A stretch of 64,000 bases of DNA, from assembly GCF_016026235.1 (NCBI RefSeq), contig NZ_CP065613.1. One strand, written 5' to 3'. The notes under the pieces are model-generated. The model saw only the letters and a list, made by a program, of their open reading frames with translations. It did no database searches and was not told the origin of the DNA. The translations under genes and the position numbers were made by a program. The number at the start of each line of letters is the position of its first letter. The first letter of the stretch is position 1. Below are positions 1 through 64,000 of the stretch, in pieces. Origin of the DNA: Escherichia coli. Lineage in GTDB: Bacteria; Pseudomonadota; Gammaproteobacteria; Enterobacterales; Enterobacteriaceae.

Positions 1-261
1 TATGGGGTAATTGATAACAGCGATTTCTACCGCAATGACGTGGCGAAAGCTAACCGTTCGCGGATGAACGTACCATTCCAGTTGGCAGACAGTGCGCTTG
101 ACAAATTGTTCCTTGAAGAGTCTTTTGCTGCAGGCCTTCATGCACTGAAAGGTCACCGTGTGGTCGGCGGAATGCGCGCGTCCATTTATAACGCCATGCC
201 GCTGGAAGGCGTTAAAGCGCTGACAGACTTCATGGTTGAGTTCGAACGCCGTCACGGCTAA
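1..261 (+). CDS. serC: phosphoserine aminotransferase, 3' part (start lies upstream of window)
   Basis: Reading frame open from window edge; C-terminus ...[13 protein letters not shown] recognised as SerC; aroA follows as in the serC-aroA operon. Confidence 0.85.
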
Positions 262-280
262 TGCCGAAATTTTGCTTAAT

Positions 281-310
281 CCCCACAGCCAGCCTGTGGG
301 GTTTTTATTT
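281..310 (+). terminator. stem-loop (ccccacag/ctgtgggg) followed by T-tract between serC and aroA
   Basis: Perfect 8-bp inverted repeat 281-288/294-301 followed by tttttattt; position matches an intra-operon attenuator/terminator. Confidence 0.55.
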
Positions 311-331
311 CTGTTGTAGAGAGTTGAGTTC

Positions 332-1615
332 ATGGAATCCCTGACGTTACAACCCATCGCTCGTGTCGATGGCACTATTAATCTGCCCGGTTCCAAGAGC
401 GTTTCTAACCGCGCTTTATTGCTGGCGGCATTAGCACACGGCAAAACAGTATTAACCAATCTGCTGGATAGCGATGACGTGCGCCATATGCTGAATGCAT
501 TAGCAGCGTTAGGGGTAAGCTATACGCTTTCAGCCGATCGTACGCGTTGCGAAATTATCGGTAACGGCGGTCCATTACACGCAGAAGGTGCCCTGGAGTT
601 GTTCCTCGGAAACGCCGGAACGGCAATGCGTCCGCTGGCGGCAGCTCTTTGTCTGGGTAGCAATGATATTGTGCTGACCGGTGAGCCGCGTATGAAAGAA
701 CGCCCGATTGGTCATCTGGTGGATGCGCTGCGCCTGGGCGGGGCGAAGATCACTTACCTGGAACAAGAAAATTATCCGCCGTTGCGTTTACAGGGCGGCT
801 TTACTGGCGGCAACGTTGACGTTGATGGCTCCGTTTCCAGCCAATTCCTCACCGCACTGTTAATGACTGCGCCTCTTGCGCCGGAAGATACGGTGATTCG
901 TATTAAAGGCGATCTGGTTTCTAAACCTTATATCGACATCACACTCAATCTGATGAAGACGTTTGGTGTTGAAATTGAAAATCAGCACTATCAACAATTT
1001 GTCGTAAAAGGCGGGCAGTCTTATCAGTCTCCGGGTACTTATTTGGTCGAAGGCGATGCATCTTCGGCTTCTTACTTTCTGGCAGCAGCAGCAATCAAAG
1101 GCGGCACTGTAAAAGTGACCGGTATTGGACGTAACAGTATGCAGGGTGATATTCGCTTTGCTGATGTGCTGGAAAAAATGGGCGCGACCATTTGCTGGGG
1201 CGATGATTATATTTCCTGCACGCGTGGTGAACTGAACGCTATTGATATGGATATGAACCATATTCCTGATGCGGCGATGACCATTGCCACGGCGGCGTTA
1301 TTTGCAAAAGGCACCACCACGCTGCGCAATATCTATAACTGGCGTGTTAAAGAAACCGATCGCCTGTTTGCGATGGCAACAGAACTGCGTAAAGTCGGTG
1401 CGGAAGTAGAAGAGGGGCACGATTACATTCGTATCACTCCACCGGAAAAACTGAACTTTGCCGAGATCGCGACATACAATGATCACCGGATGGCGATGTG
1501 TTTCTCGCTGGTGGCGTTGTCAGATACACCAGTGACGATTCTTGATCCCAAATGTACGGCCAAAACATTTCCGGATTATTTCGAGCAGTTGGCGCGGATT
1601 AGCCAGGCAGCCTGA
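332..1615 (+). CDS. aroA: 3-phosphoshikimate 1-carboxyvinyltransferase (EPSP synthase)
   Basis: 427-aa ORF, N-terminus [35 protein letters not shown] recognised as AroA. Confidence 0.95.
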
Positions 1616-1661
1616 ATGAACAACGGGCAATAAATAGCCAAATCTTTCTTTATCAAAACGT

Positions 1662-1674
1662 CGGCACATTGTCG
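1662..1674. repeat. 13-bp target-site duplication, left copy (CGGCACATTGTCG)
   Basis: Identical 13-mer directly abuts both ends of the IS (1662-1674 and 3101-3113). Confidence 0.85.
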
Positions 1675-3100
1675 TAATGCCAGTCAGTTAAGCAACTGAC
1701 TGGCTCTTTTTCGGGGCTGTGGGGTATTTCCAGGGCCTCTCCTTTACCACTCTCGGGAAGGCCCTTCCCCTTCTCGTCGGTAATTTCACAAGTTGTCCCA
1801 TACTTGCAAGATCGCGCATCAGCTCCGGTATACGTCCCGGTGAAGCGCCCTGCAATGTCATCAGCATTCTCATCACCATTCCGCATGATTCTGAGAAACT
1901 CAGTTGATTCGGCCAGTAACCTTTCAGATGTTCCGCCATTTTAATCATCTGATATCTCACCAGATTATAAGCCAGTAAGACACCCCACAGCTCTTGCTCC
2001 ACAAGCTCCGGCTTTTTACTTCTCAGCGTCAGCCTGCTCAGTTGCATCGTCTGTTTTATCTCCCTGTATCCCAGTTCGATTTCCCAGCGATGACTGTACA
2101 GATCCGCCATTTCTCCTCCGGGGAAGCGCATGGCGTCCGTCATCGACGTCAGCAGATGGCAGACTTTTCCTTTGCGCGTCACGGTCAGCAGGCGGGCTGT
2201 CACTTCATTTCCCAGTCCCGGCCACTTTTTTCGTGCCTGCGGGCTGGTTTTCAGCTTCACCAGATGATCGCCTTTACCCAGTTTTCTGAGCTCTTCATAT
2301 TGCGCTCCCTTTCTGAGAGGTATCATCCAGTGGCGGTGTTCTCCCGCCAGGCTCCAGGCATTTAACAGTCCCAGTGAGTAATAACCTTTATCCATTAACG
2401 TCAGAGTGTTATCGCCGGTTTGTTCTATAAGTTGCTCAGCAAGCTCATTTTCGCTGTTCTTCATCGTGCCGAAGGCTGCAGCCGTCAGCAGATGGCTGGT
2501 CAGTTCCATCTGGCAGACCATTTTGACCTGCGGGTAGAGCGCCGGGTTCCCGGCATGTGTCTGGCGGGGGAAGGCTGCATCGTTCTCTGGTGTATCCGGT
2601 GTGCGCCAGAACACACCATCGATGGCCAGCAGGGTCAGGCCGCACCAGTGCGGATGCGGCGTGGCGTTATGCCAGAGCTGCGCTGTTTTCGTGAACACGC
2701 GGCGGACAGCCTCACTTCCCAGGCGCTGGCGGGCCTGAATAACGGCACTGGGGGCAACGAAGGGGCGATTGCCCGGCAGCATGATGTCCAGGCGATTCAC
2801 AATCTGGTGAAGAGGTTCTTTACGCTCAAGCGCCATGCCAACAATACACCAGACCATCATTTCGAGGGGAAGACGGCGCTTGCGTAGCGTTACAGTACCT
2901 GATTCGGCAAGGCAACGAGAGATGAGTTCGGGGTCGAGGTAATCCCCCAGAGAAGTCAGTGGGTTACGCAGAGAATCGTAACGGGATACCAGATCAAGAG
3001 CCTGTCCAATGTGCATAAAAAAATCCGGAAACAAGTGAGCGTTTCCGGATTCTTACACAGCCACTGGATCGGTCAACTGATCCTTAACTGATCGGCATTA
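1675..3100 (-). mobile_element. IS4: IS4-type insertion sequence, copy 1 (1426 bp, 18-bp imperfect terminal inverted repeats)
   Basis: Ends TAATGCCAGTCAGTTAAG (1675-1692) and reverse complement of 3083-3100 TAATGCCGATCAGTTAAG match 16/18; single long transposase ORF; length 1426 bp equals canonical IS4 as I recall it; flanked by 13-bp direct repeat. Confidence 0.85.
1688..3016 (-). CDS. insG: IS4 transposase (442 aa from ATG at 3016; ORF track extends to an upstream TTG at 3034)
   Basis: Protein begins [20 protein letters not shown]... as I recall for IS4 InsG; contains the IS4-family YREK-type C-terminal region ([16 protein letters not shown]). Confidence 0.85.
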
Positions 3101-3113
3101 CGGCACATTGTCG
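3101..3113. repeat. 13-bp target-site duplication, right copy (CGGCACATTGTCG)
   Basis: Exact repeat of 1662-1674 immediately after the right IS end. Confidence 0.85.
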
Positions 3114-3222
3114 GCGTTTTTTTTCGGACCTTGTGAGTCATTTTGATTAATGGTAGCGTCGCTTGTCAATGTAATTTGTTGATACATAATATTTATATAT
3201 GATTAATCAACGGATGATTCAC

Positions 3223-3987
3223 ATGAAGAATACTAAATTACTGCTGGCGATTGCGACCTCTGCAGCATTACTGACAGGGTGTCAAAATACCCACGGTATT
3301 GATACCAATATGGCTATCAGCTCCGGTTTAAATGCCTATAAAGCAGCAACATTAAGCGATGCCGATGCAAAAGCGATTGCCAATCAGGGCTGTGCCGAAA
3401 TGGACAGCGGCAATCAAGTCGCAAGTAAATCCAGCAAGTACGGTAAACGTCTGGCAAAAATCGCCAAAGCATTGGGTAACAATATTAATGGCACGCCGGT
3501 CAACTATAAGGTTTATATGACCAGCGACGTCAACGCATGGGCGATGGCGAACGGCTGTGTCCGTGTCTACAGTGGCCTGATGGACATGATGAATGACAAC
3601 GAAATTGAAGGTGTTCTGGGCCATGAACTGGGCCACGTCGCGTTGGGTCACTCGCTGGCTGAAATGAAAGCTTCTTATGCGATCGTTGCCGCACGCGATG
3701 CCATTTCAGCTACCAGCGGTGTGGCTTCCCAGCTTTCCCGCTCACAATTGGGTGATATCGCAGAAGGCGCTATTAATGCTAAATACTCCCGTGATAAAGA
3801 GTCCGAAGCAGATGATTTCTCCTTTGATCTGTTGAAGAAACGTGGCATCAGCACCCAGGGGCTGGTTGGCAGCTTTGAAAAACTGGCTAGTCTGGATGGC
3901 GGTCGCACCCAGTCCATGTTTGACTCTCACCCACCATCAACAGAGCGTGCGCAACACATCCGTGATCGTATCGCCTCTGGTAAGTAA
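3223..3987 (+). CDS. ycaL: putative periplasmic M48-family metalloprotease lipoprotein
   Basis: ORF 3199-3987; likely start MKNTKLLLAIATSAALLTGC (lipoprotein signal with lipobox LTGC); HELGH zinc motif present (GHELGHVALGH). Confidence 0.85.
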   Translation: MKNTKLLLAIATSAALLTGCQNTHGIDTNMAISSGLNAYKAATLSDADAKAIANQGCAEMDSGNQVASKSSKYGKRLAKIAKALGNNINGTPVNYKVYMTSDVNAWAMANGCVRVYSGLMDMMNDNEIEGVLGHELGHVALGHSLAEMKASYAIVAARDAISATSGVASQLSRSQLGDIAEGAINAKYSRDKESEADDFSFDLLKKRGISTQGLVGSFEKLASLDGGRTQSMFDSHPPSTERAQHIRDRIASGK

Positions 3988-4159
3988 ATCATTGTCATCT
4001 TTCGGGCTGGTCTTCTGCCAGCCCGCTATAATTGCGCAATAAATCCCCATCTGAATACAGACAAAACTGGTTTTTGCACACAACGTTAACGATTTGTGGC
4101 GTCGGCGCGTATAATGCGCGCGGTTATGTTAACGGTACGCCTGTTTTAAGGAGATAAAG

Positions 4160-4843
4160 ATGACGGCAATTGCCCCGGTTATTACCATTGATGGCCCAAG
4201 CGGTGCAGGGAAAGGCACCTTGTGTAAGGCTATGGCGGAAGCATTGCAATGGCATCTGCTGGATTCGGGTGCAATTTATCGCGTACTGGCATTGGCGGCA
4301 TTACATCACCATGTTGATGTTGCGTCAGAAGATGCGCTGGTACCGCTGGCATCCCATCTGGATGTACGTTTTGTGTCAACCAATGGCAATCTGGAAGTGA
4401 TCCTCGAAGGGGAAGATGTCAGCGGCGAAATTCGTACTCAGGAAGTGGCGAATGCAGCTTCACAAGTCGCGGCATTCCCACGCGTTCGTGAAGCATTATT
4501 GCGTCGCCAACGCGCGTTTCGCGAATTACCAGGCCTGATTGCCGATGGCCGCGACATGGGAACAGTGGTATTCCCTGATGCGCCAGTGAAAATTTTCCTT
4601 GACGCCTCCTCGGAAGAACGTGCGCATCGCCGCATGCTACAGTTGCAGGAGAAGGGCTTTAGTGTTAACTTTGAGCGCCTTTTGGCCGAGATCAAAGAAC
4701 GCGACGACCGCGATCGTAACCGAGCGGTAGCGCCACTGGTTCCGGCAGCCGATGCTTTAGTGTTGGATTCCACCACCTTAAGCATTGAGCAAGTGATTGA
4801 AAAAGCGCTACAATACGCGCGCCAGAAATTGGCTCTCGCATAA
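4160..4843 (+). CDS. cmk: cytidylate kinase
   Basis: 227-aa ORF with P-loop [11 protein letters not shown]; upstream of rpsA as in the cmk-rpsA operon. Confidence 0.93.
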
Positions 4844-4953
4844 GCGACCGAATTTGCAGTACCCCCGTTGCAATGGAATGACAGCGGGTATGTTAAACAA
4901 CCCCATCCGGCATGGAGCCAGGTGGACGTTAAATATAAACCTGAAGATTAAAC

Positions 4954-6627
4954 ATGACTGAATCTTTTGCTCAACTCTTTGAAGAGTCCTTAAAAGAAAT
5001 CGAAACCCGCCCGGGTTCTATCGTTCGTGGCGTTGTTGTTGCTATCGACAAAGACGTAGTACTGGTTGACGCTGGTCTGAAATCTGAGTCCGCCATCCCG
5101 GCTGAGCAGTTCAAAAACGCCCAGGGCGAGCTGGAAATCCAGGTAGGTGACGAAGTTGACGTTGCTCTGGACGCAGTAGAAGACGGCTTCGGTGAAACTC
5201 TGCTGTCCCGTGAGAAAGCTAAACGTCACGAAGCCTGGATCACGCTGGAAAAAGCTTACGAAGATGCTGAAACTGTTACCGGTGTTATCAACGGCAAAGT
5301 TAAGGGCGGCTTCACTGTTGAGCTGAACGGTATTCGTGCGTTCCTGCCAGGTTCTCTGGTAGACGTTCGTCCGGTGCGTGACACTCTGCACCTGGAAGGC
5401 AAAGAGCTTGAATTTAAAGTAATCAAGCTGGATCAGAAGCGCAACAACGTTGTTGTTTCTCGTCGTGCCGTTATCGAATCCGAAAACAGCGCAGAGCGCG
5501 ATCAGCTGCTGGAAAACCTGCAGGAAGGCATGGAAGTTAAAGGTATCGTTAAGAACCTCACTGACTACGGTGCATTCGTTGATCTGGGCGGCGTTGACGG
5601 CCTGCTGCACATCACTGACATGGCCTGGAAACGCGTTAAGCATCCGAGCGAAATCGTCAACGTGGGCGACGAAATCACTGTTAAAGTGCTGAAGTTTGAC
5701 CGCGAACGTACCCGTGTATCCCTGGGCCTGAAACAGCTGGGCGAAGATCCGTGGGTAGCTATCGCTAAACGTTATCCGGAAGGTACCAAACTGACTGGTC
5801 GCGTGACCAACCTGACCGACTACGGCTGCTTCGTTGAAATCGAAGAAGGCGTTGAAGGCCTGGTACACGTTTCCGAAATGGATTGGACCAACAAAAACAT
5901 CCACCCGTCCAAAGTTGTTAACGTTGGCGATGTAGTGGAAGTTATGGTTCTGGATATCGACGAAGAACGTCGTCGTATCTCCCTGGGTCTGAAACAGTGC
6001 AAAGCTAACCCGTGGCAGCAGTTCGCGGAAACCCACAACAAGGGCGACCGTGTTGAAGGTAAAATCAAGTCTATCACTGACTTCGGTATCTTCATCGGCC
6101 TGGACGGCGGCATCGACGGCCTGGTTCACCTGTCTGACATCTCCTGGAACGTTGCAGGCGAAGAAGCAGTTCGTGAATACAAAAAAGGCGACGAAATCGC
6201 TGCAGTTGTTCTGCAGGTTGACGCAGAACGTGAACGTATCTCCCTGGGCGTTAAACAGCTCGCAGAAGATCCGTTCAACAACTGGGTTGCTCTGAACAAG
6301 AAAGGCGCTATCGTAACCGGTAAAGTAACTGCAGTTGACGCTAAAGGCGCAACCGTAGAACTGGCTGACGGCGTTGAAGGTTACCTGCGTGCTTCTGAAG
6401 CATCCCGTGACCGCGTTGAAGACGCTACCCTGGTTCTGAGCGTTGGCGACGAAGTTGAAGCTAAATTCACCGGCGTTGATCGTAAAAACCGCGCAATCAG
6501 CCTGTCTGTTCGTGCGAAAGACGAAGCTGACGAGAAAGATGCAATCGCAACTGTTAACAAACAGGAAGATGCAAACTTCTCCAACAACGCAATGGCTGAA
6601 GCTTTCAAAGCAGCTAAAGGCGAGTAA
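4954..6627 (+). CDS. rpsA: 30S ribosomal protein S1
   Basis: 557-aa ORF, N-terminus [45 protein letters not shown], repeated S1 domains. Confidence 0.97.
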
Positions 6628-6786
6628 TTCTCTGACTCTTCGGGATTTTTATTCCGAAGTTTGTTGAGTTTACTTGACAGATTGCAGGTTTCGTCCTGTA
6701 ATCAAGCACTAAGGGCGGCTACGGCCGCCCTTAATCAATGCAGCAACAGCAGCCGCTTAATTTGCCTTTAAGGAACCGGAGGAATC

Positions 6787-7071
6787 ATGACCAAGTCAGA
6801 ATTGATAGAAAGACTTGCCACCCAGCAATCGCACATTCCCGCCAAGACGGTTGAAGATGCAGTAAAAGAGATGCTGGAGCATATGGCCTCGACTCTTGCG
6901 CAGGGCGAGCGTATTGAAATCCGCGGTTTCGGCAGTTTCTCTTTGCACTACCGCGCACCACGTACCGGACGTAATCCGAAGACTGGCGATAAAGTAGAAC
7001 TGGAAGGAAAATACGTTCCTCACTTTAAACCTGGTAAAGAACTGCGCGATCGCGCCAATATTTACGGTTAA
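6787..7071 (+). CDS. ihfB: integration host factor beta subunit
   Basis: 94-aa [38 protein letters not shown]... recognised as IhfB. Confidence 0.97.
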
Positions 7072-7096
7072 GTTTTTACTCAAACTTGAACGCGAG

Positions 7097-7124
7097 AAAA
7101 GCACCTGTCGGGTGCTTTTTTCAT
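7097..7124 (+). terminator. rho-independent terminator downstream of ihfB
   Basis: gcacc-tgtcg-ggtgc stem followed by tttttt (7116-7121). Confidence 0.7.
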
Positions 7125-7277
7125 TTCTCTAATCTGGAACTGGAAGCTGCCTCGCAGAGTTTTGAGCAGTTTTCACCCTTTCGTTAAATTCTTCTGAATG
7201 TGCCTCGGGGAACGCAAAATTCCCACCAGACAACCGCTCAACAAAGTTGCACACTTTCCATAAACAGGGAGGGGTGC

Positions 7278-9542
7278 ATGAAAATAACGACAGTCGGCGT
7301 ATGCATAATTTGCGGAATTTTTCCGTTGCTGATTTTGCCCCAATTGCCTGGGACATTAACCCTTGCGTTTCTGACTCTCTTCGCCTGCGTACTGGCATTT
7401 ATCCCTGTTAAAACCGTCCGTTATATCGCGCTGACGTTGCTGTTTTTCGTTTGGGGCATATTATCAGCAAAGCAAATTTTGTTGGCAGGAGAAACCTTAA
7501 CTGGCGCGACGCAGGATGCAATTGTTGAGATCACTGCTACTGACGGCATGACCACTCATTACGGTCAAATTACTTATCTACAAGGTCGACGTGTATTCCC
7601 TGCGCCAGGCCTTGTGCTGTATGGCGAATATCTTCCGCAAGCGGTTTGTGCCGGACAACTGTGGTCAATGAAACTCAAAGTTCGTGCCGTTCATGGTCAA
7701 CTTAATGATGGCGGCTTTGATAGCCAGCGTTATGCCATTGCCCTGCATCAGCCACTCACCGGCCGCTTTCTGCAGGCAAGTGTTATTGAACCGAATTGTA
7801 GCCTGCGTGCACAGTATCTGGCGTCACTACAAACAACGCTGCAACCCTATCCGTGGAATGCGGTTATTCTTGGTTTAGGTATGGGGGAACGGTTATCCGT
7901 CCCTAAAGAAATCAAAAATATCATGCGTGATACTGGAACGGCGCATTTAATGGCGATATCGGGATTGCACATCGCTTTTGCGGCGTTGCTGGCTGCCGGA
8001 CTCATTCGCAGTGGACAAATTTTTCTGCCTGGGCACTGGATCCACTGGCAAATGCCATTAATTGGCGGTATCTGCTGTGCTGCTTTTTATGCCTGGCTGA
8101 CGGGAATGCAACCTCCTGCATTGCGTACCGTTGTGGCGCTTGCTACGTGGGGAATGCTTAAGTTAAGTGGGCGACAGTGGAGTGGCTGGGATGTATGGAT
8201 ATGTTGTCTGGCGGCAATTTTGCTGATGGATCCTGTTGCCATTCTCTCGCAAAGTTTATGGCTCTCTGCCGCTGCGGTCGCGGCATTGATATTTTGGTAT
8301 CAGTGGTTTCCCTGTCCTGAGTGGCAACTGCCGCCGGTATTGCGTGCAGTTGTTTCCCTCATCCATCTGCAACTGGGAATCACACTTCTGCTTATGCCCG
8401 TGCAAATCGTCATATTTCATGGCATTAGTCTGACCTCGTTTATTGCAAATCTATTAGCAATTCCCTTGGTGACATTTATCACGGTTCCGTTGATCCTCGC
8501 CGCGATGGTTGTGCATTTAAGCGGGCCGTTAATCTTGGAGCAAGGGTTATGGTTTCTTGCCGACCGGTCTTTGGCTTTACTTTTCTGGGGGTTAAAGAGT
8601 TTGCCAGAAGGGTGGATCAACATTGCTGAACGTTGGCAATGGCTATCATTTTCCCCATGGTTCTTACTGGTGGTATGGCGATTAAACGCCTGGCGAACGT
8701 TGCCAGCAATGTGTGTGGCTGTAGGCTTGCTGATGTGCTGGCCGCTGTGGCAAAAACCTCGACCTGACGAGTGGCAGGTGTACATGCTTGATGTCGGGCA
8801 AGGGCTGGCAATGGTGATAGCCAGAAACGGCAAAGCGATTCTCTATGACACGGGACTGGCCTGGCCCGAAGGGGATAGTGGGCAACAACTGATTATCCCC
8901 TGGCTCCACTGGCATAATCTTGAACCGGAAGGCGTTATTCTGAGTCATGAACATCTGGATCACCGGGGAGGGCTGGACTCAATATTGCACACATGGCCGA
9001 TGTTATGGATCAGAAGTCCGTTAAACTGGGAACATCATCAGCCCTGTGTGCGTGGCGAAGCGTGGCAATGGCAAGGATTGCGTTTCAGCGTGCACTGGCC
9101 TTTACAAGCTAGCAACGATAAAGGAAATAACCATTCCTGTGTGGTTAAGGTTGATGACGGGACGAATAGCATTCTTCTAACCGGTGATATTGAAGTCCCC
9201 GCTGAACAAAAGATGCTAAGCCGTTACTGGCAGCAAGTGCAGGCAACATTGCTTCAGGTACCTCACCATGGCAGTAATACCTCATCATCGTTGCCATTAA
9301 TTCAGCGAGTGAATGGAAAAGTGGCACTCGCATCGGCATCGCGCTATAACGCATGGCGACTGCCCTCTAACAAAGTTAAGCATCGCTATCAACAACAGGG
9401 TTATACGTGGCTTGATACTCCTCATCAGGGGCAACTAACGGTCAATTTTTCAGCACAAGGCTGGCGGATTAGGAGCCTCAGGGAGCAAATTTTACCTCGT
9501 TGGTATCATCAGTGGTTTGGCGTGCCAGTGGATAACGGGTAG
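7278..9542 (+). CDS. ycaI: ComEC/Rec2-family inner membrane protein with C-terminal metallo-beta-lactamase-like domain
   Basis: ORF 7200-9542; probable start MKITTVGVCIICG preceded by GGGAGGGG RBS; polytopic hydrophobic N-terminal region; HEHLDHRGG motif near C-terminus. Confidence 0.85.
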   Translation: MKITTVGVCIICGIFPLLILPQLPGTLTLAFLTLFACVLAFIPVKTVRYIALTLLFFVWGILSAKQILLAGETLTGATQDAIVEITATDGMTTHYGQITYLQGRRVFPAPGLVLYGEYLPQAVCAGQLWSMKLKVRAVHGQLNDGGFDSQRYAIALHQPLTGRFLQASVIEPNCSLRAQYLASLQTTLQPYPWNAVILGLGMGERLSVPKEIKNIMRDTGTAHLMAISGLHIAFAALLAAGLIRSGQIFLPGHWIHWQMPLIGGICCAAFYAWLTGMQPPALRTVVALATWGMLKLSGRQWSGWDVWICCLAAILLMDPVAILSQSLWLSAAAVAALIFWYQWFPCPEWQLPPVLRAVVSLIHLQLGITLLLMPVQIVIFHGISLTSFIANLLAIPLVTFITVPLILAAMVVHLSGPLILEQGLWFLADRSLALLFWGLKSLPEGWINIAERWQWLSFSPWFLLVVWRLNAWRTLPAMCVAVGLLMCWPLWQKPRPDEWQVYMLDVGQGLAMVIARNGKAILYDTGLAWPEGDSGQQLIIPWLHWHNLEPEGVILSHEHLDHRGGLDSILHTWPMLWIRSPLNWEHHQPCVRGEAWQWQGLRFSVHWPLQASNDKGNNHSCVVKVDDGTNSILLTGDIEVPAEQKMLSRYWQQVQATLLQVPHHGSNTSSSLPLIQRVNGKVALASASRYNAWRLPSNKVKHRYQQQGYTWLDTPHQGQLTVNFSAQGWRIRSLREQILPRWYHQWFGVPVDNG

Positions 9543-9578
9543 AATATGCGGCTATTTCAACAAATGCTGGTTTTTTGA

Positions 9579-11327
9579 ATGCATAACGACAAAGATCTCT
9601 CTACGTGGCAGACATTCCGCCGACTGTGGCCAACCATTGCGCCTTTCAAAGCGGGTCTGATCGTGGCGGGCGTAGCGTTAATCCTCAACGCAGCCAGCGA
9701 TACCTTCATGTTATCGCTCCTTAAGCCACTTCTTGATGATGGCTTTGGTAAAACAGATCGCTCCGTGCTGGTGTGGATGCCGCTGGTGGTGATCGGGCTG
9801 ATGATTTTGCGTGGTATCACCAGCTATGTCTCCAGCTACTGTATCTCCTGGGTATCAGGAAAGGTGGTAATGACCATGCGTCGTCGCCTGTTTGGTCACA
9901 TGATGGGAATGCCGGTTTCATTCTTTGACAAACAGTCAACGGGTACGCTGTTGTCACGTATCACCTACGATTCCGAACAGGTTGCTTCTTCCTCTTCCGG
10001 CGCACTGATTACTGTTGTGCGTGAAGGTGCGTCGATCATCGGCCTGTTCATCATGATGTTCTATTACAGTTGGCAATTGTCGATCATTTTGATTGTGCTG
10101 GCACCGATTGTTTCGATTGCGATTCGCGTTGTATCGAAGCGTTTTCGCAACATCAGTAAAAACATGCAGAACACCATGGGGCAGGTGACCACCAGCGCAG
10201 AACAAATGCTGAAGGGCCACAAAGAAGTATTGATTTTCGGTGGTCAGGAAGTGGAAACGAAACGCTTCGATAAAGTCAGTAACCGAATGCGTCTTCAGGG
10301 GATGAAAATGGTTTCAGCCTCTTCCATCTCTGATCCGATCATTCAGCTGATCGCCTCTTTGGCGCTGGCGTTTGTTCTGTATGCGGCGAGCTTCCCAAGT
10401 GTCATGGATAGCCTGACTGCCGGTACGATTACCGTTGTTTTCTCTTCGATGATTGCACTGATGCGTCCGCTTAAATCGCTGACCAACGTTAACGCCCAGT
10501 TCCAGCGCGGTATGGCGGCTTGTCAGACGCTGTTTACCATTCTGGACAGTGAGCAGGAGAAAGACGAAGGTAAGCGCGTGATCGAGCGTGCGACTGGCGA
10601 CGTGGAATTCCGCAATGTCACCTTTACTTATCCGGGACGTGACGTACCCGCCTTGCGTAACATCAACCTGAAAATTCCGGCAGGGAAAACGGTCGCTCTG
10701 GTTGGACGCTCTGGTTCAGGTAAATCAACCATCGCCAGCCTGATCACGCGTTTTTACGATATTGATGAAGGCGAAATCCTGATGGATGGTCACGATCTGC
10801 GCGAGTATACCCTGGCGTCGTTGCGTAACCAGGTTGCTCTGGTGTCGCAGAATGTCCATCTGTTTAACGATACGGTTGCTAACAACATTGCTTACGCACG
10901 GACTGAACAGTACAGCCGTGAGCAAATTGAAGAAGCGGCGCGTATGGCCTACGCCATGGACTTCATCAATAAGATGGATAACGGTCTCGATACAGTGATT
11001 GGTGAAAACGGCGTGCTGCTCTCTGGCGGTCAGCGTCAGCGTATTGCTATCGCTCGAGCCTTGTTGCGTGATAGCCCGATTCTGATTCTGGACGAAGCTA
11101 CCTCGGCGTTGGATACCGAATCCGAACGTGCGATTCAGGCGGCACTGGATGAGTTGCAGAAAAACCGTACCTCTCTGGTGATTGCCCACCGCTTGTCTAC
11201 CATTGAAAAGGCAGACGAAATCGTGGTCGTTGAGGATGGTGTCATTGTGGAACGCGGTACGCATAACGATTTGCTTGAGCACCGCGGCGTTTACGCGCAA
11301 CTTCACAAAATGCAGTTTGGCCAATGA
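9579..11327 (+). CDS. msbA: lipid A/LPS flippase ABC transporter (ATP-binding/permease)
   Basis: 582-aa ORF; Walker [13 protein letters not shown] signature LSGGQRQR; start [13 protein letters not shown]. Confidence 0.95.
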
Positions 11328-12310
11328 TCGAAAAAATCTGGTCTGGTGAATCCCCTTTGTGGCGGCTATTGCTGCCACTCTCCTGGTTGTATGGCCTGGT
11401 GAGTGGCGCGATCCGTCTTTGCTATAAACTAAAACTGAAGCGCGCCTGGCGTGCCCCCGTACCGGTTGTCGTGGTTGGTAATCTCACCGCAGGCGGCAAC
11501 GGAAAAACCCCGGTCGTTGTCTGGCTGGTGGAACAGTTGCAACAGCGCGGTATTCGCGTGGGGGTCGTATCGCGGGGATATGGTGGTAAGGCTGAATCTT
11601 ATCCGCTGTTATTGTCGGCAGATACCACCACAGCACAGGCGGGTGATGAACCTGTGTTGATTTATCAACGCACTGATGCGCCTGTTGCGGTTTCTCCCGT
11701 TCGTTCTGATGCGGTAAAAGCCATTCTGGCGCAACACCCTGATGTGCAGATCATCGTAACCGACGACGGTTTACAGCATTACCGTCTGGCGCGTGATGTG
11801 GAAATTGTCGTTATTGATGGTGTGCGTCGCTTTGGCAATGGCTGGTGGTTGCCGGCGGGGCCAATGCGTGAGCGAGCGGGGCGCTTAAAGTCAGTTGATG
11901 CGGTAATCGTCAACGGCGGTGTCCCCCGCAGCGGTGAAATCCCCATGCATCTGCTGCCGGGTCAGGCGGTGAATTTACGTACCGGTACGCGTTGTGACGT
12001 TGCTCAGCTTGAACATGTGGTGGCGATGGCAGGGATTGGGCATCCGCCGCGCTTTTTTGCCACGCTGAAGATGTGCGGCGTACAACCGGAAAAATGTGTA
12101 CCGCTGGCCGATCATCAGTCTTTGAACCATGCGGATGTCAGCGCGTTGGTAAGCACCGGGCAAACGCTGGTAATGACTGAAAAAGATGCGGTGAAATGCA
12201 GGGCCTTTGCAGAAGAAAATTGGTGGTATTTGCCCGTTGACGCACAGCTTTCAGGTGATGAACCAGCGAAACTGCTTGCGCAACTAACCTCGCTGGCTTC
12301 TGGCAACTAG
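11324..12310 (+). CDS. lpxK: tetraacyldisaccharide 4'-kinase
   Basis: 328-aa ORF overlapping msbA stop by 4 nt (ATGA); P-loop [12 protein letters not shown]. Confidence 0.93.
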
Positions 12311-12346
12311 TTACGCCGCGGCAGCGTTCGATTGATGGAGTCATGA

Positions 12347-13579
12347 ATGTCGCTGCCGCACCTCTCCCTTGCTGATGCGCGTAATCTTCACCTTGCCGCG
12401 CAAGGCCTGTTAAACAAACCCCGCCGTCGAGCGTCGTTGGAGGATATTCCGGCAACGATCTCCCGCATGTCCTTGCTGCAAATCGATACCATCAATATTG
12501 TTGCCCGTAGTCCATATCTGGTGCTTTTCAGTCGTCTGGGAAATTATCCTGCCCAGTGGCTGGATGAGTCTCTGGCGCGTGGCGAATTAATGGAATACTG
12601 GGCGCATGAAGCCTGCTTTATGCCACGCAGCGACTTTCGTCTTATTCGCCACCGCATGCTGGCACCTGAAAAAATGGGCTGGAAATACAAAGACGCCTGG
12701 ATGCAGGAACATGAGGCGGAAATTGCACAGTTAATTCAGCATATTCATGATAAGGGGCCGGTACGTTCAGCCGATTTTGAGCATCCTCGTAAAGGTGCAA
12801 GCGGCTGGTGGGAATGGAAGCCGCATAAACGGCATCTGGAAGGTTTATTTACTGCCGGAAAGGTGATGGTGATTGAACGGCGCAACTTCCAGCGCGTTTA
12901 TGATTTAACCCACCGTGTCATGCCTGACTGGGATGATGAGCGCGATCTCGTTTCGCAAACAGAAGCAGAAATCATCATGCTGGATAACAGTGCGCGTAGC
13001 CTGGGAATATTCCGCGAACAGTGGCTGGCAGATTACTATCGGCTGAAACGTCCGGCACTGGCGGCGTGGCGCGAAGCGAGGGCTGAACAGCAGCAAATCA
13101 TTGCTGTGCATGTTGAAAAATTGGGCAATCTTTGGCTGCATGCTGATTTGCTGCCGCTACTCGAGCGTGCGCTGGCCGGAAAGCTCACTGCAACGCACAG
13201 CGCGGTACTTTCGCCTTTTGATCCTGTTGTCTGGGATCGCAAACGCGCAGAGCAGCTTTTTGATTTTAGCTACCGGCTGGAGTGCTATACCCCAGCGCCG
13301 AAACGCCAGTATGGCTATTTTGTTCTGCCATTATTACATCGTGGGCAATTAGTTGGGCGAATGGATGCCAAAATGCATCGCCAGACAGGCATCCTTGAAG
13401 TTATCTCTCTGTGGTTACAGGAAGGCATTAAACCAACGACAATGCTGCAAAAAGGGTTACGTCAGGCGATTACTGATTTCGCGAGCTGGCAGCAGGCAAC
13501 GCGGGTGACATTAGGACGCTGCCCGCAAGGTCTCTTTACTGATTGCCGCACTGGCTGGGAAATAGACCCCGTCGCATAA
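12347..13579 (+). CDS. ycaQ: winged-helix DNA-binding / DNA glycosylase-like protein (YcaQ family)
   Basis: 410-aa ORF in conserved position after lpxK. Confidence 0.8.
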   Translation: MSLPHLSLADARNLHLAAQGLLNKPRRRASLEDIPATISRMSLLQIDTINIVARSPYLVLFSRLGNYPAQWLDESLARGELMEYWAHEACFMPRSDFRLIRHRMLAPEKMGWKYKDAWMQEHEAEIAQLIQHIHDKGPVRSADFEHPRKGASGWWEWKPHKRHLEGLFTAGKVMVIERRNFQRVYDLTHRVMPDWDDERDLVSQTEAEIIMLDNSARSLGIFREQWLADYYRLKRPALAAWREARAEQQQIIAVHVEKLGNLWLHADLLPLLERALAGKLTATHSAVLSPFDPVVWDRKRAEQLFDFSYRLECYTPAPKRQYGYFVLPLLHRGQLVGRMDAKMHRQTGILEVISLWLQEGIKPTTMLQKGLRQAITDFASWQQATRVTLGRCPQGLFTDCRTGWEIDPVA

Positions 13580-13630
13580 ATGATTATGATAAGATTTATG
13601 CATTCATAACCCGATCCATCTGGAGGAACT

Positions 13631-14556
<926 letters not shown>

Positions 14557-14709
14557 TTTCACTTCACGACACTCCAGCCAATTTTGGGAGGAGTGTCGTA
14601 CCGTTACGATTTTCCTCAATTTTTCTTTTCAACAATTGATCTCATTCAGGTGACATCTTTTATATTGGCGCTCATTATGAAAGCAGTAGCTTTTATGAGG
14701 GTAATCTGA

Positions 14710-15603
14710 ATGGAACAGCTGCGTGCCGAATTAAGCCATTTACTGGGCGAAAAACTCAGTCGTATTGAGTGCGTCAATGAAAAAGCGGATACGGCGTTGT
14801 GGGCTTTGTATGACAGCCAGGGAAACCCAATGCCGTTAATGGCAAGAAGCTTTAGTACGCCCGGAAAAGCCCGACAACTGGCATGGAAAACCACCATGCT
14901 GGCAAGAAGTGGGACTGTCCGTATGCCGACTATTTATGGTGTGATGACGCATGAAGAACACCCCGGCCCTGATGTCCTGCTACTGGAGCGGATGCGTGGT
15001 GTTTCGGTGGAGGCACCAGCCCGAACACCAGAACGCTGGGAACAGCTCAAAGACCAAATCGTTGAAGCCTTACTGGCCTGGCACCGTCAGGACAGTCGCG
15101 GTTGCGTCGGCGCGGTCGACAATACTCAGGAAAATTTCTGGCCCTCATGGTACCGGCAACATGTTGAAGTGCTATGGACCACGCTCAATCAGTTCAATAA
15201 CACCGGTCTGACGATGCAGGATAAGCGGATCCTGTTTCGCACTCGCGAATGTCTCCCGGCATTATTTGAAGGCTTTAACGACAATTGTGTGTTGATTCAC
15301 GGTAACTTCTGTTTACGCAGCATGCTGAAAGATTCGCGCAGCGATCAGTTACTGGCGATGGTCGGGCCGGGACTAATGCTTTGGGCACCGCGAGAATACG
15401 AACTGTTCCGACTAATGGATAATTCTCTGGCGGAAGATTTGCTCTGGAGTTACCTGCAACGCGCGCCAGTGGCGGAGTCGTTCATCTGGCGGCGTTGGTT
15501 GTATGTGTTATGGGATGAAGTTGCGCAACTGGTTAATACCGGACGATTTAGTCGGCGCAACTTCGATCTGGCATCAAAATCACTCTTGCCGTGGCTCGCC
15601 TGA
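14710..15603 (+). CDS. ycbJ: putative phosphotransferase/kinase-like protein
   Basis: 297-aa ORF in conserved position; function not established. Confidence 0.8.
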   Translation: MEQLRAELSHLLGEKLSRIECVNEKADTALWALYDSQGNPMPLMARSFSTPGKARQLAWKTTMLARSGTVRMPTIYGVMTHEEHPGPDVLLLERMRGVSVEAPARTPERWEQLKDQIVEALLAWHRQDSRGCVGAVDNTQENFWPSWYRQHVEVLWTTLNQFNNTGLTMQDKRILFRTRECLPALFEGFNDNCVLIHGNFCLRSMLKDSRSDQLLAMVGPGLMLWAPREYELFRLMDNSLAEDLLWSYLQRAPVAESFIWRRWLYVLWDEVAQLVNTGRFSRRNFDLASKSLLPWLA

Positions 15604-16359
15604 CGGACCTTTCAGCCACTGCCAGATGCGGCCAAGCGTTTCATAGCCAACACGATCGCTATGCATCAGCCAGACCGGAGAAGGGATTGCCCGTTCCCAC
15701 GGATTAAGCGGCGAGTCGATGGCCAACTGATTCGCCGGGGCTGGCAGCGGATTTAACCCTTCCTGCTGAAAAAAGATCATCGCCCGCGGCAAATGAGACG
15801 CGGATGTCACCAGCAGGAAAGGGGCGTCACCAATCTCCTGTTTCACTGCCGCAGCTTCTTCTTCGGTATCTTTTGGCAAATCCAGAGTGATAATTTGCTC
15901 ACGCGGCACGCCCAGCGATTGCGCAACTCTGGCACCTACTTCCGCTGTACTCACCGTATTGGTTTTTGCTACGCCTCCCGTGAAGATCAGTTTTGATCCC
16001 GGATTTTCGCGCCATAAGCGAATACCTTCATTCAGGCGTGGCAGACTGTTATTGATTAAATTAGAGCTCGGTGCCCACTGCGGGTTCCAGGTATAACCGC
16101 CTCCGAGCACCACGATATAGTCCACTTTTTGTGAATTATTCCATGTCGGATAGGTGCTTTCGATGGGACGCAACAGGCGGTCGGCTACCGGTTGCAAACT
16201 CAATAACAAGAGTGCCAGCCACCCAATGCTAATAAAAATCTTCCCGGTTTTTTGAAAACGGCTAAACCACAGCAGTGCCAGGCCAGCGCCAATAATTAAC
16301 AACATCAGCGGAAGTGGCAGCAACATATTGCCAATCACTTTTTTCAGTGTAAAAAGCAT
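15580..16359 (-). CDS. elyC: envelope biogenesis factor, DUF218 family
   Basis: 259-aa ORF with N-terminal transmembrane segments; 3' end overlaps ycbJ 3' end by 24 nt (convergent). Confidence 0.85.
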   Translation of the reverse strand: MLFTLKKVIGNMLLPLPLMLLIIGAGLALLWFSRFQKTGKIFISIGWLALLLLSLQPVADRLLRPIESTYPTWNNSQKVDYIVVLGGGYTWNPQWAPSSNLINNSLPRLNEGIRLWRENPGSKLIFTGGVAKTNTVSTAEVGARVAQSLGVPREQIITLDLPKDTEEEAAAVKQEIGDAPFLLVTSASHLPRAMIFFQQEGLNPLPAPANQLAIDSPLNPWERAIPSPVWLMHSDRVGYETLGRIWQWLKGPSGEPRQE

Positions 16360-16494
16360 CCTTTCTGGTTCCTTTTTTAACCATATAGCAAGGGATCGCC
16401 AGCGATATTACACCAGACGGGTTCATTCTCGCCGTGGCTGTGACAAAATAGCGTCTTTATCAGAAAACGTCTTAGCCAACCGGTGGAGAAAGCA

Positions 16495-17280
16495 ATGCAG
16501 GATCGCAATTTTGATGATATTGCGGAAAAGTTTTCCCGTAACATTTACGGCACCACCAAAGGGCAGCTTCGACAGGCTATTCTGTGGCAGGATCTCGATC
16601 ACGTGCTGGCGGAAATGGGCCCGCAAAAACTGCGTGTGCTGGATGCTGGCGGTGGAGAAGGGCAGACCGCAATCAAAATGGCCGAGCGTGGGCATCAGGT
16701 CATTTTATGCGATCTTTCTGCGCAGATGATCGACCGCGCAAAACAGGCGGCAGAAGCAAAAGGTGTGAGCGACAACATGCAATTTATACATTGCGCCGCT
16801 CAGGATGTTGCTTCGCATTTGGAAACGCCCGTTGATCTGATATTGTTCCATGCGGTGCTCGAGTGGGTGGCCGATCCCCGCAGCGTATTACAGACCCTGT
16901 GGTCAGTGTTGCGTCCAGGCGGTGTGTTGTCGTTAATGTTCTACAATGCGCACGGCTTGCTGATGCATAACATGGTCGCCGGGAATTTTGATTACGTGCA
17001 GGCGGGAATGCCGAAAAAGAAAAAACGGACGCTTTCGCCAGATTATCCACGCGACCCGGCGCAGGTTTATCTGTGGCTGGAAGAAGCTGGTTGGCAAATT
17101 ATGGGTAAGACAGGCGTTCGCGTGTTTCATGATTATCTGCGCGAGAAGCACCAGCAGCGCGACTGCTATGAAGCATTACTTGAATTAGAAACGCGTTATT
17201 GCCGTCAGGAACCGTATATTACCCTGGGGCGTTATATTCATGTCACCGCGCGCAAACCGCAGAGCAAGGATAAAGTATGA
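16495..17280 (+). CDS. cmoM: SAM-dependent tRNA methyltransferase (formerly smtA)
   Basis: ORF track starts at a GTG (16483); ATG at 16495 is preceded by GGAG; SAM-binding motif LDAGGGEG. Confidence 0.85.
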
Positions 17281-18599
17281 GTGAATTTTCCCAGACAGTC
17301 CCCGAACTGGTTGCCTGGGCCAGAAAAAATGACTTCTCCATCTCGCTGCCGGTAGACCGACTCTCTTTTCTGCTGGCGGTTGCCACGCTGAACGGCGAGC
17401 GTCTGGATGGTGAAATGAGTGAAGGCGAGCTGGTGGATGCATTCCGCCATGTGAGTGATGCGTTTGAGCAAACCAGCGAAACCATCGGCGTGCGCGCCAA
17501 TAACGCGATCAACGACATGGTGCGTCAACGTCTGCTGAACCGCTTTACCAGCGAGCAGGCGGAAGGGAACGCAATTTACCGTCTGACGCCGCTCGGCATC
17601 GGCATTACTGACTACTACATCCGTCAGCGCGAGTTTTCTACGCTGCGTCTTTCTATGCAGTTGTCGATTGTGGCGGGTGAGCTCAAACGCGCAGCAGATG
17701 CCGCCGAAGAGGGCGGTGATGAATTTCACTGGCACCGTAATGTCTATGCGCCACTGAAATATTCGGTAGCAGAAATTTTCGACAGTATCGACCTGACGCA
17801 ACGTCTGATGGACGAACAGCAGCAGCAGGTGAAGGACGATATCGCCCAGTTGCTGAACAAAGACTGGCGGGCGGCGATTTCCAGCTGTGAATTGTTGCTT
17901 TCGGAAACTTCCGGAACGCTGCGTGAATTGCAGGATACGCTGGAAGCGGCAGGCGACAAATTGCAGGCTAATCTGTTGCGCATTCAGGATGCGACGATGA
18001 CCCATGACGATCTGCATTTCGTCGATCGTCTGGTGTTCGATCTGCAGAGCAAACTCGATCGTATTATCAGTTGGGGCCAGCAATCCATCGACTTGTGGAT
18101 TGGCTACGACCGCCACGTACACAAATTTATTCGTACCGCGATCGATATGGATAAAAACCGCGTCTTTGCTCAGCGGTTACGTCAGTCGGTACAAACCTAT
18201 TTTGATGAGCCGTGGGCGCTAACTTATGCCAATGCCGATCGTCTGCTGGATATGCGTGACGAAGAGATGGCACTGCGCGATGAAGAAGTGACTGGGGAAC
18301 TTCCTGAGGATCTGGAATACGAAGAGTTTAACGAGATCCGCGAACAGCTGGCGGCGATCATCGAAGAACAACTTGCCGTGTACAAAACCAGACAAGTGCC
18401 GCTGGATCTTGGTCTGGTGGTACGCGAATATCTGTCACAGTATCCGCGTGCACGTCACTTTGACGTTGCGCGCATTGTTATTGATCAGGCGGTACGTCTT
18501 GGCGTAGCGCAAGCAGATTTCACCGGACTGCCAGCGAAATGGCAGCCGATTAATGATTACGGAGCCAAGGTACAGGCGCATGTCATCGACAAATATTGA
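17277..18599 (+). CDS. mukF: chromosome partition protein MukF (kleisin)
   Basis: 440-aa [47 protein letters not shown]. Confidence 0.95.
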
Positions 18600-19284
18600 A
18601 CAAGTGATGCCGGTTAAGCTGGCGCAGGCGCTGGCGAATCCGTTATTTCCGGCGCTGGACAGCGCCTTACGTTCAGGCCGCCATATTGGCCTCGACGAAC
18701 TGGATAATCATGCATTCCTGATGGATTTTCAGGAATATCTGGAAGAGTTTTACGCGCGTTATAACGTTGAGCTTATTCGCGCACCGGAAGGGTTCTTCTA
18801 TTTACGCCCACGTTCCACCACTCTTATCCCGCGTTCCGTCTTGTCGGAACTGGATATGATGGTCGGGAAAATCCTCTGTTATCTCTATCTCAGCCCGGAA
18901 CGGCTGGCGAATGAGGGGATTTTCACCCAGCAGGAACTGTACGACGAACTGCTCACCCTGGCCGATGAAGCAAAACTGCTGAAACTGGTGAACAACCGTT
19001 CAACCGGTTCAGACGTTGACCGTCAGAAGTTGCAGGAGAAAGTACGTTCTTCGCTCAACCGTCTGCGTCGTTTAGGCATGGTGTGGTTTATGGGCCACGA
19101 CAGCAGCAAGTTTCGCATTACCGAATCGGTGTTCCGCTTCGGAGCCGATGTGCGTGCTGGCGACGATCCCCGTGAAGCACAGCGTCGCCTGATTCGTGAT
19201 GGCGAAGCAATGCCGATTGAAAATCATCTGCAACTCAACGATGAAACCGAAGAGAATCAGCCAGATAGCGGAGAGGAAGAATAA
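18580..19284 (+). CDS. mukE: chromosome partition protein MukE
   Basis: ORF 18553-19284; likely start [16 protein letters not shown]; overlaps mukF 3' end. Confidence 0.9.
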
Positions 19285-22200
19285 TGATTGAACGCGGTAA
19301 ATTTCGCTCACTGACGCTGATTAACTGGAACGGCTTTTTTGCCCGAACTTTTGACCTTGACGAGCTGGTCACGACGCTTTCTGGCGGTAACGGGGCGGGT
19401 AAATCCACCACCATGGCGGCGTTCGTTACGGCGCTGATCCCCGACCTGACCCTGCTGCATTTCCGTAACACTACGGAAGCCGGGGCCACCAGCGGTTCGC
19501 GCGATAAAGGTCTGCACGGTAAGCTGAAAGCGGGTGTCTGTTATTCGATGCTCGACACCATTAACTCGCGCCACCAGCGCGTGGTGGTCGGTGTGCGTCT
19601 GCAACAGGTTGCCGGACGCGATCGTAAAGTGGATATCAAACCATTTGCCATTCAGGGACTGCCGATGTCGGTGCAGCCGACACAGCTGGTGACCGAAACC
19701 CTGAACGAACGCCAGGCGCGCGTGCTGCCGCTTAACGAGCTGAAAGACAAGCTCGAGGCGATGGAAGGCGTGCAGTTTAAACAGTTCAACTCCATTACCG
19801 ATTACCACTCGCTGATGTTCGATCTGGGCATCATCGCGCGTCGTCTGCGCTCCGCATCTGACCGTAGCAAATTCTATCGTCTGATCGAAGCTTCGCTGTA
19901 TGGCGGGATCTCCAGTGCCATTACCCGTTCTCTGCGCGACTACCTGTTGCCGGAAAACAGCGGCGTGCGTAAAGCGTTCCAGGACATGGAAGCGGCGCTG
20001 CGTGAAAACCGCATGACGCTGGAAGCGATTCGTGTCACCCAGTCGGACCGTGACCTGTTTAAGCATCTGATCAGCGAAGCTACCAACTACGTGGCGGCGG
20101 ACTACATGCGTCACGCCAACGAGCGCCGTGTCCATCTCGACAAAGCCCTGGAGTTTCGTCGCGAGCTACATACTTCGCGTCAGCAACTGGCGGCTGAGCA
20201 GTACAAACACGTCGATATGGCGCGTGAGCTGGCAGAGCACAACGGTGCCGAAGGCGATCTGGAAGCGGATTATCAGTCGGCCAGCGATCACCTGAACCTG
20301 GTGCAAACCGCACTGCGTCAGCAGGAGAAGATCGAACGCTACGAAGCGGATCTCGATGAGCTGCAGATCCGTCTGGAAGAGCAAAACGAAGTGGTGGCAG
20401 AAGCCATCGAACGCCAGGAAGAGAACGAGGTTCGTGCGGAAGCTGCCGAACTGGAAGTGGACGAGCTGAAAAGCCAGCTTGCTGACTACCAGCAGGCGCT
20501 GGACGTCCAGCAAACGCGCGCGATCCAGTATAACCAGGCGATTGCTGCGCTTAATCGCGCCAAAGAATTGTGTCATCTGCCGGACTTAACCGCCGACAGC
20601 GCCGCCGAATGGCTGGAAACCTTCCAGGCGAAAGAGCTGGAAGCGACTGAAAAAATGCTCACTCTTGAGCAGAAAATGAGCATGGCGCAAACCGCGCACA
20701 GCCAGTTTGAGCAGGCTTATCAGCTGGTGGTGGCAATCAACGGCCCGCTGGCGCGTAACGAGGCGTGGGATGTCGCTCGCGAACTATTGCGCGAAGGGGT
20801 CGATCAGCGTCACCTGGCAGAGCAGGTTCAGCCGTTGCGGATGCGCTTAAGCGAACTGGAACAGCGTCTGCGCGAGCAGCAAGAAGCTGAGCGTCTGCTG
20901 GCAGATTTCTGCAAACGTCAGGGCAAGAATTTTGATATTGATGAACTGGAAGCTCTGCATCAGGAGCTGGAAGCACGCATTGCCTCTCTTTCCGATAGCG
21001 TATCTAACGCCCGTGAAGAGCGGATGGCACTGCGGCAGGAACAGGAACAGCTGCAGTCTCGCATTCAGAGTTTGATGCAGCGTGCGCCGGTTTGGCTGGC
21101 AGCGCAAAACAGTCTCAACCAGTTGAGCGAACAGTGCGGCGAAGAGTTCACCTCCAGCCAGGACGTCACCGAATTCCTGCAACAGCTGCTGGAGCGTGAG
21201 CGCGAAGCCATTGTTGAACGCGATGAAGTGGGCGCGCGCAAAAACGCTGTCGATGAAGAGATCGAACGTTTAAGCCAGCCTGGCGGCTCTGAAGACCAGC
21301 GTCTGAATGCGCTGGCGGAGCGTTTTGGCGGCGTGCTGCTGTCAGAAATTTATGATGACGTTAGCCTGGAAGATGCGCCGTACTTCTCAGCGCTGTATGG
21401 CCCGTCACGCCACGCCATCGTGGTGCCAGATCTGTCACAGGTAACTGAACACCTGGAGGGCTTGACCGATTGCCCGGAAGATCTCTATTTGATCGAAGGG
21501 GATCCGCAGTCATTCGATGACAGCGTGTTCAGCGTTGATGAGCTGGAAAAAGCGGTAGTGGTGAAAATCGCCGATCGTCAGTGGCGTTATTCACGTTTCC
21601 CGGAAGTGCCGCTGTTTGGTCGTGCTGCGCGTGAAAGCCGTATTGAAAGCCTCCATGCCGAGCGTGAAGTGCTTTCCGAACGCTTCGCCACGCTCTCCTT
21701 TGACGTACAGAAAACCCAGCGTCTGCATCAGGCGTTCAGCCGCTTTATCGGTAGTCATCTGGCGGTGGCGTTTGAGTCTGACCCGGAAGCAGAAATCCGT
21801 CAACTGAACAGCCGTCGCGTCGAACTGGAGCGGGCGCTGAGTAATCATGAAAATGATAACCAGCAGCAGCGTATTCAATTTGAGCAGGCGAAAGAGGGCG
21901 TTACGGCGCTGAACCGCATTCTGCCGCGTCTCAACCTGTTGGCTGATGACAGCCTGGCGGATCGCGTCGATGAAATCCGCGAACGTCTGGATGAAGCCCA
22001 GGAAGCCGCGCGTTTTGTTCAGCAGTTTGGCAATCAACTGGCGAAACTGGAACCGATTGTTTCAGTGTTGCAGAGCGACCCGGAACAGTTCGAACAGTTA
22101 AAAGAAGATTACGCGTACTCTCAGCAGATGCAGCGCGATGCCCGTCAGCAGGCGTTTGCCCTGACGGAAGTGGTGCAGCGTCGTGCGCACTTTAGCTATT

Positions 22201-23744
22201 CTGACTCGGCAGAAATGCTTAGCGGTAACAGCGATCTCAACGAAAAACTGCGTGAACGTCTGGAACAGGCGGAAGCGGAGCGTACCCGCGCTCGTGAAGC
22301 GTTGCGCGGTCACGCAGCGCAGTTGAGTCAGTACAACCAGGTGCTGGCTTCGCTGAAAAGTTCGTATGACACCAAAAGAGAGCTACTTAACGATCTGCAA
22401 CGTGAATTGCAGGATATCGGCGTGCGTGCTGATAGCGGGGCAGAAGAGCGGGCACGTATTCGCCGTGACGAGTTGCACGCACAACTGAGCAATAACCGTT
22501 CCCGCCGCAATCAACTGGAAAAAGCGCTTACATTCTGCGAAGCGGAGATGGACAACCTGACCCGCAAACTGCGCAAGCTGGAGCGGGATTACTTTGAGAT
22601 GCGCGAGCAGGTAGTGACCGCCAAAGCGGGCTGGTGTGCGGTGATGCGCATGGTGAAAGATAACGGCGTTGAGCGCCGCTTACACCGTCGTGAGCTGGCT
22701 TATCTCTCCGCTGATGATTTGCGTTCCATGTCGGATAAGGCGTTAGGTGCGCTGCGTCTGGCGGTGGCGGATAACGAACATCTGCGCGACGTGCTGCGCA
22801 TGTCGGAAGATCCGAAACGTCCGGAGCGTAAAATTCAGTTCTTCGTGGCGGTTTATCAGCATCTGCGTGAACGTATTCGTCAGGATATTATTCGTACCGA
22901 TGATCCGGTGGAAGCTATCGAACAGATGGAGATCGAACTTAGCCGTCTGACCGAAGAATTAACCTCCCGTGAACAGAAACTGGCGATCAGTTCCCGCAGC
23001 GTGGCGAACATCATTCGCAAAACCATTCAGCGCGAGCAGAACCGTATCCGTATGCTCAACCAGGGGTTGCAGAACGTATCGTTTGGCCAGGTGAACAGCG
23101 TACGTCTGAACGTGAACGTACGTGAAACGCACGCCATGCTGCTGAATGTGCTCTCTGAACAGCACGAGCAGCATCAGGATCTGTTTAACAGCAACCGCCT
23201 GACCTTCTCAGAAGCGCTGGCGAAACTGTATCAACGTCTTAACCCGCAGATTGATATGGGGCAGCGCACGCCGCAGACCATTGGCGAAGAACTGCTGGAT
23301 TACCGCAACTATCTGGAAATGGAAGTTGAGGTTAACCGTGGTTCCGATGGCTGGTTGCGCGCAGAGTCTGGTGCATTGTCGACCGGTGAGGCGATTGGTA
23401 CCGGTATGTCGATTCTGGTGATGGTGGTACAAAGCTGGGAAGATGAATCTCGCCGCCTGCGCGGTAAAGATATCTCTCCTTGCCGCCTGCTGTTCCTCGA
23501 TGAAGCCGCGCGACTGGATGCTCGTTCTATCGCCACGCTGTTTGAATTGTGTGAACGTTTGCAAATGCAGCTCATCATCGCAGCGCCGGAAAATATCAGT
23601 CCGGAAAAAGGCACCACCTATAAACTGGTACGTAAAGTCTTCCAGAATACCGAACATGTTCACGTCGTCGGCCTGCGAGGATTTGCGCCGCAACTCCCTG
23701 AAACGCTTCCAGGAAGTGACGAAGCGCCTTCCCAGGCGAGTTAA
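19284..23744 (+). CDS. mukB: chromosome partition protein MukB (SMC-like condensin)
   Basis: 1486-aa ORF, Walker [10 protein letters not shown], long coiled-coil region; start overlaps mukE stop (TAATG). Confidence 0.96.
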
Positions 23745-23750
23745 AATGAA

Positions 23751-23780
23751 GGCGGCAGCAATGCCGCCTTTTCTTTTTCC
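23751..23780 (+). terminator. rho-independent terminator of mukB
   Basis: ggcggcagcaatgccgcc hairpin followed by ttttcttttt. Confidence 0.75.
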
Positions 23781-23809
23781 GAAAACTCCGTTTCTGCACT
23801 AAAAAAGTG

Positions 23810-23822
23810 GCACATTACGGCG
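23810..23822. repeat. 13-bp target-site duplication, left copy (GCACATTACGGCG)
   Basis: Identical 13-mer at 23810-23822 and 25249-25261 abutting IS ends. Confidence 0.85.
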
Positions 23823-25248
23823 TAATGCCAGTCAGTTAAGCAACTGACTGGCTCTTTTTCGGGGCTGTGGGGTATTTCCAGGGCCTCTCCTTTACCACTC
23901 TCGGGAAGGCCCTTCCCCTTCTCGTCGGTAATTTCACAAGTTGTCCCATACTTGCAAGATCGCGCATCAGCTCCGGTATACGTCCCGGTGAAGCGCCCTG
24001 CAATGTCATCAGCATTCTCATCACCATTCCGCATGATTCTGAGAAACTCAGTTGATTCGGCCAGTAACCTTTCAGATGTTCCGCCATTTTAATCATCTGA
24101 TATCTCACCAGATTATAAGCCAGTAAGACACCCCACAGCTCTTGCTCCACAAGCTCCGGCTTTTTACTTCTCAGCGTCAGCCTGCTCAGTTGCATCGTCT
24201 GTTTTATCTCCCTGTATCCCAGTTCGATTTCCCAGCGATGACTGTACAGATCCGCCATTTCTCCTCCGGGGAAGCGCATGGCGTCCGTCATCGACGTCAG
24301 CAGATGGCAGACTTTTCCTTTGCGCGTCACGGTCAGCAGGCGGGCTGTCACTTCATTTCCCAGTCCCGGCCACTTTTTTCGTGCCTGCGGGCTGGTTTTC
24401 AGCTTCACCAGATGATCGCCTTTACCCAGTTTTCTGAGCTCTTCATATTGCGCTCCCTTTCTGAGAGGTATCATCCAGTGGCGGTGTTCTCCCGCCAGGC
24501 TCCAGGCATTTAACAGTCCCAGTGAGTAATAACCTTTATCCATTAACGTCAGAGTGTTATCGCCGGTTTGTTCTATAAGTTGCTCAGCAAGCTCATTTTC
24601 GCTGTTCTTCATCGTGCCGAAGGCTGCAGCCGTCAGCAGATGGCTGGTCAGTTCCATCTGGCAGACCATTTTGACCTGCGGGTAGAGCGCCGGGTTCCCG
24701 GCATGTGTCTGGCGGGGGAAGGCTGCATCGTTCTCTGGTGTATCCGGTGTGCGCCAGAACACACCATCGATGGCCAGCAGGGTCAGGCCGCACCAGTGCG
24801 GATGCGGCGTGGCGTTATGCCAGAGCTGCGCTGTTTTCGTGAACACGCGGCGGACAGCCTCACTTCCCAGGCGCTGGCGGGCCTGAATAACGGCACTGGG
24901 GGCAACGAAGGGGCGATTGCCCGGCAGCATGATGTCCAGGCGATTCACAATCTGGTGAAGAGGTTCTTTACGCTCAAGCGCCATGCCAACAATACACCAG
25001 ACCATCATTTCGAGGGGAAGACGGCGCTTGCGTAGCGTTACAGTACCTGATTCGGCAAGGCAACGAGAGATGAGTTCGGGGTCGAGGTAATCCCCCAGAG
25101 AAGTCAGTGGGTTACGCAGAGAATCGTAACGGGATACCAGATCAAGAGCCTGTCCAATGTGCATAAAAAAATCCGGAAACAAGTGAGCGTTTCCGGATTC
25201 TTACACAGCCACTGGATCGGTCAACTGATCCTTAACTGATCGGCATTA
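23823..25248 (-). mobile_element. IS4: IS4-type insertion sequence, copy 2 (1426 bp)
   Basis: Offset of 22148 bp from copy 1; same terminal repeats (23823-23840, 25231-25248); all ORF-track translations inside it are identical to copy 1. Confidence 0.85.
23836..25164 (-). CDS. insG: IS4 transposase (442 aa)
   Basis: Identical protein to the copy at 1688-3016. Confidence 0.85.
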
Positions 25249-25261
25249 GCACATTACGGCG
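25249..25261. repeat. 13-bp target-site duplication, right copy (GCACATTACGGCG)
   Basis: Exact repeat of 23810-23822. Confidence 0.85.
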
Positions 25262-25443
25262 CGCTTTTCTTTAAACTTCTTTACATTAGGTTATGTAAAA
25301 ACGTATCGGCGTTTATATACTGAAGATAAGCCTGATGAGTAACAGGCTTGCTCGTCATACTTTCGTGAGTATTGGCGTTGTACAGGCAAGTCGTAAAATA
25401 ACAGCCTGGCTATTCAGAGTATGATAAAAACAGGGGGCAAGGG

Positions 25444-27291
25444 ATGTTGCTTAATATGATGTGTGGTCGTCGGCTGTCGGCAATCAGTTTGTGCCTGGCC
25501 GTAACATTCGCTCCACTGTTCAATGCGCAGGCCGATGAGCCTGAAGTAATCCCTGGCGACAGCCCGGTGGCTGTCAGTGAACAGGGCGAGGCACTGCCGC
25601 AGGCGCAAGCCACGGCAATAATGGCGGGGATCCTGCCATTGCCTGAAGGTGCGGCAGAAAAAGCCCGCACGCAAATCGAATCTCAATTACCCGCAGGTTA
25701 CAAGCCGGTTTATCTTAACCAGCTTCAACTGTTGTATGCCGCACGCGATATGCAACCCATGTGGGAAAACCGTGATGCTGTTAAAGCCTTCCAGCAACAG
25801 CTGGCAGAGGTGGCGATTGCCGGTTTCCAGCCGCAGTTTAATAAATGGGTAGAGTTACTGACCGATCCTGGTGTTAACGGGATGGCACGCGACGTGGTGC
25901 TCTCTGATGCGATGATGGGCTATCTCCATTTCATTGCAAATATTCCGGTCAAAGGCACTCGCTGGCTATATAGCAGTAAACCTTATGCGCTTTCAACGCC
26001 GCCGCTTTCGGTGATTAACCAATGGCAGCAGGCGCTGGATAAAGGTCAATTGCCTACGTTTGTTGCAGGACTGGCACCGCAGCATCCGCAATATGCGGCG
26101 ATGCATGAATCGTTACTGGCCTTACTCAGTGACACCAAACCGTGGCCCCAACTGACCGGCAAAGCAACGTTGCGCCCAGGGCAGTGGAGTAACGACGTAC
26201 CGGCGTTGCGCGAAATATTGCAACGCACAGGCATGTTGGACGGGGGGCCGAAAATTACTCTACCTGGCGATGACACGCCAACTGACGCGGTAGTCAGCCC
26301 ATCCGCTGTTACTGTTGAAACAGCAGAAACTAAGCCGATGGACAAGCAAACGACGTCTCGTAGTAAACCTGCGCCTGCCGTTCGTGCCGCCTACGATAAT
26401 GAACTGGTGGAAGCCGTTAAACGTTTTCAGGCATGGCAAGGATTGGGGGCAGATGGTGCTATTGGCCCGGCAACGCGTGACTGGTTAAACGTAACGCCTG
26501 CCCAGCGTGCTGGCGTGTTGGCACTCAACATCCAGCGATTGCGCTTGCTGCCAACAGAGCTTTCTACCGGGATCATGGTTAACATTCCGGCCTATTCGTT
26601 GGTCTACTATCAGAACGGCAATCAGGTGCTGGATTCGCGAGTCATTGTCGGTCGCCCCGATCGCAAAACGCCGATGATGAGCAGTGCCCTTAACAACGTA
26701 GTGGTAAACCCGCCGTGGAACGTACCACCAACTCTGGCACGCAAAGATATTCTGCCGAAAGTGCGCAACGATCCGGGATATCTCGAAAGCCATGGCTATA
26801 CGGTGATGCGCGGCTGGAACAGCAGAGAAGCGATTGACCCATGGCAGGTTGACTGGTCTACAATCACGGCCTCGAATTTACCGTTTCGCTTCCAGCAGGC
26901 TCCAGGCCCACGGAACTCGCTGGGGCGCTATAAATTCAATATGCCGAGTTCAGAGGCCATTTATTTGCATGACACGCCGAACCACAATCTGTTCAAGCGT
27001 GATACACGCGCATTGAGCTCAGGCTGTGTACGAGTGAATAAAGCTTCCGATCTGGCGAATATGCTGTTGCAGGATGCAGGCTGGAATGACAAACGTATTT
27101 CTGATGCGCTGAAGCAGGGTGATACACGTTACGTCAATATTCGGCAGTCGATTCCGGTGAATCTCTACTACCTGACGGCCTTTGTTGGTGCAGATGGTCG
27201 TACCCAGTATCGTACAGATATTTACAATTATGATCTGCCTGCGCGATCCAGCTCGCAAATCGTATCGAAAGCGGAACAATTAATCAGGTAA
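25444..27291 (+). CDS. ldtD: L,D-transpeptidase (formerly ycbB)
   Basis: 615-aa ORF with N-terminal signal peptide; C-terminal YkuD-type motif region (HDTPNHNLF...SSGCVRV). Confidence 0.9.
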
Positions 27292-27471
27292 ATGAAGTAG
27301 TTCGGGGAAATCAGTTGTCGTAATAATTAGCATGATTGGGGGCGATTCTCTGCAGCCCCCGTCACTGCTGGGGTTGAGTCATCTTGACGTCTGCTTTACG
27401 GGCGGTTAAGGTGCCTCTTGTGCGCCAGAAGTGCATATAAACGATAACATTGACCTGTAGACTTGATTATC

Positions 27472-28020
27472 ATGGACAAATTCGACGCTAATCGCCGCAA
27501 ATTGCTGGCGCTTGGTGGCGTTGCACTCGGTGCCGCCATCCTGCCGACCCCTGCGTTTGCAACACTCTCTACCCCACGCCCGCGCATTTTGACACTCAAT
27601 AATCTTCATACCGGAGAGTCAATCAAAGCGGAGTTTTTCGATGGCAGAGGCTATATTCAGGAAGAATTGGCAAAACTTAACCATTTTTTCCGCGATTACC
27701 GCGCGAACAAAATAAAGTCCATCGACCCAGGATTATTCGACCAGTTGTATCGCCTGCAAGGGTTGTTAGGCACGCGTAAACCGGTGCAACTCATTTCCGG
27801 TTATCGTTCCATTGATACCAACAATGAACTACGCGCCCGCAGCCGTGGAGTAGCGAAGAAAAGCTATCACACTAAAGGCCAGGCGATGGATTTCCATATT
27901 GAAGGTATCGCGTTAAGCAATATTCGCAAAGCCGCGTTATCTATGCGCGCAGGTGGTGTAGGATATTACCCACGTAGTAACTTTGTGCATATTGATACCG
28001 GGCCAGCACGGCACTGGTAG
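27472..28020 (+). CDS. mepK: peptidoglycan L,D-endopeptidase, Tat-exported (formerly ycbK)
   Basis: ORF 27463-28020; start MDKFDANRRKLLALGGVALGAAILPTPAFA carries a twin-arginine-like signal. Confidence 0.85.
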   Translation: MDKFDANRRKLLALGGVALGAAILPTPAFATLSTPRPRILTLNNLHTGESIKAEFFDGRGYIQEELAKLNHFFRDYRANKIKSIDPGLFDQLYRLQGLLGTRKPVQLISGYRSIDTNNELRARSRGVAKKSYHTKGQAMDFHIEGIALSNIRKAALSMRAGGVGYYPRSNFVHIDTGPARHW

Positions 28021-28046
28021 TAATTGCTTAACGAAACAGGGGCAGT

Positions 28047-28694
28047 ATGAACTATCGTATTATTCCGGTCACCGCATTCTCCCAGAACTGTTCATTGATC
28101 TGGTGTGAACAAACCCGCCTGGCCGCACTGGTCGATCCTGGCGGCGATGCGGAAAAAATCAAACAGGAAGTTGATGCCAGCGGCCTGACACTGATGCAGA
28201 TCCTGCTGACGCATGGTCATCTGGACCACGTTGGCGCAGCAGCGGAACTGGCGCAACATTACGGCGTGCCGGTTTTTGGTCCGGAAAAAGAAGATGAGTT
28301 CTGGCTGCAAGGCTTGCCTGCGCAAAGTCGTATGTTTGGTCTGGAAGAGTGCCAGCCGCTGACGCCAGATCGTTGGCTGAACGAAGGCGATACCATCAGC
28401 ATAGGGAATGTGACTTTACAGGTGTTACATTGCCCTGGGCATACGCCGGGTCATGTCGTGTTTTTTGATGATCGGGCAAAGCTGCTGATTTCTGGCGATG
28501 TTATTTTCAAAGGCGGAGTAGGGCGCAGTGACTTCCCGCGTGGCGATCATAATCAACTGATTTCTTCAATCAAAGATAAATTGCTGCCACTGGGGGATGA
28601 CGTGACATTTATTCCGGGTCACGGACCATTATCCACACTTGGTTATGAACGCCTGCATAATCCCTTCCTGCAAGACGAAATGCCCGTCTGGTAA
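28047..28694 (+). CDS. ycbL: metallo-beta-lactamase-fold hydrolase (glyoxalase II-like)
   Basis: 215-aa ORF with THGHLDH metal-binding motif. Confidence 0.88.
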
Positions 28695-28703
28695 GGCACA
28701 CAT

Positions 28704-28736
28704 AAAAAAGCCCGCTTTTCAGCGGGCTTCATTGTT
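28704..28736. terminator. bidirectional rho-independent terminator between ycbL and aspC
   Basis: aagcccgct/agcgggctt stem flanked by A-run and T-run. Confidence 0.75.
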
Positions 28737-28744
28737 TTTAACGC

Positions 28745-29935
28745 TTACAGCACTGCCACAATCGCTTCGCACAGCGGAGCCATGTTATCTGGTGTCATCC
28801 CGGCCACGTTTACGCGACCAGAAGCAACAGCATACACGCCAAACTCTTCGCGCAGACGCAGCACTTGTTCTTTTGTCAGGCCACTGAAGGAGAACATGCC
28901 GTTCTGTTTGATGATAAAGCTGAAGTCGCGGTTTGCCCCTTTTTCCTGCAGCGTATTGACGAACAACTGACGCATACGCTGAATACGCTGGCGCATATCA
29001 GTCAGCTCTTGTTCCCAAATCGCACGTAACGCATCGTTGCTCAGGATGGTGGCAACAACAGAAGCGCCGTGTGCTGGTGGGTTAGAGTAGTTAGCGCGAA
29101 TCGCCGCTTTCATTTGGCTGAATGCGCGATCAACGGTTTCACTGTCGGCAGCAACCAGAGTACAAGCGCCAACACGCTCGTTGTACAGGCCAAAGTTTTT
29201 AGAGTAGGAACTGGCAACAATCAGCTCTTTATGCATAGCCGCGAAAGCGCGCAGTCCTTCAGCATCTTCTTCCAGACCACGGGCAAAACCCTGGTAAGCG
29301 AAGTCAAACAGCGGTAACCAGCCTTTCTCAACGGAGAGTTGTGCCAGTGTCTGCCATTGTTCCAGCGTAGGGTCGATACCGGTTGGGTTGTGGCAGCAGC
29401 CATGGAACAGCACTACGTCGCCAGCCTGAGCTTCGTTCAGGCTGTTAATCAGTGCATCGAAGTCAAGGGTGTGGTTTTCCGCATCATAATAAGCGTATTC
29501 ACGAACTTCCAGACCTGCAGAGTTAAAGACGCTCTTATGGTTCGGCCAGCTTGGGTTGCTCACCCACACACGCTTAACGCTGGTATTTTTTGCCAGGAAA
29601 TCGGCAGCCACGCGTAGTGCGCCAGTGCCACCCGGAGTCTGTGCCGTGCGAGCACGTTTGTCATTGATCAGGGCGCTACCTTTACCAAACAGCAGTTCCT
29701 GAGTGCAGCGACCAAATTCAGGGATGCCGTCAATGCCGAGGTAATTTTTGGTGGTTTCATTTTCGAGCAGATACTGTTCAGCCTTTTTCACGCTGGTCAG
29801 TACCGGGGTTTTGCCCGTCTCATCTTTATAGACACCAATCCCGAGGTTAATTTTGCCGGGACGTTCATCGGCACGAAACAGATCGGCCAGGCCCAGAATC
29901 GGGTCGGCAGGAGCGGCGGTAATGTTCTCAAACAT
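28745..29935 (-). CDS. aspC: aspartate aminotransferase
   Basis: 396-aa [39 protein letters not shown]. Confidence 0.96.
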
Positions 29936-30063
29936 GACGAGGTTCCATTATGGTTACAGAAGGGAAGTCCGTTATCAGGGTAACGGGAGATTTACAAAAT
30001 TCCAACTATTACTGATGAAAACGCAGGCTGTTTTTGCAAGACGTGAGATTGCTCTGGAAGGCA

Positions 30064-30096
30064 TAAAAAAAACAGGACCAACGTCCTGTTTTTTCG
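30064..30096 (-). terminator. rho-independent terminator downstream of ompF
   Basis: acaggac-caacg-gtcctgt hairpin flanked by A8 and T6. Confidence 0.8.
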
Positions 30097-30119
30097 GCAT
30101 TTAACAAAGAGGTGTGCTA

Positions 30120-31208
30120 TTAGAACTGGTAAACGATACCCACAGCAACGGTGTCGTCAGAACCTACGCCCAGTTTGTTGTCAGAATCGATCTGGTTGAT
30201 GATGTAGTCAACATAGGTGGACATGTTTTTGTTGAAGTAGTAGGTTGCGCCCACTTCAAAGTAGTTCACCAGATCAACATCACCGATAACTTCTACGTCT
30301 TTCGCTTTAGATTTGGTGTAAGCGATGGACGGACGCAGACCGAAATCGAACTGGTATTGCGCAACTAACAGAACGTCTTGCGTTTTGTTGGCGAAGCCGC
30401 TGATGTTTGTAAATTTATTAGTGATCGGCGTAGCGTTACGCGTTTCACCGTAGTTCGCTGCCAGGTAGATGTTGTTCGCATCATACTTCAGACCAGTAGC
30501 CCACTGTTCAGCTTTTTTACCGTTGCCAAGAAGTTGAGCTTCTTGCAGGTTGGTACGGTCAGCTGCACCATAAGCACCAACGATACCAAAGCCTTCGTAT
30601 TCGTAGCTGATAGAACCGCCAACACCGTCGCCGTTAGAGCGGCGTGCAGTGTCACGCTCGTTTTTACCCAGGTACTGAACAGCGAAGTTCAGGCCATCAA
30701 CCAGACCAAAGAAGTTGGAGTTACGATAGGTAGCAACGCCGCCAACACGACCAACGAAGAAGTCATCGCTGTATGCAGTATCACCACCAAATTCTGGCAG
30801 CATATCGGTGTAACCCAGTGCATCATAAACCACACCGTAGTTACGGCCGTAATCGAAAGAACCAACGTCAGCGTATTTAAGACCCGCGAATGCCAGACGC
30901 GTTTTGTTACCAGTTTGAGCGTCAGCGCCTTCAGAGTTGTTACCCTGGAAGTTATATTCCCACTGACCATAACCGGTCAGATCGGAATTGATTTGAGTTT
31001 CCCCTTTAAAACCAAGACGGGCATAAGTTTTGTCGCCGTTTCCGCCGTAACTGTTTACACCATTGTCTTTAGAAAAATAATGCAGACCGACAGCTTTACC
31101 GTACAGATCTACTTTGTTGCCATCTTTGTTATAGATTTCTGCAGCGTTTGCAGTACCTGCTACTAACAGAGCAGGGACGATCACTGCCAGAATATTGCGC
31201 TTCATCAT
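30120..31208 (-). CDS. ompF: outer membrane porin F
   Basis: 362-aa [51 protein letters not shown]-terminal ...VGIVYQF. Confidence 0.97.
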
Positions 31209-31319
31209 TATTTATTACCCTCATGGTTTTTTTTTATGACACCTGCCACTGCCGTCAATAAGTTCTGTCAATAAAAATTTACGGAACTATTGATGAGAGT
31301 TTGGTGTCTTTATGTGTCT

Positions 31320-31425
31320 GCAGGCATCTTTCCATTCAAACTAACGTTTCGCTACCGTGAAAGTGCTACAAAGATAAAGATTTGGTTTCAAAAAGAAAAA
31401 TATGTAACCAAAAGTAAAATTTAAG
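31320..31425 (-). promoter_or_regulatory. ompF promoter region with OmpR-binding sites
   Basis: Reverse complement contains TTTTCTTTTTGAAACCAAATCTTTATCTTTGTAGCACTTTCACGGTAGCGAAACGTTAG, which I recognise as the OmpR F-site region upstream of ompF; exact site boundaries not determined. Confidence 0.6.
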
Positions 31426-31770
31426 GAACTTTGTGAACACCGTCATATTTCCATAGAGGCGTGATGATATTTACAGCAATTTTTATCTATTTATATGATT
31501 TCCTTATATTTAAATTAACTAAACGGAAATTTTGTTTCTGATGGAAACTTTATCGACCTAGCACAAAATCCTCTTTCAGACATCCGGAATGCCAAAAAAT
31601 GGTATGAAAATTGTGCTATCAGCTAAGAAAAAACTAATCCGCAATAAGAATGCGGGTTATTTTTTTGTGCGTAAATGTTGCAATGTAATATTCTGTAACA
31701 GGATGATCGTTATGGCGGGGTTGCAAATAGATTGATTGACTTAACAAACAGATAACTTGACAGAAAGGAT

Positions 31771-31800
31771 AAAAAAGAGCCAGCGGGTGCTGGCTCTTGA
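31771..31800 (-). terminator. rho-independent terminator downstream of asnS
   Basis: agagccagc-gggt-gctggctct hairpin; T-run on minus strand. Confidence 0.75.
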
Positions 31801-31810
31801 AGACGCTAAA

Positions 31811-33211
31811 TTAGAAGCTGGCGTTACGCGGAGTACGTGGGAACGGAATCACATCACGCACGTTTTGCACACCAGTTACGTAAGCAATCAGGCGTTCAAA
31901 ACCAAGACCGAAACCTGAATGCGGAACAGTACCGTAGCGACGCAGATCGCGATACCACCAGTAATCTTCTTTATTCAGGCCCATTTCCAGCATACGCTCG
32001 TCCAGCACGTTCAGACGTTCTTCACGCTGGGAGCCACCAATGATCTCACCGATGCCCGGAGCCAGAACGTCCATAGCCGCAACGGTTTTACCGTCTTCGT
32101 TAAGGCGCATATAGAACGCTTTAATATCTTTCGGATAGTTTTTAACCACTACCGGTGCTTTAAAGTGTTCTTCCGCCAGATAACGCTCATGCTCAGAAGA
32201 GAGATCAACGCCCCAGTAAACCGGGTTTTCAAACTTCCTGCCGCAGTTTTCGAGAATGGTCACTGCGTCGGTGTAATCCACCTGCGCAAAATCGGCTTCA
32301 ATGAAGCGTTCCAGACGTGAAACGGCATCTTTATCTACGCGTTCAGCGAAGAATTTCATGTCGTCAGCGCGTTCTTCGAGAACCGCTTTGAAGACATATT
32401 TCAGCATGGCTTCAGCCAGACCTGCGATATCGTTCAGGTTAGCAAACGCCACTTCCGGCTCCAGCATCCAGAATTCCGCCAGGTGACGGCTGGTGTTGGA
32501 GTTTTCAGCACGGAAAGTCGGGCCGAAGGTATAAATTTTGGATAATGCGCAAGCGTAGGTTTCGCCGTTCAACTGGCCAGATACGGTCAGGAAAGACTCT
32601 TTACCAAAGAAGTCTTTGTCGAAATCCACTTTGCCCTGATCGTTACGCGGCAGATTTTCCAGATCCAGCGTAGAAACGCGGAACATTTCGCCAGCCCCTT
32701 CGGTATCAGACGCAGTAATCAGTGGCGTTGAAACCCAGAAGAATCCCTGCTCGTTAAAGAAGCGATGCAGCGCCTGCGCCAGCGTATGGCGAACGCGCGC
32801 GACAGCACCAATCAGGTTTGTGCGCGGACGCAGGTGAGCGACTTCACGCAGATACTCAATGCTGTGGCGTTTTGCCGCCATCGGGTAAGTGTCTGGATCT
32901 TCAACCCAACCAGCAACTTCAACCTTGCTGGCCTGAATTTCAAATTGTTGCCCCTGGCCCGGCGACGCCACGACTTTACCCGTCACAATGACCGAGCAAC
33001 CGGTGGTCAGACGCAGGACGTCTTCATTGTAATTGGGCAGAGAATTATTGATGACAGCCTGTACAGGATCAAAGCAGGAACCGTCATAAACGGCGAGGAA
33101 GGAGATGCCAGCTTTTGAATCTCGGCGGGTACGTACCCATCCGCGTACGGTGACTTCGCTGTCAACGGCTACGCGGCCCTGGAGTACGTCGGCTACAGGC
33201 ACAACGCTCAT
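31811..33211 (-). CDS. asnS: asparaginyl-tRNA synthetase
   Basis: ORF 31811-33256; likely start [31 protein letters not shown]; class II aaRS motifs. Confidence 0.93.
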
Positions 33212-33380
33212 AATATTCTCTCTGTTAATAGTCGGAAAAAATAAACACTTGTCCACCCGTAAATGGGGGGGATACCTATGTTACCTGGCATCTGCAATCA
33301 GACAAGCAGAATTCGCAAATGCAGTGAAAGATTTCGGAATTAAAGGTAAAAAAAGGGAGCCGATTAGCTCCCTGATGATA

Positions 33381-34583
33381 TTAACTGGCTTTTTTAATAT
33401 GCGGAAGGTCGAACGCTTTGCGCAGCGCCCGAACAAACGCTTTATCGTGGCAGATAGTTTTGCCAGGGCTGTCAGAAAGTTTCGCCACCGGTTTACCGTT
33501 ACACTCTACCAACTTAATCACAATATTCAGGGGTTTTACCTGGGGGATATCGCAGGTCAGGCGAGTCCCAATACCAAAACTTAATTGCACGCGGGAAGAG
33601 AAGTGGCGGTATAGCTCAACCGCTTTGCGTAAATCCAGATTGTCAGAGAAAACCAGCGTTTTACTCTGTGGATCAATTCCCAGCTTTTCATAATGTGCAA
33701 TGGCTTTTTCACCCCATTCAACCGGGTCGCCAGAGTCATGACGCAGGCCCTGATACCGACTAGCGAACTCGACACCGAAATCACGCAGGAAAGCATCCAT
33801 AGTGATGCAGTCGGTTAATGCAATGCCAAGTTGGTCGGGATACTCTTCCAGCCAGGCAGCAAGTGCAGCTCGCTGGCTGTTGGCTAGATCCGGGCTGATT
33901 TGCTGATGTGCCTGGAACCATTCGTGTGCCTGTGTTCCCATCGGCGTGAGGGAAAGCCGACGCGCCAGATCGTAGTTGCTGGTGCCCACGAACCAGGATT
34001 CCTGTTGCAGACGCTTAACGATGGTTTCTTGTACTTCGCGAGAAAAACGGCGACGGGTGCCAAAATCCATCAGATGGAAGCGCGACATATCAAGACCGGC
34101 GGTTAACGCCGAGAAGTCGACTAATTTGCTTTCCAGCGTGTCGAGGGCTTGCGCAACGTCGGCCTGCGGTGAGCGATAGCGATGTACCATTTCACTGATA
34201 ACCGCCAGCAAAGGAACTTCCCAGAGGATGACTTCACGCCACGGGCCGCTTAAACGAATATCCAGCTTGCCATTATCGTTGGACACGGTGACTTGTTCCG
34301 GGTTAAAGCGGAACTCGCGTAGCCAGTTAAGATAGTCGGCCTTAAAGAAAGGCAGGGCAGAGAGCCACTGATATTCATCATCCTGCAGGCGCAGGTGCTG
34401 CATCGCCTGAACCTGTTCACGAATAGCATCGGCATAAATACCCAGCAGATCGTCACCTCGGCAACGAAACTCCGCCGCGACATGCACATCGTAATAATGA
34501 TGAAACACGGCTTGCTGCATATGCAACTTATAAGCATCTGTATCCAGCAACGAGTGCAGAACAGGAGAAGCGAATTGTGTCAT
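33381..34583 (-). CDS. pncB: nicotinate phosphoribosyltransferase
   Basis: ORF 33381-34631; likely start [30 protein letters not shown]. Confidence 0.92.
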
Positions 34584-34848
34584 AGGTGCGCAGTAGCGTC
34601 CTCGTACAGGAGCGTTTAGTACAATAAACATCTTCAGGAACTGCTGGAGTATACCTTGTTTCGCAATTTATTGAACCCCGATCACACCATATGCCACCTT
34701 TCTGGTCGATGGCATTACGCGGTGTATGTTATAAAAATGTAGCAATAAAGGCGTTTGTACCTGAAAAGATGAAGATTCTGCATAGCGCGATTTACGCAAC
34801 AGGAATAGACTGAACACCAGACTCTATAAAAGATGCTAAAGGTTATTT

Positions 34849-37461
34849 ATGACTCAACAGCCACAAGCCAAATACCGTCACGATTATCGTGCGCCGGATT
34901 ACCAGATTACTGATATTGACTTGACCTTTGACCTCGACGCGCAAAAGACGGTCGTTACCGCGGTCAGCCAGGCTGTCCGTCATGGTGCATCAGATGCTCC
35001 GCTTCGTCTCAACGGCGAAGACCTCAAACTTGTTTCCGTTCATATTAATGATGAACCGTGGACCGCCTGGAAAGAAGAAGAGGGCGCACTGGTCATCAGT
35101 AATTTGCCGGAGCATTTTACGCTTAAGATTGTTAATGAAATAAGCCCGGCGGCGAATACTGCGCTGGAAGGACTTTATCAGTCAGGCGATGCGCTTTGCA
35201 CCCAGTGTGAAGCCGAAGGTTTCCGCCATATTACGTATTATCTCGACCGCCCGGACGTGCTGGCGCGTTTTACCACCAAAATTATTGCCGATAAAACCAA
35301 ATATCCCTTCCTGCTTTCCAACGGTAACCGCGTTGCGCAAGGCGAACTGGAAAACGGACGTCATTGGGTGCAGTGGCAGGACCCGTTCCCGAAACCGTGC
35401 TACCTGTTTGCGCTGGTGGCAGGCGACTTTGATGTACTGCGCGATACCTTTACCACGCGTTCTGGTCGCGAAGTAGCACTGGAGCTGTACGTCGATCGCG
35501 GCAACCTTGATCGCGCGCCGTGGGCGATGACCTCGCTGAAAAACTCCATGAAATGGGATGAAGAACGCTTTGGCCTGGAGTATGACCTCGACATCTATAT
35601 GATCGTCGCGGTGGATTTCTTCAATATGGGCGCAATGGAGAATAAGGGGCTGAATATCTTTAACTCCAAATATGTGCTGGCCCGCACCGACACCGCCACC
35701 GACAAAGATTACCTCGATATTGAACGCGTTATCGGCCATGAATATTTCCATAACTGGACCGGTAACCGAGTGACCTGCCGCGACTGGTTCCAGCTCAGCC
35801 TGAAAGAAGGTTTAACCGTCTTCCGCGATCAGGAATTCAGCTCTGACCTTGGTTCCCGCGCGGTAAACCGTATCAATAATGTGCGCACCATGCGCGGATT
35901 GCAGTTTGCGGAAGACGCCAGCCCGATGGCGCACCCGATCCGCCCGGATATGGTCATTGAGATGAACAACTTCTACACCCTGACCGTTTACGAGAAGGGC
36001 GCGGAGGTGATTCGCATGATTCACACCCTGCTTGGCGAAGAAAATTTCCAGAAAGGGATGCAGCTCTATTTCGAGCGTCATGATGGTAGCGCAGCGACCT
36101 GTGACGATTTTGTGCAGGCGATGGAAGATGCGTCGAATGTCGATCTCTCCCATTTCCGCCGTTGGTACAGCCAGTCCGGCACGCCGGTTGTGACCGTCAA
36201 AGACGACTACAATCCGGAAACTGAGCAGTACACCCTGACCATCAGCCAGCGCACGCCAGCCACGCCGGATCAGGCAGAAAAACAGCCGCTGCATATTCCG
36301 TTTGCCATCGAATTGTATGATAACGAAGGCAAAGTGATCCCGTTGCAGAAAGGCGGTCATCCGGTGAATTCCGTGCTGAACGTCACCCAGGCGGAACAGA
36401 CCTTTGTTTTTGATAATGTCTACTTCCAGCCGGTGCCTGCGCTGCTGTGCGAATTCTCTGCGCCAGTGAAACTGGAATATAAGTGGAGCGATCAGCAACT
36501 GACCTTCCTGATGCGTCATGCGCGTAATGATTTCTCCCGTTGGGATGCGGCGCAAAGTTTGCTGGCAACCTACATCAAGCTGAACGTCGCCCGTCATCAG
36601 CAAGGGCAGCCGCTGTCTCTGCCGGTACATGTGGCTGACGCTTTCCGCGCGGTGCTGCTCGATGAGAAGATTGATCCGGCGCTGGCGGCAGAAATCCTGA
36701 CGCTGCCTTCTGTCAATGAAATGGCTGAACTGTTCGATATCATCGACCCGATTGCTATTGCCGAAGTACGCGAAGCACTCACTCGTACTCTGGCGACTGA
36801 ACTGGCGGATGAGCTGCTGGCTATTTACAACGCGAATTACCAGAGCGAGTACCGTATTGAGCATGAAGATATTGCAAAACGCACTCTGCGTAATGCCTGC
36901 CTGCGCTTCCTTGCTTTTGGTGAAACGCATCTGGCTGACGTGCTGGTGAGCAAGCAATACCATGAAGCAAACAATATGACCGATGCGCTGGCAGCGCTTT
37001 CTGCGGCGGTTGCTGCACAGCTGCCTTGCCGTGACGCGCTGATGCAGGAGTACGACGACAAGTGGCATCAGGATGGTCTGGTGATGGATAAATGGTTTAT
37101 CCTGCAAGCCACCAGCCCGGCGGCGAATGTGCTGGAGACGGTGCGCGGCCTGTTGCAGCATCGCTCATTTACCATGAGCAACCCGAACCGTATTCGTTCG
37201 TTGATTGGTGCGTTTGCGGGCAGCAACCCGGCAGCGTTCCATGCCGAAGATGGGAGCGGTTACCAGTTCCTGGTGGAAATGCTTACCGACCTCAACAGCC
37301 GTAACCCGCAGGTGGCTTCGCGCCTGATTGAGCCGCTGATTCGCCTGAAACGTTATGATGCCAAACGTCAGGAGAAAATGCGCGCGGCGCTGGAACAGTT
37401 GAAAGGGCTGGAAAATCTCTCTGGCGATCTGTACGAGAAGATCACCAAAGCACTGGCTTAA
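34849..37461 (+). CDS. pepN: aminopeptidase N
   Basis: 870-aa ORF; HEXXH zinc motif (VIGHEYFHNWTGNRVT) and GAMEN motif. Confidence 0.96.
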   Translation: MTQQPQAKYRHDYRAPDYQITDIDLTFDLDAQKTVVTAVSQAVRHGASDAPLRLNGEDLKLVSVHINDEPWTAWKEEEGALVISNLPEHFTLKIVNEISPAANTALEGLYQSGDALCTQCEAEGFRHITYYLDRPDVLARFTTKIIADKTKYPFLLSNGNRVAQGELENGRHWVQWQDPFPKPCYLFALVAGDFDVLRDTFTTRSGREVALELYVDRGNLDRAPWAMTSLKNSMKWDEERFGLEYDLDIYMIVAVDFFNMGAMENKGLNIFNSKYVLARTDTATDKDYLDIERVIGHEYFHNWTGNRVTCRDWFQLSLKEGLTVFRDQEFSSDLGSRAVNRINNVRTMRGLQFAEDASPMAHPIRPDMVIEMNNFYTLTVYEKGAEVIRMIHTLLGEENFQKGMQLYFERHDGSAATCDDFVQAMEDASNVDLSHFRRWYSQSGTPVVTVKDDYNPETEQYTLTISQRTPATPDQAEKQPLHIPFAIELYDNEGKVIPLQKGGHPVNSVLNVTQAEQTFVFDNVYFQPVPALLCEFSAPVKLEYKWSDQQLTFLMRHARNDFSRWDAAQSLLATYIKLNVARHQQGQPLSLPVHVADAFRAVLLDEKIDPALAAEILTLPSVNEMAELFDIIDPIAIAEVREALTRTLATELADELLAIYNANYQSEYRIEHEDIAKRTLRNACLRFLAFGETHLADVLVSKQYHEANNMTDALAALSAAVAAQLPCRDALMQEYDDKWHQDGLVMDKWFILQATSPAANVLETVRGLLQHRSFTMSNPNRIRSLIGAFAGSNPAAFHAEDGSGYQFLVEMLTDLNSRNPQVASRLIEPLIRLKRYDAKRQEKMRAALEQLKGLENLSGDLYEKITKALA

Positions 37462-37468
37462 TAAATAA

Positions 37469-37498
37469 CCGAATGGCGGCAATAGCGCCGCCATTCGG
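37469..37498. terminator. stem-loop between convergent pepN and ssuB
   Basis: gaatggcggc-aatagc-gccgccattc inverted repeat (37471-37496). Confidence 0.6.
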
Positions 37499-37503
37499 GG
37501 ATT

Positions 37504-38271
37504 TTACCCCTGTTTTCGCAGGCGAGTTTCAGATTCACCACGCTGCATCACCCGTTGCAACACTTCCGCTTCCAGCTCCGCTAATCGCACCGACCCTAAC
37601 CGGCGCGGACGGGGGATATCCACCGTCAAATCCAGACCAATTTTTCCCTCTTCAATTAACAACACCCGGTCAGCCATTGCTACCGCTTCGCTCACATCAT
37701 GCGTCACCAACAGTACGGTAAAGCCGTGCTCCTGCCAAAGTGACACAATCAAATCCTGCATCTCGAGTCGCGTTAAGGCGTCCAGCGCCCCGAGCGGTTC
37801 ATCAAGCAACAATAAACCCGGTCGATGAATCAACGCTCTTGCCAGCGCCACTCGCTGTTTCTGCCCGCCTGAAAGTGCGGCAGGCCATTCCCCTGCGCGA
37901 TTCTCCAGTCCTACCGCAGCCAACGCCCGACGCGCGGCATTGCGCCACTGACCTTTAAGGCCTAACCCAACGTTATCAATCACCGATTTCCACGGTAGCA
38001 GACGCGCATCCTGAAACATCATTCGCGTGTCTTCCTGAATCTCAGCCAGCGGTGTGGTGCCCGCTAACACATCGCCTGCGGTTGGCGTTTCCAGACCTGC
38101 CAGCAGGCGCAGCAGGGTACTTTTGCCACCACCGCTACGGCCCACCACCGCCACAAACTGACCTGCCGGAATATGTAAATCCAGTTGGTTCAGTACGATA
38201 TTTTCCGCGTAATGTTTGCTTACTGCATTGAGCAACAATGGCGTGCCCTGGTTCAGACGAGCAGTATTCAT
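37504..38271 (-). CDS. ssuB: aliphatic sulfonate ABC transporter ATP-binding protein
   Basis: 255-aa ORF, Walker [10 protein letters not shown], signature LSGGQKQR. Confidence 0.92.
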
Positions 38272-39062
38272 ACCGTGGCCTCCTTCAAATGATAAGCCGG
38301 GTTCCAGCGCAACCAGAGGCGCTCTAACAGCTGCGCGCTGACGTCAGCCAGTTTGCCGAGCAGGGCGTAAAGAATAATGGCGACCACCACCACGTCCGTT
38401 TGCAAAAACTCCCGCGCATTCATCGCCAGATAACCAATGCCTGAATTGGCAGAAATGGTTTCGGCAACAATCAGCGTCAGCCACATCAGGCCCAACGCAA
38501 AACGCACGCCGACCATAATTGAGGGCAGGGCACCAGGCAGGATCACATGGATAAACAGCGGTATGCCGGATAATCCATAGCTGCGCGCCATCTCCACCAA
38601 CCCGCGATCGATATTACGGATGCCATGCCAGGTGTTGATATAAATGGGGAATAGCGTACCGAGCGCCACCAGAAAGATTTTTGCGGATTCATCAATGCCA
38701 AACCACAAAATCACCAGCGGGATCAGCGCCAGATGCGGCACGTTGCGCAACATCTGAATTGAGGTATCCAGCAGCCGTTCTCCCCAGCGAGATAGCCCGC
38801 TAATCAGTCCCAAAATCAACCCCAGCGATCCGCCAATTGAAAAGCCAATCAGCGCCCGCCAGGAGCTGATCGCCAGATGCTGCCACAGTTCGCCGCTGGC
38901 GGAGAGCGTCCAGAACGCCGTCACCACTCCTTCCGGTGAAGGCAAAATACGCGTCGACAGCCAGCCAACCGAGGAGGCCAGTTGCCACACCGCCACGATG
39001 CCCACCGGTAAAAACCAGGGGGCAACGCGCAATAACCACTTCTTCACTGGCGTTGCCATCAT
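38268..39062 (-). CDS. ssuC: aliphatic sulfonate ABC transporter permease
   Basis: 264-aa hydrophobic ORF overlapping ssuB start by 4 nt. Confidence 0.9.
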
Positions 39063-39070
39063 CGTGTTCC

Positions 39071-40216
39071 TTAGCTTTGCGCGACTTTACGGGGGATAAA
39101 ATCATTCGCCACCGCTTCGCCTTGCGGATTCAGCGGCTGCGGCTGGGGAATTTCCGGAATGGCGACATCCAGATGTGGGAACAGCAACTCGCCGACCCGA
39201 TACGCTTCTTCCAGATGCGGATAGCCCGAAAGCACAAAGCTGTCGATGCCAAGCGCTGCGTATTCGTTGATTCGCGCGGCGACCGTTGGGCCATCGCCCA
39301 CCAGCGCCGTCCCGGCACCGCCGCGCACTAAGCCAACGCCCGCCCATAAATTGGGGCTGATCTCCAGATTGTCGCGCTTGCCGTTATGCAACGCCGCCAT
39401 CCGCTGTTGCCCCACGGAATCCGTGCGGGCGAATGCAGCTTGTGCTCTGGCGATAGTCTCATCGTCAAGATGCGAGATTAACCGTTCAGCGGCCTGCCAC
39501 GCTTCGTCGTTGGTTTCGCGAACAATCACATGCAGACGAATGCCGAAACGAATTTTGCGTCCATGCGCGGCAGCTTTCGCCCGCACTTGTTCGATTTTCT
39601 CTTTAACCAGTTCTGGCGGTTCGCCCCAGGTGAGGTAGAGATCAACTTGTTCTGCCGCCAGCTCCTGGGCGACGTCTGACGATCCGCCAAAGTAAAGCGG
39701 AGGATACGGCTGTTGAATCGGCGGGAAGAGCAGTTTTGCTCCGCGCACATGAATATGTTTACCGTTGAAATCGACGGTTTCTCCCAGCAATAAACGCCGC
39801 CAGACCTGGGTAAATTCCGCCGAGGCTTCGTAGCGCTCGCTATGATCAAGGAACACGCCGTCGCCTGCCAGTTCTTGTGGATCGCTGCCTGTGACCAGGT
39901 TAAACAACGCACGTCCATTTGAGAGACGGTCAAGCGTGGCGGCCTGGCGGGCGGCAACGGTAGGTGAGGTTACGCTGGGACGCAGGGCGACAAGAAACTT
40001 CAGCCGCTGCGTCACCGGGATCATCGATGCGGCAACCAGCCACGCATCTTCGCAGGAGCGCCCCGTTGGGATCAGCACACCGGTATAGCCAAGACGATCC
40101 GCCGCTTGCGCAATTTGTTGCAGATAACCATGATCAACCGGGCGTGAACCTTCTTCCGTTCCCAGATAATGCCCGTCACCATGGGTCGGTAAAAACCAGA
40201 ACATATTCAGACTCAT
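39071..40216 (-). CDS. ssuD: FMNH2-dependent alkanesulfonate monooxygenase
   Basis: 381-aa [43 protein letters not shown]. Confidence 0.93.
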
Positions 40217-41172
40217 AATTGTTTTCCTTCCAGTTGAGTGGGCTGCCAGATGCGTTGGCGAATATCGACTTTTTTCGGCACCAGACGGTTTTCATAAAAC
40301 AGATCTGCCGTTTGCTGCTGTAAGGCGGCAACCTCGGCGTTAACCGGTTTGATGGTGGTAGGAGGGCGATGATCTAAGTAAGAGGCAATCACCGGTGCCG
40401 GTAAGCCCATCGTTTTTGCCAGTAAAGCGATGCTTTGTTCGCGCTGGCTGCGGGTTAACGCATCGGCCTCACTAAAGGTTGCCAGTACACCCTGAATAAA
40501 AGCGCCGTTTTTTTCTGCATAGGGACGAGCTGCCAGATAAAACGATCCAGTTTGATTGAGATCGGTGCCGTCTTTCAGCACCCGCACGCCGCCCTGTAAT
40601 AACGCAGCGGAGTAGTAGGGATCCCAGATAGCCCAGGCGTCAATGTTACCTTGCTGGAACGCGGCGCGGGCATCGGCAGGCGTCAGGTAAGTGGGCTGGA
40701 TATCGGTGAATTTAAGTCCGGCCTGACGCAGTGCACGCAGTAAAAGGTTGTGTGAACTGGAACCTTTCTGAAAGGCAACTTTGTGACCTTTAAGATCGGC
40801 TACGGTTTTGATCGGGCTGTTTTCTGCCACCAGAATCACTTCGGCTTTGGGCTTTGGTGGCTCGACGCCCACATATACCAAATCAGCCCCGGCAGCCTGG
40901 GCAAAGATTGGCGGAATATCCCCGGTACTGCCGAGATCAATACTGCCAACGTTTAACGCCTCAAGCATTTGCGGGCCAGCGGGGAACTCCACCCACGAGA
41001 TTTTTGTTTGCGGATAGCGTTTTTCCAGCATTTGGTAATTTTTCGCCAGCACCGAACTGATGTTGCTTTTCTGATAGCCAATCCTTAACGCCTCTGGCGA
41101 AGACTCTGCAGCAACCGCGAGTGTAGAGACGCTAAGTAAACCCGCCAGCGCCAGTTTAATGATCTTACGCAT
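40213..41172 (-). CDS. ssuA: aliphatic sulfonate-binding periplasmic protein
   Basis: ORF 40213-41214; likely start [21 protein letters not shown] (signal peptide). Confidence 0.88.
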
Positions 41173-41740
41173 GGGCATTACCTCGCAGAGAATGAAGATC
41201 AGGAACCTGAACATCGCGGCGGTGCAATGCCTGCCAGAAAGTTTCTAGCGCGGTATCAAGACGGGTTTGCAGATTTGGCGTGAACTGCGGCTTGTGGTGG
41301 TAATCAATTACTTGTGAGTCATCGGCAAACACGCCGTGCAGGATCTCCTGGGCTTTCAGCGCACTTAAAACTGGCTTAAGGGCATAATCGACCGCCAGCA
41401 GATGGGCCACCGTACCGCCCGTCGCCAGCGGTAGCACCACTTTGCCTTGCAACGCACGTTCTGGCAGCAGGTCGAGCAGGGTTTTCAGCGCACCGGAATA
41501 AGCGGCTTTATACACAGGCGTGGCGACAATCAGCCCGTCAGCCTGTTGCAACTGTTCGGTGAAGGTATTGAGTGCCGGACTATCGAAACGAGCATAAAGC
41601 AGATCTTCCGGGGCGAAGTTTTGCAGATTCCAGTGATAAACCTCTACATCCAGGCCATTTAGTTTTTCCCGCGCATATTCCAGCAAGGAGCTGGAGCGAG
41701 AAGGAAAGCGAGGACTACCCGCCAGGGTGATGACACGCAT
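41165..41740 (-). CDS. ssuE: NADPH-dependent FMN reductase
   Basis: 191-aa [30 protein letters not shown]. Confidence 0.92.
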
Positions 41741-42095
41741 ACTCTCTCCTTATAACCAATTGTTCTTGTTTTGTTAACATTGATAACAATTCGGTCAGTC
41801 TGTCGGAGAGACAAGAAAATGCCAAATATAAATTTTGTGTATCTTTTTCTGAAAATAAACTAAAGAAAGGGCTTTATATATCACGCATATTTATTTGTTG
41901 GATAGTCATTAGATGTTGAATCAATGAATTACTCGTTCAGTTAATATTTAAATATTCATGAAATCTATAAATTAAAGATTTGTCACTTATTGGATTTAGT
42001 ATGCTTGATTTAAATGGCGGACAATTGTTGTTATTATTAAGTCTAATGTCATTTAAAGGCATTATCATATTTACGAAGAGATCAGGATGATAACG

Positions 42096-42638
42096 ATGAA
42101 AAAAAGTGTATTGACGGCGTTTATAACTGTGGTATGTGCAACGTCCAGCGTTATGGCTGCTGATGATAATGCTATCACGGATGGCTCAGTAACATTTAAT
42201 GGTAAAGTTATTGCTCCAGCTTGTACCCTGGTAGCTGCGACGAAAGATTCAGTAGTCACATTGCCAAATGTCAGCGCCACCAAGTTGCAAACTAATGGAG
42301 CAGTCTCTGGCGTTAAAACTGATGTACCAATTGCCTTAGAAGGCTGTGATGTTACTGTAACTAAAAATGCGACGTTTACCTTTAGTGGTACGGCTGACGG
42401 CGTGCAACCTACAGCATTTGCCAACCAGGCTACCACCGATGCAGCGACGAATGTTGCTCTACAAATGTATCTGCCAGATGGTTCTACATCGGTAACTCCC
42501 GGTACCGAAACGTCGAATATTCAGTTAGCGGATTCTGCTGAGCAAACAGTGACCTTTAAAGTTGATTATATCGCTACGGGGAAAGCGACTTCTGGTAATG
42601 TGAATGCGGTAACAAATTTCCATATTAACTATTATTAA
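42096..42638 (+). CDS. elfA: fimbrial major subunit (chaperone-usher fimbriae)
   Basis: ORF 42087-42638; start MKKSVLTAFITVVCATSSVMA preceded by AGGA; fimbrial C-terminal pattern. Confidence 0.88.
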   Translation: MKKSVLTAFITVVCATSSVMAADDNAITDGSVTFNGKVIAPACTLVAATKDSVVTLPNVSATKLQTNGAVSGVKTDVPIALEGCDVTVTKNATFTFSGTADGVQPTAFANQATTDAATNVALQMYLPDGSTSVTPGTETSNIQLADSAEQTVTFKVDYIATGKATSGNVNAVTNFHINYY

Positions 42639-42720
42639 TAGAACTCATTAATTGTTTTATTAATTAGTACCCCTCTAGTGTTCTGGAGGGGATATTCATA
42701 TTTTTTAAGAGTGACTATTT

Positions 42721-43422
42721 ATGAAAACTTGCATAACAAAGGGAGTTGTGACCGTAAGTTTAACGGCAATATTACTCAGCTGTTCGTCCACATGGGCGGC
42801 AGGTAAAGGCGGGGTTGGACTTGCAGCAACACGTCTTGTTTATTCGGAAGGTGAAGAGCAAATTTCACTGGGTGTACGTAACACCAGTCCGGATGTTCCT
42901 TATCTGATTCAGTCATGGGTGATGACACCAGATAATAAAAAATCAGCGGACTTTATTATTACACCACCGTTATTTGTGCTGAATCCGGCAAATGAGAATC
43001 TGTTACGCATTATGTACATTGGTGCGCCGTTGGCGAAAGACAGAGAAACCCTTTTCTTCACTAGCGTACGGGCAGTCCCTTCAACAACGAAGCGGGAAGA
43101 GGGAAATACCCTGAAGATTGCCACACAAAGCGTCATCAAACTTTTCTGGCGACCAAAAGGTTTAGCGTATCCCTTAGGCGAGGCTCCGGCGAAACTGCGT
43201 TGCACTTCGTCAGCTGACATGGTTACGGTCAGTAACCCAACACCTTATTTCATTACCCTGACAGACCTGAAAATAGGTGGAAAAGTAGTTAAAAATCAAA
43301 TGATTTCCCCCTTTGATAAATACCAATTCTCTCTGCCAAAGGGGGCCAAAAATAGCAGCGTAACGTATCGAACCATCAATGACTACGGGGCGGAAACGCC
43401 GCAACTCAACTGTAAATCGTAA
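42721..43422 (+). CDS. elfD: periplasmic fimbrial chaperone
   Basis: 233-aa ORF with signal peptide; PapD-like. Confidence 0.88.
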   Translation: MKTCITKGVVTVSLTAILLSCSSTWAAGKGGVGLAATRLVYSEGEEQISLGVRNTSPDVPYLIQSWVMTPDNKKSADFIITPPLFVLNPANENLLRIMYIGAPLAKDRETLFFTSVRAVPSTTKREEGNTLKIATQSVIKLFWRPKGLAYPLGEAPAKLRCTSSADMVTVSNPTPYFITLTDLKIGGKVVKNQMISPFDKYQFSLPKGAKNSSVTYRTINDYGAETPQLNCKS

Positions 43423-43446
43423 GCCGTCTTCAGTTAAGAGAGCGAG

Positions 43447-47108
<3,662 letters not shown>

Positions 47109-47119
47109 CGCGTGAACGT

Positions 47120-47662
47120 ATGAAGAAAAAAACGATATATCAGTGCGTTATTTTGTTCTTTAGCCTTCTTAACATCCATATCGGGATGGCTGGGCCTGAA
47201 CAAGTGAGTATGCATATTTATGGTAATGTGGTCGATCAGGGCTGTGATGTCGCCACCAAAAGTGCATTACAAAATATTCATATTGGTGATTTTAATATCA
47301 GTGATTTTCAGGCCGCGAATACCGTAAGCACTGCTGCTGATTTGAATATCGATATCACCGGTTGTGCCGCTGGTATTACTGGCGCGGACGTCCTTTTTAG
47401 CGGCGAGGCTGACACCCTTGCGCCGACACTGCTCAAACTAACTGACACAGGCGGAAGCGGTGGTATGGCAACGGGGATTGCCGTGCAAATTCTTGATGCG
47501 CAAAGTCAGCAAGAAATCCCGCTCAATCAGGTCCAGCCTCTTACGCCCTTAAAAGCCGGGGATAACACACTCAAATATCAACTTCGTTATAAGTCCACAA
47601 AGGCGGGAGCAACGGGCGGTAATGCGACGGCGGTTCTCTATTTTGATCTGGTTTACCAGTGA
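47120..47662 (+). CDS. ycbU: fimbrial-like subunit
   Basis: 180-aa ORF with signal peptide, fimbrial subunit pattern. Confidence 0.85.
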   Translation: MKKKTIYQCVILFFSLLNIHIGMAGPEQVSMHIYGNVVDQGCDVATKSALQNIHIGDFNISDFQAANTVSTAADLNIDITGCAAGITGADVLFSGEADTLAPTLLKLTDTGGSGGMATGIAVQILDAQSQQEIPLNQVQPLTPLKAGDNTLKYQLRYKSTKAGATGGNATAVLYFDLVYQ

Positions 47663-47669
47663 AGGAGTG

Positions 47670-48185
47670 ATGTTGAAACGGATAATCTGGATTCTGTTCT
47701 TACTGGGATTAACGTGGGGCTGTGAGCTATTTGCCCATGATGGCACGGTCAACATTAGCGGATCGTTTCGCCGTAATACATGCGTGCTGGCACAGGATAG
47801 CAAGCAAATCAATGTGCAGTTAGGCGATGTCTCGATGACACGTTTTTCTCATGGGAATTATGGCCCGGAGAAATCTTTCATCATTAATTTGCAGGATTGC
47901 GGAACTGATGTCAGCACGGTTGACGTCACCTTTTCAGGAACCCCCGACGGAGTGCAGAGCGAAATGCTGTCCATTGAAAGTGGTACGGATGCAGCCAGTG
48001 GGCTGGCAATTGCGATTCTGGATGATGCGAAGATATTGATTCCGCTTAACCAGGCGAGTAAAGACTACAGCCTACATAGCGGTAAGGTGCTATTAACTTT
48101 TTATGCGCAATTGCGACCTGTCAATAGCGATGTGCAGTCGGGTAAAGTGAATGCCAGCGCGACATTTGTACTTCATTATGACTAA
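47670..48185 (+). CDS. ycbV: fimbrial-like subunit
   Basis: ORF 47622-48185; likely start MLKRIIWILFLLGLTWG. Confidence 0.8.
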   Translation: MLKRIIWILFLLGLTWGCELFAHDGTVNISGSFRRNTCVLAQDSKQINVQLGDVSMTRFSHGNYGPEKSFIINLQDCGTDVSTVDVTFSGTPDGVQSEMLSIESGTDAASGLAIAILDDAKILIPLNQASKDYSLHSGKVLLTFYAQLRPVNSDVQSGKVNASATFVLHYD

Positions 48186-48888
48186 TACGTGGAACAGATT
48201 AGCGCTCTTGATTTTCGCCGTTTTATCGCTGCTGGTGGCGGGTGAATTGCAGGCAGGAGTGGTGGTCGGCGGAACGCGATTTATCTTTCCGGCAGACAGA
48301 GAATCGATATCTATTTTACTGACTAATACCAGTCAGGAATCCTGGCTTATTAACAGCAAAATCAATCGCCCAACGCGTTGGGCCGGGGGGGAAGCGTCGA
48401 CAGTGCCAGCACTATTACTGGCCGCTCCGCCACTTATTCTCCTGAAGCCCGGTACTACAGGCACGTTGCGCTTGCTGAGAACGGAAAGCGACATCTTGCC
48501 TGTGGATCGCGAAACGCTATTTGAGTTAAGCATTGCCAGCGTGCCATCCGGCAAAGTTGAAAATCAGAGCGTAAAAGTGGCGATGCGCTCGGTATTTAAA
48601 CTGTTCTGGCGACCCGAAGGTTTGCCGGGCGACCCGCTGGAAGCTTATCAACAATTACGCTGGACACGGAATTCGCAGGGTGTACAACTCACTAACCCAA
48701 CGCCTTACTACATTAACCTGATTCAGGTGAGCGTAAATGGTAAAGCGTTAAGTAATGCGGGAGTTGTGCCGCCTAAAAGCCAGCGTCAGACAAGCTGGTG
48801 TCAGGCAAAAGCACCGTGTCATGTTGCCTGGCGGGCGATAAATGATTACGGCGGGTTGAGTGCAAAGAAGGAGCAAAATCTGCCCTGA
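48178..48888 (+). CDS. ycbF: periplasmic fimbrial chaperone-like protein
   Basis: ORF 48151-48888; start uncertain (48151 or 48178 MTNTWNRLALLIFAV...). Confidence 0.75.
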   Translation: MTNTWNRLALLIFAVLSLLVAGELQAGVVVGGTRFIFPADRESISILLTNTSQESWLINSKINRPTRWAGGEASTVPALLLAAPPLILLKPGTTGTLRLLRTESDILPVDRETLFELSIASVPSGKVENQSVKVAMRSVFKLFWRPEGLPGDPLEAYQQLRWTRNSQGVQLTNPTPYYINLIQVSVNGKALSNAGVVPPKSQRQTSWCQAKAPCHVAWRAINDYGGLSAKKEQNLP

Positions 48889-48998
48889 TACAGGTTCGGA
48901 AAACGTTTGCGTTTTTTTTGCCGCAGGTCAATTCCCTTTTGGTCCGAACTCGCACATAATACGCCCCCGGTTTGCACACCGGGAATCCAGGAGAGTTC

Positions 48999-50009
48999 AT
49001 GTACTACCCCTTCGTTCGTAAAGCCCTTTTCCAGCTCGATCCAGAGCGCGCTCATGAGTTTACTTTTCAGCAATTACGCCGCATTACCGGAACACCGTTT
49101 GAAGCACTGGTGCGGCAGAAAGTGCCTGCGAAACCTGTTAACTGCATGGGCCTGACGTTTAAAAATCCGCTTGGTCTGGCAGCCGGTCTTGACAAAGACG
49201 GGGAGTGCATTGATGCGTTAGGCGCGATGGGATTTGGATCGATCGAGATCGGTACCGTCACGCCACGTCCACAGCCAGGTAATGACAAGCCGCGTCTCTT
49301 TCGTCTGGTAGATGCCGAAGGTTTGATCAACCGTATGGGCTTTAATAATCTTGGCGTTGATAACCTCGTAGAGAACGTAAAAAAAGCCCATTATGACGGC
49401 GTCCTGGGTATTAACATCGGCAAAAATAAAGATACGCCAGTAGAGCAGGGCAAAGATGACTATCTGATTTGTATGGAAAAAATCTATGCCTATGCGGGAT
49501 ATATCGCCATCAATATTTCATCGCCGAATACCCCAGGATTACGCACGCTGCAATATGGTGAAGCGCTGGATGATCTCTTAACCGCGATTAAAAATAAGCA
49601 AAATGATTTGCAAGCGATGCACCATAAATATGTGCCGATCGCAGTGAAGATCGCGCCGGATCTTTCTGAAGAAGAATTGATCCAGGTTGCCGATAGTTTA
49701 GTTCGCCATAATATTGATGGCGTTATTGCAACCAATACCACACTCGATCGTTCTCTGGTTCAGGGAATGAAAAATTGCGATCAAACCGGTGGCTTAAGTG
49801 GTCGTCCGCTTCAGTTAAAAAGCACCGAAATTATTCGCCGCTTGTCACTGGAATTAAACGGTCGCTTACCGATCATCGGTGTTGGCGGCATCGACTCGGT
49901 TATCGCTGCGCGTGAAAAGATTGCTGCGGGTGCCTCACTGGTGCAAATTTATTCTGGTTTTATTTTTAAAGGTCCGCCGCTGATTAAAGAAATCGTTACC
50001 CATATCTAA
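48999..50009 (+). CDS. pyrD: dihydroorotate dehydrogenase (quinone)
   Basis: ORF 48972-50009; start [28 protein letters not shown]. Confidence 0.95.
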
Positions 50010-50182
50010 TTATTTCTTCGAATTCCTCTTTATAAGATAATCAGGGCTTTATTTTCAGCCCTGGTTGTTTTATATTCATCGCTGTTGCTTATTTAGACAT
50101 TTTGTACTTTTATTGTTGAGGTTATTAAGCGAAGCGACAATGGATTGTGTTGCTGCGGTTTTATAGGGTAGGGGAGAGGCAG

Positions 50183-50725
50183 ATGCGAATTAAACCAGAC
50201 GATAACTGGCGTTGGTATTACGATGAAGAGCACGATCGAATGATGCTCGATTTAGCCAATGGTATGCTATTTCGCTCACGTTTTGCGCGCAAAATGTTGA
50301 CTCCAGATGCCTTTTCTCCCGCAGGCTTTTGCGTTGACGACGCCGCGCTCTATTTCTCTTTTGAAGAAAAGTGCCGCGATTTTAATTTATCTAAAGAACA
50401 AAAAGCCGAACTGGTGCTGAATGCACTGGTAGCAATTCGCTATCTCAAACCGCAAATGCCGAAAAGCTGGCATTTTGTTTCCCATGGTGAAATGTGGGTG
50501 CCCATGCCGGGGGATGCGGCCTGCGTTTGGTTGAGCGACACTCACGAGCAAGTCAATTTGCTGGTCGTTGAATCCGGCGAGAATGCCGCGCTATGTCTGC
50601 TAGCCCAACCCTGCGTTGTTATTGCGGGTCGCGCGATGCAGTTGGGCGACGCCATTAAAATCATGAACGACAGGCTGAAACCGCAGGTTAATGTTGACAG
50701 CTTCAGCCTCGAACAGGCAGTCTAA
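50183..50725 (+). CDS. zapC: cell division protein ZapC
   Basis: ORF 50147-50725; likely start [24 protein letters not shown]. Confidence 0.88.
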
Positions 50726-51831
50726 CGCGCCAACTTAAGTGCAGTCTTCGGTACACAGCTACAGCAAAGAATGGTGCCATCATCGCCCATTGCTGATTTT
50801 TTCAGCGGCGTGACTTCGCCTTCTAAAAGCTGAACACGGCAACTTCCACAAATGCCCGCGCGGCAAGAATAAGGGATACGAATTCCCTGATTTTCTAATT
50901 GCTCCAGCAACACTTGTTGGTTATTTCCACGAAATGCCTGTCCCTGCCAGTCAATATCTACATTTGCGTCCGGTTGTTGCGTGATGTTGGCGGTATCATC
51001 AGCGGCAGCTGCGCCGTAAATTTTTGCCGGAGCCGTTGCCAGAATTTCCACCTCATCGCCAACGCGAATCACGCCGCTATTACGGGCAATTAAATTCTGA
51101 CCAAAATCGACATCGCCGTTATCCTGGGCAGTGCGGAAAGATTGCAATGTTTTTAATGGTTCGCCTGCCGGATGTTTTTGCCCTTTTTCTGGGCTGACGG
51201 TGGTGAAAATACAGCGGCTACAAGGTTTAACCACATCAAACACCACATCACCAATGCGAATCACTTTCCAGCGATCTTCTTCCCAGGCTGACGCGCCGGA
51301 AACCACCAGATTGGGGCGGAATTGCTCCATTTTTACACTGGCCGGACAACGTTGTTGGAGATCACGTAACGAGGCTTCGTTAGCAAGAAGGTAAGGATAG
51401 CCATCAGCAAATGACAGAGGTACAGTGTTGTGGCGTTTCACGCGCCGGGTCATTTGTGGCCCCACCCAGCGTAATTGCACTTCGCGGGAGAAAAATCCAC
51501 TTAGCCATTTGTTGATCGCGTCTGGCGCAATTCGCGCGGTAAAATGTGTGCCCCAAACTTCGGTTGGTGCGTCTTGTGTGGCGAAATCAGCAAAACGAAC
51601 ATATGCGCTACTGCCATCTGGTGCGGTGAGATGCAAGCCATCATGCACAGGTGAAGGAGTAAACCGTACCATCTGGGGAAACTGGCGAGCGGTAATAAAC
51701 GTACCGTCAGGTTCCGTGATCATAAAGATGCGATCGAAGGCCAGACCACTGACATCAGCCAGAGCATGTGTCAGACCAATGCCGCGCATCGATTTAACAG
51801 GATGAATAAAAAGCCGGGTTAATGTCGCCAC
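50722..51831 (-). CDS. ycbX: MOSC-domain protein with C-terminal 2Fe-2S ferredoxin domain
   Basis: 369-aa ORF; C-terminal cysteine cluster CRAGICGSC; 4-nt convergent overlap with zapC. Confidence 0.88.
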
Positions 51832-52074
51832 GGTGCGGTCCTCAAATGAAAATAAGCCCTCAACTTTATGACATGACGCGCTTATTAGCTATAATGCGCA
51901 ACAATTTTCTTAGCGCCTGTCCCGTTAGGCTATTTTATTTGTCAGTTTGGCCCTGGGTTGTGCTCGAAATCCTCACGTACTTGTGTACGCTCCGGTTTCT
52001 CCGCGCTCTCCATGTCCAGACTGACTGCAACAATTACGCCTACTGCGGTAGGCTCTTAGAGTAAAAGTGACGAT

Positions 52075-54183
52075 ATGAATTCTCTGTTTGCCAGTACGGC
52101 CCGTGGGCTGGAAGAGCTGTTAAAAACTGAACTGGAAAACCTGGGGGCCGTTGAATGCCAGGTGGTTCAGGGTGGGGTCCATTTCAAGGGCGACACACGG
52201 CTTGTTTACCAGAGCCTGATGTGGAGCCGCCTGGCCTCGCGTATTATGTTGCCGCTGGGCGAGTGTAAGGTTTATAGCGATTTAGACCTCTATCTCGGTG
52301 TTCAGGCGATCAACTGGACAGAGATGTTTAATCCTGGCGCGACCTTCGCTGTCCACTTCAGTGGTTTGAATGACACCATCCGCAACAGTCAGTACGGCGC
52401 GATGAAAGTGAAAGACGCGATCGTCGATGCTTTCACGCGGAAAAATCTGCCGCGTCCAAATGTTGATCGCGATGCGCCGGATATCCGCGTTAACGTCTGG
52501 CTGCATAAAGAAACCGCCAGTATCGCCCTTGATCTCAGTGGTGATGGTTTACATCTGCGTGGCTATCGCGATCGTGCTGGTATTGCGCCGATCAAAGAAA
52601 CCCTGGCAGCCGCTATTGTGATGCGATCCGGCTGGCAGCCAGGAACACCGCTGCTCGATCCGATGTGTGGTTCCGGTACGTTGCTGATTGAAGCGGCGAT
52701 GCTGGCGACCGATCGCGCACCAGGCTTGCACCGTGGGCGTTGGGGCTTTAGCGGCTGGGCGCAGCATGATGAAGCTATCTGGCAGGAAGTGAAAGCGGAA
52801 GCGCAAACTCGTGCTCGTAAAGGCCTGGCTGAGTATAGCTCTCATTTTTACGGTTCGGACAGCGACGCACGGGTGATTCAACGTGCACGCACTAACGCCC
52901 GTCTTGCGGGGATTGGTGAACTGATCACCTTTGAGGTGAAAGATGTCGCGCAACTGACCAATCCGCTGCCGAAAGGGCCGTACGGCACAGTGTTGAGCAA
53001 CCCGCCATACGGGGAACGTCTGGACAGCGAACCGGCGCTGATTGCGCTGCATAGCCTGCTGGGTCGGATCATGAAAAACCAGTTTGGTGGCTGGAATCTC
53101 TCTTTGTTTAGTGCCTCGCCGGATCTGCTAAGCTGCTTGCAGCTGCGTGCAGACAAACAGTACAAGGCGAAAAACGGCCCGCTGGACTGCGTACAGAAAA
53201 ATTACCACGTTGCCGAAAGCACTCCAGACAGCAAACCGGCGATGGTAGCGGAAGACTACGCCAACCGCCTGCGTAAGAACCTCAAAAAATTCGAGAAGTG
53301 GGCTCGCCAGGAAGGAATTGAATGTTACCGCCTGTATGACGCCGATCTACCGGAATATAACGTTGCCGTTGACCGTTATGCCGACTGGGTGGTGGTGCAG
53401 GAGTATGCGCCGCCAAAAACTATTGATGCTCACAAAGCGCGTCAGCGTCTGTTCGATATTATCGCTGCAACCATTTCGGTACTGGGGATTGCGCCAAACA
53501 AACTGGTGCTGAAAACCCGTGAACGCCAGAAGGGCAAAAACCAGTACCAGAAACTGGGCGAGAAGGGCGAGTTTCTTGAAGTTACCGAATATAACGCTCA
53601 CTTGTGGGTGAACCTGACGGATTATCTCGATACTGGTCTGTTCCTCGATCACCGTATCGCCCGCCGTATGCTCGGTCAGATGAGCAAAGGCAAAGATTTC
53701 CTCAACCTGTTCTCTTATACCGGTAGCGCCACCGTGCATGCGGGATTAGGCGGCGCGCGCAGCACCACCACCGTGGATATGTCGCGTACTTATCTGGAGT
53801 GGGCAGAACGCAACCTGCGTCTGAATGGCCTAACCGGGCGTGCGCATCGCCTGATTCAGGCCGATTGCCTGGCGTGGCTGCGTGAGGCAAATGAACAGTT
53901 TGATCTGATCTTTATCGATCCGCCAACCTTCTCTAACTCAAAACGAATGGAAGATGCGTTTGATGTTCAGCGCGATCATCTGGCGCTGATGAAAGATTTG
54001 AAACGTCTGCTGCGTGCAGGTGGGACGATCATGTTCTCGAACAACAAACGTGGCTTCCGTATGGATCTCGACGGCCTGGCAAAACTGGGACTGAAAGCAC
54101 AAGAAATTACGCAAAAAACGCTCTCCCAGGATTTCGCCCGTAACCGCCAGATCCACAACTGCTGGCTGATTACCGCAGCCTGA
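52075..54183 (+). CDS. rlmL: bifunctional 23S rRNA m2G2445/m7G2069 methyltransferase
   Basis: 702-aa [28 protein letters not shown]; SAM-binding motifs. Confidence 0.93.
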
Positions 54184-54194
54184 AAGGAATAGTA

Positions 54195-56102
54195 ATGTCA
54201 TTAATCAGTATGCATGGCGCATGGCTGTCGTTCAGCGACGCGCCGCTTCTCGATAACGCAGAACTGCATATCGAAGATAACGAACGTGTTTGTCTGGTGG
54301 GCCGCAACGGCGCAGGCAAATCGACGTTAATGAAAATCCTCAACCGTGAACAAGGGCTGGATGACGGTCGCATTATTTACGAGCAGGATTTGATTGTAGC
54401 GCGTCTGCAACAGGATCCGCCGCGTAACGTTGAGGGTAGTGTTTATGATTTCGTTGCCGAAGGCATTGAAGAACAAGCGGAATACCTGAAACGCTATCAC
54501 GATATTTCGCGCCTGGTGATGAACGACCCGAGCGAGAAAAATCTCAACGAACTGGCAAAGGTTCAGGAACAGCTGGATCACCACAACCTGTGGCAGCTGG
54601 AAAACCGCATCAACGAAGTGCTGGCGCAACTGGGGTTAGATCCTAACGTTGCGCTGTCGTCGCTTTCCGGCGGCTGGTTGCGTAAAGCTGCATTAGGACG
54701 CGCGCTGGTGAGCAATCCGCGCGTATTGCTGCTCGACGAACCGACTAACCACCTGGATATCGAAACCATCGACTGGCTGGAAGGGTTCCTCAAAACCTTC
54801 AATGGGACGATTATTTTCATCTCCCACGACCGTTCGTTTATCCGCAATATGGCGACGCGTATTGTTGATCTCGATCGCGGCAAGCTGGTGACCTATCCCG
54901 GCAACTACGATCAGTACCTGCTGGAAAAAGAAGAAGCCCTGCGCGTGGAAGAACTACAAAATGCCGAGTTCGATCGCAAACTGGCGCAGGAAGAGGTGTG
55001 GATCCGCCAGGGGATCAAAGCACGCCGTACCCGTAATGAAGGCCGCGTACGCGCCCTGAAAGCAATGCGTCGCGAGCGTGGTGAACGTCGCGAAGTGATG
55101 GGTACCGCAAAGATGCAGGTGGAAGAGGCCAGCCGCTCCGGTAAGATCGTTTTCGAAATGGAAGACGTTTGCTACCAGGTTGACGGTAAGCAACTGGTGA
55201 AAGATTTTTCGGCCCAGGTTCTACGTGGCGACAAAATTGCCCTGATTGGTCCGAATGGGTGCGGCAAAACCACGCTGCTGAAACTGATGCTCGGTCAGCT
55301 TCAAGCGGACAGCGGGCGTATTCACGTTGGCACCAAACTGGAAGTGGCTTATTTCGATCAGCACCGCGCGGAACTGGATCCCGATAAAACGGTGATGGAT
55401 AACCTTGCCGAAGGTAAGCAAGAGGTGATGGTTAACGGCAAGCCACGCCACGTATTGGGCTATTTGCAGGACTTTCTGTTCCATCCGAAACGGGCGATGA
55501 CGCCGGTACGTGCGCTTTCTGGCGGTGAGCGGAACCGCTTGCTGCTGGCGCGTTTGTTCCTCAAACCAAGCAACTTATTGATTCTTGACGAACCGACCAA
55601 CGATCTTGATGTCGAAACGCTGGAACTGCTGGAAGAACTGATCGACAGCTATCAGGGCACGGTATTGCTGGTTAGCCACGATCGTCAGTTTGTCGATAAC
55701 ACCGTTACAGAATGTTGGATCTTCGAAGGCGGCGGTAAAATTGGTCGTTATGTCGGCGGTTATCATGATGCCCGTGGTCAGCAAGAGCAGTATGTGGCGC
55801 TCAAACAGCCTGCGGTGAAAAAAACCGAAGAAGCCGCCGCGGCAAAAGCAGAAACTGTAAAACGCAGCAGTAGCAAACTAAGCTATAAATTGCAGCGCGA
55901 ACTGGAGCAGCTACCGCAATTGCTCGAAGATCTGGAGGCGAAGCTGGAAGCCCTACAGACGCAGGTGGCGGATGCTTCCTTCTTCAGTCAGCCACATGAG
56001 CAGACACAAAAAGTGCTCGCCGATATGGCTGCTGCAGAGCAGGAGCTGGAGCAAGCCTTTGAACGCTGGGAGTATCTTGAAGCGTTAAAAAATGGTGGCT
56101 GA
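54195..56102 (+). CDS. uup: ABC-F family ATPase
   Basis: 635-aa ORF with two ABC cassettes (GRNGAGKST and GPNGCGKTT). Confidence 0.94.
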   Translation: MSLISMHGAWLSFSDAPLLDNAELHIEDNERVCLVGRNGAGKSTLMKILNREQGLDDGRIIYEQDLIVARLQQDPPRNVEGSVYDFVAEGIEEQAEYLKRYHDISRLVMNDPSEKNLNELAKVQEQLDHHNLWQLENRINEVLAQLGLDPNVALSSLSGGWLRKAALGRALVSNPRVLLLDEPTNHLDIETIDWLEGFLKTFNGTIIFISHDRSFIRNMATRIVDLDRGKLVTYPGNYDQYLLEKEEALRVEELQNAEFDRKLAQEEVWIRQGIKARRTRNEGRVRALKAMRRERGERREVMGTAKMQVEEASRSGKIVFEMEDVCYQVDGKQLVKDFSAQVLRGDKIALIGPNGCGKTTLLKLMLGQLQADSGRIHVGTKLEVAYFDQHRAELDPDKTVMDNLAEGKQEVMVNGKPRHVLGYLQDFLFHPKRAMTPVRALSGGERNRLLLARLFLKPSNLLILDEPTNDLDVETLELLEELIDSYQGTVLLVSHDRQFVDNTVTECWIFEGGGKIGRYVGGYHDARGQQEQYVALKQPAVKKTEEAAAAKAETVKRSSSKLSYKLQRELEQLPQLLEDLEAKLEALQTQVADASFFSQPHEQTQKVLADMAAAEQELEQAFERWEYLEALKNGG

Positions 56103-56231
56103 TCGCAAAATAGTCGATTTAAACAGAGACAGCTGACAACGGTAAAATTGCCTGATGAACTGGGTTTATCAGGCATGAAAACCAACACTTTGTTAGTCAT
56201 CTGTAAAATAGCGCATCATTAAGGAGTACCA

Positions 56232-57485
56232 ATGTGCGAACATCATCATGCCGCGAAGCACATCCTGTGCTCGCAGTGTGACATGCTGGTGGCGTTACCG
56301 CGCCTTGAGCATGGTCAGAAAGCGGCATGTCCCCGGTGTGGCACAACGTTAACCGTGGCGTGGGATGCCCCTCGGCAGCGTCCGACCGCCTATGCGTTGG
56401 CTGCACTGTTCATGCTGTTGCTGTCCAACTTGTTTCCTTTTGTGAATATGAACGTTGCAGGAGTTACCAGTGAAATTACATTACTGGAAATTCCCGGCGT
56501 GCTTTTTTCTGAGGACTACGCCAGCCTCGGCACCTTTTTCCTGTTGTTTGTGCAACTGGTTCCCGCGTTTTGTCTGATAACCATTCTGTTACTGGTGAAT
56601 CGCGCGGAATTACCGGTCCGTTTAAAAGAGCAACTGGCACGGGTGCTTTTTCAACTCAAAACCTGGGGAATGGCGGAGATTTTCCTCGCGGGTGTGCTGG
56701 TCAGTTTCGTTAAACTGATGGCTTACGGCAGCATTGGGGTAGGCAGCAGCTTTCTCCCCTGGTGTTTATTTTGTGTCCTGCAACTGCGCGCTTTTCAGTG
56801 CGTTGATCGTCGCTGGTTATGGGACGACATCGCCCCGATGCCAGAACTGCGCCAGCCGCTAAAACCAGGCGTCACGGGGATACGTCAGGGGCTGCGTTCG
56901 TGCTCCTGTTGTACGGCAATCCTTCCTGCTGATGAACCCGTGTGCCCGCGTTGTAGTACCAAAGGGTACGTTCGGCGTAGAAACAGCCTGCAGTGGACAC
57001 TTGCGCTGCTTGTAACGTCCATCATGCTGTATCTTCCGGCTAATATTTTGCCCATCATGGTGACGGATTTATTAGGCTCGAAGATGCCGTCGACGATTCT
57101 CGCTGGGGTCATTCTGTTATGGAGCGAAGGCTCTTATCCCGTCGCTGCGGTGATCTTTCTGGCCAGTATTATGGTGCCAACGTTAAAGATGATCGCCATC
57201 GCGTGGCTGTGTTGGGATGCCAAAGGGCATGGCAAGCGCGACAGTGAAAGAATGCATTTGATTTATGAAGTTGTTGAGTTTGTAGGCCGCTGGTCGATGA
57301 TTGACGTTTTCGTTATCGCGGTGCTCTCGGCGCTGGTGCGTATGGGAGGTTTAATGAGTATTTATCCGGCAATGGGTGCATTAATGTTTGCTTTAGTCGT
57401 CATAATGACAATGTTTTCTGCTATGACGTTTGACCCGCGTTTGTCGTGGGATCGTCAACCTGAATCAGAGCATGAGGAGTCCTGA
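56232..57485 (+). CDS. pqiA: paraquat-inducible inner membrane protein A
   Basis: 417-aa ORF MCEHHHAAKHILCSQCDMLVALPRLEHGQKAACPRCG. Confidence 0.9.
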   Translation: MCEHHHAAKHILCSQCDMLVALPRLEHGQKAACPRCGTTLTVAWDAPRQRPTAYALAALFMLLLSNLFPFVNMNVAGVTSEITLLEIPGVLFSEDYASLGTFFLLFVQLVPAFCLITILLLVNRAELPVRLKEQLARVLFQLKTWGMAEIFLAGVLVSFVKLMAYGSIGVGSSFLPWCLFCVLQLRAFQCVDRRWLWDDIAPMPELRQPLKPGVTGIRQGLRSCSCCTAILPADEPVCPRCSTKGYVRRRNSLQWTLALLVTSIMLYLPANILPIMVTDLLGSKMPSTILAGVILLWSEGSYPVAAVIFLASIMVPTLKMIAIAWLCWDAKGHGKRDSERMHLIYEVVEFVGRWSMIDVFVIAVLSALVRMGGLMSIYPAMGALMFALVVIMTMFSAMTFDPRLSWDRQPESEHEES

Positions 57486-57489
57486 CAGT

Positions 57490-59130
57490 ATGGAATCTAA
57501 TAATGGGGAAGCCAAAATCCAGAAAGTGAAGAACTGGTCTCCCGTGTGGATATTTCCTATCGTCACGGCGCTCATTGGGGCCTGGGTTCTTTTTTATCAT
57601 TACAGCCATCAGGGACCGGAAGTGACCCTGATCACCGCGAATGCGGAAGGAATTGAAGGTGGCAAAACCACCATTAAAAGCCGTAGCGTTGACGTCGGCG
57701 TGGTTGAAAGCGCCACACTCGCTGATGATTTGACACACGTTGAAATCAAAGCGCGGCTGAATTCCGGTATGGAAAAATTGCTGCATAAAGATACCGTCTT
57801 TTGGGTGGTGAAACCGCAGATTGGTCGAGAAGGGATTAGCGGTCTGGGAACCCTGCTGTCTGGGGTTTATATCGAACTGCAGCCAGGCGCGAAAGGCAGC
57901 AAAATGGATAAATACGATTTGCTGGACTCGCCACCGTTGGCCCCGCCTGATGCGAAAGGTATCCGTGTGATTCTCGATAGCAAAAAAGCCGGGCAGCTCT
58001 CGCCAGGAGATCCGGTGCTGTTCCGTGGCTATCGGGTAGGTTCGGTTGAAACCAGCACCTTCGATACGCAAAAACGCAATATCAGTTATCAACTGTTCAT
58101 CAATGCACCTTATGACCGACTGGTGACCAGCAATGTTCGCTTCTGGAAAGATAGTGGCATTGCGGTTGATCTGACGTCAGCGGGAATGCGTGTGGAGATG
58201 GGCTCATTGACAACGCTGCTGAGTGGCGGTGTCAGCTTTGATGTGCCGGAAGGTCTGGATTTAGGGCAGCCAGTGGCACCGAAAACAGCTTTCGTTTTGT
58301 ATGATGATCAGAAGAGCATTCAGGATTCGTTGTACACCGATCACATTGATTATCTGATGTTCTTTAAAGATTCGGTACGCGGTCTGCAACCGGGAGCTCC
58401 GGTAGAATTCCGGGGTATTCGCCTGGGTACCGTAAGCAAAGTGCCATTCTTTGCGCCGAATATGCGTCAGACATTTAACGATGATTACCGTATTCCGGTG
58501 CTGATTCGTATCGAGCCAGAGCGGCTGAAAATGCAGCTTGGCGAAAATGCGGATGTTGTTGAGCACCTTGGCGAATTGTTGAAACGTGGTTTACGCGGAT
58601 CGCTGAAAACCGGAAACCTGGTCACTGGCGCACTGTATGTTGATCTCGATTTCTATCCAAATACGCCTGCAATAACCGGTATTCGTGAATTTAATGGTTA
58701 TCAGATTATCCCGACCGTTAGCGGCGGCCTGGCGCAAATCCAGCAACGACTGATGGAAGCGTTGGATAAGATCAACAAACTGCCATTGAATCCGATGATT
58801 GAACAGGCAACCAGTACGCTTTCTGAAAGTCAGCGCACAATGAAAAACCTGCAAACGACGCTGGATAGCATGAACAAGATCCTCTCCAGCCAGTCGATGC
58901 AGCAGTTGCCGACGGATATGCAGTCAACGTTGCGTGAATTGAATCGCAGCATGCAGGGCTTCCAGCCTGGCTCCGCAGCCTACAACAAGATGGTGGCGGA
59001 TATGCAGCGCCTTGATCAGGTGTTGCGAGAACTGCAACCGGTGCTGAAAACGCTCAATGAGAAGAGTAACGCGCTGGTATTTGAAGCGAAGGACAAAAAA
59101 GATCCAGAGCCGAAGAGGGCGAAACAATGA
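57490..59130 (+). CDS. pqiB: MCE-domain intermembrane transport protein
   Basis: ORF 57430-59130; likely start MESNNGEAKIQKVKNWSPVWIFPIV. Confidence 0.9.
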   Translation: MESNNGEAKIQKVKNWSPVWIFPIVTALIGAWVLFYHYSHQGPEVTLITANAEGIEGGKTTIKSRSVDVGVVESATLADDLTHVEIKARLNSGMEKLLHKDTVFWVVKPQIGREGISGLGTLLSGVYIELQPGAKGSKMDKYDLLDSPPLAPPDAKGIRVILDSKKAGQLSPGDPVLFRGYRVGSVETSTFDTQKRNISYQLFINAPYDRLVTSNVRFWKDSGIAVDLTSAGMRVEMGSLTTLLSGGVSFDVPEGLDLGQPVAPKTAFVLYDDQKSIQDSLYTDHIDYLMFFKDSVRGLQPGAPVEFRGIRLGTVSKVPFFAPNMRQTFNDDYRIPVLIRIEPERLKMQLGENADVVEHLGELLKRGLRGSLKTGNLVTGALYVDLDFYPNTPAITGIREFNGYQIIPTVSGGLAQIQQRLMEALDKINKLPLNPMIEQATSTLSESQRTMKNLQTTLDSMNKILSSQSMQQLPTDMQSTLRELNRSMQGFQPGSAAYNKMVADMQRLDQVLRELQPVLKTLNEKSNALVFEAKDKKDPEPKRAKQ

Positions 59131-59690
59131 AAAAGTGGCTAGTGACGATTGCAGCACTGTGGCTGGCCGGATGCAGCTCCGGCGAAATTAATAAAAACTA
59201 TTACCAGTTACCGGTGGTGCAGAGCGGTACACAAAGTACCGCCAGCCAGGGTAATCGCCTGTTATGGGTAGAGCAGGTCACTGTTCCTGACTATCTGGCG
59301 GGGAATGGTGTGGTTTATCAAACCAGTGATGTGAAGTATGTGATTGCCAACAACAACTTGTGGGCCAGCCCGTTGGATCAACAGTTGCGCAACACCCTGG
59401 TTGCCAACCTGAGCACGCAACTGCCCGGCTGGGTGGTTGCCTCCCAGCCTCTGGGAAGCGCCCAGGACACGCTCAATGTTACCGTAACGGAGTTTAACGG
59501 TCGCTATGATGGCAAGGTCATTGTCAGTGGTGAGTGGCTGTTGAACCACCAGGGACAACTGATCAAACGTCCGTTCCGTCTGGAAGGAGTGCAAACTCAG
59601 GATGGTTACGATGAGATGGTTAAAGTGCTGGCCAGTGTCTGGAGTCAGGAAGCCGCTTCTATTGCACAAGAGATAAAGCGTCTACCTTAA
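59127..59690 (+). CDS. pqiC: lipoprotein PqiC (formerly ymbA)
   Basis: 187-aa ORF MKKWLVTIAALWLAGCSS (lipobox LAGC); ATGA overlap with pqiB. Confidence 0.9.
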   Translation: MKKWLVTIAALWLAGCSSGEINKNYYQLPVVQSGTQSTASQGNRLLWVEQVTVPDYLAGNGVVYQTSDVKYVIANNNLWASPLDQQLRNTLVANLSTQLPGWVVASQPLGSAQDTLNVTVTEFNGRYDGKVIVSGEWLLNHQGQLIKRPFRLEGVQTQDGYDEMVKVLASVWSQEAASIAQEIKRLP

Positions 59691-59945
59691 TTATAAAGAT
59701 TTGTAAATATAACCGTCTCCGGTATGTTGCCTGAGGCGGTTTTTTTGTTTCTAACGTGCGGAAAAAGTTGTTCCTCTTCACATTTTTTGTACAACCGACA
59801 TGCCCGTGTAGCTCACAAATATGACAGTGGCGTGAATTTTGCGCATTGACGGCAGTTATGATTCGGGGTATTGCTTAACTGTGATTGCACATTTAGTAAT
59901 CACTGTTTTCTTTTCCACCAGAAACCAGTATGAGGGAAACGAGGC

Positions 59946-60113
59946 ATGAAGAGACAAAAACGAGATCGCCTGGAACGGGCACATCAACGTGGTTATCAGG
60001 CCGGCATCGCCGGACGCTCAAAAGAAATGTGTCCCTATCAGACGCTGAATCAAAGGTCACAATGGCTGGGAGGCTGGCGAGAAGCCATGGCGGACAGGGT
60101 AGTAATGGCCTGA
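59946..60113 (+). CDS. rmf: ribosome modulation factor (55 aa)
   Basis: Not in the ORF track (below its length cutoff); read directly: ATG at 59946 encodes MKRQKRDRLERAHQRGYQAGIAGRSKEMCPYQTLNQRSQWLGGWREAMADRVVMA, stop at 60111-60113. Confidence 0.93.
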   Translation: MKRQKRDRLERAHQRGYQAGIAGRSKEMCPYQTLNQRSQWLGGWREAMADRVVMA

Positions 60114-60127
60114 TTCTGTCTCTTTAA

Positions 60128-60160
60128 AAAGAAACCTCCGCATTGCGGAGGTTTCGCCTT
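60128..60160. terminator. bidirectional terminator between convergent rmf and fabA
   Basis: aaacctccg-cattg-cggaggttt hairpin with T/A runs on both sides. Confidence 0.75.
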
Positions 60161-60182
60161 TTGATACTCTGTCTGATTATAA

Positions 60183-60701
60183 TCAGAAGGCAGACGTATC
60201 CTGGAACAGACCGACTTTCAGGTCGCTGGCGGTATAGATCAGACGACCATCAACCAGCACTTCGCCATCTGCCAGACCCATAATCAGACGACGATTAACA
60301 ATGCGTTTAAAGTGAATACGGTAGGTCACTTTTTTCGCTGTCGGCAGTACCTGACCAGTGAATTTCACTTCGCCAACGCCCAGCGCGCGGCCTTTACCTT
60401 CGCCGCCCAGCCAGCCGAGGTAGAACCCTACCAGCTGCCACATTGCGTCCAGGCCCAGGCATCCCGGCATAACCGGATCGCCAATAAAGTGGCATCCGAA
60501 GAACCACAGATCCGGATTGATATCCAGTTCTGCTTCAACATACCCTTTGTCGAAGTTACCACCCGTTTCGGTCATTTTGACCACACGGTCCATCATCAGC
60601 ATGTTCGGTGCTGGCAATTGCGGGCCTTTAGCGCCAAACAGTTCACCGCGACCAGAGGCAAGAAGGTCTTCTTTTGTATAGGATTCGCGTTTATCTACCA
60701 T
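60183..60701 (-). CDS. fabA: 3-hydroxydecanoyl-ACP dehydratase/isomerase
   Basis: Start [43 protein letters not shown] at 60701 (ORF track over-extends upstream to 60899). Confidence 0.95.
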
Positions 60702-60739
60702 GTTCTCTGTAAGCCTTATTTTATTGAAGCACGCAGGAT

Positions 60740-60775
60740 AGCTAACACGTGTACGCTGAACAAGTCCGATCAGTT
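60740..60775 (-). promoter_or_regulatory. fabA promoter operators: FabR-type palindrome (60740-60757) and FadR-type site (60759-60775)
   Basis: Minus strand reads AACTGATCGGACTTGTT (FadR-like) followed by AGCGTACACGTGTTAGCT (perfect palindrome, FabR-like) just upstream of fabA. Confidence 0.65.
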
Positions 60776-62530
60776 CGGAATAAACCAGTTCAGCCAACGT
60801 AATGGCCATGGAAAACGGTGACGTCCTTCCTGTTGCGATGCTTGCGCGATACGTTCCTGGATGGTTTGCATCAGCGTCGTTTGGCCTTCGCCATCCCACA
60901 CCAGATTTAATAATAACGGCAGTGCGTCAGTCACATCGTCTACTGCCCAGATGGTGAATTTGCCTTCTTCTACCGCTTTCACCAGTTCACTGTGAAGACT
61001 TAAATGGCGAACGTTAGCAGTGGGGATAATGACACCTTGTTTACCCGTTAACTCACGTTGCTGGCAAATAGCAAAGAAGCCTTCGATTTTCTCATTTAAA
61101 CCACCGACCGGCTGGGCGCGACCGAACTGATCGACTGAACCTGTGATAGCGATACTCTGATTCACCGGCACATCAGCGAGGGCGCTTATCAGGGCGCAGA
61201 GTTCAGCCATCGAGGCACTATCTCCATCCACTTCACTGTATGACTGCTCAAATGTCAGCGATGCTGAGAAGGGGATCTGTTGCTCAAGCTGTAGTTCCGA
61301 CATCAGGAACGCCTGCATGATCATCATCCCTTTCGCATGGATATTGCCGCCAAGCTCCGCTTTGCGTTCGATGTCGGTGAATTCACCATCGCCAATATGC
61401 ACAACGCAGCTAATGCGAGAAGGTTCGCCAAAAGCGCGTGGATGACCCGGAAATTCAATGACCGAAAGGGCGTTAATTTGCCCGATGCGTTCGCCTTCGG
61501 TTTCAATCAGGATTTGCTCCTGAAGGATCTCATCCTGCATGCGTTCAGCGAGGAAACCTTCGCGCCATTCACGCTGCTGTAGCATTAAGTTTAGCTGCTC
61601 GCCGGAGAAGGTGTCGCCATCACACAGGGAGGCGACTTCTTTACACTGGCGGAGGATCCACTGCGGGCTAAGCGGAAGTGTTTCTTGTTCACCGGTGTAG
61701 CGTGCTGCTTCGCGGATAAGTATCGGCCAGGCATCCGCTCCCGGTGCAGGTAAGTGATTATGTCTGGCGGTAAATGTCACCCAGCGACACCACTGGCTTA
61801 CTGACTCCGCATCGACAATCTGGAGAGTATCTTCAAATTCGCTATAAATAGCCTGCTCTGAAAGCTCTGGCTCCATCTCCTGGAAATCAGCCAATGATTC
61901 GCGTTCGCCTACCAGAATGACTTTCAGCTTCAATGGCATCGAAGGCACAGAGACGGGGAGAGGGCGCGACTCATCAAACGCAACCCAGTCAAAACGCTCG
62001 CGGTTAACGATATTTTTCAGCCGCATCCACAGCAGAGGTTGCGCCAGTAGTGTACGCAAAGAGATGATGAGAATACCGCCATTTGCCTGATGCACCAGAC
62101 CAGGCTGCAGGGTAATGTCGCCATTAAACTGGCGCAGGCAGCCAAAGAGTTGCTCCGCTTCTACCCAGTCGGCAGCGACAACTTGCGTTAAAGTCGCAAA
62201 ATTATCATCTGCACTCACTGCGTTACGTAAGCGGATGGTGTGGCCGGAAACCTCATAGTGACCGCCCACCAGTTGGCCTGCATCACTTTGTAGCGCACGT
62301 GCCGCATCGGCAATAAGATTCAGATACTCAGACTCTTCCGGGGCCTTCGCCAGCATAAAAGAGGAGGATGCTCGCGTATGCAGCAACTGCTCCAGCGCAA
62401 ATTGCAGTCGCGGTTGAGTATCACTGAATAAAGGATCGTTTTCGTCAATCAAATGTGGCTGAGCAAATATTTCCTGATAGCTATCGGTATCAGGAACCAG
62501 GTCACGCCATGCAAGTTTCGTAATGGTCAA
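60770..62530 (-). CDS. ycbZ: Lon-like protease homologue
   Basis: 586-aa ORF with Lon protease C-terminal domain features. Confidence 0.85.
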
Positions 62531-62715
62531 AGTTGATGTTTTTTAGTCTGTTGTCAAAGCTGCGATTATACCGTAACCGGCACTACAGCACACGTAGAAA
62601 GCACCGACAATACTCCTGGCATGGGCGTTAAAGCTCACAGGATGGAGATTCTTTTCTTCACTGGCCTAAAAAGCTGATATTCTGTAAAGAGTTACACGGT
62701 AACATTGAGATCGCT

Positions 62716-63168
62716 ATGAAATATCAACAACTTGAAAATCTTGAAAGCGGTTGGAAATGGAAGTATCTGGTGAAGAAGCATCGCGAAGGGGAGTTAATCA
62801 CCCGTTACATAGAAGCCAGTGCCGCCCAGGAAGCCGTCGATGTGTTGCTCTCGCTGGAAAATGAACCCGTGCTGGTAAATGGCTGGATTGACAAGCATAT
62901 GAATCCGGAACTGGTCAATCGCATGAAGCAGACCATTCGGGCCAGACGGAAGCGCCATTTTAATGCGGAACACCAGCATACGCGCAAAAAATCGATCGAT
63001 CTGGAATTTATTGTCTGGCAACGTCTGGCTGGTCTTGCGCAGCGTCGCGGTAAGACGCTTTCTGAAACGATTGTTCAGCTGATTGAAGATGCGGAAAACA
63101 AAGAGAAATACGCGAATAAAATGTCTTCTTTGAAGCAGGATCTGCAGGCATTGCTGGGTAAGGAATAA
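62716..63168 (+). CDS. matP: macrodomain Ter protein MatP
   Basis: 150-aa [43 protein letters not shown]. Confidence 0.93.
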
Positions 63169-63200
63169 CTGATGAAACTCAGTTCAATTTACTAAAGGCG

Positions 63201-63230
63201 AAAAAAAACCCCGCAGCTGCGGGGTTTTTT
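63201..63230. terminator. bidirectional rho-independent terminator between matP and ompA
   Basis: A8-ccccgcagctgcgggg-T6 perfect palindrome. Confidence 0.85.
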
Positions 63231-63243
63231 ACCAGACGAGAAC

Positions 63244-64000
63244 TTAAGCCTGCGGCTGAGTTACAACGTCTTTGATACCTTTAACTTCGATCTCAACGCG
63301 ACGATCCGGAGCCAGGCAGTCGATCAGTGCAGCACGCTGTTTCACGTTGTCACAGGTGTTGCCAGTAACCGGGTTGGATTCGCCCATACCACGTGCGGAG
63401 ATCTTGTCTGCCGGGATACCTTTGGAGATCAGGTAATCAACAACAGACTGAGCACGGCGCTCGGACAGACCTTGGTTGTAAGCGTCAGAACCGATGCGGT
63501 CGGTGTAACCCAGAACAACTACGGAACCGTCTTTCGGATCCAGGTTGCTCAGCTGGCTGTACAGCTGATCCAGAGCAGCCTGACCTTCCGGTTTCAGGGT
63601 TGCTTTGTTGAAGTTGAACAGAACGTCAGACTTCAGAGTGAAGTGCTTGGTCTGTACTTCCGGTGCCGGAGCTGGAGCCGGAGCAACTACTGGAGCTGCT
63701 TCGCCCTGACCGAAACGGTAGGAAACACCCAAGCTCAGCATGCCGTTGTCCGGACGAGTGCCGATGGTGTGTGCGTCACCGATGTTGTTGGTCCACTGGT
63801 ATTCCAGACGGGTAGCGATTTCAGGAGTGATCGCGTACTCAACACCGCCAGCGAAGACCGGAGAAACGCCGGTGTCGTGGTCTTTAGTGGATACGCCACC
63901 AGGTACGTTAGACTTGGTGTCTGCACGCCATACCATACCACCCAGACGAGTGTAAACGTCCAGATCGTCAGTGATTGGGTAACCCAGTTTAGCGGTCAGC
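63244..64000 (-). CDS. ompA: outer membrane protein A, 3' part (start lies beyond window end)
   Basis: C-terminal OmpA domain ending ...[19 protein letters not shown]; frame continues past window edge (reverse-strand frame open to 64000). Confidence 0.92.

Follow-up and report, generated by a model that had tools for sequence, protein, structure and literature searches.

The cryptic elfADCG-ycbUVF fimbrial operon of Escherichia coli: its AT-rich control region and a palindrome that most likely reflects base composition

The closest described counterpart of the locus analyzed here is the elfADCG-ycbUVF operon of Escherichia coli K-12 (b0938 to b0944), which corresponds to ycbQRST, the ELF laminin-binding fimbriae of O157:H7. 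Both this operon and ssuEADCB are flagged as H-NS associated in the ChIP data sets of Grainger, Kahramanoglou, and Oshima (PMC5797941), and PMC3661553 counts the ssuE-elfA intergenic region among its 78 H-NS-linked “promoter islands.” The elf operon is reported to be repressed by H-NS and to work when a constitutive promoter drives it (PMC5797941, citing Korea 2010), and forced expression leads to Ycb fimbriae visible by electron microscopy (PMC7098969). Phenotypes reported on expression involve laminin, epithelial cells, and biofilms (PMC5797941, PMC7098969). Overproduction of SlyA raises elfADCG-ycbUVF 2.7-fold and ssuEADCB 3.6-fold, and SlyA shifts the whole 355-bp ssuE-elfA fragment in EMSA (PMC5797941).

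A preliminary description of a 64-kb stretch of E. coli DNA (the window) had proposed a cryptic fimbrial operon, silenced in the manner of H-NS targets and expressible if derepressed, which agrees with the published K-12 and O157 work. The existence and cryptic nature of the operon, its association with H-NS, its counter-silencing by SlyA, and its adhesive function when expressed are already published for K-12 and O157:H7, and the locus carries little weight as a discovery. Published work on K-12 also largely covers the assays which that description called for, hns dependence of expression and an EMSA of the upstream region. The useful outcome of this analysis is instead a negative one, concerning a palindrome as a regulator site. 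We consider the account as a whole, a cryptic ELF operon with an H-NS-silenced AT-rich region and a by-product palindrome, highly probable.

Identity and intactness of the fimbrial operon

The sequence identifies the locus at 42096 to 48888 as elfADCG-ycbUVF, the chaperone-usher operon for the ELF/Ycb fimbriae of E. coli. The same seven genes occur in the same order and at the same ssuE/pyrD locus as in K-12, with ssuE divergent on one side and pyrD following on the other, and this synteny and annotation are common to more than 4,000 E. coli genomes, K-12 included. On the left, ssuE (41165 to 41740, minus strand), which heads the divergent ssuEADCB operon, encodes an NADPH-dependent FMN reductase (Pfam FMN_red, 2.9e-36, and annotation of homologous records). 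The right flank is marked by the PyrD leader, part of pyrD (48931 to 49004, plus strand; Rfam RF02373, 97.9 bits, E = 2e-16), which was the only match in an Rfam scan of 41000 to 49500 at E <= 1, with none in the elf upstream region.

All seven genes lie on the plus strand; a pilin gene is followed by those for a chaperone, an usher, a two-domain adhesin, a pair of minor pilins, and another chaperone. The first, elfA (ycbQ; 42096 to 42638 by the PGAP start), encodes a major fimbrial subunit of 180 amino acids (Pfam Fimbrial, PF00419, 1.4e-17) whose best matches among solved structures are FimA chains. It is followed by elfD (42721 to 43422), encoding a periplasmic PapD-like chaperone of 233 amino acids (PapD_N, 4.7e-36; PapD_C, 6.6e-15; 98% identical to K-12), and elfC (43447 to 46047), encoding an outer-membrane usher of 866 amino acids (PapC_N, 3.6e-49; Usher, 9.7e-223; PapC_C, 7.1e-18; 99% identical to K-12). 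Farther downstream are two minor fimbrial subunits, ycbU (47120 to 47662; 180 amino acids; PF00419; 98% identical to K-12) and ycbV (47670 to 48185; 171 amino acids by the curated start; PF00419), the mechanical reading frame of the latter beginning earlier, at 47622. The second PapD-like chaperone gene, ycbF (48151 to 48888), encodes 245 amino acids by the PGAP start, has both PapD_N and PapD_C domains, and is annotated in K-12 from a start 27 nucleotides downstream.

Between the usher and the minor subunits, elfG (46038 to 47108; 356 amino acids; 99% identical to K-12) encodes a tip-adhesin-like protein with a C-terminal pilin domain at residues 211 to 356 and an N-terminal domain that had no Pfam match. 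Residues 33 to 356 align with residues 4 to 326 of 5afo_A (E = 5e-27), a moderate similarity to a protein from another operon and locus, LpfD of the E. coli long polar fimbriae (PDB 5AFO; PMC8978812). This near-full-length alignment implies the same two-domain adhesin architecture, and together with the pilin domain it identifies ElfG as a two-domain adhesin with putative receptor binding.

The locus therefore combines a three-domain usher, two-domain PapD-like chaperones, a promoter-proximal major pilin with minor pilins, and K-12 orthology, as a chaperone-usher operon should. Six of its products (ElfD, ElfC, ElfG, YcbU, YcbV, and YcbF; b0939 to b0944) are 98 to 99% identical to their K-12 counterparts and equal in length, with a cluster of ElfC substitutions in the final 60 residues. 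ElfA is a different allele, at 85% identity and 180 rather than 179 amino acids, with changes concentrated in residues 57 to 150. Seven co-directional, intact genes had been described at the outset; all seven reading frames were found at their coordinates with fitting Pfam content and are full length compared to K-12. The assignment to elfADCG-ycbUVF is likewise borne out by the ssuE/pyrD synteny and the protein identities to K-12.

The AT-rich region between ssuE and elfA

The divergent ssuE-elfA control region (41741 to 42095) has a GC content of 28.2%, versus 51.1% for the window, and is the lowest-GC 355-bp stretch in the 64 kb, with only 0.06% of such windows as low. The strong AT-richness first attributed to the region is confirmed, but not its length of 346 bp. 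ElfA starts at the ATG at 42096 (MKKSVL..., as in the PGAP and K-12 annotations) rather than at the in-frame ATG at 42087, and the intergenic region is therefore 355 bp. Primers TC49 and TC50 of PMC5797941 match the window at 41741 to 41762 and 42076 to 42095, which makes this the same fragment used in the published EMSA. Only 4 of 355 positions differ from K-12 (SNPs), with the palindrome and the candidate promoter identical, and low GC is kept at the orthologous intergenic regions of Escherichia sp. E1V33 (27.9%) and Pseudocitrobacter (30.7%).

A consensus scan identified a candidate elfA promoter at 42009 to 42037 on the plus strand, consisting of a −35 hexamer TTTAAA, a 17-bp spacer, and a TG-extended −10 hexamer TATTAT. 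This is a 9/12 consensus match of a kind that comes easily in an AT-rich region. Both hexamers are invariant in 5/5 aligned alleles, and a genomic SELEX study of RpoD (PMC3946193) lists these hexamers for elfA as well.

Overlooked in the preliminary description was that 41741 to 42095 doubles as the control region of the divergent ssuEADCB operon. The region could have been shaped mainly by ssuEADCB regulation through Cbl, CysB, and IHF sites, with silencing of elf incidental. Consistent with this, ssuE shares the region and comes under SlyA and H-NS together with elf, and a candidate ssuE promoter (TTCAGA-17-TATATT; 41825 to 41853, minus strand), predicted by consensus scan and alignments, lies with conserved upstream blocks at 41825 to 41900. 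Both of its hexamers fall within blocks that the Escherichia cryptic lineage also conserves; no mapped ssuE transcription start was found in the literature searched, and the position given here is a prediction. A motif search also returned an exact match (AATCAATGAATTA) to the IHF core consensus WATCAANNNNTTR at 41919 to 41931 on the plus strand, whose core GATCAATG is invariant across 5 aligned alleles, in a window with 7 IHF consensus matches versus 2.4 expected. The ssu promoter region is also where van der Ploeg, in 1999, reportedly located Cbl, CysB, and IHF sites. However, the elfA-proximal 200 bp are AT-rich as well, and from about 41808 rightward all sequence is co-inherited with the elf genes, being absent from elf-less genomes whose ssu genes are intact. 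Roles in ssu and elf expression are also not mutually exclusive, and we judge it unlikely, though worth keeping in mind, that ssu regulation mainly shaped the region.

A conserved block, ATTCATGAAATCTATAAATTAAA (41953 to 41975), emerged from the allele alignment and includes TCTATAAATT (41964 to 41973), which differs at one position from the H-NS nucleation motif tCGATAAATT. Matches to that motif (TCGWTWAATT, 1 mismatch) were discarded as evidence because they are not enriched in the window (17 versus 15.9 expected).

The 14-bp palindrome

Adjoining this block is a perfect 14-bp palindrome, AATATTTAAATATT, at 41943 to 41956. Its position and self-complementarity are exactly as first described, and the sequence equals its own reverse complement. 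It does not stand out from chance expectation, and it is not conserved in evolution.

One alternative is that the palindrome is a true operator for elfA, ssuE, or both in the major allele, bound by a dimeric regulator such as a SlyA/MarR-type protein or another factor. The dyad symmetry is perfect, and the site lies 53 to 66 bp upstream of the candidate elfA −35 hexamer, a plausible position for an activator or repressor. SlyA binds somewhere in the 355-bp fragment, where the best site proposed in the literature, TCAGGATGATAA, is weak (PMC5797941), and TTAATATTTAAA at 41941 to 41952 is one mismatch from TTAN6TAA. However, perfect palindromes of at least 14 bp arose in 329 of 5,000 dinucleotide-preserving shuffles of the intergenic region (6.6%), a P value of about 0.066 that is not far from nominal significance. 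Two minor E. coli alleles, the KE55 and WP2-W18 types (about 294 genomes), and Escherichia sp. E1V33 carry a disrupted dyad even as adjacent blocks stay conserved, and the dyad is absent at the orthologous region of Pseudocitrobacter. No exact SlyA consensus TTAN6TAA occurs in the ssuE-elfA intergenic region (0.74 expected), and no regulator gene lies inside or adjoining the operon. A search for LysR-type T-N11-A dyads with arms of at least 5 bp found none.

The major allele does keep the palindrome perfectly, with 3,698 of 4,020 genomes at least 99% identical over 41900 to 42000. With some 99% identity along the entire allele, this conservation says little in either direction. The palindrome shows neither dyad symmetry beyond local composition nor conservation across orthologous promoters, two of the properties expected of a palindromic operator, and we regard a dedicated operator at this site as very improbable. 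Most likely, AATATTTAAATATT is a chance by-product of AT-rich composition. At most, it would be part of a nonspecific binding surface for H-NS, IHF, or SlyA.

Locus history, silencing, and comparison with known systems

Junction alignment with strain 1105 places the elf operon within an indel of about 7.09 kb (41809 to 48898) that comprises most of the AT-rich region (about 287 bp) and all seven genes, where elf-less E. coli genomes have 69 bp of unrelated sequence instead. The empty-site junction was present in 1,353 genomes and the elf-side sequence in 4,020, leaving about 25% of E. coli genomes without the operon; Ycb is absent from phylogroup B2 (PMC3559732). The 69-bp filler was rejected as a remnant of the elf region, its local alignment score of 11 (shuffle mean, 9.5) being reached by 108 of 500 shuffles, and its BLAST matches were no longer than 13-mers.

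The operon also sits at the ssuE/pyrD locus in Escherichia sp. E1V33, a cryptic lineage, and in Pseudocitrobacter, and is therefore probably an old resident rather than a recent arrival, even if some E. coli lack it. A scan of genome contigs with ElfD returned 11 loci, with E. albertii and E. fergusonii not among them. Operon GC is slightly low (47.5% versus 51.6%), and elfA GC3 is 34%. The silencing had been called xenogeneic; the region is as AT-rich as this term implies, but the term is loose as to a foreign or recent origin, given the shared locus in these other lineages.

Patchy distribution could also mean that the operon is a relic on its way out, kept by drift, and cryptic in the sense of nonfunctional rather than silenced. 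Besides the genomes lacking the operon, including those of phylogroup B2, this would account for poor laboratory expression, for IS-mediated disruptions in single strains, and for an IS at the promoter in the nearest genome. Yet the seven reading frames are unbroken both in this strain and across the thousands of genomes aligning over the full length, and operon and locus are conserved as far as Pseudocitrobacter, where the usher is 66% identical over its full length. The operon is also functional when expressed, with the adhesion and biofilm phenotypes noted above, and decay in progress seems to us quite improbable.

Only about 68 bp of upstream sequence separate the ssuE start codon from the left breakpoint of the indel, and the predicted ssuE promoter and activator region (41825 to 41900) are therefore in the missing segment, as junction mapping also places the candidate promoter. 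In an elf-less strain, a promoter scan between ssuE and pyrD gave no consensus match, but it also misses the pyrD promoter and is therefore uninformative. We raise, tentatively and with more doubt than conviction, that ssu regulation is wired differently in elf-less (presumably B2) lineages and coupled to H-NS/SlyA fimbrial silencing in elf-positive strains.

In the nearest genome, FDAARGOS_943, nested IS elements lie at the predicted elfA start site (+1). IS-mediated activation is classic for bgl, and a bgl-like activation event is one possibility for this insertion. The exact indel limits with their ssuE promoter overlap, and the IS that a near-identical strain carries at the elfA promoter, are minor leads that bear on the loss or reactivation of cryptic adhesin operons.

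Family membership suggests that ElfD, and probably YcbF too, would act as periplasmic chaperone for the ElfA pilins, which would be polymerized at the ElfC usher by donor-strand exchange, with YcbU and YcbV as minor subunits and the LpfD-like two-domain ElfG as the adhesin. Transcription of elf would start within the 355-bp intergenic region, for which TTTAAA-17-TATTAT is the best candidate promoter. H-NS on the AT-rich DNA, as shown in K-12, probably keeps the region silent under laboratory conditions, and SlyA, which binds the 355-bp fragment, may counter-silence it here as it can in K-12; for this strain, both dependences are extrapolated from K-12. With all seven genes intact, the strain should make ELF fimbriae if derepressed, assuming that the divergent ElfA allele (85%) is competent for assembly.

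Among well-known systems, type 1 fimbriae (fimAICDFGH) share with elf the gamma-1 chaperone-usher class, to which Ycb fimbriae have been assigned (PMC7098969), and a FimA-like major pilin. This kinship, along with several imperfect inverted repeats in the region, could suggest phase-variable expression from an invertible promoter element, as in fim. The repeats are short and 78 to 87% matched, however, as is typical of AT-rich DNA, and a single orientation was seen in all genomes examined. Type 1 fimbriae have FimB/FimE recombinases and the invertible fimS; the elf locus has neither, and without convincing flanking inverted repeats and an adjacent recombinase gene, a fim-type switch was rejected as a candidate and is extremely improbable. 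The elf operon further differs from type 1 fimbriae in having a second chaperone and an adhesin that is LpfD-like rather than FimH-like.

Closer parallels in regulation are the E. coli yad, yeh, and sfm fimbriae, bgl, and the promoter islands, which have in common with elf an AT-rich upstream region, H-NS association, and weak laboratory expression. Counter-silencing of the SlyA/LeuO type is a further likeness to other H-NS-silenced cryptic operons. Unlike those operons, the silenced region of elf also serves a regulated metabolic operon, ssuEADCB.

The elf operon and its chromosomal site

Seven co-directional open reading frames (ORFs) called on the + strand of the window (42087 to 48888) form the elfADCG-ycbUVF operon, which the preliminary description had correctly identified and which is cryptic, intact, and already well characterized. 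Pfam searches returned the pilins, PapD-like chaperones, and usher named there: the Fimbrial (pilin) family takes in ElfA, YcbU, YcbV, and ElfG, the last through its C-terminal half; both PapD chaperone domains are present in ElfD and in YcbF; and the domains of ElfC are PapC_N, Usher (E = 9.7e-223), and PapC_C. The operon is flanked on the left by the minus-strand FMN reductase SsuE and on the right by PyrD, both also identified by Pfam. The PyrD leader (Rfam RF02373, 97.9 bits, 48931 to 49004) precedes pyrD and lies just 3' of ycbF, and a simple scan of the + strand between the operon and this leader found no obvious intrinsic terminator.

A megablast query of 41000 to 49500 matched 5,425 of 5,426 complete E. 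coli genomes. Matched features, including K-12 MG1655 b0937 to b0945, were annotated as ssuE, elfA (or "fimbrial protein"), elfD, elfC, elfG, ycbU, ycbV, ycbF, and pyrD. About one-quarter of E. coli genomes do not have the elf operon, and in these ssuE and pyrD are separated by 236 bp. Homology between elf-less strains and the window stops at approximately 41808, a point 68 bp 5' to the ssuE start codon, and restarts at 48899, 11 bp past the ycbF stop codon. Between these breakpoints, an elf-less strain contains 69 bp of filler (positions 1810 to 1878 of its locus, L004) with no similarity to the elf region detectable by sequence comparison. This empty-site junction is common to 1,353 E. coli genomes, with at least 99% identity in 1,311. 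A single indel (approximately 41809 to 48898) thus accounts for the whole operon together with about 287 bp of AT-rich upstream DNA; within it lie the palindrome, the predicted ssuE promoter, and the greater part of the AT-rich region. Because one breakpoint is 68 bp from the ssuE ATG, elf-less strains are missing the predicted K-12-type ssuE promoter and the region upstream of it; their ssu genes stay intact.

The ssuE-elf-pyrD order is also found in Escherichia sp. E1V33, from a cryptic lineage, and in Pseudocitrobacter. In Pseudocitrobacter, SsuE is 87% and ElfC 66% identical, with pyrD downstream. The operon thus appears to have long occupied this locus rather than to have been imported recently, and "xenogeneic" is a loose label for the silencing that had been proposed. 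In Pseudocitrobacter vendiensis (L008, 3801 to 7037), the immediate neighbors of the ssuE orthologue (87%) are pepN and the elf-like operon; ssuADCB genes are absent from this interval, so ssuE is an orphan there and faces the fimbrial promoter. Contigs of 241 to 766 bp labeled Colwellia sp. TT2012 and Amycolatopsis orientalis (L007, L011, and L012) also encode an ElfD 99% identical to that of E. coli and most likely represent E. coli DNA contamination of those assemblies.

The ssuE-elfA control region

The start of ElfA in both PGAP and K-12 annotation is the second ATG, at 42096 (MKKSVL...), rather than 42087, and the intergenic region (41741 to 42095) is therefore 355 bp rather than the 346 bp first reported. 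Its strongly AT-rich character held up, with a GC content of 28.2% versus 51.1% for the window, making it the most AT-rich 355-bp stretch of the 64 kb. The second most AT-rich stretch (31360 to 31714, 30.4% GC) is intergenic and upstream of a minus-strand 362-aa ORF (30120 to 31208); based on K-12 gene order, these are presumably the ompF regulatory region and ompF. AT-richness is conserved upstream of the orthologous operons, at 27.9% GC in the Escherichia cryptic lineage and 30.7% in Pseudocitrobacter.

This AT-rich DNA is a divergent control region, a point that the preliminary description missed. A consensus scan placed a candidate ssuE promoter, TTCAGA-17-TATATT, on the minus strand at 41853 to 41825, and allele alignment revealed conserved blocks upstream of it, with promoter and blocks both occupying the ssuE-proximal part. 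Cbl, CysB, and IHF sites were reportedly mapped in the ssu promoter region by van der Ploeg et al. in 1999. An exact IHF core consensus, AATCAATGAATTA, occurs at 41919 to 41931, 12 bp upstream of the palindrome, and its core is invariant in five aligned alleles, with 7 matches to the consensus in the window versus 2.4 expected. For elfA, the scan identified TTTAAA-17-TATTAT with a TG extension (hexamers at 42009 to 42014 and 42032 to 42037), in agreement with the site listed as the elfA promoter by RpoD genomic SELEX (PMC3946193). Only 4 of the 355 positions differ between the window and the K-12 fragment, and all 4 lie outside the palindrome and the candidate hexamers.

The palindrome AATATTTAAATATT (41943 to 41956) is perfectly self-complementary over 14 bp, as originally noted, but its reading as a regulator site was not supported. 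Perfect palindromes of at least 14 bp arose in 329 of 5,000 (6.6%) dinucleotide-preserving shuffles of the 355-bp region, a chance level. The surrounding 101 bp is present in 4,020 E. coli genomes, at 99% identity or more in 3,698, a conservation that says little about the palindrome because the major allele is about 99% identical everywhere. In one example of each of two minor E. coli alleles of these 101 bp (146 and 148 genomes), the site reads AATAAGTAAATATT and AATAAAGAAAGATT, so the dyad is broken in both examples. Escherichia sp. E1V33 has unrelated sequence at the site, and the Pseudocitrobacter upstream region contains no palindrome longer than 8 bp. In contrast to the palindrome, several elements near it show little or no variation among the five aligned alleles: ATTCATGAAATCTATAAATTAA, TTTAAA, TATTAT, GGCATTATCATATTTACGA, and the ribosome-binding region. 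Pfam found no regulator gene among the seven ORFs of the operon, and a motif search of the intergenic region found no fit to a SlyA or LysR-type dyad. Judged by sequence, the palindrome is probably a compositional by-product, and would at most be part of a non-specific binding surface for nucleoid proteins.

Insertion sequences and allelic variation

Only one genome, that of strain FDAARGOS_943, was 100% identical to the window over the locus plus 14.5 kb of flank; the next best genomes were 99.0 to 99.2% identical over 8.5 to 14.5 kb. The window's lineage is rare among RefSeq complete E. coli genomes. FDAARGOS_943 carries an extra 1,695 bp at the locus (L002, 1547 to 3239): an IS5-family element of 916 bp interrupts the TA at 42045/42046 and itself contains an IS1, 4 bp in from its left end, with a 9-bp duplication (gtctaggct). 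The IS5-family insertion is about 8 bp past the candidate −10 hexamer and so falls at the predicted elfA +1, where it could disrupt the promoter or, in a bgl-like manner, activate a silent operon. In strain 2018-05-2CC (L019, 3036 to 3800), a deletion extends from the equivalent of 41936 through elfA and an IS1 is in elfC, and in strain VL7S7 (L005, 5248 to 7399) IS1 truncates elfC and the locus is rearranged beside the cspG/torS region. In these individual E. coli strains, decay of the operon is IS1 mediated.

The earlier statement that all ORFs are intact was upheld by end-to-end alignment of all seven proteins with their K-12 counterparts, with equal lengths for all but ElfA (180 versus 179 aa). 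Identity to K-12 was 99% for ElfC, ElfG, YcbV, and YcbF, 98% for ElfD and YcbU, and 85% for ElfA. Most ElfA differences are in residues 57 to 150, the pattern expected for a variable major pilin, and the GC3 of elfA (42096 to 42638) is 34%. In ElfC, 8 of 11 substitutions fall in the last 60 residues (45850 to 46047). The divergence of ElfA relative to the other six proteins, together with the ElfC cluster, suggests allelic exchange or diversifying selection.

Comparison with characterized fimbriae

The identity, silencing, and function of this operon are already known from K-12 and O157:H7. Primers used by Curran et al. match 41741 to 41762 and 42076 to 42095 of the window exactly, and SlyA bound the K-12 ssuE-elfA fragment in electrophoretic mobility shift assays (PMC5797941). 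In the same study, SlyA over-production increased elfADCG-ycbUVF expression 2.7-fold and ssuEADCB expression 3.6-fold, and H-NS association of both operons was flagged from the Grainger, Kahramanoglou, and Oshima data sets. As summarized there, Korea et al. (2010) reported weak laboratory expression, H-NS repression, and function under constitutive drive. The region is also one of 78 "promoter islands" for which an H-NS-dependent heterochromatin-like state has been proposed (PMC3661553). Ycb fimbriae of O157:H7 Sakai have been visualized, and expression from a Tet promoter increased adhesion and early biofilm formation (PMC7098969). Ycb occurs in phylogroups A, B1, D, and E but not B2 (Wurpel et al. 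2013, PMC3559732). This work on K-12 and O157:H7 orthologues agrees with a cryptic, H-NS-silenced operon expressible if derepressed (PMC5797941, PMC3661553, and PMC7098969); the initial interpretation was therefore correct, and the experiments proposed with it have largely been done on the K-12 orthologue. Among solved structures, FimA chains are nearest to ElfA. ElfG aligns along nearly all of its length with LpfD, an adhesin of two domains (PDB 5AFO), which upholds its earlier description as tip adhesin-like.

What the first reader, a model, noticed from the sequence alone, without database searches (positions are those of the whole stretch)
59946..60113. rmf (55 aa) is absent from the ORF track but clearly encoded
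The track has a 60-aa floor and instead lists an overlapping out-of-frame 65-aa ORF (59930-60127). Reading the sequence gives the ribosome modulation factor ORF MKRQKRDRLERAHQRG...ADRVVMA. This shows that small genes can be missed in this window by ORF length cutoffs.
Basis: partly seen in the sequence, partly recalled or inferred. Interest (0 to 1): 0.3.

Follow-up and report, generated by a model that had tools for sequence, protein, structure and literature searches.

The report
rmf, the ribosome hibernation gene

Summary
Confirmed and already known. Window 59946-60113 (+) encodes a 55-aa protein that is 100% identical to E. coli ribosome modulation factor (Rmf) in ribosome-bound structures (6H4N, 4V8G). 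It scores 79.6 bits on Pfam RMF and 92.1 bits on the NCBIfam Rmf equivalog. RefSeq annotates rmf at exactly these coordinates, between pqiC and fabA, and 5425 of 5426 complete E. coli genomes carry the region. With its default 60-aa floor the ORF tool lists only the overlapping 65-aa ORF (59930-60127). That ORF is spurious: it matches no family. Across 79 gammaproteobacterial orthologues its frame takes 1568 non-synonymous against 180 synonymous codon changes and 88 stops, and it stays open in only 17 of 79. The Rmf frame takes 793 against 884 and no stops. In curated annotation rmf is the only gene under 60 aa in this window. The expression signals are intact: a sigma-70-like promoter, the published double-SD bulged leader stem, and a terminator hairpin shared with fabA. 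One by-product deserves a look. A stem-loop at 59881-59903 shows strong covariation across more than 20 genera and matches no Rfam family. It implies a transcript start about 7 nt upstream of the published -58 site.

The parts
59946..60113 (+). rmf coding sequence (55 codons plus TGA)
   Evidence: Translation. 100% identical to the PDB Rmf chains. Pfam and NCBIfam hits above their cut-offs. RefSeq CDS at the same bases. No stops and a third-position excess of substitutions in 79 orthologues.
59807..59851 (+). Highly conserved upstream block (TGTAGCTCACAAATATGACAGTGGCGTGAATTTTGCGCATTGACG) that ends in the -35-like TTGACG. Presumed regulator or UP-element region. Its binding factor was not identified here.
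   Evidence: 41-43 of 45 positions identical to Klebsiella and Yersinia, against 25-38 of 50 third-codon positions. Its 3' 23 nt are present (3 or fewer substitutions) at a near-fixed distance in 25 of 80 loci. Published work reports many TFs binding this 256-bp spacer (PMC6134199).
59846..59851 (+). -35-like hexamer TTGACG (inferred)
   Evidence: 5 of 6 match to TTGACA, conserved across genera, 17 bp upstream of TATTGC. It was not returned by the consensus scanner, which found no promoter-like site in 59650-60250.
59869..59874 (+). -10-like hexamer TATTGC (inferred), followed by the AT-rich 6-nt discriminator TTAACT (59875-59880)
   Evidence: A TAT(T/C)nn hexamer lies exactly 6 nt before the first G of the P1 stem in the enterobacterial leaders read. 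The assignment conflicts by 7 nt with the published start site at -58.
59881..59903 (+). P1: leader stem-loop (GTGATTGC-ACATTTA-GTAATCAC), probably at the very 5' end of the mRNA
   Evidence: 8-bp stem. 6 of 8 pairs have changes on both sides and 93.5% of cells are paired in 29 leaders from more than 20 genera. 0 of 500 shuffles reach the observed score and slid registers collapse. Frequent G.U pairs point to an RNA structure on the + strand. No Rfam match.
59907..59944 (+). P2: pyrimidine tract TTTCTTTTCC (59907-59916) pairs with GGAAACGAGG (59935-59944). This is the published bulged stem that contains both Shine-Dalgarno candidates.
   Evidence: MFE folds. Nearly invariant across genera, so covariation cannot test it. 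It matches the structure and the SD1 (-11) / SD2 (-2) description in PMC7177335.
59932..59935 (+). SD1 (GAGG, 3' end at -11), in the bulged part of P2
   Evidence: Sequence. PMC7177335.
59941..59944 (+). SD2 (GAGG, 3' end at -2), fully paired in P2
   Evidence: Sequence. Folds. PMC7177335.
60131..60163 (.). Terminator hairpin (11-bp stem, 7 G-C pairs) in the 69-bp gap between the convergent genes rmf and fabA, flagged on both strands
   Evidence: The terminator scan flags it on both strands. Fold energies are -20.2 and -19.6 kcal/mol, z = -4.8 and -4.4. fabA's stop lies at 60183 on the minus strand.
59930..60127 (+). Overlapping 65-aa ORF listed by the default track. NOT a gene: its ATG lies in the rmf leader next to SD1.
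   Evidence: No Pfam or NCBIfam hit. Over codons 13-47 of 79 orthologues its frame has 180 synonymous and 1568 non-synonymous codon changes and 88 stops. Over its full 65 codons the ORF is open in 17 of 79.

Best explanation
This is the chromosomal rmf gene of an E. coli-type genome. It encodes the 55-residue ribosome modulation factor. When cells stop growing, rmf is transcribed from a sigma-70 promoter in the pqiC-rmf spacer, under ppGpp, cAMP-CRP and several other regulators. The mRNA is unusually stable, and its translation is tuned by a leader stem that buries the Shine-Dalgarno region. Rmf binds the 30S subunit in a cavity ringed by proteins S2, S7, S9 and S21. Its basic N-terminal helix contacts the 16S rRNA backbone. 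Together with a compacted S1 it sequesters the anti-Shine-Dalgarno 3' end, so initiation is blocked. Two 70S ribosomes then pair into a 90S dimer, which HPF matures into the inactive 100S particle. SHOWN HERE: identity, frame, conservation, synteny, presence of every contact residue, intact leader and terminator. TAKEN FROM THE LITERATURE: the binding site, dimerisation and regulation. INFERRED HERE: the exact promoter hexamers, a start site near 59881, and a stabilising role for the 5' stem-loop.
For: Identity: 55/55 residues identical to PDB 6h4n_v and 4v8g_AV. Pfam RMF 79.6 bits and NCBIfam Rmf equivalog 92.1 bits, both far above their cut-offs. RefSeq rmf CDS on the same bases, in the pqiC-rmf-fabA context. 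The region is present in 5425 of 5426 complete E. coli genomes. Frame: over codons 13-47 of 79 orthologues, differences by codon position are 660/386/1452, with 884 synonymous and 793 non-synonymous changes and 0 stops. Six diverged E. coli copies carry a single CDS substitution, and it is synonymous. Contact residues named in the 100S structure paper (R3, K5, R8, R11, R15 to 16S rRNA; E10, R37, Q39 to S1) are all present. Mechanism and regulation: bioRxiv 10.1101/382572, PMC8778775, PMC6134199, PMC7177335. Expression signals: conserved promoter block and leader, terminator hairpin.
Against: Nothing found argues against the identification. There are three gaps. Expression and 100S formation were not and cannot be tested here. 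The consensus promoter scanner found no sigma-70 site, and I could not place the published CRP site by consensus (189 matches against about 233 expected by chance). My inferred start site (about 59881) disagrees by 7 nt with the published -58 (59888).
Confidence: 0.98

Rival explanations
1. The real gene, or a second overlapping gene, is the 65-aa ORF 59930-60127 that the default ORF track lists.
For: It is longer, starts with ATG and is open in the window, in Klebsiella pneumoniae and in 17 of 79 orthologous loci.
Against: No Pfam or NCBIfam match. Its frame shows 180 synonymous against 1568 non-synonymous codon changes and 88 stops over codons 13-47 of 79 orthologues. Only 33 of 79 have a start codon at the homologous position. 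It has stops in K. aerogenes and P. mirabilis. The one E. coli polymorphism in the CDS is silent in Rmf but R>S in this frame. Its N-terminal conservation is explained by the conserved SD region and the invariant Rmf N-terminus.
Confidence: 0.01
2. The antisense 55-aa ORF (59893-60060, minus strand, GTG start) is a gene.
For: It is open in the window.
Against: It is interrupted by stops in K. pneumoniae, K. aerogenes and P. mirabilis, and there is no protein-level conservation. It is one of many chance ORFs of this size.
Confidence: 0.005
3. The locus is an intact-looking but silent or decaying copy of rmf in this strain.
For: The window comes from an IS-active genome (two identical IS4 copies). 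In one E. coli genome an IS1203 sits in the rmf upstream region.
Against: In the window the CDS, the conserved upstream block, the leader and the terminator are all intact. The 501 bases 59700-60200 are 100% identical to several complete E. coli genomes, and the 2 kb 59000-61000 to at least one.
Confidence: 0.01
4. The roughly 280-nt transcript also acts as a regulatory RNA (dual-function RNA), beyond encoding Rmf.
For: It was first catalogued as an sRNA (Ysr173) in Y. pestis, where its level depends on Hfq. It is among the most highly enriched ligands of the RNA-binding protein YhgF. The whole transcript folds much better than shuffles (z = -5.3). The leader is more conserved than silent sites.
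Against: No target or base-pairing function is known. All these features are also expected of a tightly regulated, very stable mRNA.
Confidence: 0.05

Closest known systems
E. coli K-12 Rmf (b0953, NP_415473.1; WP_000828648.1; PDB 6H4N, 6H58, 4V8G)
   Same: The protein sequence is identical to WP_000828648.1 and to the PDB chains. K-12 b0953 has the same length and the same pqiC-rmf-fabA gene order.
   Different: No difference at the protein level from the PDB chains or WP_000828648.1. I did not align the K-12 DNA itself. The window differs from E. coli O145 str. RM9872 (NZ_CP028379.1) by 1-2% over its flanks and by two IS4 insertions elsewhere.
Rmf orthologues of other Gammaproteobacteria (e.g. 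Vibrio Rmf, PDB 2JRM; Klebsiella, Yersinia, Aeromonas, Proteus, Pseudoalteromonas)
   Same: Invariant MKRQKRDRLERA N-terminus, GY/F-x-AG, CPY and WLGGWR motifs, 55-60 aa. 2JRM matches at E = 4e-19.
   Different: The C-terminal tails diverge in sequence and length. The leader RNA architecture (P1 + U/C tract + double SD) is confined to Enterobacterales and, in part, Aeromonas and Proteus. Vibrio and Pseudoalteromonas leaders look different.
Rmf/CrpP fold relatives (CrpP ICE-associated proteins; phage Rmf-like proteins)
   Same: A weak shared fold signature: the Rmf_CrpP subfamily model scores 51.1 bits, above its cut-off of 28.
   Different: The specific models are not met: CrpP_fam scores 19.8 against 55 and Rmf_like_phage 24.1 against 40. 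The gene is chromosomal and in conserved synteny, not on a mobile element.
Pseudomonas 'rmf' RNA motif in Rfam (recalled from memory as RF01755, Weinberg et al. 2010), a conserved structure in rmf 5' UTRs
   Same: By analogy only: a conserved structured leader upstream of rmf that involves the ribosome-binding site.
   Different: The window leader does not match it, or any Rfam family, even at E <= 10. Any resemblance is functional at most, not family membership.
5'-terminal stem-loop mRNA stabilisers such as the ompA leader (own knowledge: Emory, Bouvet and Belasco 1992)
   Same: P1 would sit at or within a few nt of the 5' end, and rmf mRNA is unusually long-lived (about 24 min against 2-4 min; PMC8778775).
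   Different: A stabilising role for P1 is my inference and is untested. With the published start site (-58), P1 would not form.

Membership tests
Ribosome modulation factor (Pfam PF04957 / NCBIfam NF011162 equivalog) | Sequence scores above the curated family thresholds over the full domain | tested here: met
   PF04957: 79.6 bits against 27.9, residues 1-51 on profile 1-52/53. NF011162: 92.1 bits against 40.
Ribosome modulation factor (Pfam PF04957 / NCBIfam NF011162 equivalog) | Identity or close similarity to the experimentally characterised, ribosome-bound protein | tested here: met
   55/55 residues identical to 6h4n_v and 4v8g_AV.
Ribosome modulation factor (Pfam PF04957 / NCBIfam NF011162 equivalog) | Residues that contact 16S rRNA (R3, K5, R8, R11, R15) and S1 domain 4 (E10, R37, Q39) | tested here: met
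   All eight are present. The list of residues comes from bioRxiv 10.1101/382572.
Ribosome modulation factor (Pfam PF04957 / NCBIfam NF011162 equivalog) | Purifying selection in this reading frame across species | tested here: met
   79 orthologues, codons 13-47: 660/386/1452 differences by codon position and 0 stops. The other two + frames have 88 and 93 stops.
Ribosome modulation factor (Pfam PF04957 / NCBIfam NF011162 equivalog) | Gammaproteobacterial distribution and the enterobacterial pqiC-rmf-fabA synteny | tested here: met
   All 80 loci from the genome scan that carry a species name are Gammaproteobacteria; a few are MAGs labelled only 'Gammaproteobacteria' or 'Proteobacteria bacterium'. 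pqiC-rmf-fabA order in E. coli and Klebsiella. In Yersinia the order is pqiC-rmf-fabF.
Ribosome modulation factor (Pfam PF04957 / NCBIfam NF011162 equivalog) | Stationary-phase induction and Rmf-dependent 90S/100S ribosome dimer formation | not testable with these tools
   Needs expression data and sucrose gradients. Established for the identical protein in the literature.
CrpP family (NF033696) / phage Rmf-like (NF041887) | Score above the curated cut-off of the specific model | tested here: not met
   19.8 bits against 55, and 24.1 against 40.
Any Rfam cis-regulatory family for the rmf leader (including the Pseudomonas rmf motif) | Covariance-model match to the leader 59881-59945 | tested here: not met
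   No match to any family on the + strand leader at E <= 10. The only sub-threshold hits lie on the terminator hairpin.

The most novel reading that the evidence does not exclude
The enterobacterial rmf leader carries an uncatalogued, structurally conserved RNA element: an 8-bp stem-loop (59881-59903) that starts exactly 6 nt after a conserved TAT(T/C)nn -10-like hexamer and is followed by a U/C tract that masks the SD. If so, the real transcript start is near 59881, not the published -58 (59888). The 5'-terminal hairpin would then be the physical basis of the exceptional stability of rmf mRNA, or alternatively a terminator-like leader attenuator.
Probability: 0.35. Interest if true: 0.3.

Novelty: already known. 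Interest (0 to 1): 0.06.

Why it matters
As a gene finding it adds nothing new: rmf is a textbook, annotated gene with solved structures. Its value is methodological. A 60-aa ORF floor hides the true gene here and shows a spurious overlapping ORF in its place, so ORF length is the wrong criterion. Homology and codon-position substitution patterns resolve the case in minutes. The same omission happened in a real genome annotation (Y. pestis KIM). The by-product could matter modestly to people who study ribosome hibernation and mRNA decay. It is a covarying 5' stem-loop that the published start site would cut in half. It offers a concrete, testable explanation for the unusual stability of rmf mRNA, and it suggests the start site should be re-mapped.

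Tried and rejected
(1) A frame test with E. coli diversity alone. Six diverged copies carried just one CDS substitution, so I replaced it with cross-genus data. (2) The sigma-70 consensus scanner found no promoter in 59650-60250. The promoter was inferred from phylogenetic footprinting instead. (3) A CRP consensus scan (TGTGA-N6-TCACA, up to 3 mismatches) gave 189 hits against about 233 expected. The only hit in the spacer (59767-59782, 3 mismatches) lies in non-conserved sequence. The published CRP site could not be placed. (4) Rfam at gathering threshold, E <= 1 and E <= 10 found nothing on the leader. The weak hits (Phe/Leu leaders, rnk, RsmY, OmrA-B and others) all sit on the terminator hairpin, far below threshold, and were rejected as generic hairpin matches. 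(5) The primary papers that would fix the transcript ends and the CRP site are not held: Yamagishi 1993, Aiso 2005, Shimada 2013. Supplements of PMC3672283 and PMC10201417 are not held either, and those of PMC6134199 contain no relevant text. (6) I considered the heavy protein searches, structure prediction and fold search and did not run them. A 100%-identical solved structure makes them pointless. (7) I considered reading P1 as a DNA palindrome or operator (GTGA...TCAC resembles CRP half-sites). I rejected it because the spacing is wrong, the half-sites change to GTGG...CCAC and to unrelated sequences in other genera, and G.U pairs are maintained.

Full report
OBSERVATION. The ORF tool with its default 60-aa floor lists only one ORF over this stretch, 59930..60127 (+, 65 aa), which is in another phase. 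With a 20-aa floor the 55-aa ORF, the 65-aa ORF and an antisense 55-aa ORF (59893..60060) all appear. So both halves of the observation are correct. An ORF of this size is not itself remarkable. The window contains 71 ORFs of 50-59 aa and 237 of at least 60 aa, but only about 55 annotated genes. The case therefore has to rest on other evidence.

IDENTITY. The 55-aa product is identical over all 55 residues to the 'Ribosome modulation factor' chains of PDB 6H4N/6H58/9IOT and 4V8G (E about 3e-34). It matches the 2JRM Rmf at E = 4e-19. It scores 79.6 bits on Pfam RMF (PF04957, cut-off 27.9) and 92.1 bits on the NCBIfam Rmf equivalog NF011162 (cut-off 40). The related CrpP and phage Rmf-like models are not met. 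The 65-aa ORF hits nothing. RefSeq annotates rmf (WP_000828648.1) at exactly the corresponding bases in E. coli O145 RM9872, between pqiC (window 59127-59690, +) and fabA (60183-60701, -). K-12 MG1655 has the same arrangement, with rmf as b0953 at 1015715-1015882. The 501 bases around the gene occur in 5425 of 5426 complete E. coli genomes, in 4750 of them at 99% identity or more.

WHICH FRAME IS REAL. E. coli diversity alone was too thin. Six diverged copies had one substitution in the CDS (60008 C>A), silent in Rmf but R>S in the 65-aa frame, against 3 to 6 in the flanks of each copy. The 'plasmids' collection happened to hold mislabelled chromosomal records with rmf from Klebsiella, Yersinia, Aeromonas and Proteus. 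One plain-DNA scan of the species-representative genomes, using the back-translated N-terminus, returned 80 further loci. All that carry a species name are Gammaproteobacteria; a few are MAGs labelled only at class or phylum level. I used 79 collinear orthologues and left out codons 1-12, which the search pattern had fixed. Differences from the window then fall 660/386/1452 on codon positions 1/2/3. The Rmf frame shows 884 synonymous and 793 non-synonymous codon changes and no stop. The frame of the 65-aa ORF shows 180 and 1568, with 88 stops, and the third frame 168 and 1589, with 93 stops. The 65-aa ORF is free of internal stops in only 17 of 79 loci, and only 33 have a start codon at the homologous position. 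The antisense ORF is broken in Klebsiella and Proteus. The 65-aa ORF is a by-product: its ATG (59930) sits in the rmf leader next to the first Shine-Dalgarno element.

HOW IT WORKS (literature for the identical protein, plus what the sequence shows). Rmf is induced when growth stops and converts 70S ribosomes into inactive dimers. It gives a 90S dimer, which HPF matures to the 100S particle (PMC8778775). [quoted passage not shown] Arg3, Lys5, Arg8, Arg11 and Arg15 hydrogen-bond to the 16S rRNA backbone. The linker and helix 2 fix the 3' end of 16S rRNA, including part of the anti-SD. Glu10, Arg37 and Gln39 contact domain 4 of a compacted S1. SD-anti-SD pairing is excluded, and dimerisation follows indirectly through S1 and S2 (bioRxiv 10.1101/382572). 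All eight named residues are present in the window protein. Transcription depends mainly on ppGpp, is activated by cAMP-CRP, does not need RpoS, and involves many further regulators. The mRNA half-life is about 24 min, against the usual 2-4 min.

EXPRESSION SIGNALS IN THE WINDOW. Aligning the pqiC-rmf spacer with Klebsiella and Yersinia shows a mosaic.
- The 5' part (59691-59806) is poorly conserved: 46-61 of 116 positions.
- A 45-bp block (59807-59851) is almost invariant: 41-43 of 45, against 25-38 of 50 silent third positions in the CDS. It ends in TTGACG.
- The next 29 bp are variable apart from a TAT(T/C)nn hexamer (TATTGC, 59869-59874; 17-bp spacing).
- The leader is again highly conserved.
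The 3' 23 nt of the block recur, with 3 or fewer substitutions, at a near-fixed distance in 25 of the 80 loci. I read TTGACG/TATTGC as the -35 and -10 elements, with an AT-rich discriminator (TTAACT). From general knowledge, that suits a ppGpp/DksA-activated promoter. This is an inference. The consensus scanner found no promoter, and I could not locate the CRP site by consensus.

Downstream, the pyrimidine tract 59907-59916 pairs with 59935-59944. This reproduces the published bulged stem of nucleotides -1 to -41. In it SD1 (GAGG ending at -11, 59932-59935) is in the bulged region and SD2 (GAGG ending at -2, 59941-59944) is double-stranded. That stem is the basis of polyamine control of Rmf translation (PMC7177335). 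After the stop codon, an 11-bp G+C-rich hairpin (60131-60155) lies in the 69-bp gap to the convergent gene fabA. The terminator scan flags it on both strands, with T-rich tails of moderate quality. From memory of Aiso et al. 2005, which I could not read here, most rmf mRNA 3' ends map to this terminator.

BY-PRODUCT: A COVARYING 5' STEM-LOOP. Bases 59881-59903 (GTGATTGC-ACATTTA-GTAATCAC) form an 8-bp hairpin. In 29 leaders from more than 20 genera the sequence of the stem changes freely while pairing is kept. Examples are Hafnia GTAGTAGC/GCTACTAC, Edwardsiella GTGGCGGC/GCCGACCAC and Aeromonas GCGACCGG/CTGGTCGC.
- 6 of 8 pairs have changes on both sides, and 93.5% of cells are paired.
- 0 of 500 shuffles reach the observed covariation score.
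- Pairing across the whole tested structure (P1 plus P2) drops from 91.8% to between 34% and 62% when the register is slid (smaller set).
One pair is G.U in 21 of 29 sequences. That fits an RNA on the + strand and argues against a DNA palindrome. In the enterobacterial leaders I read, the TAT(T/C)nn hexamer lies exactly 6 nt before the first G of the stem. This predicts a start at about 59881, a 65-nt leader, and a hairpin at the extreme 5' end. The published statement places the single RpoD promoter at '-58' from the initiation codon, i.e. 59888 (PMC6134199). That would cut the 5' arm off the transcript: folding from 59888 loses the hairpin entirely (z = 0.06, against -2.37 from 59881). I could not resolve this because the primary mapping papers are not held. 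No Rfam family matches the leader, even at E <= 10. My preferred reading is that P1 is a 5'-terminal stabiliser, in line with the long half-life of the mRNA. That is an inference. Its terminator-like look (hairpin plus UGUUUUCUUUU, flagged, and more pronounced in Aeromonas) leaves a leader attenuator as the alternative. Other reports fit heavy post-transcriptional control of this mRNA. Its level is Hfq-dependent in Y. pestis, and it is among the most highly enriched ligands of the RNA-binding protein YhgF.

Both PGAP (RM9872) and the curated K-12 annotation show rmf as the only CDS shorter than 60 aa in the region this window covers. ycaR (13631-13813) is exactly 60 aa. So the cut-off hides one known gene here. 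The risk is nevertheless real: rmf itself was missing from the Y. pestis KIM annotation and was rediscovered as 'sRNA' Ysr173 (PMC3672283).

VERDICT. Observation confirmed, interpretation supported, and the gene is already known in every respect: sequence, structure, mechanism and regulation. Interest is low. The only element with some novelty potential is the covarying 5' stem-loop and the start-site discrepancy it implies.

Noticed in passing
window 59881-59903 (with 59869-59880): An 8-bp stem-loop in the rmf leader shows strong covariation across more than 20 genera and starts exactly 6 nt after a conserved TAT(T/C)nn hexamer. The published start site (-58 = 59888) would cut it in half. It matches no Rfam family.
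   Followed up: partly
window 59807-59851: A 45-bp block just upstream of, and including, the -35-like TTGACG is nearly invariant from E. coli to Yersinia (41-43 of 45), far better conserved than silent codon positions. Its 3' 23 nt recur in 25 of 80 loci. I could not assign a binding factor, and no CRP consensus is evident.
   Followed up: partly
window 1675-3100 and 23823-25248: Two 100%-identical 1426-bp IS4 copies in the same orientation (448-aa transposase on the minus strand; Pfam Nterm_IS4 + DDE_Tnp_1). Each has a 13-bp target duplication (CGGCACATTGTCG; GCACATTACGGCG; both contain GCACATT). They lie in the aroA-ycaL and mukB-ldtD spacers, about 20.7 kb apart, and bracket rpsA, msbA, lpxK, kdsB and mukFEB. 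39 complete E. coli genomes share the aroA-ycaL insertion. No genome in the collection matches the window exactly.
   Followed up: partly
L137 (E. coli strain 350, NZ_CP018243.1), equivalent to window ~59824: One E. coli genome has an IS1203 (IS3 family) inserted inside the conserved block upstream of rmf. It separates most of the block from the promoter: a natural promoter-disruption allele.
   Followed up: partly
window 60131-60163: A single 11-bp G+C-rich hairpin lies between the convergent genes rmf and fabA, and the terminator scan flags it on both strands. It attracts several weak, sub-threshold Rfam hits (Phe/Leu leaders, rnk leader, RsmY, OmrA-B) that are just generic terminator resemblance.
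   Followed up: yes
window 48931-49004: The only Rfam family reaching its gathering score anywhere in the window is the PyrD leader (RF02373, 97.9 bits), upstream of pyrD. It is a known element.
   Followed up: no
window 4954-6627: rpsA (ribosomal protein S1, 557 aa) lies in the same window. S1 is the protein whose compacted form Rmf stabilises in the 100S particle. Probably coincidence: the two genes are 53 kb apart.
   Followed up: no
window 13631-13813: ycaR encodes exactly 60 aa, so it only just clears the ORF track's floor. It is the next-smallest annotated gene in the window.
   Followed up: yes
plasmid collection hits H44, H46, H49, H51, H54, H55: Several multi-megabase records labelled 'plasmid' in PLSDB (E. 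coli, K. pneumoniae, Aeromonas caviae, Proteus mirabilis; 4-5 Mb) are evidently chromosomes. They carry rmf in its chromosomal context, and some show no listed gene over it.
   Followed up: no

Follow-up and report, generated by a model that had tools for sequence, protein, structure and literature searches.

The balance between unsaturated and saturated fatty acids is determined by fabA and fabB, both of which are under well-characterised dual control by FadR and FabR. Activation of the Escherichia coli fabA promoter by FadR was reportedly described by Henry and Cronan, and repression by FabR at the same promoter is said to have been reported by McCue, Zhang, Rock, Feng and Cronan. The closest relatives of the fabA FadR site include the operators of fadBA, fadL and fadD, which share with it a 17-bp box having C3, T4, G5, T7 and G10 as invariant positions; these fad boxes carry G at position 6 (CTGGTC) and are repressed by FadR, whereas the fabA box lies at –40 and FadR activates fabA. 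In the published promoter FadR has been placed in the –40 region, with FabR lying over the –10 (PMC3462791), mutation of fadR lowers fabA–lacZ expression by a factor of 2 to 2.5 (PMC4259882), and two fabA start sites are used at neutral pH, S1 which is activated by FadR and S2 which is repressed by FabR (PMC7083825; we note that the borders of the footprints, and where S1 and S2 lie, are known here at second hand). The gene lies in a ycbZ–fabA operon (PMC4161252), and published work places a secondary promoter before fabA within this operon. As in other operon-internal promoters, the regulator site starts within the final codons of the co-transcribed gene upstream; unlike in these, the overlap at fabA is just 6 nt, and a CpxR site and a further start site (S3) lie deeper in ycbZ.

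The locus that we analysed is the same as the published E. coli fabA promoter, from which it differs in nothing of substance, and the fabA promoter with its adjacent FadR and FabR sites is real, conserved and already known. We are highly confident in assigning the site to this known composite promoter, acting as a secondary internal promoter of the ycbZ–fabA unit. What we add is a small descriptive cross-species tally, in which the FadR box doubles as the ycbZ stop codon in many Enterobacterales, the stop is TAA where the box has decayed, and the overlap is dispensable elsewhere, and the locus provides a small, clean case of an internal promoter adjoining a coding sequence at almost no cost to either.

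The window, by which we mean the whole 64,000-nt stretch of DNA analysed, is chromosomal E. coli DNA: the 1 kb surrounding the site matches many strains at 100% identity and was found in 5425 of the 5426 complete genomes of the species, and the RefSeq annotation around the site lists ycbZ, fabA, rmf, pqiC and pqiB. On the minus strand, ycbZ (60770–62530) encodes a Lon-like protease / AAA ATPase of 586 aa (Pfam AAA_32 and Lon_C, with the Lon_C match stopping at residue 539 of 586) and ends in a TGA stop codon at 60772–60770, and fabA (60183–60701, also on the minus strand; 172 aa, Pfam FabA, E = 4.8e-53) starts with an ATG at 60701–60699. A two-way intrinsic terminator hairpin at 60131–60155, with an 11-pair stem and T runs on both strands, sits between the converging fabA and rmf genes and closes the ycbZ–fabA transcription unit. 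Sub-threshold Rfam leader matches near these positions are weak and represent the hairpin itself. A terminator scan of the window called no terminator-like site between ycbZ and fabA, and since the two genes are co-transcribed, polymerases must cross the FadR box. The one E. coli genome among the 5426 which has no match to the ycbZ–fabA junction, and four matching places found on plasmid records, are likely to be assembly or labelling oddities.

The FadR box is the 17-bp sequence AACTGATCGGACTTGTT at 60759–60775 on the minus strand (–74 to –58 from the fabA ATG), and the FabR box is the 18-bp sequence AGCGTACACGTGTTAGCT at 60740–60757 on the same strand (–56 to –39). Each occurs once in the window and is still unique when up to three mismatches are allowed. 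The original prediction had placed both motifs on the minus strand within 75 bp upstream of fabA, with the second extending over the ycbZ stop, and these positions are correct, as the strings lie at 60757–60740 and 60775–60759, within 74 nt of the start codon, and the 17-mer covers the TGA. It had also held that the sites overlap the 3' end of ycbZ, and this is true of the FadR box, by 6 nt (positions 1–3 are the last ycbZ codon AAC, encoding Asn586, and positions 4–6 the TGA stop), but not of the FabR box, which is wholly intergenic and 12 nt from the stop codon.

The FadR box at fabA has C3, T4, G5, T7 and G10, and thus all five of the positions which are invariant among seven E. coli FadR boxes (these were drawn from the probes in PMC4259882 and the alignment was made here). 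Position 6 is A, as in fabB, rather than the G of the fad boxes. In published gel shifts, wild-type FadR bound a fabA probe (PMC4259882) that matches window positions 60784–60729 exactly and spans both boxes. This probe, together with the –40 and –10 layout reported earlier, supports the attribution of the two motifs to FadR and FabR, and we conclude that AACTGATCGGACTTGTT is the FadR site and AGCGTACACGTGTTAGCT the FabR site of the fabA promoter. Both had been called operators, and while the sites are real the word is a loose one for the FadR site, as FadR activates fabA.

The description of the FabR box as a perfect 18-bp palindrome proved to be wrong. It is self-complementary at 14 of 18 positions (7/9 pairs) and is therefore an imperfect palindrome, in which the perfect parts are the central ACACGTGT (60745–60752) and the outer AGC/GCT. 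Symmetry of this degree is no rarer than chance in the window, where 114 18-mers have 7/9 pairs compared with 98.6 ± 8.8 in first-order Markov simulations, and eleven other 18-mers reach 8 or 9 of 9 pairs. The non-random part of the 18-mer is its sequence identity and conservation, not its symmetry. The core motif ACAnnTGTnnnnT (from PMC4804515) is found inside the FabR box at 60752–60740; this core matches the window eight times and is weak evidence when taken alone. ChIP-qPCR has detected FabR at Salmonella fabA, with ligand-dependent enhanced binding weaker at fabA than at fabB (PMC4804515), and deletion of fabR in Klebsiella left fabA mRNA unchanged (PMC11481535). Given the lack of effect in Klebsiella and the weaker binding of FabR at fabA than at fabB, the repressor arm provided by FabR may be weak at fabA. 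Perfect symmetry over 18 nt is found just once in the window, in ACCCCGCAGCTGCGGGGT at 63208–63225, a palindrome just downstream of the ompA coding sequence (minus strand, ending near 63244) which probably belongs to the ompA terminator hairpin.

Our own reading of the sequence places a putative –35-like hexamer, TTGTTC (3/6 matches to TTGACA), at 60758–60763 on the minus strand, where it shares 5 nt with the 3' end of the FadR box, and a putative –10-like hexamer, TATCCT (4/6 matches), at 60735–60740 on the minus strand, 17 nt after the –35. With the hexamers read in this way, the FabR box would occupy all 17 nt of the spacer and one further base, the first of the –10, which fits the published position of FabR over this element. 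A consensus promoter scan calls no strong promoter in the fabA upstream region because the hexamers match at just three and four of six positions, and this result fits a weak activator-dependent promoter and is not proof of absence. By homology with fabB, the FadR-dependent start of fabA would lie at approximately 60729 on the minus strand (about –28 from the ATG, ± 2 nt). The centre of the FadR box would then be at about –38 to –40, and hence near –40, in agreement with PMC3462791.

At this promoter FadR binds its 17-bp box, which overlaps the putative weak –35 TTGTTC and has its centre some 40 bp before the putative start, and activates transcription; in the presence of long-chain acyl-CoA FadR is released and fabA expression falls. 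FabR binds the adjacent 18-bp imperfect palindrome, which would fill the 17-nt spacer and touch the –10 TATCCT, and in the mechanism which we propose it would repress by blocking RNA polymerase, an effect that is enhanced when FabR carries unsaturated acyl thioesters. The ycbZ gene leads into the promoter without a terminator, and its reading frame is closed by the TGA in the CTGATC half-site of the FadR box, the first stop in frame.

The fabB promoter in an E. coli genome aligns with that of fabA over the whole module, as CTGATCGGACTTGTTC-GCGTACA-GTGT--GCTAT. Common to both are the 1-nt spacer between the boxes, the –35 TTGTTC and a –10 starting GCTAT, and their FadR boxes share the non-consensus A6 and CTGATC. 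The published start of fabB transcription, at –37 (PMC7083825), follows the aligned fabB hexamer TATTGT by 6 nt. The two modules differ in their surroundings, as that of fabB is purely intergenic with mnmC divergent upstream, whereas that of fabA overlaps the end of ycbZ. They also differ in their FabR boxes, as the arms of the fabB box, AGCGTACA/TGTACGC, pair better than those of fabA, which would fit the report that the ligand-dependent enhancement of FabR binding is greater at fabB than at fabA (PMC4804515). Among the seven E. coli FadR boxes, only those of fabA and fabB have the A at position 6 which permits TGA; with a fad-type G6 the triplet would be TGG, which is unable to serve as the ycbZ stop. 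Since no gene ends in the fabB box, A6 is characteristic of the activator-type box rather than an adaptation to ycbZ.

We extended the comparison to other species by a FabA scan using one genome per species, which gave 80 loci, with a ycbZ homologue directly upstream in 78 (referred to here as syntenic loci). Majority-base fractions were compared in the Enterobacteriaceae set of 26 loci (25 distinct sequences), and were 1.00 for the FadR slot and 0.99 for the spacer plus the FabR box, compared with 0.66 for ycbZ third codon positions and 0.78 for the next 45 nt downstream. The FadR box is identical in 24 of the 26 loci with one mismatch in each of the remaining two, and is present at three mismatches or fewer in 55 of the 78 syntenic loci. 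The block ...GCTATCCTGCGT is conserved in the Enterobacteriaceae, with conservation running on through ATCCTGCGT, the putative –10, and FabR-like boxes upstream of fabA reach out to Vibrio and the Pasteurellaceae. Conservation of the palindrome across the Enterobacteriaceae, to which the original prediction had looked for confirmation, is borne out, with both boxes essentially invariant in the 26 loci. Within E. coli, identity over a 102-nt region is 99% or higher in all but one of 5426 genomes, and over the 1-kb region it is just 95–99% in 1315 of the remaining 5425.

It should be noted that the Pectobacteriaceae loci (L029, L031, L032, L034 and L048, from Brenneria, Pectobacterium and Dickeya) have a degenerate FadR slot, GACGCAACAGACTTGCT, and retain the FabR box with near-perfect arms, AGCGTACAGCTGTACGCT. 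The sequence of this slot suggests that FadR activation of fabA may have been lost in these bacteria. In these loci ycbZ ends 17 nt before the FadR slot, with the tail ...FPWFFR.

We found no remark in the accessible literature on the presence of the ycbZ stop codon inside the FadR box. When the ycbZ stops were tallied by scanning for the first in-frame stop, this was TGA at box positions 4–6 in 45 of the 78 syntenic loci, which include all of the sampled Enterobacteriaceae, Budvicia, Hafnia, Edwardsiella, Serratia and Yersinia, as well as Rahnella, Rouxiella, some Pantoea and Vibrio penaeicida. In two Haemophilus loci the ycbZ TGA lies, judging from the offsets, inside a sequence that resembles the box but has five mismatches and a 0-nt spacer. 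Box positions 1–2 differ by family (AA, GG or AG), giving Asn, Gly or Ser as the last residue, and in the last ycbZ codon only the third base, C, is fixed. In the Morganellaceae (Proteus, Providencia, Photorhabdus and Morganella) the box is good and the ycbZ stop lies 8–20 nt upstream of it, and in two Vibrio species a ycbZ TAG adjoins the box and is not inside it. Six Erwiniaceae loci (L039, L041, L054, L056, L058 and L066, from Pantoea stewartii, Pantoea WMus005, Erwinia psidii, Tatumella and two Rosenbergiella) have the stop at the E. coli slot but as TAA, and here the FadR box has decayed, with at least three mismatches outside the triplet. Both the TGA and the box are retained in other Pantoea (L044 and L062), and no locus among the 78 combines a TGA stop at the slot with a decayed box.

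The FadR box therefore constrains the identity of the stop codon, while box function and ycbZ termination are still separable because the Morganellaceae, the Erwiniaceae and fabB have one without the other. The original prediction had regarded the embedding of the site in ycbZ as constraining both, and this is fair to the extent that the third-base C and the choice of TGA are fixed, but the overlap involves one sense codon and a stop, and the two functions can be parted. We regard the overlap as incidental compaction with minimal mutual constraint and not as a coupling device.

The principal alternative is that the overlap links ycbZ expression to fabA activation, either because FadR sitting on the stop codon blocks read-through polymerase, or because terminating ribosomes or transcription displace FadR. 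Such coupling would draw on the co-transcription of the two genes with no terminator between them, which takes polymerases across the box, on the persistence of the stop within the box across 45 of the 78 syntenic loci, which range from Escherichia to Yersinia and Budvicia and include one Vibrio, and on the use of TGA wherever the box is intact at the slot (44 loci) with TAA in the six loci where it has decayed. However, the TGA/TAA pattern is expected from constraint on the box alone and represents few independent events, all of them in the Erwiniaceae, and the box is intact in the Morganellaceae with the stop 8–20 nt away, stands beside rather than around the stop in two Vibrio species, and belongs at fabB to the same module without any upstream reading frame. 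Taken together, we consider coupling to be improbable. The stronger proposal, that the stop has been retained in the box since before the split between the Enterobacterales and Vibrio with stop events mechanically linked to FadR occupancy, is if anything slightly less probable again; if true, fabA output would depend on ycbZ expression.

Incidental overlap of a protein-binding promoter also has to be set against two readings which would take the regulatory role from the motifs. The inverted symmetry of the 18-mer and its position just after the ycbZ stop might suggest a hairpin in RNA or DNA (for instance one that forms or stabilises the 3' end of ycbZ mRNA, or a weak terminator) rather than a protein site, but there is no terminator-like site called and no Rfam match at the site, the variation between species retains the ACA..TGT protein-contact pattern and not base pairing, and the same box is found at fabB where no gene ends; we therefore give this reading very little credence. 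A folded RNA structure over 60790–60702 was rejected, as its energy of –13.8 kcal/mol compares with a shuffled mean of –16.7 (z = +0.88). Chance resemblance, with the motifs having no regulatory role, could appeal to the fact that 7/9-pair palindromes are as common in the window as expected, but this would leave 36 consecutive near-invariant columns beside variable coding and untranslated DNA, a module duplicated at fabB, and the published gel-shift binding of FadR and FadR dependence of fabA–lacZ. The conservation of the sites and the binding reported in the literature already refute this reading, and its probability is practically nil.

Regulatory DNA for fabA reaches far deeper into ycbZ than the 6 nt of the FadR box, since both a CpxR footprint and a further start site are well inside the gene. 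The DNase I footprint of CpxR for fabA (–287 to –255) corresponds by the numbering in PMC7083825 to 60956–60988 on the minus strand, within the ycbZ coding sequence, where the sequence of the published region is GAACTGGTGAAAGCGGTAGAAGAAGGCAAATTC, and by the same numbering the acid-induced start S3 (–203) is at 60904 on the minus strand, also within ycbZ. No 7-codon window in the last 130 codons of ycbZ has a synonymous-site conservation of 0.85 or more (mean 0.61), and no extra synonymous-site conservation was found over the CpxR footprint and S3 region in 21 Enterobacteriaceae loci. At the other end of the upstream region, we note that CTTACAGAG is common to the 5' untranslated regions of fabA (60702–60712, minus strand) and fabB (L082:782-793), in each case just before the start codon; it could be a ribosome-binding or regulatory element used by both genes, or could be left over from a common origin.
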